From the NCBI GenBank assembly GCA_977016875.1, contig CDRNST010000054.1:310001-374000 (forward strand): a stretch of DNA of 64,000 nucleotides. The letters are read 5' to 3'. The stretch is from Pavona decussata. Lineage: Eukaryota. Positions 1 through 64,000 of the stretch are shown here, piece after piece. The notes under the pieces were generated by a model. That model saw nothing but the letters and a program-made list of their open reading frames with translations, ran no database searches and had not been told where the DNA came from. Each line of letters opens with the position of its first letter. Position 1 is the stretch's first letter. The position numbers were made by a program, and so were the translations under genes.

Positions 1-2181
1 ACACGGCTATACACGCCTATACACAGCTATTCATGGCTATACACGGCTATACATGCCTATACACGGTTATACATGGTAATACATGGCAGTACATGGCAAT
101 ACATGACTATACACGGCTATACATGGCAATACAAGGCTATACATGTCTATACACGGCCATACATGGCATTACATGGCAATAAATGGCCATACATGGCTAC
201 ACATGGCAATACATGGCTATACACGGCTATACATGGCTATACACGGCTATACACGGCTATACATGGCAACACATGGCAATACATGGCTATACACGGCTAT
301 ACATGCCCATACACGGTTATACATGGCAATACATGGCCATACATGGCTATACATAGCTATACATGGCGATACGTGGCTATACATGGCCATACACGGATAT
401 ACATGACTATACGTGGCTACACATGGCCATACACGGCTATATATGGCAATACACGACTATACATGGCTATACACGGCAATACACGGCTGTACATGACTAC
501 AAACGGCTATACATTGCTATACACGGCTATACATGGCTATACATGGTAATACATAGCAGTACATGGCAATACATGACTTTTCACGGCTATACACGGCTAT
601 ACACGGTTATACAAAGCTATACATGGCTATACACGGCTATACATGGCTATACACTGATGGCAATACACGGCTGTACATGGCTACAAACGGCTATACATGG
701 CTATACATTGCTATACATGGTAATACATGGCAATACATGGCAGTATATAGCAATACATGACTACACATGGCTATACACGGCTATACATGGCTATACATGG
801 TAACACATGGCAGTACATGGCAATACATGACTATACACGGCTATATATACACGGTTATACATGGCTATACACAGCTATACATGGCTATACATGCCTATAC
901 ACAGCTATACATGGCTATACACGGCTATATATGGCAATACACGGTTATACATGGTAATACATGGCAATACATGACTATACATGGCTATACACGGCTATAC
1001 ATGGCTATACACGGCTATACACGGTTATACATGGCAATACATGGCTATACACGGCTATACACGGTTATACATGGCTATACATGCCTAAACATGGCAATAC
1101 ACGGTTATACACGGCTATACGTGGCTAAACACGGCTAAACACGGCTATACATGGCTATACATGGCAACACATGGCAATAAATGGCTATACATGCCTATAG
1201 ACGGTTATACATGGCTACACACGGCTATACATGGCAATACACGGTTATACATGGTAATACATGGCAATACATGACTATATATGGCTATACACGGCTATAC
1301 ACGGCTATACATGGCAATACATGGCTATACACGGCTATACATGGCAATACACGGTTATACACGGCTATACACTCCTATACATAGCTATACACGGCTATAC
1401 ATGCCTATACACGGTTATACACGGTTATACATGGCTATACACAGCTATACATGGCTATACATGGCAATACACTGTTATACACGGCTATACACGCCTATAC
1501 ACAGCTATACACGGCTATACATGCCTAAATACGGTTATACATGCTAATACATGGCAATACATGGCAGTACATGGGAATACATGACTATACACGGCTATAC
1601 ACGGCTCTACATGGCAATACAAGGCTATACATGGCTATACACTGCTATACATGGCATTACATGGCAATACATGGCTATACATGGCTACACAAGGCAATAC
1701 ATGGCTACACACGGCTAATACATGGCGATACACGGCTATACATGGCTATACAAGGCTATACACGGCTATACACGGCTATACATGGCAACACATGGCAATA
1801 CATGGCTATACACGGCTATACATGGCGATACACGGCTATACATGGCTATACACGGCTATACATGCCTATACACGGTTATACATGACAATACACGGCTATA
1901 CATGGCCATACACGGCTATACATGGCATTACATGGCCATACATGGCTATACATGGCAATACATGGCTATACATGGCCATACATGGCTATACATGGCTATA
2001 CACGGCTCAACACATGGCAATACATGGCTATGCACGGCTATACATGCCTACACACGGTTATACATGGCAATACACGGCTATACATCGCTATACACGGCTA
2101 TACATGGCATTACATGGCCATACATGGCTATACATGGCTATACAAGGCAATACATGGCTTTACATGGCTATACACGGCTAA
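1..2181. repeat. 10-bp minisatellite (ACAYGGCTAT)n, runs off the left edge of the window
   Basis: About 218 degenerate tandem copies of ACACGGCTAT/ACATGGCTAT/ACATGGCAAT. It explains all the HGYTRLYMAI-type ORFs. Confidence 0.98.
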
Positions 2182-2439
2182 TGGCTGTATATGGCATTTA
2201 ATTAACTATTATAATACACTTTACCATTTTTATTATAATTATGATACACTTTAATAACCCTACTTAAAGTACCTACCCATTTGATTAGTTACCAGCTCTC
2301 CTCTGGGAAATGGGAAATTGAGCCAGCGATCGGTAAGTACATGCAGTTTTGCGAACGAGAAGGAAAGTTCAAGGAAAGTCAATTTAGCTTACGCGAAAAA
2401 TTCAAAGATTTTCTGCTAAAAACAAACTTGTTTTCAGAA

Positions 2440-5400
2440 ATGCTTATCAAAGTGAAGGTAAATATGCTTTGATGCAGGCTTGAACATTTGTTTTTTTTGT
2501 TTTAACGCCCGTTTTCTCTTTTGTTTCGTCGCCCTTTGTGATCAGACCTTGACAGGAAAAGAGGTTGGTATTTTTTCTTTATATAGATTTTACATTTTCA
2601 GAATGTACGCTGTTATGAGATCAGTGGTATTTGCACCCTATTGAAACTCAAACATATATTGAAAATTTAAGTGGCCCAAATTTCCTTGTTATGAAGTTAC
2701 CCAAATGTAATTTATTTGGATAACTAAAAAATGTAGCCAGCCATTTTTCAAATCAGAATGAGAGCAGACCAGTTTTGTAAATAATTTTATTATTATGTTT
2801 AATCCTTCAAAGTACCATGAAAGGTATAGTCAAAGCTTTTGAAATGAAATGTGATCACAACTGTTAAAAATTTTCAGGGCCCGGCTCCAGGCTAACGGTA
2901 GGCAACAAGCCTCAGACTAGTAAAAATTCAGTGTTGGCTACTGAATAAATTTTGCCTTTAATTTCACAAGCCATTTTGGCTAGTTAAAATTGTAAGGCAC
3001 TACAAGTTCAAAGAAAAATGAAAATTATTTACAATTTACTGTTACCAGATAGCCCTCATCACGGTTTTCAACGCCATTTTGACGAGTAGGCAAACAGGCT
3101 TGAAATAACAGTGTTTGTATGGAAATCAGATGCCAAATTACTTTCATACAACATCGCTTCTGAACAATTCATGAATTGGAAACTTTTAGCACTAGGAAAA
3201 GATTGAGACTGGGGCTGACTGTCATGGCGGCCAGGGCACGAAAGAGCTAGCTCCGTAAAACTTGGGCGTCCTTATCTGTTTAACCTTATTGAATTGGTAT
3301 GCGGTGAGCTTGAGTAGATTAGTAACGGCAGTTTACAATTTATTGGACTAGAAGTATGTCAAAAACGTCAAAAGCCAAAGAGAAAAAGCGTTTGCGAAGC
3401 TCAAATTCGTCAACTGGAGAAGTAGTGGACGACTCGCAAATAATTGAGAAACTTATAAGTATTCAGGATAGAATTGAGAACGGCTTCACCAAGATTAATG
3501 AAGAAATTGCAGCCCTAAAACTTGAACTTAAAAACGACATCAAAACTGTCAGAGAGGATCTAAACGAGGCTACAAAGTCCTTAAACGCAGTTTGGGAGGA
3601 GGTCACTTTGCTACAAGAAAAGAATAAAACCCTACAACAGCAACTCGACAGTACCACAGAAGAGAATGCGAAGTTAAAGGAGGATTTGGAAGCCGTAAGA
3701 GTTCGAATGGTGAAGCAAGAAGACTACTCCAGAAGAGAAAATTTGCGCTTCTACAATATCCCAGAAAGCGCTCAGGAGACGAACGAGGAATGCATTCAAA
3801 AGGTGAAGCAAGTCTTATCCGATCTAGGTGCGCCTTCGGACATCAAATTTCATGCCATCCACCGTACAGGAAAGCCCAATACTAACTCCGGAGCTTCCTC
3901 GACATCAGAAGGAGAGCCTCGCCCGAGACCGATATTGGCACGTTTTGTCTCTCGCATGGATTCCGAGTCAATTTGGTTCAAGAGGAAAGAGCTTCGCAAA
4001 AGTTCGCGCTTCGCCACCGTGTCAATTGATAAAGATCTCTCACCTGAATCGGCAAGAGAACGAGCCAAACTTCGAGTTGCCTACAGGAAAGCAAAGGAGT
4101 TGAACATTGAAAAAGTGTTTATTAAAGGTAAAAATCTGATTATTAACAGTAGTAAATACTCGGTGAACACTTTGCCGGAATATCTTGTAGCACATCAAGA
4201 TGGTAGTAACAACTGATCAGCCACTTTCTTTTTTTGTTATGGTAAAAAAATCGTCGTGGCAACTAGCTATATTTTGTCTTTGTAAAGCTAAATATCGATT
4301 AAGCTTTCTCAAGCACCACTAAATTTACTTAAAGTTTTTTTTTTTTTTTTTTTCTACCTTTCTAATCAGTTTTAAGAATGTTCTACCGATGCAATATTTT
4401 GTGTACCTTTATTTACTTTATCAGTACGGCGCTTGTGCTCGGTGAAAATCAGAGTTGTGATAAAATTTGCATACCATTTAAACACGTATTTAGCATATTC
4501 AAACAGTTAAGTTCGCCACGGTTTCTTTTCGTACCTGGTATTGTTATAAGTCCAAAGTCTCAAGGGTCTTATTTAGGTTTAAATCTCAAGACCCTTTTAG
4601 AACCTCATTATTATTCTTTTGTGTGGGTGTGAGTGTGTATTGGTTTTGTATGTATGTGTCCTATTGTTTCCGTGTTTGGTGTAAAGGCGGTTATCATGAA
4701 GCTACCGTTTTGAAAATAATTTGTTTTTATGACACATTGATTATATATTTGCAAGCAGCAAGGAGAATGTAAATTTTAAACTTCTTTCACTTAACGTTCG
4801 TGGAATTCGATCGCCGGAAAAAAGGAGAGCTTTGTTTGTCTGGTTAAAAAAACAAAAAGCGGATATAATTTTCCTTCAAGAAACATATAGCTCGAAAGAC
4901 ATTGAGAATATATGGAGAACTCAGTGGAGTGGGAAAATGTTTTTCGCGCACGGAACAAACCACAGCTGTGGTGTGATGACACTCATAAGGAAAGATTTAG
5001 ATTTTGAAGATGAATCGTGCCTATGTGATCCAGCTGGGAGATTTATTATTTTAAATGCGACTGTGCAAGGAGTTAAATATATTTTTGCCAATATTTATGC
5101 ACCAAATAAAGTGCGTGATCAGTGCACATATTTTAAAGATTTACAGGAGAGGTTGGATGGTATAATCTCAAGCCCTGAGCAAAAAGTTGTCATTGGAGGC
5201 GATTTCAATGTCACTTTTGATTCTAATTTGGATTGTCTGGGTGGGTCGCCAGCCCAAAAAGAGTCGGTTAAGGTACTTGAAGAAATTTGTTTTGATATGG
5301 ACCTCGTTGATATCTGGAGAATAAGAAATCCGGATGGAAGACTATTTACTTGGAAGCAAACAAGACCTTTGATCCAAAGAAGACTTGATTTTTGGCTGAT

Positions 5401-8400
5401 TAGTGACATCTGTCAAGATGAAGTTGAACAAGTTAAAATTATACCCTCTATAAAATCAGATCATTCAGCAATTACACTACTTTTCAATGGAATTGAAGAA
5501 CAGAGACACGGTCCGTCCCACTGGAAATTTAATTCTAACTTAACTAAGGACGAAGAGTACATAAAACTTATTACGGACAGCGTCCCAGCTTGGATTGAGG
5601 AGTTCAAAGATGTAAATGATAAAAGAGTGCTTTGGGATCTAATAAAATATAGAATTAGACAAGTATCTTTGAAATACAGTAAAGAAAAAGCACGGTTAAG
5701 AAAAGCAAAAATACTTGAAATTGAAACGTCTCTTACATTTTATCAGAAAAAGTGCGCTGCCAATCCGTCAACAGAAAATTTTGAGCAGCTTGAAATTCTC
5801 AAAAGTAAGTACGACGCGCATTTTGATTATCTCTCAAAGGGTACTATCATTCGATCTAGAGCGTCTTGGTATGAGAAGGGGGAAAAAAACACTAAGTACT
5901 TCTTAAGTCTAGAATCTCACAAAAAAGCTAAAAGCTGTGTTCGCAAAGTATTTACTAAAAACGGAACTTTAAGCTCAGATCCTAAGATAATTATGAACGA
6001 ACTCGAAGATTTTTACACTGTTTTGTACGATAGTGAGGGTAACGTGCCAGACTGTGCAAATTTATTCCTCCGACATCCTGAAATCCCTAAACTATCGTCA
6101 GAGAAAGCAGCTACGTGTGAGGGCAAACTAACAGTGGAAGAATGTCTTCAAAGTCTTCAGTCTTTCAAAGAAAATAAATCACCAGGCAATGATGGACTTA
6201 CTGTAGAATTTTATAAAACATTTTGGGGTATCTTAGGTAAGTTATTAGTAGAAAGTCTAAATTGTGCCTTTGACTATGGCGAGTTATCGAATTCACAAAA
6301 GCAAGCGATTATAACACTTATAGAAAAGAAAGGAAAAGACAGGAGACAAATTTCAAATTGGAGACCGATTTCACTTATAAACTTAGACACAAAGATCGGA
6401 TCAAAAGCAATTGCAAGGAGACTTCAAAAGGTGATACCCGATATAGTACACTACAATCAAAATGCATATGTAAAAGGAAAGTCTATATTTGATGCAGTAA
6501 GAGCAATAGATGATATTTTAGAATTTACAGAAAGAGAAAAGATCCAAGGCTTAATGGTAGCAATAGATTTTAAAAAAGCTTTTGACTCGATTAATAGGAA
6601 TTTTATGTTAGAGACGCTATCCGCTTTTAACTTTGGTCCTACTTTCATGCGGTGGATTAGGACCTTCTATCAAAATATAACTAGTTCGGTCATGAATAAT
6701 GGTTTTTCGACAGGCCCTTTCAACATACGTAGAGGTGTTAGACAGGGCGATCCTCTATCACCATATTTGTTCATTATCTGTTTGGAAACCCTTGCCATCA
6801 CCGTGCGTGGAAATAAAAACATTCAAGGAATTCTAGTAGGCAAGGAAGAAATTAAATTAGAAATGTTTGCTGATGACGTCACAGCTTTTCTGAGAAATAT
6901 CAGATCTCTTGAAGTTCTTCTTCATACTGCTGATCTGTTCAATAAGTGTTCTGGACTCGAAATAAATTTCGAGAAAACTGAATGTATGTTTTTAGGTAAT
7001 CATGTCTCCTCTATGGCCGCAACCGTCATTTCCTCCAAAAACATATGCGTGAAGCACACGATTAAAATTTTAGGTGTGTATTTTACATATAATGATAGTC
7101 AGAGGAAAAAGTTAAATTTTGATGAGATTTTAAGATCAATCAAAGAGAAGTTACAAATGTGGAAGTGGAGAGATCTAACTATTTTAGGGAGGATTCAGAT
7201 TGTAAAGACATTTGTGATACCGATATTCATGTATCGTGCCGGTTTAATTTGCGTGCAAAAAGATATCGTGACAGAGGTCAACAAATTACTTTTTAAATTT
7301 ATTTGGAAAGGGAAAGACAAAGTCAAACGTTTATCTCTCATATCTGACTTGGATAAAGGTGGACTGAAAGCACCCCATCTAGAATCAATTATAAAGAGTC
7401 AAAGGATCATGTGTTGTAAGAAATTTGCTGAGAATCAACAAAGTAATTGGAAGATTATCCTATCCCATTATATGAAGAATGTGGGATCGAAATTGATTTT
7501 GCGTTGTGCATTTGATCTAAAGAAATTATGTATTCAATTACCCAAATATTATGAAGAGTGTTTCCGATGTTTCGCAGAATATTCAGTCGCAAATAAGTTA
7601 ACAGAACAAGCATTGTGCCAAGAGATACACAACACAGTTATTTGGAATAATAAGTTTATCTGTATACAAGGCAAGTCTGTTTTCTACGAGGCATTGTTTG
7701 AAAAAGGAATAATTACACTGGAGGATCTTAAGACTGATGGGAATGATGTTATCACAGGCTTTCAAATTATGGCTAGTGCGTCATTTACACCTAAAGAAAA
7801 GTTTCAGCTTATGGCGATTATAGACGCAATACCAACACAGTGGCGACATCATTTAAAAATATGCAATAACTATGAATCCAATTCTTCGGTTCCCAATATT
7901 GCTCAGTTACATTTGAATGGTCACAATATTCGTCTCGATAAAGCTATCTCGAAAAATATTAACAAAGAAGCCCGCTCAAAGGTCGAGATTATACCAACCG
8001 CGCAGTCAAAATACTCGGAAAAATATAATTATCAACTAGATTGGCAAGAGATATATTGTATTCCCTTTAGAGTGACTGTAGACTCCAAATCACGTGAATT
8101 CCAGTTTAAGGTGTTACATAGGTATTTAGCGACGAATGAATTTCTCCATAAAATCGGCCTGGTATCTTCGTGTCTATGTACATTTTGCAAAAGAGAAAGT
8201 GAAACCATTGAACACCTCTTAATAGAATGTGATTACTCGAACAAGTTTTGGCAGGATTTAATTAAATGGCTCAATATGATAGATATCAAAGTGGAAGCGT
8301 TATCAGAGATTGACAAAATTTTTGGAATCTGGAAAAGGCAAGTAGACTTTCATCTTCTTAATCATTTCTTGATTCTGGCGAAACAGCATATTTACTCTTG

Positions 8401-8573
8401 TCGAAATAAAGGCTACCCGCCTTCACTAAGAACCTATCTTGCAAAAGTATCCCTAATATATCAAATTGAAACAACGATTGCTGAATCAAATGGTAAACGT
8501 GCTTTTCACGACGCTAAGTGGAAAAAGTTTCTACTCAAATAATTGTAGTTCATCTGGTAGCTTGTAGTTTATT

Positions 8574-8609
<36 letters not shown>

Positions 8610-11600
8610 TTTTTTTTTTGGTATTTATTGTCTCATCTATTAATTTCCTACTGTTTGTATTTTAATTATAAAACCTTTGTAATTAGCTATATACAACCGC
8701 TTTGTCTGAATCAATTCTTGTAAACAACTTTAATTAATAAAAAAAATCAATAAAATACAAAAAAAAAAAAACTAGGAAAAGGATTTTAGGAAAAAAAATT
8801 TGAGGGATGTAGCTGTGCCAGAAAGCGTCCAGTCGTGTTTGAACTTTCCATACATTTGTCTGTAAAGCGAACCAGCTGTGAACTGCTACTAAAAATAGTT
8901 CGGGGAAAAAAATACAGGGAAATATATGGAAAGTTTAAAACATGACTGGATGCTTTCTGGCACAGCTACATCCCTCCAATTTTTTTTCGTAAAATCCTTT
9001 TCCTAATGCCAAAAGTTTCCAATTCATGAATTTTTCAGAAGCCATGTTTTATGATTTCCATACAAACACTGTTATTTCAAGCCTGTTTGCCTACTCGTCA
9101 AAATGGCGTCGAAAACCGTTATAAGGCCTATTTCATAGACGTGGCTGCTTAATTTCAGACAAGTTGAAACAGGTAAAAGGAAACAAAGGAATACGAAAGT
9201 GACAAATGGCTCCTTCCTGCCATGTGTGAATGAAAAGTTTGTTTTGGCTCGTAAAATCAGACCTTTTGCTAGCCACTGGGCTAGTGAGCTAAAAAGTTAG
9301 TTCCAAGTCCTGTTTTTATAGACTTTGCCACAGTTTTGGAAGCCATCTTGATGGGTAAGCAAACACGTCTGGAATTAAATAACAGTGTTTGTATGGAAAT
9401 CCGACGTTAAACAATTTTCATGTAGCATTGCTTCTGAACAATTCATGAATTGGAAACTTTAGGCGCTAGGCAAAGGATTTTACAGAAACAACTGAGGAAT
9501 GTAGCTGTGCTAGAAGTCATTTAGTTGTGTTTTGACATTTCCATACATTTGTCTGTAATCTTTTCCAGCGAACCAGCCGTGAACTGCTATTAAAAATAGT
9601 TCGCGGGAAACAAATACAGGGAAATATGTGGGAAGTTCAAAATATGTCAGCTACATTGGTGAGACCACTCACCACATTTCTACTGTATGCGTATCCCGGA
9701 GCACCTGCACTCCCATATTATGAAACATCTTTTAAATTCAACGGCTTGTCACGCTGTATGTAGACTCTGCCTGAACTAAATTCCAACTCCAACAAAAGGA
9801 AGCAATGCATATTTAAGTGAAAAAACATACAGTATTCTCAATCAACAAGTTAAACATGTTAATCTGTCGTTTTCCGTGTAAGATCTCTTTCTGTATGTAT
9901 CATAACTGTTAGTTAATATTATTTCATAATGTAATTTTCATTTAAGTATTAAATGTTAGTCAACCTATCACGATCTGGGATGTAGTTTTACATTGTAACT
10001 GATGATGGCATTTGAACATGCCAAAACATTTTTTACAAACTGAAAAACTTTGTTCTCTCTTTGCAATTTGTTGTCAGTCTGCTGCTTTCTCAACAATTTG
10101 GAATTTTCTCTATATGCCATGACAATAATTGTAGGACAAATACCTTCTAAGGGACATGCTTGCTGTGTAAGTTTGAAAAATTCAAGCAGAATTAAAGTCT
10201 GCCAAACTCCTATTGATCTACACTTAAATTGGAGCCATGTTTGCCCCCTGCAAACAAGACAATGCAAGAAACCGTGAAAAGGCCCATAAACGCCAGCAGA
10301 ATCTCTCCTTTATCCATACAGAGTAGAGTTGTGCTCTGCAAAATAGAGAATTAACCATATTACCTGCTTCATTATATTTTTCCATTTAACATTTCCTTAA
10401 TTTCATTTTGCAGATTGAGATTGATATTGAACCATCAGACAAGGTAGGAATAGCCTGCATTAATGTAGCTGGCAGCATTGTCAGTGCAAAGTTTAAGTTT
10501 AGTGGCAGCGGCAGAATGATTGGCATAAGCTGTGAGAAAATACCGCTTACAGGAAAACCACTGGGCACCAGTGCATGGGAAAGAGTTTGAGATCTGGGAA
10601 CCTTTCAATCAAATGTTAGATGATCTGTCACATATTTCAGATCCCAAGGGGGAACTAAATTCATTGTTTGTAATAGGCAAGAATGGAAGATGCACTAGAA
10701 GTGAGCGTCCAGAAAGCTTTATATTGTCTCAATATTCAGAGAGCCTAGAAAAGATATCATGGTAATCAACAACCTTTTTGGCAAACATCTGATATTTACA
10801 ATTGCCCCCACTGCAACAGACCAAATGTGGTTTAAAGCAATGGCTCCAGTTGTGTTCTTGTTATTTCTCCATTGACGAGCATTATCAAGGACCAGATAGC
10901 TCAAAATGCTGTCATGGACGGCAAAGCACTTCAGCTGTCAAGAGAAAATGTGGCATAAGTTTTAAATGATTCATCCATTGTTCTCTATTGCACAGCAGAA
11001 AAGTCATAAATTCGTTATTTAGTAGCAGGCAGTATTTTCTCATGGCTTAAATTTTGGCAAAAACTTTACCTTTGCATCGACAACACCTGATCCACTTTAC
11101 AGGGCACAAATAGGTAGGACTGGTAATAATGTTATGCTTGCCTTTGATAAGTGAAGAAGGTCTGAGCTCTCTTGCAAAATAATGATCTCAGGACTCTTCC
11201 AGGACAAGCGGCTCTGTTCCACAGCATTGTTGATAGAAAGGCGCAAATTTTGCACACTGGACCAAGAACACATGATTGCTTACCCCATTAATACATGTAA
11301 CTGCAATTGCTTTAAAGTGTGTTTGACAGATATATTTGTTTTGCTTGATCAAATCTTGATGTTGTTGTCGTATCAAAATCGAAAAAAAAAATCCTTATCA
11401 ATGCTTAGTCTTGTGGTTTACCTATTCCTCAGTTGTTTCATTCTGACTATTCAACAATCCCATCATTTTTGTCCACACAGCTTTCTTACTCTGCACACAA
11501 AAAACAACAGAGAAATAGAGAAATTGTGAGACTAGTGTTCCTGTATTTAGGTCACAGCCCTACTATCCCTAGTTGCTCGTCTTGTGTGGTATTGTACCCA

Positions 11601-14600
11601 ATCGGAAGTGAAATTTGACACTTTTATACCCCTCAAATGCGGGGAAGAAAAATTGATAATGAATTTTTTTCAATTTTCATGCAAGAACAACATGAAGATT
11701 TGATCATTTAAATGAAAAAATATTCTATCATATACACTTTAGATCTGGCTGCTCCTCTCAAACCTTCGGGTAGTTAACCCATTATGAACTCTGCTAATTC
11801 TAATTTATATTCCACTGTACCGTTTGCGACAAACAAACAAAATGTTTGGCAGGGATGAAACAGCTTTGTTTCGGGCATGAAGCTGATCAAGGGATGGTAT
11901 ATCTAGAAGCTGCTCTGGCAAGCCAAGGATGAAATGTTCATTATAGATTCTATGGTCAGTTTTCAAGTTATTTTGAGGGCATTGATTTGTCAATTTTTGT
12001 GAGCGCATGGGTGTGCACTACTACTTGAGGGTCAAAAAAACTTGTCTTTACCTCTTCACCTAGCATATAAATGGCACTGTCGATTATCAGGGAAAGGCGC
12101 CAAATTAAGAGCAGTATCCCGTGGGATGGAATGGCATCTCATCCACCATCCTGGGGGGCGGGAGTAGGGTGTACACTCATATGATGCTTTATGGCACATG
12201 TGATCAATATGGGCCTTTTCTCTCACTTCTATGCTTACTGACAGGTTCACTGGAAAAGGGCATAAGTGTGGAATTGGCCTAAGATTGATTCATACATGTT
12301 ATGTTTGCTTTTATTTGGCATGGAGACTGGTTATCACATTAGAAATGTTGTTCCTTGTTTATTTTGTGATCTAAAGGCTTGAATTTGACAAATTAGGTTG
12401 TGACTTTTGCAAAGAAACGACTACAGAAAATAAAGTAATAACAAAACCCACTTTTTCAGGTTTATAAAAGAAAAAAAGAAATCACTCTCTCTTTAAAAAG
12501 AATTAAAAAGTTGACACTGGCTAAAAATATATATACTGGACGTTTCGGCCACTACTGTTGCCTTCTTCAGCAAAGATAAAAATGCAAATATCTAACGGCG
12601 TCTTGCTTGGAATATGTACACAATGTGTGATAAATAAATAAGTCACGCCTCGACAGAATTTCAAAGTGTGACAGTGGTCTCTAGAGTATTGTAAAGACTA
12701 AAAACTCTTAATGTTATTTTTTATACGTTTGGTAGCGCTATATGTTCATTTATAGAGTTTCTATCGCGCAGGGAATGCCAAGCTTCAAGAATTAGTCTTT
12801 GTCGCCACGTCGATGACCTGTCAATGATTCCAACATTCTCCAAAGATCCGCACCTTGTCAGAATATCCTGACGAGATCCTAGTATCTTTTGACGTCGTAT
12901 CACTGTTTACTTGCATTCCGACCCACCTTGCCATCGAAGTTGGTAAAGAGAGACTGGACTTCGACCAAACACTACTGGAGAGAACCAACTTATCTATCCC
13001 AAATATTGTGACACTTCTACATTTTGTCCTTGACAACAATTTCTTTGTATTTCAAGGCAGCCATTTCCAACAAATTTTCGGTTGTCCGATGGGATCCCCA
13101 GTCAGCGCCATCTTACCCAACCTCGTCATGGAACATGTCGAAGAGAAGGCTCTCTCATCGGCCCCTTACCCTCCTAAATGGTGGTTTAGGTACGTAGATG
13201 ACAGCCATGTGTGTGTAAAAAGGGAACACGTGGATGAATTCCACGCACATCTCAATTCCATCAACCCTCACATCAAATTTACAATCGAGATACAATCTGA
13301 AGGTTCCATTGCCTTTCTCGACACCAAAACAACCAGACAAGAAGATGGCTCGATCAATGTATCTGTCTACATGAAAGCGACTAACACCGACCGTTACCTT
13401 GATTTCAAATCACACCACCATTCCCAACATAAACACTCGGTCACACCCACCCTTATGGATCGCGCAAAGAACATTCCTTCCACCGAGGAGGAAGTCACAA
13501 GGGAAACCAAGCAAGTAGCAAAAGCCCTTGCTGCTAATAACTACCCTTTTAACTTCATTCACAGCGGCTGCCAACCGAATAGACAACAACAAATGAATGA
13601 TACCGACCAGCGTGGATTTGTTATCCTGCCCTACGCCAAAGGTTTTTCCGAGAGAATTGCAAAAGTTCTTCGAGATTTCAACATCAATGTTGCCCATAAG
13701 CCTATTTGCACCATCTCTAACATACTCAAAAAGCCAAAAGACAAGATCGAGAAAGAGGCTTCCAGAGGAGTCGTATACAAGATCAAGTGTAAAGACTGTG
13801 ATTCTGTTTACGTTGGTCAGACATCACGTGCACTGAAAACATGCGTGAAAGAACATACAAAGGCATAGCAACATTGGACAAAAACTCTTTGTTAGCCAAA
13901 CACCATGTTTTTCACGGTCACCAAATAGATTTGGAGACTGTTGAAATCGTTGACAGGTCATCAACGTGGCGACTAAGACTAATTCTTGAAGCTTGGCATT
14001 CCGTGCGCGATAGAAACTCTATAAATGAGCAACGTATACAATAACATTAAGAGTTTTTAGTCTTTACAATGCTCTAGAGACCACTGTTACACTTTGAAAT
14101 TCCGTCAAGGTGTGATTTATTTATTTATCACACATCGTGTACATATTCCAAGCAGGACGCCATTAGATATTTGCATTTTTATCTTTGCTGAAGAAGGCAA
14201 CAGTAGTGGCCGAAACGTCCAGTATATATGTATATTTTTAGCCAGTGTCAACTTTTTAATTCTTTTTAACATGCCTGGCTACACACCCAACATTTTTAAC
14301 TTCACTCTCTCTTTACTTTAATTGGTTTAGTTTATAGGTAAAAGTTGTAAGGTCATTCGTAGAATTTTGTAGGAGTCTCAAGATTCCAGCCTTTAGATCC
14401 CGAAATAAACACAATCTTCTGACATGGTAACCAAGCTAGAACATATGTTGGGAAATTTTAATTGTAAGACCAATCTTCACTGACGCCCTTTTTGCAGCAA
14501 ACCCTTCTGTTGCGTGTCAAGAAATCTGTATTAAGCTGTCTTAAATGGCGGTTTTATGGCATCTTTCAACGTGCATGCGTACTGTTAAGGACCAGCTTAT

Positions 14601-15745
14601 CACTGTGGAATTCTGTAGCAAATCTGAGGAATAATCTGATGAATACAGTTTGTGGATACTACCTTCTAATTATTGGCTATGTTCTACTTAACATACGTTG
14701 CATAATAATATATTATTTTTATTATTAAATTACAGTTATTATACTGCCTCTTAATTCCACCTTGAAAACAGGTTGAAAGAATCAAAGAGCGAGTTGAGGA
14801 GAAGGAAGGAATACCCCCACCACAACAAAGGTCAGAGCAGCACACTCATAAGAGATTATATTCATTCATTCATGTTTTTATGGACTCAGTAAGACATTTT
14901 AAGGGTTCAACAAACATGAGTCTGACTACTGGTAAATTAGCATATGTCAAGTAGCTGTTTTAAATATCTGGAACACTGTGTTCTAACCACTGTGTTCTAA
15001 CCAAGTAATAATTTTTTCTAAGTGTCAGTATCATTATAATATTTGACAAGGTAAACTGTAATGTTGTTGTTGCATTTAGCAGCCCAGATGATTGTGAATC
15101 TGAATTTTTTCTTCTTCCAACCTACATTATTTTCTGGCAGTGCTGTTTTGTGCTCCTCTTCCACAATTTTGTGTACAAGAAACAACATGAAAGCAAATCT
15201 CCATAAAAAAAAAGCAACAACAACAGAATTTCCCACTTTACAATCAGCATTTGTTCACAATAATTTTTTTATATAATTGTTAAAAAAATTATATACATTC
15301 AGGTACATTATTTATATTTGAAAATTTGTCAGGTGTAGCTTGTATCACATAGTTATTTTAACTCAAACTGTAGATTGAAACCAGCAGTGTGTTTTCAAAT
15401 CTTTTAAAAGGTTGTCTGGCATCATTATTTTGGATGTTTATAAATGAAAATAAAATGTAATAATTATTGAGTGTTATTGTATTGTCTGTCCCTAACATGT
15501 TGGATGTTTTAATGGATTTCAGGTTGATATTCAGTGGAAAGCAAATGTAAGTATACTTGTAGCAATTCATCCTGAAGCTAACACAACATCTGCTGAAACA
15601 AGTAAACTTATTTTGCCACAGGAATGATGACAAAACTGCTCAAGACTACAAGATTCAAGGGGGATCTGTTCTTCATCTTGTACTCGCCCTAAGAGGTGGC
15701 TTGTTGGTTGTAACTGTGGAATTGTATGCCAATGTATCTATGTAA
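2440..15745 (+). CDS. NEDD8: NEDD8 precursor, 90 aa; join(2440..2457,2546..2563,10414..10443,14772..14830,15523..15546,15622..15745)
   Basis: All introns are GT-AG. Spliced product: [90 protein letters not shown], nearly identical to animal NEDD8. An upstream 5'UTR intron is likely (donor GTAAGT 2333, acceptor TTTCAG 2437). AATAAA near 15803 and 15904. Confidence 0.97.
3356..4216 (+). CDS. LINE ORF1p (coiled coil plus L1-type RNA-binding domain), 286 aa
   Basis: Heptad-rich N-terminal half, then [23 protein letters not shown] and RPRPILARF motifs typical of L1/Tx1 ORF1. Confidence 0.9.
   Translation: MSKTSKAKEKKRLRSSNSSTGEVVDDSQIIEKLISIQDRIENGFTKINEEIAALKLELKNDIKTVREDLNEATKSLNAVWEEVTLLQEKNKTLQQQLDSTTEENAKLKEDLEAVRVRMVKQEDYSRRENLRFYNIPESAQETNEECIQKVKQVLSDLGAPSDIKFHAIHRTGKPNTNSGASSTSEGEPRPRPILARFVSRMDSESIWFKRKELRKSSRFATVSIDKDLSPESARERAKLRVAYRKAKELNIEKVFIKGKNLIINSSKYSVNTLPEYLVAHQDGSNN
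4733..8542 (+). CDS. LINE ORF2p: APE endonuclease + reverse transcriptase + C-terminal Cys/His knuckle
   Basis: The frame is open from 4733 and includes KLLSLNVRG upstream of the ORF-track start. Motifs: [80 protein letters not shown]. No internal stops; no in-frame ATG at the start. Confidence 0.95.
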   Translation, partial: HIDYIFASSKENVNFKLLSLNVRGIRSPEKRRALFVWLKKQKADIIFLQETYSSKDIENIWRTQWSGKMFFAHGTNHSCGVMTLIRKDLDFEDESCLCDPAGRFIILNATVQGVKYIFANIYAPNKVRDQCTYFKDLQERLDGIISSPEQKVVIGGDFNVTFDSNLDCLGGSPAQKESVKVLEEICFDMDLVDIWRIRNPDGRLFTWKQTRPLIQRRLDFWLISDICQDEVEQVKIIPSIKSDHSAITLLFNGIEEQRHGPSHWKFNSNLTKDEEYIKLITDSVPAWIEEFKDVNDKRVLWDLIKYRIRQVSLKYSKEKARLRKAKILEIETSLTFYQKKCAANPSTENFEQLEILKSKYDAHFDYLSKGTIIRSRASWYEKGEKNTKYFLSLESHKKAKSCVRKVFTKNGTLSSDPKIIMNELEDFYTVLYDSEGNVPDCANLFLRHPEIPKLSSEKAATCEGKLTVEECLQSLQSFKENKSPGNDGLTVEFYKTFWGILGKLLVESLNCAFDYGELSNSQKQAIITLIEKKGKDRRQISNWRPISLINLDTKIGSKAIARRLQKVIPDIVHYNQNAYVKGKSIFDAVRAIDDILEFTEREKIQGLMVAIDFKKAFDSINRNFMLETLSAFNFGPTFMRWIRTFYQNITSSVMNNGFSTGPFNIRRGVRQGDPLSPYLFIICLETLAITVRGNKNIQGILVGKEEIKLEMFADDVTAFLRNIRSLEVLLHTADLFNKCSGLEINFEKTECMFLGNHVSSMAATVISSKNICVKHTIKILGVYFTYNDSQRKKLNFDEILRSIKEKLQMWKWRDLTILGRIQIVKTFVIPIFMYRAGLICVQKDIVTEVNKLLFKFIWKGKDKVKRLSLISDLDKGGLKAPHLESIIKSQRIMCCKKFAENQQSNWKIILSHYMKNVGSKLILRCAFDLKKLCIQLPKYYEECFRCFAEYSVANKLTEQALCQEIHNTVIWNNKFICIQGKSVFYEALFEKGIITLEDLKTDGNDVITGFQIMASASFTPKEKFQLMAIIDAIPTQWRHHLKICNNYESNSSVPNIAQLHLNGHNIRLDKAISKNINKEARSKVEIIPTAQSKYSEKYNYQLDWQEIYCIPFRVTVDSKSREFQFKVLHRYLATNEFLHKIGLVSSCLCTFCKRESETIEHLLIECDYSNKFWQDLIKWLNMIDIKVEALSEIDKIFGIWKRQVDFHLLNHFLILAKQHIYSCRNKGYPPSLRTYLAKVSLIYQIETTIAESNGKRAFHDAKWKKFLLK
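9318..9655 (+). mobile_element. Diverged partial copy of the 3049-9131 MITE family
   Basis: Shares AATAACAGTGTTTGTATGGAAATC, GCTTCTGAACAATTCATGAATTGGAAACTTT and GTAGCTGTGC...CCATACATTTGTCTGTAA. It shows the uninterrupted junction GCTAGGCAAAGGATTTTA. Confidence 0.8.
10750..11000 (+). pseudogene. Decayed RecQ-like SF2 helicase fragment (probably from an AcademH-type DNA transposon)
   Basis: 10848-10904 translates [19 protein letters not shown] (RecQ motif Ia). It is preceded by DIMVI..FGKHLIF (degenerate Walker A) and followed by IVLYCTAEK (motif Ib-like). Frameshifted. Confidence 0.55.
12536..12573 (-). ncRNA. Second copy of the hammerhead motif in the inverted pLTR
   Basis: GGACGTTTCGGCCACTACTGTTGCCTTCTTCAGC is the exact reverse complement of the 14187-14220 motif. 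Confidence 0.7.
12855..14044 (+). pseudogene. Penelope RT + GIY-YIG endonuclease, truncated and frameshifted
   Basis: [47 protein letters not shown], then a frameshift to [10 protein letters not shown]...RLILEAWH. Confidence 0.92.
14185..14223 (+). ncRNA. Minimal type I hammerhead ribozyme motif of the Penelope pLTR
   Basis: CTGAAGA-A-GGC(aacagtagtg)GCC-GAAAC-GTC: core CUGANGA/GAAA, 3-bp stem II, palindromic ACGT stem III and a GUC cleavage triplet. Stem I is weak. Confidence 0.7.
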
Positions 15746-15973
15746 TTTCAATTTCCCCTGCGTTAGTTATGATGCTGTATCTTTGTTCTGTTTTTTGTGT
15801 TAAATAAAAACAAATATACAATGTACACTAGAAGATGTTACCTTGTTTTCATATAATATCTTGTAACGTATTTAATGTAGATGCTCCTGAACTTATTCAT
15901 TGCAATAAAACTTTATACTTTGCATACTTAAAGTAATAAAGTAATGTTTTAATTTATATGGCCTGTTCAGTTT

Positions 15974-16111
15974 TAGAATGCTTGCAGTCCCCCTTTTCTC
16001 TTAAGATCTGTTGAGTGTTAAGTCTAGTACCACTCCTCCTAATCCCATTTTTAGCTGCATGTTTATACCACTACACAAACTTTGAGAGAGACACAGACTG
16101 CAAGCAGTCTA
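15974..16111. mobile_element. MITE with TAG..CTA ends and 9-bp TSD (AcademH-like)
   Basis: TAGAATGCTTGCAGTC...GACTGCAAGCAGTCTA; flanks GTTCAGTTT / GCTCAGTTT. Confidence 0.7.
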
Positions 16112-16789
16112 GCTCAGTTTTGTCATCAAATATTCTATATTTTCTTTTTTGATGTTTGTGAGACCAGTATTATTTAGGGGCTGGGCCCGCTGTCATTTAT
16201 CAAGAAGTTAGCGGTTCAAGTCCCCTGGGAGTTTACAACTGATCGACCAAGTGAATCCAGTCCATTCTAATGAGACTGGGCAATTTGCGAGTTGTCGAGT
16301 TGCCAGACCTAAAAAATGAAACTTTCTAGTCAAGATAACATTATATAAAAGTTATGGATCGCATTTCAGAAAACCAGGGACCGAGTGACATTTCCCCCAC
16401 ATTACGATAACTCATTCATTGCCCATGCGCGCATTCGCGAGTTAAAACGCAATAACCCCTGGGTGGGTCTTTTGTCTTTCATTGACTTCAGTTATGATAT
16501 ATCTGCTTCGTTGCACCCAGAGGGTTACGTTTTTGGATAAAAGAATTGTTAGAGATCTATATCATTGTTTTATAAATCTCACAGAGGCAAAACATTGGAA
16601 AAATCCGACTAGTTTTATTTTGATACCTTTTAAGGGCAATATTATCTAAAAGCTACGGCCTTGTCCGTAAAATGTACTTTTAAATATGGCAGTACCCAAG
16701 GCTAGGCTTTATTAGTTCAAGGACGATGCCTCCTTTTGCTTTTTTCTTCTACGTTCTGAAATTTCAAAGTTATTCTGTCTATAAACCAT

Positions 16790-18700
16790 TAATTTGCCTC
16801 CATCAAAATTGATGATTCTTGCAAATCGCTCGGCGGTAATGAAAAATAATGATAGTTAAATGTATAACTAGACAAAAGTATAAATTTAAGGTGGATTAAA
16901 AACGCCGGGAGGGAAGGGTCATTTACCGCCTCGTTAAATAAGAAGTTCCATTCTCTTACTGTTCTGGGAAAATATGAAACTTTATAGTAGTCAGTATGGG
17001 CGAATGGGACCTCGTAAGCTATATCATTAACATGTCGTCCCACTCGATCCAGAGGTTTCAAATACTTCACAGTCTCAATCCCAGTTTGCCAATGGTGAAT
17101 TTTGTAGAAGATGGACAGTCTATTTCTTTCTCTTCTTTCTTCGAGTGTATCACACTGCAGTGGAATACCCTGAAGCATTTCACTAACACTGGATGCGTTG
17201 TTATATTGGTTTAAGACATATCGAGCGGCGCGTCTCTGTACCATTTCTAGCTTCTTTACATTTCCTTTCGTATAAGGATCCCATGCCCCTGAAGAGTATT
17301 CTAGTAATGGGCGAACCAAGCTCTTATAAGCCACGGATTTGAGGCTAAGTGAATTAATTCTCAAGTTCCTTCTCAAACAAAAGATTTCCGATCCTTATGT
17401 GTAATTTTTTGCAATATGTCGATCCCACCTAAGGTCTGAGGTGAGGGTAACTCCTAGGTACTTTACCGAGTTTATGGTTTCGACAACTTTGTCATGTAGG
17501 GTGTAGTTATGAATTACTGGATTCTGCTTACGAGTGCCCCGTAGGACATAGCATTTGTCAACGTTTAACTCCATGAGCCATTGCTCCTCCCACGGTTCTA
17601 ATTTTCTCAGATCATTCTGGAGAGTCTCAGTGTCACCCGGTGATCGTATAGTTAGGTATAATAGGGAGTCATCCGCGAAAAGGCGGACAGTTGAAATTAA
17701 TGTCTCTGGTAAGTCATTGATGTATAGTAAAAAATGTCATGGGCCCAAGACTGAGCCTTGATGGACTCTTGAGTTAACATATGACAACTCGTTAGGTTCG
17801 ATTTGAAAGAAAAGCTTGTATCCAGCGATTTGTTTTCCCCCGAACACCATAGTGGTCTAACTTTAAGAGAAGCCTTTGGTAACCAGCTTTGTAAAATGCT
17901 TTGGTGAAAGTCCGTTTGACCTCCACTTTGCATCTGATCATTTGCTAAGTCATTGACTAACTCCACTAGTTGTGTTTCACAGGATTGGCCCTCTCTGAAG
18001 CCGTGTTGTAAAAGATATAAGATGTTGTGATCGTTTACGTGCATCATAATATTACTGGTCAGAACATGTTCCATTGGCTTACATGCTATACAGGTTAGGG
18101 ATATTGGTCTGTAATTTGCTGTATCAGACCTCTTTCCTTTCTTAAAGACGGGGGTAATATTTGCAGTTTTCCAGTCTTCAGGCACTTCTCCGTCGTCATA
18201 TGACTTCTTAAATATGCAGACAGCCGTCAACATTAAGGGAACTGAAACAAATGTGATGGTATATTTCCAGCCTGGTGAATGAATGAGAATGATGATTATT
18301 CTAGAAAGTGACGCAGGCATACTCGGAAAAAAGAAATCCGAGTGCTCCTATCAGGAGTCGAACCTAAGACCTTCCGATTACTATGCTCTACCACTGAGCT
18401 ACAGGAGACTCGTGGGAGCTAAGGCCATTAAACTAGGTTCATGGGACAAACATCCTGCATACTGCTAGGATTTGAATGTCGAACGTGTGGTAAATGAAAC
18501 AAATGTGATGGTATATTTCCAGCCTGGTGAATGAATGAGAATGATGATTATTCTAGAAAGTGACGGAACTATAGGTTTGCCATTTCTTTTAATACTCTGG
18601 GCCTGACGCCTTATGGTCCTTATGGGTTTTTAGGCGTTGTAACAGTTTTAATACGTCAGACCCTGTTATTTCAATGTCAGCCATATCTGCGTATGGTGAA
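16790..18700 (-). mobile_element. Decayed CR1/jockey-group LINE RT fragment, interrupted by the 18244-18564 element
   Basis: RVLKEMAN..., VPEDWKTANITPVFKKG, NYRPISLT, QHGFREGQSCETQL, LFADD (~17670), KYLGVT, YKSLVRPLLEY, VQRRAAR; several frameshifts. Confidence 0.88.
18244..18564 (-). mobile_element. Terminally redundant tRNA-containing SINE-like element (252-bp unit, ~1.28 copies)
   Basis: Perfect 71-bp direct repeats at 18243-18313 and 18495-18565. Internal A box TAGCTCAGTGG (18391-18401) and B box GGTTCGACTCC (18354-18364) on the minus strand. TSD GGAACT at 18238-18243 and 18565-18570. Confidence 0.85.
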
Positions 18701-18964
18701 CGCCAGTTTAGGAGATCTGACGACACTGGTGTTTCTGTTGTAAATTAAAGATTGACTGGAAATTATCATTCAGCAAGTTTGCTATTTACATTGGTTTATT
18801 AAACACATCTTTACTTTTATCACAAAGTGACTTGATCCCAACAGTGTCTGTTCTACTATGCGGCTTGATGAAACGGTTCCAAAACTTTTCCTGCCAGACT
18901 GGCTATTTTTGCGCGGTTTATGACGTTAAACGGGATTTTCATTTCGTTCGTTAAAACGGGTGCA

Positions 18965-19136
18965 GTTTTTTTGGGAGAATGCAAAAACGGATTTGTGATC
19001 TCAGATCATTCGGATCATGGTGCATCAAAGGAACCGACGAATCCACTCTGGGAGTGAAGTCGTCGGTTCCTTCGTTGCACCATGATCCGAATGATTTAAG
19101 ATCACAAATCCGTTTTTGGATTCTCCCAAAAAAAAC
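18965..19136. mobile_element. Palindromic MITE
   Basis: GTTTTTTTGGGAGAATGCAAAAACGGATTTGTGATCT...AGATCACAAATCCGTTTTTGGATTCTCCCAAAAAAAAC, a near-perfect fold-back. Confidence 0.8.
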
Positions 19137-19175
19137 GTTAGAAAGCTAATTTTAAGCTAATGGCAAAGAAAAGGC

Positions 19176-19346
19176 TGGCCTGCGTAGCTGGCGGTTTTCG
19201 CGGCGGGGGAAATGGGGCGAGATCGAGAGCAACGAGTTCCTCGCGGCAAAGCCCCTCGTTGACATTCGTTGACACGGCTTCGCTACTTGATTTTGGCCCG
19301 GCTTTCCCGCGAGCCCACCAACAAAAAACGCCAGCTACGCAGGCTA
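19176..19346. mobile_element. MITE with 9-bp TSD (AcademH-like) upstream of ZFTRAF1
   Basis: TGGCCTGCGTAGCTGGCG...CGCCAGCTACGCAGGCTA; flanks AGAAAAGGC / AGAAAAAGC. Confidence 0.75.
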
Positions 19347-19576
19347 AGAAAAAGCTAAGTCAAAACTTTGAGCAGCTGGGGCCTGGGGCCTGGTGATTTC
19401 GGAGCCACGTGAAAGTCTCGTGACTTTATTATTTCCTTATTTGGAATAATTGACCTTTGTTCGACGTAATTGAGACGCAGGCGCAAACGAAGTAAACATT
19501 ACATCACCTCCGCGCATCAAAACAAATCCATCGATCGGTGTTTTTTAGGGTGTACCTTGATATCAAAAGGGGGAGT

Positions 19577-22500
19577 ATGTCAGAAGAAGAAGCTGAAGGC
19601 TCCATACAGGTGGAAGATACTTCCGAAAAGGAGAATATCGAGCCACCTTTTAAGAAAGCAAAGTTAAGGGACGACAAAAAAATCGATCGTCTTGGGAAAC
19701 TCGAGGCTCGTTTGAACGACATATTGAGTTGTACTGTTTGCCTGGATTTGCCTACAAAATCGGTGTTTCAGGTAAGAAGAGATGAAGGCAATAAAACGTT
19801 AAGTTGTTTGTTTTAATAAGCAACTGTTGTTTCTTTTAATGATTTTCTTTGCTCGCTATAAATTGTCTTTGATGTTCTCAATGGCTGAGTTCAGCTGAAC
19901 TCAATTTCACGCATGTTTGTCCCTGGTTTTATGTCGACGTCGACAAGCTCAAGTCGAGTGCATGCGGACTTCCCTTATAGCTTAACCTGCATGCCTTTTT
20001 TGTGTTTTTATTCATTGTCTTATTATATTAAAATTCTTTCCATATGGTAGATATATACCCCGCTACGATGTTAGTGACTGTGGAGTTACTGTATTCGACA
20101 AGCTGAGGTCAAAATTAATGGCGTCCCTGTGTTTGTTGATTTAAGCTTAGGCTTACATCATTGCAAGCGTTTAAATTTATCTGGGTACAAATTAGTTTAT
20201 TGTTGATGTTTAGCAAACAGCGAGGATAAGGTCGATAAACTTTTCTTTAAATCTGAGAACTCTGCAAATCTGAACAACTGTTACTTATGGTAGAATATTC
20301 TGCGGCTTTTCTTGTGCATCAGAGCGGTCGTAATATTCGACTAATGGTATCATAGTTGATTTAATTTGCTACAGTGAGTGAACTCGGGAAAGGTTTTTAA
20401 ACATTCATGTAAAAAGGCGTCGCTTTACATGTCCTTAGTGCCTGTGAATTTGTATACGTGGCCAATGGATGACTTGCATGAGAGTATTCTTTGGTAATTT
20501 GATAACTCTGACATGTGGAATTTGTAAACCCAGATGTGGAAAAATTCTTTTATTTCAGGAACTTAAACTCATACGGCAGTTTGATTTGTTTGTTTTAATA
20601 TTTTATAGTTTAATTTATTTTTCACATCATTGATTCACTAAAGTAGAGCAAGTGGAGCTGAAAGCCAATCATGGCATGTGAAGAAGCAAATGTTATTTTC
20701 TGCCTTGTTCATCTATACCTGTGCATAAAAAATCTCTCGACACTCCATGGTGGTGATCGTGAGGCAATAAATGAATTATTGTCAATGTCAAATTTTTTAG
20801 AAAATATCCAAAGTAAAAAATGAAGAATGGTTGAGGCTGTTCAGTGATCTGAGGAGGTGGGAGTGTTGTGACCAAGGAGAGGGATGGGATAGTTGATCCT
20901 TGTTTATTCACAGGAGTTTTTCAGATGAGATGGTACTCATTTACTCGAGGGAGTTAATGGGGTATAGCTCTAGACTGTAAACAGTTAAAAAAATGTCATG
21001 TTTTAGTCAGTAAACTGTTAAAAAATCGATTTAGTCAGTAAACAGATGAGCAAGAGAATCTAGTCACCTGAGAAGCCATCATATTCGCTGACTGCTATTC
21101 TTCATCAGACTGATTTTGAATGTTTTTTTAATCAGCACAATGGTCTGAACTATGGCTATCCAAAGAAGTGAATTTTTGATAGATAGCTAATTATCTTTTT
21201 TTGTTCCAGCCAGCTCTTTTATTATCCCTGAATTATGATAGCAAATGACAACAGCATTAATAGAAGCCATTTCGTCGCAGTCTGACAAATTAAGCTTGAG
21301 TAGCAGGCGTAATGGGGGAGGGGAGTGAGAAAAGGTGAGAGAAAAAAGAAGGGATTATTTCTGGCTCCCTCTCCCCTTTTCTGATTACACCTGCTATGCA
21401 GGCTAGGTAAATTTGAAGCAGCCCTGGAGCTAAAAATAAAACCACAAATAGAGTGCAGGCTCCACACCTGTTGCACTAAGTCATGCAGTGGGTGAAATCT
21501 GAAATGAAGGATGAAAATAGTCTGGGCAAGGTTTAAATGAGGTCAAAGTTAATTAAAATTAAGATTTCTTTACCCAAAATATAACAAATCTTCCCAGGAA
21601 TCATTCACCCGTTTCTTTCTACATTTCAAATACGCTAAAAATTCAACTTTCTTCTATATGGTAATCAGTTGCTATTTTGTAATTTATACGCTTCCATAAT
21701 AGCAAGGAAATGCAGGCAGTGAATTAAAAGAACTTACCACATTTACCATTTATGGCACAAGAAATACCCTTTTTCTGTATTTTTGCATTAGTTACCCGCC
21801 CCAGACCTCCAGGTTTCACTTGGTCTAAACATTCGCATGTTTGAGTCCCAGCCATGGCAAAGAGAAAAGTTCTTTATTCTACTGAATGCCACATAATGGC
21901 AGTCCACTGCTCACTATCAAATGATATTAATGTGAAATTAAGGTAGAGTCTTTGTACGTTTTTATTTTGGTGAGAAAAGGTAGATGAGGTAGATGATAAA
22001 GCAAGTGGGATGTTCAGATACCTCTGCCCCCTACTTATGTTATAGTTTGAGATCTAGACTCACCTACCAGCTTTTCCCTTATTAGCCTGGTTATTCCTTT
22101 TGATTTAGTGCCGCAATGGACACCTCATGTGCGCCTCGTGCTTCACACATCTTATGGCTGACAGTCGCCTAAAAAACGAGCAGTCAACTTGTCCAAACTG
22201 CCGAACAGAGATAAATCGCAATGTTTGCTCTCGCAACTTAGCTGTTGAGAAAGCCATCTCTGAGCTTCCAACAGAATGCTCGTACTGCAACCAGGAATTA
22301 CCACGGAGCTGTTTAAGAAATCATGAGGATAAAGAATGTCTGAACAGGTAAGTGGAATGTCGTGTTGGTGTTACATTGATTCTTTGCTGTTTAAATGTTT
22401 CACTATTTATTTCTCAGTTTTTTGCAGCCCTTGAATTTTTTTTAAAATTTGATATTGGTGAAATAAAACAGTGAAAAAAATTTGTTTGCATTGTTCTCTG

Positions 22501-25500
22501 ACTGCGAAATGTAGCAAAAGGGGAAGGGATTGCATTTTGCCATGATGGTTAGATTTCAGCGCCTTATTACTCTATATGTTCCAACCTCAAACCTCTTGAT
22601 AAGTCTCAAAACCTTCTTATCAACTTTTTTCCCTCAGTGTTTTCTCTTTATCATGCGCAATTAATCATTACTTTCATGAATTGACATTCCCACAGATCAT
22701 TTTTTATGGTTTCTGACCTTAGATGATTGTCTTGAAGTAGTTTGTTCCTCTAAAAATTACTTTACTGAATACACTGTACATGTTGTAATACTTCTGTTAA
22801 AAATAAACTATTTAATTTATATTTGTATAATGAAGAGCATACCTGTAGTATTTATGTATGTTAAGTGGAATAAAAAAAACTAGTTTGACACATTATTTAC
22901 AACTTAAAAATAATAACTGAGCTAAAATATATTGAGTGTTGGTAAAAGTAGAACTTTTGTGAATAATATTAGTACTAATAATCTTTGTTTGAGAACTTGA
23001 AATAAAGTCTTTTGAAAATGTTGAGTCTGTGTTTCCCGTTGTTGCATCTGAAACTCAAAATCTTGGCTGTAGCTGGTATTTCAAGCATTTTGTATGTTCA
23101 CCAAAAAGGGGGGACATGGGGGGGGGGGGGGGATTTGGTGGGTTACTTAAATTTGTTTCATTTTTATACAGGATTTGACAGGGATTGGAGTTTTTCTGAA
23201 TATAGGTGCTTAAAACATGGACCGTAGTCCATAGACAGACCATCCCTTTACTTACTAAAGAGAGTTGAGTGACTGTTGGGTTAAAAGTAGGTTAAGAGTC
23301 CTGGCCCCAGTTGTTCAAAAAGCAGATAACTCTATCCAGCAGATAAATCACTATCCAGTGGATAAAATGCACTCCAACCAACACATTTTATCCCCTGGAT
23401 AGCAACTTATCCTCTGGATAAAGTTATCCGTTCTTCGGGCAACTAGGGCCTGGTCTACAATTTCTCAAATTTCAATAATTTCTAAAGTGCAATTTTTTTG
23501 GTCTTGCACACTGGTTATTGTGTAATGAACATCACTTATTTCATTCTGGATCAGAATTGAGCCTTTATTAAATTTTGAAAAATTACAAATTAAAAGGAAG
23601 ACAGTCGAGATACATCTACATTCTTTAAACAATAACCAGTGTGATATGTAGGTGGGAAAAGATGTATATCTAGAGCAATTTTGAGACCAAAAATTCACAG
23701 TCTGGGTACATTTTGCATAAAACCTTTTGAATGGAAAAGTCACTGATTTCCAAGCAATTCTGACTAAGAAATCCCTTATTTTCTTTGCACAAATATGAGG
23801 CGCCCGCATAGTGGCAAATGGAAGCAAGGCATTCTAACATGCTGGAGTGAATTCCTGTCAGGGTCGTCAGTTTGATAGCATCCTCTTGTGATATCTGAGT
23901 AAAGGCTAAGTAATACGGTAACATTTTCTTACAACTTAATGTGCAGTAAATGTTGCATTGCAAGTTGTGATTGGTCGTTGCCCATATTACTACCTCCATG
24001 CACAGCAAATTTCCATGTTGCAAAAAGTAGAAACAGCATCTTCTTTCTACAACATGAAAATTTGTTGTGCTCTGAGATGGTAACATGGGCAACAACCAAT
24101 TGCAAGTTGCAACACAACATTTGTTGCACGGCAAGTTGCAAGAAAATGTTTCATTGTATTAGTTGGCCTTAACAGAAAGATGTTACTCTGATGATGTAGT
24201 GCAACAACCATACATGTGGAAAGTGCATCAGACCTTATCTGAATTGCCTTTGTACTCTTTTTTAAGTAAGGTGCGGTGCACAGCCCTTTATTTGAAAATG
24301 AGTACCAGTATTGATTTGTGTGCACTTGTTTATCATATGAATGGCTTTTACACCAGGTGCACCCTATTTTGACAGAGAGGTTTAAGGCAACTCAGAAATT
24401 TGTTTTTAACTGCATACCCATCTTGACTGTGGAATTATTGCAGCTTTCCAGTAGACCTTGATTCATCACAGGAGATTGTAATGGTTGCACAAAAATTTTG
24501 AACTCTTAATTTCCAACGGAGATTGTGGTGTCAAATGCCCAATTGTTGCTGAAACAGGCATTTTTTGTCACACTTGTTGCTGACTGAATATCTCAAGGGA
24601 AATGATTGAGTTCAAGCTGAAAAATTTCATATTTGCACCAACATAGAATTTCACTGAACTATTGAGAAGTGGTTGAGCATACTGAGTGAAAACTGCTGCT
24701 ACTATAGATTTCTGCCTTGACTGGTGGAATTTTTCAGCAAATTTTGAGACATCACTCACTGGGGGTTCGCAAAGTGTTTGTTTAAGTGTTGATGTGAGTT
24801 AAAGTGTAACCATAGGGGGCCCACACAATGTGTCTGTGTAGCCGATTGTTATTATATGGTAAATGCACTGGATTTACCGTTTGCTTCACCTATAGCAATA
24901 TATCGCTAACTATGTATATAAATCAATGATAAATAAACGGCAAACTCAAGCTCCTTCAAAATCGCTCAAAAAACCGCTTTTGAGGTGAAAGGACGACTAT
25001 ATACCACAGATAAGGTAATTCAACGTTTATTTATCATTGATTGATATACATAGTTAGCAATATATCGCTATAGGTGAAGTAAACGGTAAATCCAGTGCAT
25101 TTACTATATAATAACAATCGGCTACACAGACACATTGTGTGGGCCCCCTATGGTGTAACATTGTCTGTGGCAGCTTTCAGATTAACCTCCTTATATTAAG
25201 CTTTCTTTCAACCTAATCTGCAGAATGCTTGACAGCATCAGTATAATATTAATTTATAGTAATTTTTATATTAATGTAAAGTCATTAAATGCTGTGTTTG
25301 TGCTTGTGTTCAAGTTGTGGCATTATGTATAAGACTAATCAATGAATATATGCTGCCTGAACTGCAATACTCATGAACAACAGCTTACTGTAAAACATTG
25401 TATGTGCAGACAACAATCAGAAATTACATATGTTATGCAAAACATACTGACTAGTATCCAGTCACTATTAAGAGGTTTGGTTTTTATTTGATATTGAGGT

Positions 25501-28500
25501 GAAAAGAAATTGGATAATGCCCTGGGGTGTTATGGGAAGACACAAAGAAAAAATAGCAACACTATTTTCTTTAATCCCTCCCCATCACATCCTAGATGTC
25601 TCTTCGACTCGTATCCAATCTCTTTTCACATAAACCTCCAAATAGTGTCTGGGTACAAGTCAGCAGAGGAAATATGAGAGGAAGCAGACCAGTAACTACA
25701 CGTGGAGGCTGTTGTTGATCAGCTTTGGTTTGGATACTCAGATCTTCAACATTGACATAATTTAAAATAGACCATGTTTGGATTTTGTTGTGATATCTCG
25801 TGGTCATGACAACAGTACATCCTAACAAAACACCCTTTTTCCAAGTTTGAAAATTAATACAGTGAACCATTTTGTTTTGGATCATCTAAATCATCAGATT
25901 AACATAATAAGTGATGTCTATCTTTAAAATTCTGAATATAAGCCCCTTAGGTCTATACAAATGTTAAGGGCTTCTTTTGGGGTTGGCTTATGACTGGAGG
26001 GTTAGGCTTGACAAGAAAAGCAGCTTAAAATGCCTTGAAGTACTCTAAGGTAATGGCAACAGTTAGCCCTCACAGTCCCCTGGCTTAATAAAAGAAGGAT
26101 GTGTATGTCTGAGATTTAGGGAACATATTTATTTTTTATTTATTGTTAGGGGAGGGGCTATTTTTGAAGGGGCTTATATTTGGAATTAATTTTTATGACC
26201 CAATGAATGAATGAAATAAATAAGCCTAAGATGAATCAATCTCAAAAAATTGTTTCCAAACAAGGGTGTTTGAAAAGGTAAATGTACTGTTGCCATGAAA
26301 ACAGGCTGGGAATGTTTGAGGATCCAATTTCATTCATCAGTGACCATTTGTGGGTTTTTTCAACATTTTCTAAATCTGGCCCTGGTTGTTCAAAGAGCGG
26401 ATACTGTTATCTACTGGATAGGTCGCTATGCGGCAAATAAATGTGTGCAACAATTTCCCTATAGCCCAATAATTTGTGTACAAGATAGAAGCGTATGTCT
26501 AATTTAAGTATGGGATTGTGTGGAAAACTTGCCAGAGGCATTGTTTGGAGTACGTTTGCACCGCTGGATAGTGACTTATCCACTGGATAAAGTTATCGGC
26601 CCTTTGAACAACTGGGGCCTGGTGTATTTTGGATGGATTGTTCATAATATCCTTGAGATCTAGGAAAGATATTTGGGTTAGGAGAAGATTAAAATGAACA
26701 AACTCATACCCTACCTCAAGTATCCAAGGAGATGACATGTCATAATACACTTTATTAAGGTTAGAAATTAAGGCTGAGAGACAAGAATATTCAATTCACT
26801 TTGTTCTTTTGTGATCAGCTTTGAAAGTGAGAGTAATAACCAAAACAGTTCCATCTGGGTGATGATTATATTCTTTTTACCAGTAGGACACAAAAGATGT
26901 GCAGTGGATGTTTAGTGTAAACTTACAAGCAGTTAAGAAATGTAACACTGATAATAAAAATCTCTGAGAAAGGACATTGGAGAGTTAAAGTTACATTGTG
27001 CATGCTCAATAGAGAAGATATAGAATCAAAATAAGTAGTCAAACCGCAGCATGGTGGAAGTTTGTGTGCAGTTGTTAATACTTTGACTTTCTTTTGCTTT
27101 CTTTTGACAGGTGGAAACTCCTCCATCAGTGACATCCACTATATACTAATATTTTTCAGCCAATTTCTCTTTTGCACTTTCTTTGTCTAAGTGTACAACA
27201 ATATTCATTCATAGCCATGACCTGTAAAAACAGCCTTTACTCTCTCTCATTTCAGTTTTGATTTTGTGTCTTATACTTTTTTCAGGCCTGTCTATTGCAA
27301 GTTCAAAAGAATAGGTTGTCTGTGGCAGGGTCCATTTCACAAGTTAAGGGATCATGAAGAAAAGTGTACACATCCTGGCATGACAGGACAACAGCTCATG
27401 GAATCGTTAGAAGTTATTGAAAAAATGCACCAAGATGAAAAGGAAGTCTTCGGAAACATCCTTGCCTTGCTGTCATATGAAAAGATCGCTATAAATGGTT
27501 AATATCCTTATTCCTTTTTTACTTTGTGCTGCAGTTTAGTGCCATAATTTCGTTTCAAAAACTGAATGGGTACAATGGAGCATGTGCATATTAATTTTTA
27601 CTGTATATCTTGGGTGGCTCTCCCAGTTTATTATTGGTTATTGCTAAGTTGTGCTATTCATTTTATTTTTAATTTAGAAAATGCTAATTAAGTTTATCAC
27701 ATATTTTTTTTAAGTTACTTTAATTCCCATGGTGGTTTTTTTTTTGTTGTCTTTGCTCATCTTTACTGATACTGATGACATTTTTGACTGTTACCAGTTT
27801 TTTCAGGCGTGGTTTATAGTAGCAACCTATGGTGAGGCTGTGAGAAATCCTGCAGAAATGTTGTTACTAATGTTCTTGAAAATTAAGTTGATTTGTATTT
27901 CAGATATTATATGCTGATATTTATTGATTTTCAGCTAGGGATGGGAAGGTGCTCACACAAGTCTCATTTGTGTCTTTGTTTTGTGAACCTTTCACCCCCA
28001 GAATGTTTACATCCAAAAATACTTGAAGTGTTACCACTTAGATAAAATCCATTAAGGGCATTGCCTCCCAATATGAAGTTCTTTTTGTGCAGGTTATGAG
28101 CATCACCATGCTGGAAAAGCAGATTTTTAGCAAGGGTTTTTGGAGTTCAAAAATACAAGTTGGTTTAACCACTCATTAACAATTAATGTATGATTTTTTT
28201 TTTACCAAATTGAAGCTTAAGTACTCTGAAAAATGCAAGGCTACCACAGATTTTCTTTTTGGATTCTAATAGCCCTTGCCAAGATTTTCCCACATAGTCC
28301 TTCTGAACTGCAGAAGGAAAAATCGTTAAGAAACCTGAGTTTCTCAGACTATCCTAAGATGCTCAGAAGAAGACAGCATCCTTAAGCAGTAGTTTTTCAT
28401 TCAGATCCGAGTGCCAAGTCAAAATTGGTGGATTTTATCTACAGTATGTTGTTTTTAGTGGTGTTAAAGGGTAGGTGCAAAGTGGTTCACTGTAACATTT

Positions 28501-29037
28501 GATAAGGAGTCTGGTGGTCACAATGAAATTTACTCTGCTTCACATTGTAGGTCACCTCACTGTTCCACATAATTTGTACAATACTCATTCTCACTGACAT
28601 GAACCCATGCATTCCTACTAACCAATTTGCATTCACAATCTTCCCTAACATCTATAGACTTGCAGCTCAAGCCATACCGTTCAGATGACTATATTCCACA
28701 GCTCTGCTACGAGAGCAGTAGATTCAATGCTCTGGGTCAACAATGGGTTGTGAAGGCAAATGTTGTTGGGAATGAGAAAAGTTTGAAACGCATCTTGACC
28801 TATCAGCTGGTGCAGAAAGGCAAAGTCAACCTTAATGTCAAATTCTTGATGCTGCAAAGCCCATTCAGTGACTTGGCTATTAAGCCAGAGGTTCATCAAC
28901 AGCAGTTCAGTTGTGAGACACAAGAAAGCAGTTACCATGACCTTGTTCTAACAGATCCCCTGGAGTGCAATAAAATGCTGGAGGCGAATACAATTAAGTT
29001 GAGGATGATAATATTTCAGATTCCTGGATCTGACTAA
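19577..29037 (+). CDS. ZFTRAF1: Zinc finger TRAF-type containing 1 / cysteine and histidine-rich protein 1, 341 aa; join(19577..19771,22109..22347,27286..27497,28658..29037)
   Basis: GT-AG exons join in frame (1026 nt): [102 protein letters not shown]. Matches the recalled CYHR1 RING + TRAF-ZnF sequence. Confidence 0.93.
23303..23450. mobile_element. MITE, GGCCCCAGTTGTTCAA family (copy 1)
   Basis: TIR GGCCCCAGTTG/CAACTAGGGCC, internal ATCCAGTGGATA palindromes, CTG flanks. Confidence 0.8.
23900..24172. mobile_element. Degenerate palindromic MITE
   Basis: AAGGCTAAGTAATACGGTAACATTTTCTTACAACTT...AAGTTGCAAGAAAATGTTTCATTGTATTAGTTGGCCTT; explains mirror-image ORFs on both strands. Confidence 0.7.
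24811..25152. mobile_element. Young MITE with ~130-bp TIRs and 7-bp TSD (P-element-like CAT..ATG ends)
   Basis: CATAGGGGGCCCACACAATGTGTCTGTGTAGCCG... and its reverse complement at 25023-25152; GTGTAAC at 24804-24810 and 25153-25159. Confidence 0.88.
26378..26619. mobile_element. MITE, GGCCCCAGTTGTTCAA family (copy 2)
   Basis: GGCCCTGGTTGTTCAAAG...CTTTGAACAACTGGGGCC; reverse-complement similarity to 39659-39893. Confidence 0.8.
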
Positions 29038-31936
29038 GAATATTTGTTATGGCAAATGAAGTGTTCATAGACTAATTTTTGTACATATCTCTTTTTTCTT
29101 CACATAATTTGTGAATCAAGTGCCCAAGAGCACCTTTTTTAATAGTTGGAGTATTTATTCAAGGAATACATTCTATTTTCACTTTACCAAACTTTTATTT
29201 ATGATTTGCATTTTGCTTAGTGGATTCTTACATGTAATAGCATAAAATAACTTTCTTAACAGTGGGAGGTCTTATCATGCTACAAAAACGTTAATGACAT
29301 TAATGTAGTTTTACAACAATACAAATATAAAAGAAGCAAGCCTGCTTGGATGTCATTCAGACAACTGATTACTTTAAAATTACATTGGTTAAAATTGATG
29401 TAAATCAAAAAAGATTCACCAGAAAGCAGCTTTTACTTTCTTTCTATTTCTTTATTTTTTGTCGTTCAAGAACTCTAAAGAAAGTACCGGTATTTATATA
29501 AAAAAGACAATCCTGGAAAGTAACATTTAAGAAAACGTGAAAAAGCCATATATTCACAGATGTCTTTCTACCTACTACTAACAATATTATAAATGGAGAG
29601 TTTAATTTAATATGGTGTCCTGCTGGATTGGTGTAAATAGTTTAATCATTTGAAGAGCATGGTGTGCAGAATTTTGGAAAATTTGATTGGCCCAACCGTG
29701 TTGGCAAGAATCATTAATTTTCTGGTTTGAATGAATATTATGAATGAAGCTCAATCATATTAATTTCAACTGTCTGTAAATACATAATATTATTGTAATA
29801 ATGAACTGAAGAGAGCATTATTATTATTATTATTATTTATCTTTTCCTCTGCTGGGTCATTATGAAGAAGAGCATTGCGCGTACTTGGAAAATTAGATTA
29901 GTCCAGTTATGCCAGCCTAAAGTGCTAATTTTCTTGTTTGAATGAAGCCAGTGTATGAGTAAAGTTCAATCATATTAATTTTACCTGCCTGTAAATTCAT
30001 AAGATTATAAATTGTAATAAATGAATGGAAGTGAGGATTACTATTCACAGTGTATTGTTTCTTCTCTTGGGTCAAACGTGAATGCCAGTAAACTAACAGT
30101 ACTGCCTGTGTCACTGACTGGAAAAAATACATAATTTGACCATTTATTCACCAGGTTTAAAACATAACATTACATTTCTTTCAGCTTTCTGTATTTGTTT
30201 GGTCCATTTGTTTGCAATTACAGTGACTTGTGTCAGACAAAAATGGCATGCATGTAGATGCATGATTTCTGATGTCAAACACCTTTAGTTATCAAAAGTG
30301 ACACAGAAATCTCACCCAGATTGTATACTTCAGTGGTATAACAGTTTTTGTTGTTGTAGAAATTCATAGAATGTAAAGCTCCTTGTGACCTTTGTGTAAT
30401 TGATTAAACTGAGAGCCTGACATTTTTCAGTGTGACCGCCAGCCCATTGAATTCAGGAACGAAACAAAACAACAACAATCTGAACACCACACAGAGGAGG
30501 AGTACAGCCATCTTGGATGTTTTGTGTGGGTTATGGCATCTTGAAGATGAAATATAAATGACAAATACTTGACTATTGTCCACCTATGAGCAGCTTTTTG
30601 GACAAAATGAATACTGTCTGGAAGCAAATTATATTTCCAGTGTCCAGAACAATAAGAAAACAATTAGATTATTGGCAGGAGGCAGGCCAGTTGTTTATTT
30701 GACATGCATGAGGTGAAATTTGGTCCAATATGAATAAATGCCAGCCAGTGGTCAGAGTGGAACATGTGCCTCCAGATTTCAACTCCACTGCCCAGACCAC
30801 TAAGCCATACTGCAAATTATCCTGAATGGTAAATGCTATTACCTGACTTTCAATGTAGGGAAAGCTCAGTTGATTGAAAAATGTAAACAGAACTCTATAT
30901 TGAATACCTAATTATTACTTCAGAACATAAGGATCCCTACCCCCTTGACCCAACCCCTCCGAATGACAAAGTAAATGACCCATCAAAAAGTGGTATGGTA
31001 CTAACATTTGTTGTTAAGAAATACCCATTCTGTTATCAACTGGACAAAGAATGGGTATTCTATAGAAAATAATAATTATTGATACCATACCACTTTTTAA
31101 TGGGGCTGCCTTGATCAAACCTAGAGTCAACAGTGTAACATCTCTTAAGAACCTTTGCTCAATGTATTTATTACCTTACTGTTTCTATATGATTTATATT
31201 GAAACAAATGATAAAGCTCAGGTCTACCTTGACACCAACACAAATAATATTGATGTTTCAAAACTGTTTCCCTGCAGTAGTTCATGTGTTACAATGGCCA
31301 TCTGTGTTAAATTAGATTTGATTATGAGTATGACTTTAAAATTCCAAACTAGTCAGTTCCTCACTTCCTCTAGCCAGCAATTACAAGGACACTCTAGAAG
31401 CAAATGATTTTCTCAAACTCATACTCGATCTGCTACTCATGCACTGTACCGAAATCTTAAAGGGGCACTGTCACCTATTTTAGTGTCACTTTGAATGACC
31501 AAAAAACATAATTGGTGGAATCATTAAAATAACGGTTCAGAGTTGTTAACAATGACCATGCTAGTGCACAGAAACTGGTAATAATTATCTTTGGCTACAG
31601 ATCGCTAGGATGGAAATGGATTGCAACTTGAAAATTAAATTGGCCAATTTTTTGAAGTTTTTCTTGTGTATTTTAGAGAAGTTGCTAGAACTGATTACAG
31701 TTCTTCCTTGGAGAAATCCCTTAAAATATATTCTTCTAAGTGTTCTAAGAGCAATTTTAAGAAAGCAAAAAAAAATTTCATTAAGTGTTTGGCGAATGAG
31801 CAGTTTTGACCAAAATACAGCAAAATCGCCATGATAATGCCCCTGTAAGGTCCCTTGGACATTAAGTATCACTATTATCGCCAGTTTTACTTTACATGAT
31901 TGTAAACAAGCCTAGGTAGCTTGTCGTGTGTGTGAT

Positions 31937-33730
31937 CTATGTCATCAAACCATGCATCAGAAGAAAATTTGCTCCAGCCAGGATGTAATGAAACCCGTCT
32001 ACACCAGGAAAACCAAGGAAATCTATGGATTTCACTGCACTTGCTAATCCATAAGCCAGAGCCCCAGCAGTAGCACAAAAGTTTGACCTCATGAATGTGA
32101 CAAATAGTATTCCAAACACTGCTAGGGTACTCACTAACAAAGTCAGCTTGTCTTCCGAGGGAGTGTAGACTAACGAGAGAAATACCACAGCCACTGAACT
32201 AATCAGATGGAAGTTGGCATTTGCAGGTTTGTGATGGTAAACACAGAATCCTGCTGCAATGAGGGGAATTCCTGCAAAACACACAAAAGCCTTCAGGAGT
32301 TGGTATTTTCCAGTAGGTTTTATTGAATTATAAAATTTAAATGGTTAGAGCCTTGGATTCTAAGTTCACCTGGAGCATATTGTTAGGTCCCTACTTACCC
32401 TGGACCCTGGTTTGGCTTAGTAAACACAGTACAAATCCAGGATATCCATTTTCTTTCAATTAAAGAAGAAACAGGAAAGCAACATCACAACTACTACCAC
32501 TTATCCTGCTTGTTGCTTTGACTATCCTGTCAAACAATTATTTGAAGGGCTGAGTGCATAAAATTAATGTCTTGTGTAGGCTGATTTTTCGTTTCAGATA
32601 GCCTGCATGACAGGCGCTTTATGAGCCAAGTGGGGCGAACGCGATATTTCGCCCCTCATCTCGCGCTTTGTGCTCATGTCGTGCTCCGTGCGAAATATCG
32701 CATTCACCCCGCTTGGCTCATAAAGCGCCTGTCATGCAGGCTAGTTTCAGATGGAGAGTCAAGGTTGGCCAAATTTACGCTTTTGTTTGGCTCAGCTAAA
32801 AAAAATATGGACATACTTCAGCTCATGCCACAAATTAAATCTTTCAAAATATATTGCCTCAATTCTGAGTGTTTCAGTACTGTGAGTAAGTGTTAACAAT
32901 GACATGCCAGTTTTCTAGAGAAATTTTTTTAGAAGAGCAATGTTTTCCTTTTGATCTGGCACTCTAAATGAAACTTTAAACAAAACTGTACAACATCTAT
33001 AATTGTTTGGATCTTCTGCTTTTGGTTTTCTCCCTAAACAAACCTTCCTTGGAGTATCTCCATCAATAATACTTGCTGGCTGTTAGAAGGAAAGTCAGTG
33101 GGAAATTAACCAGCTTTCACATGTTCATGTTTACATTTGCTATCATTTCCGGTTTGCGCTGATAATTTTGGCCACAAATTCTGACAGCTAGGACAGAGGA
33201 GAGCTGCGGGTGTATTGGGGGTGGCATTCAAATTCCTGCAACACAGGCGCAAGGTCTTGATCCTTCTCCCCCCCCCCCCCCCCCCCCCACTTCTCCCCCA
33301 AGAGCTTGATTGCAGGCTAGGCATTTCTTTGATACCTAAAATAACATTGTTGTATCAACTTAATAACAATATGATTTGCATATTAGAAGTGGTTTGTTAA
33401 AATAATTTCAGCCTCACTTGATCTACTCAAAGGCCAGGTTACAACACAACTATAAAATTTAATAATATACAAATAACTACTTTTGGGTCATGATATCTCA
33501 CCTACTACTGATGCAAGCCATGTAAATAACACATGCAGTCGAACCACTTTCGACTGAATACTTGGGAACACAACTCCAAACTTCAGAACTCCAAAAGATG
33601 CCGCTATGGCGACGCACGTAAAACCCCAGGCGGCGTAAAAAGACCTCTCATATACACTGAACGCCGAATAAAATGAGCATCCAGCCAGAACAAAGTCAGA
33701 CACAGCTGTAGATACTGTTCGTACACTCAT
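31937..33730 (-). CDS. TMEM276: Transmembrane protein 276-like, 187 aa; complement(join(31937..32271,33502..33730))
   Basis: Phase-1 GT-AG intron, 564 nt in frame, multi-pass hydrophobic. STAVSDFVLA, AAWGF, WLASVVGIPLIA and ANANFHL align with recalled human TMEM276 STALSHLVLG, AAAGF, WVATVIGLPLLA and SSANLLL. Confidence 0.82.
32599..32743. mobile_element. MITE with TAG..CTA ends in the TMEM276 intron
   Basis: TAGCCTGCATGACAGGCGCTTTATGAGCCAAG / exact reverse complement; TSD GTTTCAGA at 32591-32598 and 32744-32751. Confidence 0.88.
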
Positions 33731-34060
33731 ACTGAGACAGACTGTTAGACACAGTCTAACAGATAGTCAAGAGACAGTCGAGACAGTCAAAGGTAGGGGA
33801 AAGGTGAAAGGTGGTGAAAGGTAGGGTACAGTTCGCCATATTGAATCGCCCGCGATAACAACCAGCCAACACCCCCAAAAAGTAAGCGTGAATACGTAAG
33901 GCGCATGTTTTTCTGCGAAAGACTGTATAGTTGTATTGCGGATTCATATCTAGTTTATTTCTGAGGGACTGTGAGAGTGTGAGGGGATTGTGAGGGCAGT
34001 CTCGCTGGTGGTTTTGCTTTTGTTTCGCTTTGAGACGTTGAAACGTTCACAGTTTACAAG
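33731..34060. promoter_or_regulatory. Putative bidirectional promoter and 5'UTRs shared by TMEM276 and LENG1
   Basis: Divergent ATGs only 330 bp apart; locally CpG-retaining; CGCCAT (YY1-like core) at 33834-33839. Confidence 0.65.
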
Positions 34061-37000
34061 ATGAACATTTTGCCAAAAAAGAGGTAAGCTGTAAGTTTTG
34101 TTTAAACGACATGTGTGCGTGTATGTATAACTGTCTATACTATGAGCTTCTTTTCTCATAAGATCGTATAAATTCAAGACATAATGTCACATAAGAATTT
34201 GAAAGATTGTGTGCCTGGAGATACATGCTCACTTTATTACAGATGATTCTTATTTCTATAAAACGTTTTTACTCCTACCTACCCCTAGTTTAAACCCCAT
34301 GGCATTGCTCACCTCTGAGGTTTACAAATTTGTTACTAAGCACTTAATGACTTGCCCTAGGGAAAACAGTGAGTTTTGTTTCCCCAAGACCTTAAAATTA
34401 TGTTCCCCGAGGTGAAGCCAAGGGGAACATTGAGGTTTCAGGGGAAACAAAACTCACTGTTTCCCATGGGGCCAGTCATTAAGTGTTTGTTATGCCTTCC
34501 AACTCAAAAATAGAATAAATTGTTTTAGTATAATTACTCAGGTGATTATAGAGATTCTGTTGATCTGATTGGTCGAGGATTGCGTCATATCCTGCTATAA
34601 TCACCTCGCGCGAGGTGATTATAGCGGGAGCACTAACTTTCAAAATGGCTGCTTAGCTATTTGTTGACATTTCTGAAAAAGAAGTAAATAGGATGAAAGA
34701 AAATGCAATTCCAAAAGGCACTAAAGATGCAGCTAAGTCCGAGGTGATACTTTTCGAAGGCAAGAGATGAAAATTTTGCTAATTGTGATAAAAAACTCTT
34801 GTAAATTGCATGTTGTCGATCTTGATGACTTAAAATGAAGACAACAAATTGAGTTAAATTCGAGCAGATTTTCTTTATTAACAGAATGATTTCACAAACA
34901 AAACGAGTTTAAGACAGAATTTGAAAGCATGGATGTAAGCAAGATGAATAAATGTCTCTGTAAGTTTTACGTTTCAGTGACGAGAAAAGAAAACAGTTTC
35001 TATAATCTGAAAACTAGTTTGTTGTAGCTTTGAGCGGCTCTCGACCACCATCTAAAATCACCGCCTCACAACAAGATATTTTCATCTGTGACAACCGTGT
35101 ACTTGTTTAGTGAAGCCAACAAATGACTTAATTCCTACCTGAAGCAGCTTATCTCCAAGGGCAATTTATAAACGTCCGTTAACCGGCGAAGCCATCATGT
35201 CAACAAGAAATCGTGCAATAAAATGCTATCGCTAACACTTGTGATCCCGGCTCGAGTTTTACACCAAACAGCCTGGTTCATCTCCATCTATTTTGGTAAA
35301 CGGGTCGGAGAATCCCAACATTCATTCACAGAAGTCAGTGCTTCATCTTAATGAAGCGGCAGTTAAAGAATACTGACATTCTGCTTGAGGCCGTGTGCAG
35401 TTTATCGATTGTGCATGTGATTTCCATTGAGCATGTGATCGGCAGACTGCGCGTCTCTGTTCATTGACGCGTGACGATTTGAAACAAACAAACAAAATCG
35501 ACAATTTTCGGACGGTACTTGTTTTTCTCTGATAATCACCTGAGTAATTATACTAAAACAAATTATTATTCGCTTCAGGCTCAGTAAGAGACAAAGTCAA
35601 GGGAAACATCAGGACTCTCAGGAAAACAAAACTGTTTCCCTCGGGACCATACATTAAGTGTATATTATATATGGGTGTCACCTTACGACTTAATTGCAAA
35701 GTCTTGAAAGCTTTTGTCCAATTTTTTTCTCTTTGCAGTAGTCTCTCAATGTTTTCACAGCATTGTGAGTGGCCTTGTCAGTAGATTTTGAGTTTTTGCA
35801 TGTCCCGAAGTAGCTGTTGAATTTCCTCTTCATTTTTTGTCTGAAAGCATTTAGCTACCTACCTACCTACCTACCTACCTACCTACCAGGTTGCTCTCTC
35901 CAATGTTTCTACATTGGAGAAAGCAAGCGGTACTGGGCTTTGAGAGGAGTAGAATGTGAGCCTGCGCATGCTGCAAGTAAAGAGTTGGCAATCTAATAAC
36001 ACGCTGAGAAAACCATGCACGACATCCACCCATGCTACGGCGAAATTCTTGAAAGGAATGAAACTAATTACAAACGCAGAATTTCTGTTGAGTCTTTACA
36101 CTCAAACATTGACAAGACTTTGTCAACGAAAGAATGGAGTTCTTAAGGGCATATGTGCCACTGTTAAGATCTCTTGGGAGCCAAAATACGAAGCAGTGAT
36201 TTTGAATTTCAAATTCATTGTCCCCCGAAGAAAACCCAGAGATACAGTTCGGAAATTTGGGAAACTTTTTAAGTTTTTTGATCAGTTTTAAGCCTTTAAA
36301 ATACCAATTTTAAAGACTGATAACAAATGGTCTAAATGAGTGACTCTGAGTATTATCAAAGTAATTACAGGGTACATGTAAATGTACGGTTGTTCAGGAG
36401 ACTTGTAAGGGTTTATCAGTCTTTGATCTGGTTTTATGTTTTAGCTTATTTCCTGTGGTTTAGTACACACTCAAATACCTCAATCTTCATATCAACACAT
36501 CAACAGTACAATGAATAATGCATTCCACTAGAAATAATATTATTATTATAAGTCATGTTGGTCACATAAATGTCCTGGGAAAATTAATGTTGTAGATTAA
36601 TCGGAATGTTTTTTGTCTTAATTATAATGCTTTCAGTTGGCATGTCCGAAACAAAGACAATGTTGAGCGTGTGCGTCGTGATGAAGAGAATGCAAGGAAA
36701 GAAGAGAAGGAAAGGGAAAGGAGAGCAGCACTGGCAGTGAGTTACTAAGGAAAACTATTAACTAGGGCAGGGTTCAATTATGCACCTTAAAAGCCCTTGA
36801 ATCTTAAATCAAAATAATTTCAAGGGCATATTTAAAAGTGCATTTGTTACTAAAAAATACTTAAAATTCTTTTTCAAGGTCAAAAACCAAATTCACTAAG
36901 TAATTAAATAACTAGGAATATCATGTTTTTTACATGACCACCAGTGTTCCTAGATATTGAACTATCTGTACCAAGGGAAAATGGCAACAAAATAACCTTG

Positions 37001-38722
37001 ATGAATTTGTGAAAATTTAATCTAAAGTCTGGTGGCTCTTTTACAAGTTTGCATTATTTTACATTGCAAAACAACAACTGAAGAAAGTGGACAAATCCGT
37101 TTTACAAGTACACTGCATAATAATCATGATGCTGCTTTATGTATTCATGACCATTAAACCTTACATCAATCCTTTTTGCTTGTTTGAAACATGTAGTATC
37201 AAAAAACTACATCACAACAGTCTTGCTCAACCAATCTGTTTACCGAAGTAGTGGATTTGGAGAAATGGATGGAAATCTGGATTTCAAGGCCAATTTCTTC
37301 TGAAAGTTAAGGTTTTAACATAACCCATCAATTAAGTTGCTTACTTTAAATATACATGTCAAAAGTACAATCTTACTGTGCCCAACTGATCAAGTTGTGA
37401 ATTTTTATAGGAGCAAGAGGCCAGAACAACTTTGTTGCGAGGCCGTGCTGCCAAGAAGCTGATTAAAGATAGCAAATCACAAGACAAAGCCCTCATTTTA
37501 GCTGATGATAAACCAAAGCATATTAACTTCTTTGCTGATATTGAAGAAGGGGTAAGAAACCTAACACATTATTCTGAGTGACAGTGGATAAGTTTCTTTG
37601 GTGGGATTGCTCAGAATAAGCGGAAATTGAGAGTCAAGCTTTGCTAATAAGTTAAATTCAAGATTTCATACATTGTATGACTGTCACCATAATAATAATT
37701 ATTAATTTAATATATATAGCATCCCTGCCATGTGTAAGTGCAGAAAGGTGTCACCTTGAAGTGTATAATTCCACAGCTGGAGATTTTTGAGAAGAACCAA
37801 ACAGAATTTACTTCCTTATATCGATGTACAAAAAACACACGTATTGCGAGCGTGTTGTAAAAACTTTGCATCTCCTTGAAGTGTATAACTTCACAGCTAG
37901 AGATTTTTGAGAAGAACCAATCAGAATTTACCCTCCTTATATGGATGTACAAAATACGCACATGTTACAAGTGTGTAGCAAAAAGTTTGCATCTTGAGGG
38001 AAGGCTGTAGTTTGTATGTTTTCTTCGATATTATGAAAAAAGACATTCTTTGTCAAATTCCCTGAAAGCATGTTTAAGAACTTATGATGAAATCTGAAAC
38101 ACTGACAAATCCTTGAATAAAAGTTGTTTGCTGTTTGTAATACCATGCAGGTATACAGCTGTCTTTGGGATGAGATTTTAAATTTGAAACTCGTTCCACT
38201 TTTCTTGCTTTTCAGCCAATTTTATTTAGGGGACAAAAACTCTACGCTTAAATGTAATAGTTAGTCTTGGGCAAATTGATATAAAAGTTTCTGTTGGCTT
38301 CTGTTGGAAAGTTAAAGTGAAAATCCAGGACAAACATAATGAAATGTAAGTTACTTCTTCCACAAGCTTCAATGGAGTCTATTGAAAACCATTATTTTAC
38401 ATTTTGAAAACAACTGTAGTGCCCTGACAAAAAACATTCCTTATCGTGATCTCAGGCTAAAGCTTAAATCTCAAGCTAATTTTAATGAATTCAGCTTTAA
38501 TATAACGTCTGCATCCACTTGTAATTTTAGAAAAGATGACTTTGTATATACTTAATTTTTATGCTCATGATTTCATATTTGTAAGCGTTAATTTAGTTCA
38601 AACATTTTGTCTGTATATACCCCTAGTTTTTAGCTTCTTTAGTTTACTTGTAATTAGTTAATTGCAAACGACCCCACAAGCTCATGTAGCTTTAATACTC
38701 ATCGTTTTTTAAAATAAAGGCT

Positions 38723-38760
<38 letters not shown>

Positions 38761-41609
38761 TTTGTCCCACCAAAATGTGAATGAAATAATCCTTCTATTT
38801 TAAAGCCACATTTTAAAAAGTAAATATATTACCATAACATTGCTAAAATAAATCTTTAAATAAACCACTTGAGGAGTATGAGACTTCAAACTGAACACCA
38901 CAGAATTTCTTGTTTAGTTTTATTGGTTGTAGTTTTGGGTTGAACACTGCTGAGCTTGAGCTGAAATAGCCAAGTGGTGCCATAACTGTTTGTTTGTTTG
39001 GTTATTTACATTTATCCTTTTAGTTTTAGGTGTTAGGTAATGGTTAAATCATTTGAAGTGTTATGCTTTTGGCTTTGCAGTATGAGATTTCATAACAGTG
39101 ATGGTAATGATGTTGTTGTAGCTAAGACATGGCAGTAACCCTGAATATGAAGCTGAGAAAAAAGCGGAACAGGAGAAAAGAGAGAAAGCTATTGGTCTGT
39201 TGACCTACCTTGGACAGAGTGCAAGGGATACACAAGGTATGCTTGCTCCGCTGTACATTGCTGTTTAGTTGAGTGATTTAGCTACATTGATAATTATTTT
39301 ACAGCATCTGGACTCACAGGGAGAGCAGGATAAAATGGGTTAGAGAGAGGAGAGATAAGTCTTGAGGAATCCAGGAGATTGAGGTCTTCCCATTCTTGGT
39401 GTGTGGGTGATAGTAAGAATGGCGATTGATGATGATAGTACTAAAAACAGCCAGTAGAAGTAGTCCAGGGGCCAATTAAAAAAACCCTTTTACACTTGTA
39501 ATTTACAAGCTGGGCCTTGTTGTTATATGCGAACACAAAAAAAAACCCTCAGAGTTCATTTGTTACTCATTAACTGGAAAGACTTCTAGCAATGTTTTCT
39601 CAGATCATTACTTTTTGTGCGTGCATGTTTAATTACAAAGGAACATGTTATTAGCCAGGGCCCAGTTGTTCAAAGGGCGGATAACTTTATCCACTGGATA
39701 AGTCACTATCCAGTAAAGCAAATGTACTCCAACTAATGCTTTTGGCAAGTTTTCCACACAATCCCATAATTAAATTTGACATATGCTTTTACTCTATCCA
39801 CAAATTATAGGGCTATCGGGAAAATCTTGCACACATTTCATCTGCAGGATAGCGTCCTGTATAAAATTATACGCTCTTTGGACAACTGGGGCCAGGATGA
39901 AAAAAAAAATTCTCACCGGTTTCTCAGACCATGTGTTCTTGGCATTTTTATGGAACTCAGAGCAATTCAATCAATTTGGAGTCATACTGTGCACTTTTGC
40001 CAGTGGCAATCATCTCCATGTTTATTGTTTACCTTTATCCTGCTTTATCAGTTTGTATAGGTGAGACTCCAGGCCCCAGTATTCAAGGAGTGGATAACTT
40101 TATTCCACGGATTAGTTGCTATCCAGCGGATAATGTGTACTCCAACTTATATCTGATATATGTGATATCTACTGGATAGCAGATTATCTATTGGATAAAG
40201 TTATCCACTCTTTGAACAACTGGGACCTGGTGGATATCAAGTACTAGCTTGCCAGTATGATTAGCATTTATCTGCTAGAGTCTTGCGAAATGAGATTAAG
40301 TTTTGTATTCATAGCAGTTCGATGTCATATATGTTACCTTGACCAATGTACATAACATATAACTTGGCTGAACTTGCAAAAAATAACTTTTATTTTTCTT
40401 AGGTGAAAAACCATGGTTTGTCAAATCACACCAACAAAGAATAGACCCTAATGCAGCAAGTCAAAGGTAGAACCATAATGTTTCTTGCATATGTTACCAC
40501 GCATTATTTTTGTCGTTGTTCTGAGAATGTGTTTATTGATCAAGACAATAGTAAACTTACACAACAGGATGGCTGCCGAAAGAGCTGTGACGGTATGACA
40601 AGAAGACACGAAATAAATTTTGGTCATTACTGGCATGATCAATCCCCGAGAGAAATTAGTGACGCTGGTAGGGAAAGTGTTGGGAAATACAGGGTGATGG
40701 TCTACTCTGAGAACAGTCGACATTCTATCTTTGGTAGAGGGACATGTGCAAAGTGGATGAATTGATTTACAACTTCCCTTTTTCCTTATAATCTTTGTAA
40801 TTACCGAAGTAATGTGCATAAACTGATCTAACTAGAAAACTGTTTGCTAAATGCTTGTTTGTTTATTGTGTGCCGATCAATTCGAAGATTCAACATCCCC
40901 CCACCTCCGGGCGTTTGAACTTTGGAAAATTGGCTTGTTTAAATTCCCATTCCGCGGGGACAAGAAATTGTTCAAATGTCCCTCCTTAGCGCAGAATTTT
41001 CGGGTCAAATGTCCTACCCAAAAACAGTTTGAGTTACACACGATTGTTAGAACTTAATTCATTTACGTTCGTTCAAGTGTCAAAATTTATTTTCACCCTC
41101 GAACAAAGTTTGTGGACACCCTTTTTGATAAGCTAATCGTTTACAAAAACGACATTTCCCCCCTTGAACCCGTCCATGGATCAGACCAAAAAGATAGGTG
41201 TCAACTTGCCACTTCAGGTTTAGAATTCCCCACCAAACCCAGGTAAAGAGGAAGGGGGCGGGGGGGGGGGGGGGGGGGAGTGTTGAATGTTGGAATTGAT
41301 CGGCGTATTATCATTTCCTTTGTGTCTAGCTCGAGAGAAAAGGACAAAAAAAGTTCACTGGATCCTTTAAACGACATGAAAAAATACCTTGATATAAAGA
41401 AATCACATAAACAAGACAAAGATAGGAAACACAAAGCAACAGAAAAAGACTCTAAAAGAAAACAAAAGAAAAGTATTGAAGAAATGAGAAAAGAGAGATT
41501 ACAACGCGAGGAGAAAGAACATGAAAGACAAAGAAAGCTGTTAGCATCTGTGAGAGGTGACAGGAAAGCTGCTTCAGAGACTTCACATTACGATGCCCCA
41601 AACAGGTAG
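34061..41609 (+). CDS. LENG1: Leukocyte receptor cluster member 1 homolog; join(34061..34083,36637..36736,37411..37551,39122..39236,40403..40466,41330..41609); 3' end uncertain
   Basis: In-frame GT-AG exons: [105 protein letters not shown]. Cir_N-type N-terminus characteristic of LENG1. Confidence 0.92.
34521..35560 (+). mobile_element. Decayed Crypton-like (tyrosine recombinase/DUF3504) element in LENG1 intron 1
   Basis: 29-bp perfect inverted ends TGTTTTAGTATAATTACTCAGGTGATTAT. Remnant peptides [24 protein letters not shown] and [31 protein letters not shown]. Nested in a GGGAAACAAAACTCACTGTTTCCC-type repeat (34335-35660). Confidence 0.65.
35865..35887. repeat. (CTAC)n microsatellite
   Basis: Direct reading. 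Confidence 0.9.
37756..37995. repeat. 120-bp tandem duplication in LENG1 intron 3
   Basis: TTGAAGTGTATAA..CACAGCT.GAGATTTTTGAGAAGAACCAA.CAGAATTTAC at 37757 and 37877. Confidence 0.85.
38723..38760. repeat. (CAT)n microsatellite, probably the 3' tail of a short LINE fragment
   Basis: AATAAAGGCTAT followed by (CAT)12. Confidence 0.8.
39659..39893. mobile_element. MITE, GGCCCCAGTTGTTCAA family (copy 3)
   Basis: GGCCCAGTTGTTCAAAG...CTTTGGACAACTGGGGCC, CAG flanks. Confidence 0.8.
40072..40227. mobile_element. MITE, GGCCCCAGTTGTTCAA family (copy 4)
   Basis: GGCCCCAGTATTCAAGGAGTGGATAACTTTAT...ATAAAGTTATCCACTCTTTGAACAACTGGGACC. Confidence 0.8.
40868..41309. mobile_element. MITE with poly-C/poly-G subterminal tracts
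   Basis: GCCGATCAATTCGAAGATTCAACATCCCCC...GGGAGTGTTGAATGTTGGAATTGATCGGC. Confidence 0.75.
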
Positions 41610-41688
41610 ATTGCTTTGCTGCTGTATTAAAACCAAAGCCACGAGCTATTTGGCATATCATAGCAAACTCAAATGACGCTAAAACAAG

Positions 41689-41910
41689 GAAGCGCGGGAA
41701 ACCATGCATGTGGAACCAACGAGGGAAACCATGCATGTGGTACCAAGCTTGAGAAACATGCAACCGGTGCCGGATAAAGGTAGTACGTTTATCCGGCACC
41801 TAGTAGGAAAACGCGCAACTGGCGCCAAGCGCAGTGAACATGTAATGGGCGATAAGCGTAGAAAAACCTGCAACCTGTGGCACGTTGTCAAGTACGGGAA
41901 AACATGCAAT
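41689..41910. repeat. Degenerate ~28-bp tandem repeat (AAGCGCGGGAAAACATGCAACCGGTGCC-like)
   Basis: Recurring AAGCGCGGGAAA, AAACATGCAACC and GGTGCC/GGCGCC motifs. Confidence 0.75.
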
Positions 41911-42109
41911 AGTTACAAAGTTAAGACTGGGGCTTGGTTGACAAACTTCACTTTTCTGGTTTTGTACCTCTAACGTGTGGAATCACGTCTGTCGCCAGCA
42001 TGACTAAAATATTTTTGCCGTTGCGAGTACCTTACTTGGGGAACAATTCTCCTCAATCAGGAGTAGCTGCGCTCATGGAATGAACAATAAGTAGGTTTTA
42101 CCTGCAATC

Positions 42110-42290
42110 ATCCGGCTTAAATTTTCATCTATTTACATATGAACCTAGTAAATAGCCTACGCCACGAGTGATGCTGAGTAGTTAGAGTATCAGTGCACAG
42201 AAAGGTCAGGCCCGGGCTGTTGATTCCTGTCAGGACTGAGATCTTTTTGCTTTCTTCCACGCTCGTGACATAATGAATATTACATCGTTC
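42110..42290 (+). mobile_element. Degenerate relative of the 18244-18564 tRNA-containing element
   Basis: ATGAACCTAGTAAATAGCCTACGCCACGAGT matches ATGAACCTAGTTTAATGGCCTTAGCTCCCACGAGT of the 18.4-kb element; followed by a B-box-like GTTGATTCCTGTCAGGA and a T-run. Confidence 0.55.
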
Positions 42291-44989
42291 TCGTTACCAT
42301 TAATTTACTTCAAAATTTTGCACTTTTCTAAACCTTTCTTAACTGTGTGTCTACTGATTCCTTCTTCGGTTGTTGCAGATATAACTCTCAGTACCATCCG
42401 GAGTTTGTCAGGAAGTCCAGGAGTGACGGTCGGTACCGGCCGTATTAGATTCTGGGTATGATGCCGGGCGCTAATGGACTGCGATGGAAGAGTTGCAGAG
42501 GACAAAACTAGTCAGGTCTCTCGTTCGACAACGGACTGGATCCGAACTTCCAAAGATGGCCGACTGAGCGAATGCGCTGAAAGATGCAAGTGGTCTTGGT
42601 TGCATTTCGTGACTCAATGTAACGTTTTTGAACTTTCCACGGTTAGCCGCTAATCATTCTATGTGTCCCTCTGAATAATCTGAACAGGTTAAGACAGTAA
42701 GAACTGTTGGCACCGATTTCAGTCCGAGGCAAACGAAAACTGGTGTAGGAAAAAGTCTTGAGAGTCGGTGATCAATTGAAAGCAAGAGTTTGTACCTTCG
42801 GCCAAATTTTTTTTTTTACCTTCTCGTGTATTTTGTTTTCCTTTTTCAGTTCTATTTTGGCTCATTTTGGATCATCAGTTTACTTTCGTTCAATGAAAGT
42901 AAATCAGGGGCCAATTTAATAAAACTTTTACACTTGTAATTTAGCAGCTTGGCCAGTTAGCTACAAGCTAACAGGCGTAGCTCGTTTTATTAAATGACCC
43001 CGAGTACATAAGGGAGTAAGGAATAGAAAACAAAGAGAATGCTATGCTAAATTGATTGTGACACAAGGACAACCGAAAACCAAGCGATTTGACAGAAAAC
43101 TTTTCTGAGCATTGTAATTGAATTGGATTGGATAACTTTATTTAAACACAGTAAATTCAAATCAACAGTGCAGAGTCTCTGAATGAAATGATAAATCTAT
43201 ATATTCCGTATCTAAAAATTCACTCTTAGATGAAAAATATCCAAAAAAAAAAAAAAAACTGTATTACATTATGCCTTGTCTGTAAGACCTCGGTAACCAG
43301 TTTCATAGTTGCCTTGTTAACATAAGGGTTTGTCGAATACAACTGGAGTTAAAGATGACAGTCGAATGAGCACTCTGTTCGAGTATTAGGCCCGTCCACC
43401 CGTCAAAGAAAGCTTTGACACTTCTGAAATCATGCGACTTATGAATAAGTTTCCATGAATGTGTAAGGGGCTGGAAACGAGTAGAATCGGGGGCGCGCGC
43501 GAAGCGAGGGCAAGCTACCCTCGTTTCGAGCGCGCAGCCGATTTCCTTCTTCTCATCCCCTTGCACGCGCACCATTTAAGAATTGACGCTCAACTTACCT
43601 AAGTGGACACCTTAAGGATCAGTATAAAGTGTCAGGAGAGGCGTACACTTATGCGAACTTAAAACTCCTGTCTTTGTGTGTGGCTGAAACCTCGACCGAG
43701 TGTTTCTTACGAGAAGTGTCCGCTTACAGAGGGTGGCCCTTTTCGGAGGTCCTCTTGTTCGTTCCTACTTATCGTCCCCGAACGTAAGGACGAACATTTT
43801 AAGAAACAGGTTTTAAATAGAACCAGAAAGTCATGAGGGCAACCCTTATGGGATAGAACGTAGAAAAGTTATTTTACCTTTTGCGCCCTTATACTGCTAA
43901 TCTTTTTCCACAAACCTACATCAGTTTTTGCGGCGCGAGCGGCACACTTCCTTTTTTCCTTTAATTTGCCTCGTTTTTATGAATGCTTTTTAGCAATACC
44001 GCTGAGCATTGTAAAGCTTTCTCGCATTTCGATCCACGCGTTACGAAACAGCCAAGCTCAATAGAAGAGAAAGTTGTGTTACAAGGATTTGAATTGCGTA
44101 ATAACGGTTACTGCTAAAATATAAAGATTTGTATGGGGTTTTCATAAATTGGTCGAAGAACATAGAAATAAGGTAAATTCCACAATAAAAATGATGTACT
44201 TCTAAGGTGTAGTAGTGGCCGTCTATTCATTCATTTTTCCTATTTAATGCGTTTTAATGAAGGTTGTACCTTCTTGTGCCCTTCCACCAAGGAGAAGGTC
44301 AAGAATGACACGGGAAAGTATAACTTTCGTTGAAATGCATCAACCTGGTTTCCAGGGCTTTTCCCTTGTAAATTGGGAGGTGCGACCCTCTCAATTTACA
44401 AGGGATATTAACTCTTTTAGCATTTAGCACCGGAATAATCCCAAAAGAACTTAAGGTGGCTCTTTACCATTTTTGCAGTTTCTTGCTGGTAATGATAAAC
44501 ATTTTTCTTGATGTTCTGGTTCTTTCAGCCCTGTAAAAAAAATCTGGGTTCAAACATAGTTTCGAGTACTTAAGTCCTTATGCTTTGCTAAGAACACCGT
44601 TTTAAGAGTTAATCTCCTCATTAAGTCAAAACAAATTCTGTACATACGTTTTGCTAATTTCTGCAATTTTTGTTTTTGCCAGTTATTGAAGTTGTCCATG
44701 TATAATTATCCCTAAGATTTTTTGGAGTACAAATACCAGCTTAATCCTAACATTGAGCCAATTAAAAAAATTCACCGTGAAAACTCATTAAAACGACCTT
44801 ACTTTTCAGGCTAAATCTGGCCTTGTTTTGCGTGCCAGCATAATGAAAATTCACGTATCGGCTAGAAAACTGCGCGCGCTCGCGCCATTTTAGTACCAAG
44901 AGTAAAGGTATAAAGAAGGTAAGTTCATGACTCTACTTGCAGACTGATTTATTGTTGTGCTATTGATTGCAACGTGATCGTCCACGGGA

Positions 44990-45596
44990 TAATCTCGTAC
45001 CCAGAGTCCTCAGGCTCTTTGGCCAAGCGGTTGGTCGCCAGGAGAGACCAGGAGAGAGTAACTCCTGGACTAATTCTCCAGAGTCCCTCTTAGCGACCAA
45101 CCGCTGGCCAAAGAGCCTGAGGACTCTGGATACGAGACAATCTCGTACCCAGAGTCTTCAGGCTTTTTGGTCAGCGGGGCAACGCCGGGAAGACTCTGGG
45201 GACATCGAATTTTATTACCGCAGGATTTCTGCGGTAAAACAATGGAAACCGTTACGGAACAGCCAATCAAAAAAATTGAATTTTTTCGATGTCCCCAGAG
45301 TCTTCCCGGCGTTGCCCCGCTGACCAAAAAGCCTGAAGACTCTGGGTACGAGATTGGATACGAGACAATCTCGTACCCAGAGTCTTTAGGCTTTTTGGTC
45401 AGCGGGGCAACGCCGGGAAGACTCTGGGGACATCGAAAAAATTCAATTTTTTTGATTGGCTGTTCCGTAACGGTTTCCATTGTTTTACCGCAGAAATCTT
45501 GCGGTAATAAAATTCGATGTCCCCAGAGTCTTCCCGGCGTTGCCCCGCTGACCAAAAAGCCTGAAGACTCTGGGTACGAGATTGGATACGAGATTG
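44990..45596. mobile_element. Stack of three CAATCTCGTACCCAGAG-family MITEs (host 44990-45596; inserts 45138-45356 and 45366-45584)
   Basis: Two 219-bp copies in opposite orientation inside the right TIR of a third; GATACGAGA at 45129-45137, 45357-45365 and 45585-45593. Confidence 0.92.
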
Positions 45597-45770
45597 AGTA
45601 AAAGCTCCTTATCCCCCTTAACAACGATGCCAAAGAAAGAAATTCAAATGCTAAAGCATAAAATAGTCAAGGCAAGATATATGAGAATCGTTATCGTTGA
45701 CGTTACTTGAAGCATGCCTTCAGGGTGGCGTCGAGAATGCACACGTCGCTAAGGGTTCTCGCTTTGGTTG

Positions 45771-45828
45771 CAACCTCGTTCCCAGGGCCTTTTCCCTAGC
45801 TTGGGAAAAGGCCCTGGGAACGAGGTTG
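45771..45828. mobile_element. 58-bp hairpin MITE with 10-bp TSD
   Basis: CAACCTCGTTCCCAGGGCCTTTTCCC / GGGAAAAGGCCCTGGGAACGAGGTTG; GCTTTGGTTG on both sides. Confidence 0.92.
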
Positions 45829-46273
45829 GCTTTGGTTGCGTTCTATTGCGTCTTGGTTCTGTCCAAACTTAATGGAACCACAACATCTTCTTCAGTTTCG
45901 CCTGGGTATCATGGAGCTGGTTGCTTCGGTCTTGGTGTATTTTTTACGAATATCTTACCGTCTTCAGTTCGTTCATGTCAAATGTCGTTGAAAAAGGAAA
46001 ACGCATTTCATCTCTCTCCTCTCCCCTCGCCGCCTCCTTTGTCTTTTTCTCTCTCGTCCCAATTTCCGCACGGTCAAACAGAAAAAAGGGCACAAAACCT
46101 CAAGGACACGCTTATTGCAAAGGCTGCGTTTTGCAAAGCATACAGTTTTGCCCAAGACGCGTACGTCCGAACCTCCGAGGTTAGTCGTTTTCTTTTTTGA
46201 AGTAAGTAAAGTTTTCTTTTCGATTTTTCCCTCATCTATACTGTACTTTTATGAAGAAACAATTTTCGGTATA

Positions 46274-46460
46274 CAGTCAACTCCCTTTATTGCGGACACT
46301 TTCGGGACCGCGAGTTAGTGTCCTTAATAGAGAGAGTCTGTCATAGCGGGAATTTATTTCAGTCAAACGTCTGTAATATATTTTTGCCTGAGATTTAGCT
46401 GCTGTCCGTATTATCTGGGTGTCCATTCTAGCGAGGTGTCCGCAAAGCAAGAGTTGATTG
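46274..46460. mobile_element. Tc1/mariner-type MITE
   Basis: TA-CAGTCAACTCCCTTTATTGCGGACAC...GTGTCCGCAAAGCAAGAGTTGATTG-TA. Confidence 0.75.
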
Positions 46461-46594
46461 TATTAAGTTCTTTTAGGTTATATCGGCTGCCATAAAGAAG
46501 GGTAAAGCTGTCGTCGCTGACTAAGTTGCACAGACCGAGTGCGCAGTTGATGAACATGTCTCGCCCGGCACGGTTTTGTTACAGCTACCGTTGC

Positions 46595-48150
46595 AGTTCA
46601 GTTCAGTTTATTCACACTTAGACATTTTGTTAAATTTACAAAGTGTAATAAAGAAAAAAGACGAGAATAAATGACTTTGGGGGGAAGTGTGCGGCGGTAA
46701 GAGCAGCAAGCAAACCACCGTATACATGAATTTAAATATTAAGGTGAAGTATTAATGCCATGGGTTAGCTGTGGAGAAATATTTCATGTGCGTTACTTAC
46801 TTTGAGAGCTTAGCAGGTTTTTTATATTGTTTCTTGAACTGGCAATAGCTGATCGTTTTTACGTCAGTAAGAATCTCCTGTTAAATTTTGGCAAGGGCAA
46901 ACTTCAATGTATGATTGCCATAATATGTTCTCACATTTGGTATGAAATTAAAATGTGCAGCAACGTGATCTGGTATTGTACAGGTGAATATCAAACACCT
47001 TTATAAGGTAGTTTCGAAATGCTTCGGGAATGTTTGTTTTATTTTGAGAGATTTTATGAGCAAATAGAGTGGCGACCCTACTTGAAAAGCAGGAACGGTG
47101 GAATAGCGGAAAATTCCGCCGTTGCGCCATTCCGGCTTTTAGGGTCGCCCCAAATAGAGACTTGTAAATTAAAATATTGTCTAAGGTCAACACATCTAAA
47201 AGTTTATAGTTAAGTGTAAAACTTTGTTTATTATGACAAAAGAAAATGAAACACAAATATTTATTCATGGGCTTTGTTTTAATATTGATCAATCGAATTG
47301 GATATGTATTAGCCCTCAGCTCATTATACCGATGGTGGAGATAGGAATATATAAGAATATTATAGAATATATAAGTGAGTAATATATTTGCTTTAGGGCG
47401 TTTAAAGGTAATAATGTCGATCGTCGTAGAATTCCTAAATTTTTATATACTTTGCTGTTAATGTGTTGAATATGGGGCACGCGGTTGAGGTTTTTGTTAA
47501 TGGAGACCCACAGAATTTTTTCTTTAAGGACGGTGCCTACTATTGTTACTGCGTAACGTTCTGCGCATCTCGAGATACTCGGGTTTCCTATGGGTGGTGC
47601 CTGCTAATACAGGGATATTTTCTCCGCGGTTTAAAACTATACGGAGAAAATGGAACTTAGCAAATGCTTTTGGTATCTCGAAAGAAAATTGGGGGTAACC
47701 ATGTATTTTTCAGAGATAATTAAGCTTCAATTTAGGAAAAAAATCCCATAGATTGCTTTACATTTTGGCGCTTTTTTGAGATATTATTGCTTAATTATCT
47801 CTAAGAAATGCTTGGTTACCCCCAATTTTCTTTTTGGATTTCAGTCGCCCTTGATGAGATTGGCTTTTCCCGCATAGTGATAAACCGCGCAAAAATACTT
47901 CGGTATTAGTAGGCACCGTCCTTAATATCATGTAAATCAAGGTCAATTAATTTGTGAGCTGAAGAAATTACCATGTAGTGGGTTTTGTTAAAGTTGACAG
48001 AAAGCTTATTAGCTGAGCAGTAACTAGGAAGATAGTGAATTCTTCAATTAGAGTTTTTTTAAGTTCTTGTGGAATATTACAAGAGTAGAAAAGTATTGTG
48101 TCATCGGCAAATGTTCTGATATTAGTTGTTTTTAAACAGCTAGGCATGTT
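46595..48150 (-). mobile_element. Old L2/CR1-group LINE 3' fragment
   Basis: FADDT remnant near 48100 (minus strand), HLYNTRS near 46980, and a (CTGAA)n tail at 46594-46608. Highly decayed. Confidence 0.6.
47528..47921. mobile_element. MITE with TTAA TSD (Kolobok-like) nested in the LINE fragment
   Basis: TTAA-GGACGGTGCCTACTA...TAGTAGGCACCGTCC-TTAA. Confidence 0.85.
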
Positions 48151-48337
48151 GGGAGGAGTAGAATCGACTTCTAAAAACTTCTCGCAACGATTGCGGCAAC
48201 AAATAAATTGCGAGACGTGTTCATTTCAAGTCACGTTACACTAAGCCACAATTCTTGCAGCCGAAAAATGGAGCGGTTTTAGGCATTTTCAACTGTTTTT
48301 TCGTCAGGAATAGGACAAAAGCAAAACAAAGGAGGCC

Positions 48338-49099
48338 CAGGGTTTTCAAAATGAAAAAATGTACCAGGAGGAAATGTGAAAGTAGGCTGAATACAATTGC
48401 ACCGCGTTAGCGGTGCCGTGCGGCGAAAGCCGCACTGGGGGAGGGTACCCCCTCCTGCTGGGGAAGGGGGGGGGGGGGGTGGTCACGGCAAATTTTTTAA
48501 TTTTGCATACCCAGAGATGCATTCTGTTGCATTTTCAGGGCAAAAGTGTTTGTTTGGAGGTCATTGTAAACTGAATTATAAAAAAGAGTTTTCTTCAAAA
48601 TATCACTCAGATAAATGCAGCAATGATTTTTATTCAGTCAATACATGGCTTGCTGAAATCTGAATTGAGTACTCACTAATTTTACTTCACTTAGACGTAT
48701 TATTTATATAAAATGTTGCAATTTTTTTTTTATATATATACTTTATTTACAACACGAACATTACTTACAAAATGTTACTTTACACAACTTACAGTGCTTA
48801 CACTACTTACAACACCGTACGCATTACATTTTTTTTTATACATAGAAAGAAGAAAAAAAAGTTACAATTACAATTATTTGGCGACTAATAACTTAAACTA
48901 AAGTGATTACTAACATAATTTACAATACTAACACTATAAACACAATGGTAACAGAAAAATATAAAAGGATTATATATAGATTAAGTATAAGTGTTTTTCT
49001 TTTTATTTAGAAGGATAAGTAAAGAGAACTGAACGGCCTAGACTGCGTGAAAAATTGTCAACGGAAATTCAAACTACGTGTATTACAAAAACAAAAATG

Positions 49100-49186
<87 letters not shown>

Positions 49187-50891
49187 CGTTACGCGGTGCA
49201 CATTATCGCCCATTTTTTATAAAATTCACTTAAAGTTCTATTTTTGGTACAAATATATTTTTCTGTTTCGAATTTAATTATTAATCCTTAACTTAAACCC
49301 AGCAATAATTGGACGAGTTTGTGATCTTCTGCAATCCCATATATATAGTTTGGCTATTAGTAGAAAGTAGTTCAGTAAAGGGCATTGTACGGCTATTATA
49401 CCTAATAGCACATCCTTTAGACTAAGACTGATCAATTCATTTGACAACGAGTAATAATAACATTCAAAATCCTTCCAGAAAAGTTTTGCATATACACAGT
49501 CAAAAAGAAGGTGGATAAGGGTTTCCGGTTTAGACTTACAAAAGGAGCATTTATCATCGGTAATATATCCTATTTTATATCACTTAGTGTTAGTATATAA
49601 TATGGAGTTAAGGACCTTGTACTGAAAGGCCTTAACATAGAATTCAGAGCATATGATGTGTGGTAAAAGAAATGCTTTTTCTAGCTGATCTTCAGTCAGA
49701 TTAAAATCCCGTTTTAAAGTTGAGGTATTTTTAGAAAGCTGTGCCTTTTTACTTATGAGCAATGAATAATAATCTTTTGATTTCTTCTTTAAAATATCAA
49801 AATCGTTATTCTTAATTATCACGGAGGGTGGCATTGTTAAAAAGGTGTGATCAGTTGTTCTAGAATTAACTTTTAACTGGGACGGTACAGCATGTCTGAG
49901 ACCTGCCCATACTAAGAAATTGTTTTTTTCAATCTTTCTTATAATGATACTATGCGACTCTGCAATACTTAAATCAAATCGAAGATCGGAAACCAGAAGA
50001 AAACCATTGTCGAAAAATGTTTTGTAAAGAATTGGCTTATTATTTATCCTAATGTCTTTATTATTCCAAATAATATTATACCGCATTTTATCTGTAGAAA
50101 AGTCGTCACGAAAATCGACCCACCATTGAAGCAGCTCGGAGTAAAAAGGTGATTTGATAAGAACGTCTTTTACATCATAGTTACAATGAAATAGAAAGAG
50201 GCCCCCGAAACTTTTAAGTTGATAACGCAAGTAATTCTTCCATGTGCTGTCGTTTTCGCTGAAGATTCTCTTTAGTCAGGCAAGTCTTAAAGATTTGACC
50301 ATCGTTTCTAGGTCAATCATTTTCAATCCACTTTTTTGGTAGTCATTTATTGTTGACAAACGTGTAACCTTGTCAACACCTCTCCATAGGAATTTAAATA
50401 TCAATCTGTTCAATTCTTGAACCGCCCACTTTGGAATTGTTAATAATGATGCCACGTAAACAAATTTTGGAACAATCAACGATTTGATAACAGTAATAAA
50501 ATGTTGCAATGCTTTTCATACAATTGATCAATCACTTGATCAGCATTTCTATCAATAATCATCACAATAACGTTACTCAGTCAGATAAAATGCAAAATGC
50601 TGCAAAGCTTTTCATTCAGTTGACAACAACAACCTCAAATAATTTCCGGTTCATGTTAAATGTCGTTGAAACAACCTAAAAACAACGCTGGATAGTAGTT
50701 AATGAACATGAAGAAGATGTATATAACTATCAATTATAACAATTAGAATTAAAATCTGGGCAAAATATCGACGTCCGTAATCAGCTACGTTATTGACATA
50801 AATTCACACTTTGGAGACAAAAAGTACCCGGCGCAAACGCTAAAAGTAGCCGGTGACTTGCGTCGGGCGTCGGGTGCTTTTGAAAACCCTG
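48338..50891. mobile_element. hAT-like non-autonomous element hosting an L1 fragment
   Basis: TIR CAGGGTTTTCAAAA / TTTTGAAAACCCTG; partial TSD (GGAGGC on both sides). Confidence 0.6.
48722..50495 (-). mobile_element. 5'-truncated L1/Tx1 LINE (ORF2 C-terminal half, decayed)
   Basis: IKSLIVPKFVY, FKFLWRGVDKVTR, IIWNNKDIRINNK and FQYKVL parallel ORF2 at 4733-8542. Poly(T) at 48722, (AAT)n at 49100-49183, TSD ATAAAATGTTGCAA at 48708-48721 and 50496-50509. Confidence 0.88.
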
Positions 50892-51277
50892 CTGGAGGCT
50901 TCAGTTTATAGTGGTTACGAATTGAGGGAACACACAACTAACTGCCTTCAAACGAGGTGCATAAAGTTGATCAAAGAGACGCCAATAAAATTATTATATG
51001 ACAGGATTTCAAGGCATCAAAGTCAACTAATTGACCATTTTACTCCATCGCTAAGCTCGCCTCGGCGCGTTGAAATCGATTTTCAAGCCAGTTAAACTGA
51101 AAGGAATGGGGTCGTTTTGCAGGATATCGTAGTCTAAATTCTACCGTATGTAATAATTTGCAAACTGCTTAGCGATGCATGAAATAGTAATCGGACCATG
51201 CAAGCCACTGGATGCAATGAAATGGCAAATGATTACGTTGTTTGACAAAATCTTCCTTCAAATAATCTTAAGTAAAA

Positions 51278-51560
51278 TAAACAAATAAATAAATAAATAA
51301 ATAAATAAAATAAATGGGAATTTCAGTGACACATCCACAGAGTGGCTTTTCGTCCACTGTTTCCAGGCTGAATTGGAATTTGAAAATGTTGGTTTTTGTG
51401 GAGGGAGGAAAACTGGAGTACCCGGAGAAAAACCCGCAAGGAGCAGGGACGAGAACCAACAACATATTCAACCCAGATATGGCGTCAACTCTGGTAATCG
51501 AATCCGGGCCACAATGATGGGCGGCAAGTGCTCTCACCACTGCGCCAACCCTGCTCCCCC
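51278..51560 (-). mobile_element. tRNA-derived SINE with conserved central domain and (TTTA)n tail
   Basis: Minus strand: GGGGAGCAGGGTTGGCGCAGTGGTGAGAGCAC (A box), GGATTCGATTACC (B box), TTCTCCGGGTACTCCAGTTTTCCTCCC (V/Meta-domain-like core), A/T-rich tail. Confidence 0.85.
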
Positions 51561-52860
51561 TATGACGCATCTATGACGCATTCATGCCTTCTTTTTCTTG
51601 GCGTTTTCTTGCTTCATAAACTCTCCATAAACTCTTTTCTTGAAAAATCCGTTAAAATGTTGTTGTGAATTGTTGAGAAATTACACACGGGCAGTTTGCC
51701 ACTTGGAAATTACGAGCAAAAGAAAATAGCTCACGGCAAAAGGGAAAGGGGACGTGGGGGCTTGGGTCGAGTTTTTGCTCGTAGTTCATCATGGGATATG
51801 GAAACCCATGACTAATAACACGAGCCCTGCTAATAATGGGTTTGACAGCTCTCACGTGCGTGTTTAAACCTTCATCAAAGTTTTGCCCTCTCGAGAACAT
51901 CTTTCAGGGAACACCCTTTCCTGTATGAAATGAGCGGTGTTCCCTTTTAAATTCCTGTTGGTGCTGGATTTTCTTCTATTAACATGGTTGATATTGAGTT
52001 ACGAAAGACAAGATTCGTTTGTTTTCTTTTTCTTTTTGTAGGAGAGCTCGTCCGCTGTCCTCAAAGTTAACTTCTGAGAGTGTTTTTTTAATGACGTTTT
52101 CTGGGTAGCCTATCTCGGTTATCTATCTAGGTTTGCTTTGAAGTTATTCATGTTCTCCTCGAATTGCCTTTTAGAGGAGTTTGTTCACAGCAGTCTAAAG
52201 ACCTCCCCTTTGGCAAATCCTCTTTTAACACCAGTAGGGTGACATGAAGAGAAGTGCGTGTATTGGAAAGTTTTTAGTGGGTTGAAGTGAGTCCGCACAC
52301 CAAGCACTGATTGAATTTGCCGCATGTTTTGTATTCAAAGGTCCGGCGGGGTCTGGGTTATGCGTTCTGTTTGTTAGACCTCTTGTTGTTTCTGTTTAGC
52401 GACTGTCGTTGTTATGCCCTTTGAGGCATTTGTTTCAAGTTTGGTTTGGCTCGTTTCAGTGCGTTTGGGGAAAGTACAGCTTCTCTTGTTACCTACTGTA
52501 AGGACAGGATTTGAGCCGTGCAATAATCTTTAACATGAAACAAAGACAGCAGGGAATATTCATACTAAGTGAATCAGTTATATTTTCACATAGGATCACT
52601 GTAATTACCCGTTATATCAAAGGAACAAATAATCTTTATCTTGCAGTTTTTGTATCACAAGTTTTTGTGGCAAGGGGTTGTGTTTCGTGTCACGGCTATT
52701 TGTCTTTTGATCCTTTCTTTAGCATTGTAGCTTCTTAGAGCTTCTTAGGGACCTATGCAATGCGTGAAATTGAGGGTTTAAGTCTGCTTTAGTAAAGGCT
52801 GTGTTTTTGTTATCGCTTCGCTCCGCTCTGTAACTGTGAGGTTCGTGCTGCAGGAGCTAA

Positions 52861-53059
52861 GTATTTTCTTTTGCCGCAAGCACTTTTCTTTTTACGTGGG
52901 CTAATTTCCTTTGCCGTGAACTATTTTCTTTTGCCGTGGGCTAATTTCTTTTGCCGCGAGGTAATTTATTTTGCCGTGGGCTAATTTCTTTTGCCGTGAG
53001 GTAATTTCTTTTGCCGTAGGCTAATTTTTTTTGCCGTGAGGTAATTTCTTTTGCCGTGA
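52861..53059. repeat. 20-bp minisatellite (STAATTTCTTTTGCCGTGRG)n, ~10 copies
   Basis: TTTGCCG recurs every 20 bp. Confidence 0.92.
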
Positions 53060-53188
53060 CAGTTGTGGGCCAAAGTCCCTCTTAATTCCTAAGTGGCAAA
53101 CTGCTCTTTGGAATGTCTCAATCAAGTGGTATACAGCAAATGATTGTTCTGTGTGCCCTGTTTTCGCAGGTTTGCTGAGTTCGTTGCT

Positions 53189-53887
53189 ATGCAGTCCAAA
53201 CAACAATTATTTCCATCCTTAGACTTCCAGAAAGAGGTTGATAGAGCCAAATGGTTCATGGAAGACCTTGAGAAGGGCGGTTGGAATGGTAGGTACAAAG
53301 TTCCCGGATTCAACTCATGGAGTAAAACATTCCCAGAAGAAGAGGTCCCAGACAAAATACTCTTCATGTTTCAAGATATGCCAATGTCTGCGGAGAAATT
53401 CGCTGAAATGATGCACCCTTCAAACATGGATTTGCGTACCAAATGGGATGAAGCTTTCAAAGACCTTGAAACTTTGGAAGTCACACCAGATGAGGGGCGC
53501 ATCGTATTCACGCGAGCTGAATTATCTTGGCCTCTAAGCGATCGAGATTTCGTTCTGTTTGTCTCGCCCACTAGAGAAGTCGATTGGTATGGCAAGAAAG
53601 CGTATGCAATGTTTGTGAAAAACGCCACTCACCCTTCCAAGCCGGAGGGTGGAGATAATCTTGTCAGAGCGACAAATGGCGGCAATTTCTACATTGCAAT
53701 TCCAGACGAGAAAGAACCACAAACAAAGTGTCAGGTGTTTGGATTAACAAACAACAACTACAACGGATGCCTTCCAAGTACTGGCATCGAGTGGCTGGTC
53801 TCCAGGGTTGTTCCAAGGGTGTTTCACAAGCTGAAAGAGAACGTGATCCAGGCCTATTACAAGTACTTCCAGAAGGATGAAAACTAA
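53189..53887 (+). CDS. START/SRPBCC lipid-binding domain protein, 232 aa
   Basis: RTKWDEAF..LE, IVFTRAELSWPLSDRDFV, HPSKP...LVRA and a C-terminal amphipathic helix. Splice acceptor TTTTCGCAG at 53169 precedes the ATG, so an upstream (probably non-coding) exon exists. Confidence 0.85.
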   Translation: MQSKQQLFPSLDFQKEVDRAKWFMEDLEKGGWNGRYKVPGFNSWSKTFPEEEVPDKILFMFQDMPMSAEKFAEMMHPSNMDLRTKWDEAFKDLETLEVTPDEGRIVFTRAELSWPLSDRDFVLFVSPTREVDWYGKKAYAMFVKNATHPSKPEGGDNLVRATNGGNFYIAIPDEKEPQTKCQVFGLTNNNYNGCLPSTGIEWLVSRVVPRVFHKLKENVIQAYYKYFQKDEN

Positions 53888-54169
53888 AACTGAAACGCAA
53901 TCATTTGTTCTCGACAAACGATTGGTCAGTATGTGTGTTTACTCTCTCGTTTGGTCAGTATGTGTGTTTACTCTCTACCGCGGAGAAATCGAGTTTTGAA
54001 ATTTTTACAGTTTATTAACTAGTAATAATCAGAGATTAGAGAGATGCGTTCGATCATTTGGGAAAAGAAAATTACATTAAGTGCCAGATATTTTTCACAT
54101 GTTTAATAAAATCGCAAAAAATGTTTTCAATCTATAACCCAGTGTTTATAATATAGTATATATTTGGTG

Positions 54170-55808
54170 GCTTGCTTGTCTGGACTGTGCATCCTTGCTG
54201 TGTGGACTGTTATCAGGTAAGATGCGTTGTTTACGTTTGAAGTTAGAGTTACAGGCATTTGGAATCTTGCGAAAGCATATCGATATGTTCATTTCCTTCG
54301 TTTCTAGCGGAAGTTGAGCTACACGTTAATCTGCGTTAATAGAGGAAAAGGAGCCAAAAGATAGATAATTATATAAGAAATAAAAAATAAATCACTAAAT
54401 AAATAGCTAAATATACTAAATGAAAGAATAAAATATAAAAATATATTTGCTACGCAAGCAGTACGCTACGCGAGATTATAATTATTTGATTGTTCTTGAA
54501 TCTTTTGAATGAAAACTTCGAAAAAAGCATTTTCTTTTTTAAAAACGCACAACATTTACGGTCGAATTCGGCAAGGAACCGGGAAAACATCAACGTGCCC
54601 GTTAAATTGCCATTGCCTTTGAGGAGACATTGAAAGCCTCCGCAAGACATCTTCGGCGTTGCGTTACAAATTTGCATAAATATTATTGAGATCATCTCAA
54701 AAGGCAATTTCCCGTTTTCTTCATTTTCTATCAACTGATTAGGATTGTAACCGTGTCTTCTACTGACAAATGACAGGATAACTCAGGTGGATAACTTGTT
54801 CACTAAACCCAGTTTTAACAGTGAAGGAAGCGAAACTAAAATATTGCGACTTTTCGGCCGCTGTTTCACAAGCTGAGAATGGAAACACGCGCCATCGAAT
54901 TTACCTCGCTAAACCAGTACGCCGCACATAATTATGCTTTAATCTTTTGAATCAAATCTTCGAAAAGAGCATTTCCTTGATTAAAAACGCACAATATTTT
55001 CGGTTGCAATCGGCAAGGAACCGAGAAAACGCTTCAAGAGCGAACACTTTCCAGCTCGAGCGTACACGTCCGCACATCGCTCCAACAATATTAAAAACGC
55101 AAAACAAAGTTGGCTGTCTCGTAGAGTTGTTCCCCGTAAAACGGAATCAAACTGTGGCCGTTTCACTACAAGAAACCAACGCTGACAAAACTGGGTACTT
55201 ATAATCAAATGACTCGATAAAGTGTCTGCCATTGCAACTGCACCTGTTCGTTTCACTCGCATTAGGAATGTTGCTTTTCTCGAAATAAATCATGGCCATT
55301 TGCCGAGCTACACAACTCGGCAACTTTTTGCTTTGGTGATCACAAATTATGGCCATTTGCCGATTTACAAAACTTGGTAGGTAAATTATTTGCCGAGCTA
55401 CACATCTCCGAAACTGAAACTACGCAACTTGTCTCTTGATTTAGTCAGCGCAAGCCGGGCAGCGTTGGTTTCTTGTAGTGAAACGGGTAAACAACACTAT
55501 GCCGAACTTATTCCTGTGTCTTCGCAGTCGTACACATTTCGTGAAGGCGTTGATAAATCTAAATCTAATCCGCAAGTCTTCTTTCAAACTTAAACTGCGA
55601 AACCATCCTAAGGAAGCACACCAAATGTGATGCAAGAACGTGAAACTCGACTCCCGCTGAAACGAAGGAACTGAACATCGATAAGCTTTCGCAATACTTT
55701 CGCAAGATTCCAAATGCCAGTAACTCTAACTTCAAACGTAAACAACGCAACTTATCTGATAACAGTCCACACAGCAAGGAAGCACAGTCCAGAATTTGAA
55801 AAGCAAGC
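54170..55808. repeat. ~160-bp inverted repeat pair (54170-54327 / 55637-55808) with an internal ~70-bp direct repeat (54516, 54958)
   Basis: TCTGGACTGTGCATCCTTGCTGTGTGGACTGTTATCAG...TTGGAATCTTGCGAAAG is mirrored at 55696-55792. Confidence 0.75.
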
Positions 55809-56740
55809 AGAAGATCGAACTCAAGAAGGAAGCACACCAACACGCGAGGCAATACGTGAAACTCGACTCCCGCGAGGACTCCCGCTAAAAACAAAGCACA
55901 TGGTTGATGGAAATGACGTCATTCGCCCCTGCATAATATCCTTCGGGGGGGCCAAACTGGTGTCGATGAATACGCAGTCGAAAAATCTCGATTTCGCCTG
56001 GATTAGGAATGCGTTCTTTGTCGAACGCAATTAAAGGAGTGTTCCGACCATTTAAGGGAAAATGTTAGCGATTTTCAGTGTGGAGCACATAGGTGTCAAC
56101 GGAAAGTTAAAATAATGGTCCAGTTTTGTACGCAATTTCTCTGTTAGTGCGCACAATCTTTGGCAACGGATGGCAAGATTGAAATTTAATTATGAAAAGT
56201 CAGCGAATTTTGGGTTAGCTCGTGTAGTTTGTTGTTAATCCATCAGAGTTACTCGTTGAAATCTTTTGTTGGGGGTTCCTGTTTGTTAATTGCAAACTGA
56301 GTGAGGAGCTGTTTCATTATCAATCAAATACCGCCAGCAATGCTCTGTATTCTGTAGCAAAAGTCAAGAGAAATTTCGTTTGATTAGACATCAGTGAACT
56401 ATGGTGTAGGGTCGAACGAAAAGGTTGTTTCATGTACAGTTTATTTTTGCCAGCTGCTGTTTGCTAATGGAAGTCTACGCTTGTCATATTTTCAGCTCGA
56501 TGTGACTCATTTTTATGATGTGTATAAAAATGGACAGTCTGTAATCGTCAGTGGATACGTACGTAGTGAAATAAAAGACAAAAATGGGGTGAAAATGTGT
56601 GTAATAACATTTGCAAGTTTCGATTTTTGGCAGTGGTTGCAGTAAAGTAGCCTCTCTTGCAGACGCTCTCAGTTAGGCGTGTTTTTGCTTTCTTTTACTG
56701 CATCTTTGTTTAAATACCCAATGGGCTTCAGGGTTGTCAT

Positions 56741-56794
56741 TAATCTCGTACCCCGATCTCAGTCGTCGGTTCGGGAGATCTGGGTACGAGATTA
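56741..56794. mobile_element. 54-bp MITE with 9-bp TSD inside the BEL ORF
   Basis: TAATCTCGTACCC...GGGTACGAGATTA; GGTTGTCAT at 56732-56740 and 56795-56803. Confidence 0.9.
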
Positions 56795-57124
56795 GGTTGT
56801 CATTACCGATCATGATCTCCACCTTTTGGTCTTCAAGCTTTGGAAACTCAATGCCGTGTAAATGAGACCATCCTAGAACATCTTCATCGGTTAATATGCT
56901 CCGTCTTGAAACTGGGAGACGGTCCACCACCCACACTTTGTTCAAATGTATACTGTCATCTGACTTGAGAGCCTTGACGTTTGATTCTACCTCAAAATCG
57001 CTTCTGGACCGGTCTTTCTTGTTTACGGTTGTAAGAGAGAACGTCATAGGTTTCCCTGACAAGCCTAGTGTTTCTACCAAACTATTGGAGCAGAGAGTGA
57101 TATCCGACCCATCATCCAGGAATT

Positions 57125-58170
57125 CATCATCAATTCCTTTCAGCATGGCCTTACGACTAACTTAGAAGAATTTGTTCCACGGACGAGTTCTTCAACAAAC
57201 GTTCCGACGCACTCGCGACACATTTAATCAAGAGAGGATATACACACCGTTTATTAAAGAAGAAATAGAGAAAGTTCGTCAAATTTCCCACAGCCAAGCC
57301 CTCGAAACATTTTTGAAAAATGAGTCTAACAGGATTCCATTTGTAGTAACATTTAATCCAGCCCTTCCTAACATACGTCGAATCATTTTCAGCAATTCAA
57401 ACATTCTTCGTTCTTCACAGTGATGCAAAGGAGCATTCCCTTCTCCTCCTCTCATATCGTTTCGCCGACGCAACAACCTACGTGAAATACTAGTCAAGGC
57501 CAAACACCGCAGACCACCCCCAAGACACCGGGAGCTGTCCGTTGTAACAGAAATAGGTGCAAAACGTGTCCCTTTGTTACGGAGGGAACCACATTTTACA
57601 CCTTTTTCTCTACAAACGGACACAGATCCATACGACATCACATCACGTGCTCATCTTCAAATCTCATATACATGATACAGTGCTCCAAATGCAAGGTACA
57701 ATACATAGGAGAGACTAAACGACATCTAAGCGACAGATTTGGCGAACACAGACGCGCAATCGAAAAAGCCATTAAACAATGTCACATTGATCAACCTACC
57801 GTTTCAGATCACTTCACTCTTCCTGGCCATTCAATCAACAACATAGAACTCATCCTCCTAGAACTCATTAACTCCAACAGAGACACCATTCGGAAAGCTA
57901 GGGAAGCATTTCTAATTTCCAAGGGCAAGACTCATGAACCCTATGGAATGAACAGACGCGATGAAACTTTATCTGTCTACTGTACATGTTTCAGCTTTCT
58001 TTGTTTATCAACCAATCACATCTCAACTTTTCATTTGTATTGTCTTTAAATATTGTAACCGTTTATTTCCAATTTTTACTTACCTTTTCTCAGCCCCTGT
58101 AGAAGGTTAGCATTGTCTAACCGAAATATTGGGCAATAAAATTATTTTAGTTGTCCGATCACCCTGTATT
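57125..58170 (+). mobile_element. Penelope-like element 3' fragment (RT thumb + GIY-YIG) inserted in the BEL element
   Basis: SIPFSMALRL..RRICST, RIPFVVTFNPALP, NLIYMIQCSKCKVQYIGETKRHLSDRFGEH, HF, RKAREAFLI, PYGMN. Confidence 0.88.
58093..58134 (+). ncRNA. Hammerhead ribozyme motif with a core substitution
   Basis: GCCC-CTGTAGA-A-GGTTAG(cattgt)CTAACC-GAAA-TATT-GGGC: stem I GCCC/GGGC, 6-bp stem II, core CUGUAGA instead of CUGANGA. Confidence 0.65.
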
Positions 58171-61100
58171 TCATTCTAATTTTGTTTGCTGAAGCGAGAT
58201 TTCAGTTCTCGGAAAATTATGTCTAGTAAAAGTAGTGCCACTGTTCGCTTCCAGTACTGTACCACTGAATCTGTTGGGAGTGTTATCCCGATTCCGATAT
58301 CTTCTGCAAACACACGGACGTTGTTCTGTAGACTCCACTAGTTCTGAAAGAGTTGAGACCTTTTCGTACAAGCGTTTGTCATTTCCAGTTAACTTCAACT
58401 AGGTAGCCTTGTAGAGCAGCAGCGAATGGTCGCATTGGTTCCAAAAGTTCCTTTGCACAATTAAAGCTCAAATATGTGAGAAGTTGTCATGGTGTGCCTC
58501 AGTCCATTGTTTTAGTGTATGTGTGTCCCAGCTCCATTCTTCATCATTCGAGTAAAAGCGTTCGTCGAGTCATTTGTGATACTTTGGGTCCCTTTTATAT
58601 TTTAACCTTGAACGACCCTGAAGAGGGGGGCGGCTAGCCACCCAATCCACCCCCCCCCCCCCTGGATCCTCCCCTGTGTCTACGTTTACCCCCTCACGGG
58701 TATCCACTGAGGTCCTGTCAGCGGGTTTGGTCGCTTCTTCAATGACTCTGTCGCCAGGAGGATGCAGCAACGAGTGGTGACGTTTCCCACAACCAATGAA
58801 GAAGCAAGCCCTAAATTGCCTGCAGCGCCTTACAAAGTGGTTAATTCTCAGGCAGTCGATGCATAATCTTTTGTCCAACACAAACTTTCTTCGCTCTTCA
58901 AAGGATTTGTCTCTAAATTTGAAGCATCGCTCGAGATCATGATTACCATTGCTGAACAAACACGTAGTCACAAGATCTTGCTTGTTTGCATGCTGCTTCG
59001 AGCCAAGAGCTTTCTGTGGACTCGGGATAGTCTAGGTACCATTTGAACCTTGAGTTCCGAGAGTTGTTACTTTCACCGCAGGGGCATCGTCTGATTTTCT
59101 TCTTGCTCTTTGTGAAATCCCTTGGTCTTCATTCGGTCTAGTGCCAACCAACTTTCCGAACGCAGCGTTGGCTACAGCGGCTCTCTTTTCCACGAAATCT
59201 GTTAGGTGAGAGAACTCAGGTTCGATATCAGCTTCAATCAACTTGCTTGATTCTTCTGCCCACTTGGCCTGGATGTGAGGTGACAGGCGCATTACAACCT
59301 TTCTGAGAGTATCCATGGAAGTTATATCTGCTTTATATGGCATACGCTCAGAGCTCAAAACGCAATTTCTCATGTCTCTCGCTAGCTGCGACAGCTTCTC
59401 GGCATCCGACGCTCGGATTTGAGGTCCCATAACAACTCTTTCAATAAACGCACGCACAATGATGTGTTTCTGACCAAAATTCTTTTGCAAGATATCTTTC
59501 GCTTCGCGGTATCCTTGTCCAGGAGGCAAGATAACACAGTTCTCGATGGCATCCTTTGCGACACCTGAGCAAAACTGGATTAGGTAGAACAGCCTTTCAT
59601 CGTCCTCGTTAACTCTACGTTCCACATTGATTTCAAAGCTCTTTATAAATCGAGGATACTTTCTTTCTAAGATCGCCATCTAAGGAGATAGCTTCTCTTT
59701 TCGTCATTTCGAGCCTTTCGAGGCCAGAGGACAAGTAGCGGACTGTTTTTTCCCGCTGTTGGCTCAAAAGGCGCTGAAGGTCTGAATTTCAATAACAGCT
59801 TCGTTTTTCTTATGATCTCTGGACTCTTTATTTGGTACGACTGACTTAGGGAGAAAACCAGACGAAAATTCATGAGCTTGTCCAGGATCCCTTTCACAAT
59901 ACTGTAGATATTTTTCAATGGCTTCATCAGGTGTCTGTTTTGGCAATGATTAAAGGTCTCAAATAAGCGCTCGGAATCGCTGAAAAAATCCACCTCGATC
60001 TGTGCCTGGTCAGCCTCAAATCTGGCCTTAAACAGCTCCTTTTCCTTGTCCAGACGCTGCTTCTCGTGTTCTAACTGTTGCAGACGACTTAGGAGCCTTA
60101 GTTCCTCTTCAACTTTCTTCGCTTGAAGTCTGGCTATCGCAAGCTTTACCTTTGACGACTGCGAAGCTTTGGTAACCCTCGAGCTACCACGTGAGTCCCC
60201 GGTTAAAGAACGGGTAAGCAAAACTGAATCGTCATCGGGAAACGTATCATGCGGAATATCGCGTGAACTCTGTGGTGCTGCATCTCGAGAGAAGGGCGTG
60301 GCATACCCTCGTGAGGACTCTCGCATGAAGAAGGGTGTGGCCGATTTCCCACGAAAACACTGTCACGAGGAACCACACGTGGGCCCTCGCGCGGAGCGGG
60401 ATCCAATTCGGGACGTGAAGTTGCCGACTCGCACGACTTACTGTACCACCGAGCAAATTCCTCGTCAAAAAGGCCTTTCGTTTCTATCTCACGCATATGA
60501 TCTTGCAACGCCCGTTCGTGATCGTCTGAAACCGTCAATAACTGTAATAAATCTTTTGCTTTCGCGTTATACCTAATAAATAAACCGTCCAGCGTACATT
60601 TCTCGTCTATAACTTCCATAAGACTTCCACAATTTGAAAACAACAGCCCCATTTCCTTGTATGACCTCGTTAAGTGACCTCTGTAGGCTGATAACGATCG
60701 TCTAGGTTGATTAATCTGATCCGCATTGTCCTCATCCAACAACGCGTAACTCGACGTTGGCCGCGTAAATCCTGACCTGCCATCTACCATAATGGAACTT
60801 GATTCAGCAAGGAAGGGAAACTCCGCCAATAATCCGTCGTAACGATAAGAACCTTGTAGCTGCTGCTAATTTCACTCAGCTCTCTACTTTAATTTATTCG
60901 ATAACTTCACCATTCCAAACACATCCCGACGGCATAAACAAATCCGTACCAGAACGGTTCTTATCTGTGATTTTACAGTAAATTAACCAGGACGGAGAAA
61001 ACGGCGAAACACAACTAAACAACACTAAAAACTTATGCAAAGAAAACTGGCTTAAAAAGGGTAAAAGGAGTGATAGAAAGGCTATTTACATAAGTAATGA

Positions 61101-62572
61101 TCCATAAAGGTGTGGGGGCGAAAGGTATGAAAGACGTAGCGTAAACAAATAAACGAATTAGGCGCGCCGCAAAAGCAGAAGTAACAGAATCGCTTCGAAC
61201 AAAGCTTAGGAGATTCTGCCCAAATGTCAATGGAGGATTATTCTTGACCAAATAGTCAAATTATTCCATCGGTAATTCGGAATAAACACACAAAAACATG
61301 TTTAAAAAGGTAAAAAAGTATCAGCATTTAGTTCAGTATTAATGAGCACATACCACCAACTCTATCTGTTGTGTTTACTTAAATTGTATTTATGAGAAAA
61401 CCAGTTAGGGCCAGGCAGGAGGCGATAATACTCAAATCCCCAATTTGGCTCAAACGTAAAACAAAGGTTGAGCAACATTAGTACATATACGTATTAAAAC
61501 AACAGGTTGAAATACTATATTCAGACATAATGTCCCTTGCTTTATATTCCTTCACATGCAGAAACTGTTGCCCATTCCTCTTTCATCCCTTTTCATCCTC
61601 AACTCCGATTGTCATCAATACGTCACTAGGCAAAAGGACAACTTGCTTGTGTCATCTCACTAATACTCTTTTTCGGATGTAAACTCTTCTGCGATCACGA
61701 CCAAGACGACCCCCTCATATTTGCGGCGGAACACTGTCAGATCATTGAATCTTGTGTTCGGGTGCGTAAAACTTACAAGTCTCGGCAAATGGGAACAAAA
61801 CTGAAAACCAATGGAAAAATAAAGCAAAGAATCAAGGAGCATAAGAATTCCTATGTCTTGCTCTTTTCTCACGTGGGCCGGTCGCTATAAGATAACAAGT
61901 GAAATGAAAGTCGTCACTTTTGGTAGTGTTTACACTAAACGGTTTCTTTCAAGCGTTAAACGGATACTTGTTTCCTATTGGCAGCAACGTTGTCGAACGT
62001 TTATTTAAGAGCGAATTTTCCCCCGAACTTTCGATGAGCAGTTTTGAAACGTTGCTATTCTCAACGATATTTATATTTCGCTCGAATATTCGCCCGGCTT
62101 TTCGAAGAGTAGCGCGAATTTTCCTTTTGACTTAGACGATACACGTTTCGAAAATTCCTCAAAATTCAAACGATCCGGCTGATTCGGTCAACTAGAACAA
62201 AATAGGACAAAAATATCCCTTCTAGGGGAGGTATTAGCTGTTTTAACTAAGCTGGCTTTTGTTATGTAGCATCTCTGTAATTGTATATATCTTTGGAATT
62301 GTAACGTAGCAGCATTTGTAGCATCGACTTGTTTTCTTCGCCTAACTAAACCCCTGGCTCTGGCATCTCATTGTAATCTCTTGTCTGTTCTATGGTAAAG
62401 ATTAATTATTATTCAAATGAGATTTTAGAGATCTTTCGGGGTTATGGGGTACCTCGTGAAAAAAAAAAAATGGCGACTGGAACATTTACCCATAATTCTT
62501 GGAGTACGAAAACCCCAAAGACGCTCATAAAACACAAGTTCTAAACACTTCAAACCTAGCATATATATATGC

Positions 62573-62720
62573 GTTATTGACCAAGCGTGAGATCAAGATG
62601 GCTGGATATTGGCAAAGTTCTTTTTCTGCGTTTTTTGGTCTCGGTCCATATTAAAAAACGCAAAAAAAAAAAAAAAGAAAAAAGAACGAGGCCATCTTGA
62701 CCGAACAAGCTTGGTCAATA
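62573..62720. repeat. Short non-autonomous element with inverted ends
   Basis: TTATTGACCAAGC..TCAAGATGGC / GCCATCTTGA..GCTTGGTCAATAA. Confidence 0.65.
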
Positions 62721-64000
62721 AAGAATTTATTATATGGCTTTATCTTCAAGTTAAAACTACTACAACAAAACAAAACAGAACATGAAACTTTCTATGTGTT
62801 TATTGGCTGTGCTAGGTTCGCAAGGGATTGTACAGTGGATTAGCCGTGTTTCCTGACCTTCTTTTCCATTCCATTCCATTCTTTATTTGCCAGAAAGAAA
62901 ACACAATAATCTATACAAAAGTAGCATTTAAGATATGGCGAGGAGACGTCAAGAAACCATCGGGCTTATGTTAAGAGGTCACCTTGTATTGTAAAGTTCA
63001 TGACAAATTCCCAGTGATTTTCCACCCCTGGTTTAATTCATGTGACTTCAGCTTGCTTTGCCCCTCTCCATGCCGATGGAGAGGGGCAAACACCTGTTTA
63101 CTTTGAACCAGTCTCAACTGCTTTCTACTCTTCAAGCTGGGTTATTCTGCACAATGTTCTCTCCCTCCTTTTCACTGGTATCCGTCATCTCCCATTTTCC
63201 ACATGACACCAGGCATGATATACTATTATCAGCCAGTATGACAATACGAAGTACTTGTTTCGTTTGTTTTGGTTTTTTAAAACATATTCCTTCTTGGTCA
63301 TTAACGCAAGTTTAAATACTGAGAATTCCAATATTTTACAATTCGTCCAGGTTGTGTTAAAGATGCCTTGGTCGAAATAGATTTCGCCCATTTCGTCGAA
63401 ACCACATGAAAGCAACAACACAAAAGAAGGAAGATAAAACTAAACATGTAAATAAATATGGCGAGTTCTGTGTCTTCTGTAGAGTACGGGCAAAAGCTGA
63501 AAACAAAATCAGAAAAAAATACGTTAGAAATAGCAAATAACATTTCAGCTCGATAGGGTCAGGGAAATCTAGAACATCTGTTGGGACGCCTATCGACGGC
63601 CCGGTTCATACGTCGAACTTTACATGAGCCGAACCTAATCATTTGGTTCGGCGCATGTAAAGATCGACGTATGAACCAGTTAGGATCGACAGATTTGTAT
63701 TTGGGTCAACCCGCCGTTCTATTCGACTGCGCCAGTCGAATAGAACAGCAAAAGATCGACTTCAATTCAGACGTCGAACTTTTACATGTGCCGAACCAAA
63801 TGCATACGTTACATATAAATTATATAAATTATATCTATCCCAGATGTCTGCGCGTTCCATCGAATTGGCATGCGCAAAGGACTTCACTCTGAACAAGATG
63901 GCGGGAAAAGAGGAATGTGCTTGTTCTTCTTGTTTAGAAACAACCAAATATACTTGCCTGAGATGCGAAAGATTTAAAATAAAGGAATCTATTCTTGATG

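Follow-up and report, generated by a model that had tools for sequence, protein, structure and literature searches.

A tRNA-bearing, ribozyme-free family of tandem retroelements in a stony coral with the insertion signature of Penelope-like elements

Introduction

Insertions of Penelope-like elements (PLEs) show strong 5' truncation and partial tandems that give rise to pseudo-LTRs (pLTR); they may include an inverted, 5'-truncated copy and carry a tail of 30–40 bp, often at one end only (Craig et al., 2021; PMC8557442). The Naiad and Chlamys PLEs are without canonical hammerheads, and non-autonomous Chlamys elements give multicopy head-to-tail insertions (PMC8557442). Purified protein of an anole PLE cuts and extends both DNA strands (Frangieh et al., 2024; PMC11167929). 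Its reverse transcriptase (RT) initiates inside the RNA at two adjacent sites, the interval between them being the tail found in the genome, and it needs RNA 3' of the start site, while hammerhead cleavage is unnecessary and the choice of the start site was without strand difference (PMC11167929). Among animals, the non-autonomous partners of PLEs known so far are the hammerhead retrozymes. These metazoan non-LTR retrozymes are hammerhead-bearing tandem repeats (Cervera and de la Peña, 2020; PMC7229834), and they have been proposed to be non-autonomous PLE derivatives (bioRxiv 10.64898/2026.07.22.740005).

Here we describe a family of elements of the stony coral Pavona decussata, a member of which is inserted in a stretch of 64 000 nucleotides (contig CDRNST010000054.1, positions 310 001 to 374 000; hereafter the window). 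The pattern of its insertions is the known PLE insertion signature and is the same as that of a resident PLE which encodes RT. The family is akin to animal retrozymes but bears a tRNA-like gene and no ribozyme; a full-text search of the literature retrieved no description of a tRNA-bearing, ribozyme-free, PLE-dependent element.

Results

The insert of the window occupies positions 18244–18564 and is read on the minus strand, which corresponds to the RNA sense. Its 321 bp amount to 1.28 family units, namely one unit of 252 nt, which carries a private deletion of 7 nt, followed by unit positions 1–69/70 again. The 5' terminal repeat (18495–18564, minus strand) comprises positions 1–70 of the complete unit, and the 3' terminal repeat (18244–18312, minus strand) positions 1–69/70 of the next one. 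The earlier note on this DNA had reported a 252-bp unit in about 1.28 copies with perfect 71-bp terminal repeats, flanked on both sides by GGAACT. Both observations were reproduced, since 18243–18313 and 18495–18565 form a perfect direct repeat of 71 nt at a spacing of 252, and reading of the sequence placed identical hexamers GGAACT at 18238–18243 and 18565–18570 as the left and right copies of the target site duplication (TSD). Owing to one base of microhomology (A), the 3' boundary of the insert may be assigned to either unit position 69 or position 70.

On the minus strand the order of parts is unit positions 1–70, an AC-rich stretch with a stem-loop, a tRNA-like module, a hairpin, a linker of 8 nt and unit positions 1–69/70. 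The 3' terminal repeat stops at the 'long', tail-bearing 3' site of the family (..CATTTNTTTCA), and it contains the 'short' 3' site (unit position 29/30, ..CATCATTCTCA) near 18283–18284. The stem-loop GACAUUCAAAUCCU..AGGAUGUUUGUC (18445–18480, minus strand) lies, in the RNA sense, 3' of the long site, the putative start site of RT, and by analogy with the anole PLE (PMC11167929) it is a candidate RT-binding region. At its 5' end the window copy begins with unit position 1, which lies 8 nt 3' of the hairpin and inside the zone where 5' ends of the family are concentrated. The copy is a single arm without an inverted one, and a C-to-G variant which it carries in both 71-nt repeats was found at only two other loci.

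Neither a poly(A) tract, TG..CA ends, a primer-binding site (PBS) nor a polypurine tract (PPT) was seen on reading the insert, as had been noted before. Likewise, the reported absence of a hammerhead core was borne out, in that neither a hammerhead nor any other Rfam ribozyme was detected when the insert and a five-unit array were scanned on both strands at E ≤ 10, and a pattern search inside the arrays of the family did not reveal the hammerhead core CUGANGA. A minimum free energy fold of a dimer was dominated by pairing between units and was uninformative beyond the local hairpins. An open reading frame (ORF) of 35 codons starting from ATGCCTGC was dropped as a coding candidate, as it is not conserved in an older subfamily, and the 207-aa ORF at 17697–18320 is a chance fusion of the ATGCCTGC ATG with the frame of a neighbouring LINE.

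This LINE flanks the insert on both sides. Its downstream RT part (17700–18236, minus strand) matched RVT_1 with 24 bits, below the Pfam cut-off, and the upstream part of the same remnant (18571–18660, minus strand), with frames read from the sequence as ..RVLKEMAN.. and ..KPIVP, adjoins the right TSD copy. When the insert and one GGAACT were removed, the LINE frame continued over the empty site as ..IVP|LMLTAVCIFKKS.. (the stop-free frame was scanned for RVT_1). Judged by these frames, the flanks are an old LINE RT that was split by the insert. The proposal that the LINE is split and rejoins upon removal of the insert thus holds, in the frame ..IVP|LMLTAVCIFKKS..; RVLKEMAN sits in a different frame because the LINE is frameshifted.

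The previously noted position of a tRNA-like part with A and B boxes in the middle of the element on the minus strand was confirmed by an Rfam tRNA match at 18343–18408 (38 bits; gathering score 29), corresponding to unit positions 158–231. ARAGORN reported no tRNA in the window copy, due to the private 7-nt deletion, which affects the anticodon arm. This deletion is unique in the genome, being confined to the window copy, and is therefore a private lesion and not the mark of a lineage. In other copies of the family the module scored about 50 bits, and ARAGORN called a tRNA with an irregular anticodon loop; on reading, it is closest to a Thr(AGU)-type cloverleaf with an anticodon loop of 8 nt and intact A and B boxes. 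As likewise reported before, the module is followed by a hairpin with a T-run in its loop (ACTCGG/CCGAGT; 18321–18343, minus strand). The loop holds the only T-run of the unit (T6), at most 15 nt from the 3' end of the tRNA, and looks like the Pol III terminator of a tRNA cassette. With T6 directly after the tRNA, transcription by Pol III from the A and B boxes would terminate ahead of the 3' domain, so that its product could not be the template of a full unit. The acceptor stem is retained in the young and the old master sequences, with one pair changed from U-A to U-G, which argues weakly for constraint.

A search of the window's own genome (602 Mb) gave 122 scored matches from 1254 candidates, and a 32-mer spanning the 3' end of the tRNA and the hairpin had 971 exact matches. 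The family is young, abundant and non-coding, with more than 1000 copies in this stony coral. The usual unit measures 259 nt, as compared with 252 nt in the window, and copies diverge by about 1–2%. An older subfamily (372 candidates), 80–88% identical, is laid out alike and shares the long 3' end. The window also contains the 3' end of one such older relative (30098–30185, plus strand), about 84% identical over the tail, which ends at the same ..CATTTCTTTCA site. The unit may accordingly be described as a 3' domain with two putative RT start sites, an AC-rich stretch with the stem-loop, a tRNA-like gene with the T-run hairpin, and the 8-nt linker.

The structure of the copies was determined by mapping the unit in the tRNA sense on 30 loci, reading their flanks and parsing the coordinate tables of the matches. 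Insertions comprise from less than one to about 17 tandem units, the maximum being found at C144:4519322-4523780, and arrays of 8–9 units are present on C84 and C402. All 3' ends fall either at unit position ~29/30 (..CATCATTCTCA[T]) or at ~70/71 (..CATTTCTTTCA[T]), 41 nt apart, and apparent 3' ends at 31–36 or 72–77 are explained by overlap with the TSD. The sequence context of the two ends is T/C-rich and then AC-rich, and no tail repeat is present at the family ends ..TTCTCA(T) and ..CTTTCA(T). The 5' ends are scattered across the entire unit, with a moderate excess (18/66 against an expected 10%) in a zone of 26 nt which is made up of the hairpin loop, the 3' arm of the hairpin and the linker. 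Putative RT stops are thus enriched just 3' of the tRNA module, and no pile-up of 5' ends was seen among the mapped copies at the borders of the tRNA (unit positions 158 and 231). A seemingly sharp 5' end at unit position 1 was discarded, as it resulted from BLAST cut-offs; the arms extend into the hairpin and only the 26-nt zone remains.

Head-to-head pairs of arms were very common. They are joined at their variable 5' ends, in some cases with short fillers, and at L002, L004, L012 and L016 both arms lie within one TSD. TSDs of 6–12 bp were recognized at 16 loci (for example ATATACCACT, AGATCTAACTT and ACTTTCCTC) and enclose the whole complexes. Both outer ends could be read in 27 inverted pairs, and each of these joins an arm ending at ~70 to an arm ending at ~30; pairs of the type 70/70 or 30/30 were never found. 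Single arms end at ~70 in 13 cases and at ~30 in six, and from these frequencies the chance of 27 mixed pairs among 27 is about 1e-10. The two arms of an inverted insertion thus always differ in their 3' site, unlike in the anole PLE, for which no strand difference was seen in vitro. Mapping of the ends on the collected copies, as proposed earlier, yielded the non-integer copy numbers, TSDs and variable 5' ends that had been anticipated, but as the 3' ends are fixed at two sites the permutation points are not free.

The family shares pseudo-LTR tandems, 5' truncation, inverted twins, two 3' ends and variable TSDs with PLEs. A resident PLE of the genome served as control. At least 933 GIY-YIG candidates were detected in the genome. 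The ORF of the dominant resident PLE (designated PLE-A) contains RVT_1 followed by a C-terminal GIY-YIG domain, and its copies end either short, at ..CTTCTTTTATCA(T) beside unique flanking sequence, or about 87 nt further on. In seven of seven head-to-head pairs of PLE-A one end was short and the other tailed. Comparison of 30 PLE-A loci with the 3' domain of the unit, using blastn with a word size of 7 and nhmmer, disclosed no similarity, so that PLE-A, to judge from its sequence, is probably not the helper of the tRNA-bearing family. Searches with the 3' domain by blastn and nhmmer, including the window, matched only copies of the family and its older relatives. At L061:7738-7834, a piece with the tRNA and hairpin follows a PLE-A copy at a distance of 530 nt. 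It was considered as a pLTR module of the PLE and rejected as coincidentally placed, given that PLE-A stops 240 nt upstream and that an LTR retrotransposon begins 8 nt downstream of it.

Rare lineage variants are shared by the units of one insertion, those of its two inverted arms included; the variant of L004 occurs at 55 places in the genome and that of L016 at 10 places in seven loci. Such sharing fits one RNA or RNP source per event, with homogeneous templates. In the array on C208, one variant is present in only two of the four units. In assembled contigs of coral metatranscriptomes the summed depth was 1e5–1e6 over the element versus 0–41 over its flanks, where the middle of the profile may be inflated by relatives that share the tRNA. 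This depth is far above DNA carry-over from about 1000–3000 units with flanks at zero. The anticodon arm is intact in the RNA contigs.

Discussion

By analogy with autonomous PLEs, we consider it likely that a PLE supplies the RT/GIY-YIG protein which moves the family in trans. Arrays would be transcribed in the tRNA sense, and the PLE protein would cut the target with a stagger of 6–12 nt, as shown by the TSDs. RT would then start inside the RNA at unit position ~30 or ~70, whereby the fixed ends are observed and the internal start is transferred from the anole PLE, one vertebrate element studied in vitro. Copying would proceed towards the 5' end over less than one to about 17 units, with variable stops for which the hairpin zone is preferred, and the other DNA end would often prime a second cDNA, leading to a head-to-head twin whose arms begin at different sites, ~70 for one and ~30 for the other. 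The window copy would represent the simplest product, with one arm that started at ~70 and stopped 8 nt short of the hairpin of the previous unit, and its '71-nt LTR' would thus be a pseudo-LTR. The tRNA cassette would not set the ends of the template in this scheme; its candidate roles are probably those of a separate Pol III unit, which keeps the arrays open or expressed, or of a structural or stabilizing module.

The form of the template was the main subject of the earlier note, which had suggested reverse transcription from a circular or multimeric RNA. Non-integer copy numbers together with TSDs do indicate that the template held more than one unit or that one unit was copied repeatedly, and this part of the suggestion stands, while the freely permuted ends did not materialize. 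A unit-length circle that is rounded repeatedly by RT from a fixed start would be compatible with mobilization by a PLE. It would account for arrays of up to about 17 units, for the same rare variants in the units of one insertion and in both of its inverted arms, and for 5' ends that are broadly spread, with the 26-nt zone, and show no sharp full-length end; moreover, coral hammerhead retrozymes do form circles (PMC7229834). If the RT needs RNA 3' of its start, strictly linear copying would shorten arrays by one unit per generation, which would imply a unit-multiplying step, and by analogy this may be a rolling circle, template jumping or later unequal crossing-over. However, homogeneity of a master array, template jumping and unequal crossing-over explain the shared variants equally well, a variant in two of four units on C208 is unexpected from a single circle, and a circle is not required, because PLE RT starts internally on its RNA and works without circles (PMC11167929). 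Nor did the proposed routes to monomers gain support: the insertion ends lie away from unit positions 158 and 231, where RNase P/Z would cut, and an unrecognised ribozyme finds no backing in the searches of the insert and the five-unit array with Rfam at E ≤ 10 or, inside the arrays, with CUGANGA. We therefore regard a circular template as possible but rather unlikely. Still more doubtful is a ribozyme-free analogue of the retrozymes in which the tRNA cassette and host tRNA enzymes would give unit-length, possibly circular RNA for rolling-circle copying by a PLE RT. If true, processing by way of the tRNA cassette would give animals a second path to small circular retroelement RNAs, one that depends on protein.

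Mobilization by machinery other than that of a PLE would have to explain the ends. An ordinary tRNA-derived SINE, copied by one of the LINEs present in the genome and tandemly repeated through template switching, would have the tRNA-like module with A and B boxes, the fixed 3' ends, the 5' truncation and the TSDs. Yet the tRNA of the family is internal (unit positions 158–231) with its own T6 terminator immediately after it, 5' ends do not pile up at 158, a poly(A) or microsatellite tail is absent, and the 3' end falls at either of two sites separated by 41 nt. Furthermore, each inverted twin has a true 3' end, which differs from twin priming by L1, and the rule of strictly one tail agrees with PLEs, among them the resident PLE-A; we thus find a SINE origin very improbable. 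Tandem units in many dispersed short arrays would also be expected of a satellite spread at the DNA level, by reintegration of eccDNA or carriage by a Helitron or MITE, but such spread hardly agrees with two discrete 3' termini combined with variable 5' truncation, with clean variable TSDs around complex tandem and inverted structures, with the same pattern in an RT-encoding PLE of the genome, or with the abundance of the family in RNA libraries, and its probability appears minimal. The window copy taken alone resembles an LTR-internal-LTR element with a TSD, in which the 71-nt repeat would be a mini-LTR, and tRNA-bearing TRIMs (Helenus) are known (PMC10886601). In the family, however, the length of the repeat ranges from 30–70 nt to many units, common fixed ends are missing, 5' ends are variable, TSDs vary from 6 to 12 bp in place of the fixed 4–5 bp of such elements, inverted twins occur, and TG..CA, PBS and PPT are all absent; the survey of the family thus rules out a TRIM-like or Helenus-like non-autonomous LTR element, to which we give practically no credence.

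Among described elements, metazoan retrozymes resemble the family in their short (about 170–400 nt), non-coding and AT-rich units, which occur from dimers to long multimers, and in being dispersed, flanked by TSDs of more than 4 bp, abundant in RNA, present in corals and probably PLE-dependent. They differ in that each retrozyme unit has a type I hammerhead, whereas the family is without an Rfam ribozyme and has a tRNA-like gene with a terminator; and retrozymes form circular RNA, whereas the family is known here from genomic copies and assembled RNA contigs. The non-autonomous Chlamys elements (such as MRC1 of Chlamydomonas; PMC8557442) are ribozyme-free PLE derivatives, as the family probably is. 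They are found in green algae, their 3' ends are those of known autonomous partners and a tRNA module is lacking; the host of the family is an animal. The family inserts in the pattern of autonomous PLEs (Penelope/Poseidon; anole PAc, PMC11167929) and PLE-A, with two putative internal start sites of RT, one tailed end, head-to-head twins, partial tandems and 5' truncation. It differs from them in having no ORF and a tail of 41 nt, as against about 87 nt in PLE-A, and no similarity of its sequence to PLE-A was detected. Finally, a tRNA-derived Pol III module with A and B boxes in a non-autonomous retroelement is shared with tRNA-derived SINEs and Helenus TRIMs (PMC10886601). In contrast to these, the tRNA of the family is internal and neither heads the element at its 5' end nor belongs to an LTR, a LINE-type tail, PBS and PPT are all lacking, and the T-run after the tRNA would stop Pol III short of the 3' domain.

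The present analysis adds the one-tail rule (27/27) with its PLE-A control, the 5'-end hot zone, the homogeneity within insertions, the copy count and the abundance in RNA libraries. Provided that PLE mobilization applies, which we hold to be likely, the machinery of PLEs can be parasitised by a SINE-like element built on a tRNA gene, and its many young copies preserve a natural record of how PLEs integrate. A single tail in every inverted insertion (27/27, and 7/7 in PLE-A) is a sharper statement than the published 'often at one end', and it points to coordinated use of the two start sites by the two primings of one integration. In genome annotation, such copies may readily pass for TRIMs, tRNA genes or satellites.

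Penelope-like elements in the window and in the genome

Searches of the window revealed a GIY-YIG domain match on the plus strand at 57663-57932 (34.5 bits), and a copy of a Penelope-like element (PLE) is therefore present in the same window as the tRNA-bearing insert. No similarity was detected between this PLE copy and the tRNA-bearing unit. In PLE-A, the dominant resident PLE of the genome, the reverse transcriptase (RT) domain is followed by a C-terminal GIY-YIG domain, and two 3' ends were found, a short one at ..TTATCAT and an alternative one approximately 87 nt beyond it (loci L031-L060; L061:6168-7495). All seven head-to-head pairs of PLE-A carried the short end on one arm and the alternative end on the other. 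Scanning of four PLE-A loci gave no hammerhead at the Rfam gathering score.

Further copies and variants of the tRNA-bearing element

At window 30098-30185, an older subfamily of the tRNA-bearing element is represented by its 3' end, which terminates at the same long 3' site (unit position ∼70) as the family itself. The candidate copies of this subfamily number at least 372, and small inverted partners accompany many of them. At L061:7738-7834, a tRNA-plus-hairpin fragment of 90% identity is followed 8 nt downstream by an LTR retrotransposon that begins with its 5' LTR (7843 onward) and whose LTR pairs, spaced ∼5.4 kb apart, recur at many loci; a copy of a related element appears to have been truncated by insertion of the retrotransposon.

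Variants that mark lineages and elsewhere occur separately were found together at two places in the window's own genome, on opposite arms ∼400 nt apart at C338:886080-886511 and within a single unit at C174:60059-60124. Such co-occurrence suggests that the mutations arose repeatedly or that templates were switched between RNAs.

Sequences adjoining the insert

A 207-aa ORF on the minus strand (window 17697-18320) was rejected as an artefact, as its ATG belongs to the linker of the tRNA-bearing element (ATGCCTGC) and is in frame by chance with the LINE RT remnant downstream. Approximately 400 nt from the insert, within the LINE remnant that it splits, lies a near-perfect foldback (window 18966-19134; 83 nt arms, 92% complementarity, 3 nt spacer) bordered by a T-run and an A-run. 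Its comparison with Rfam yielded nothing but sub-threshold plant-miRNA-like matches, and it could represent either a MITE or a short retroelement fragment in head-to-head arrangement.
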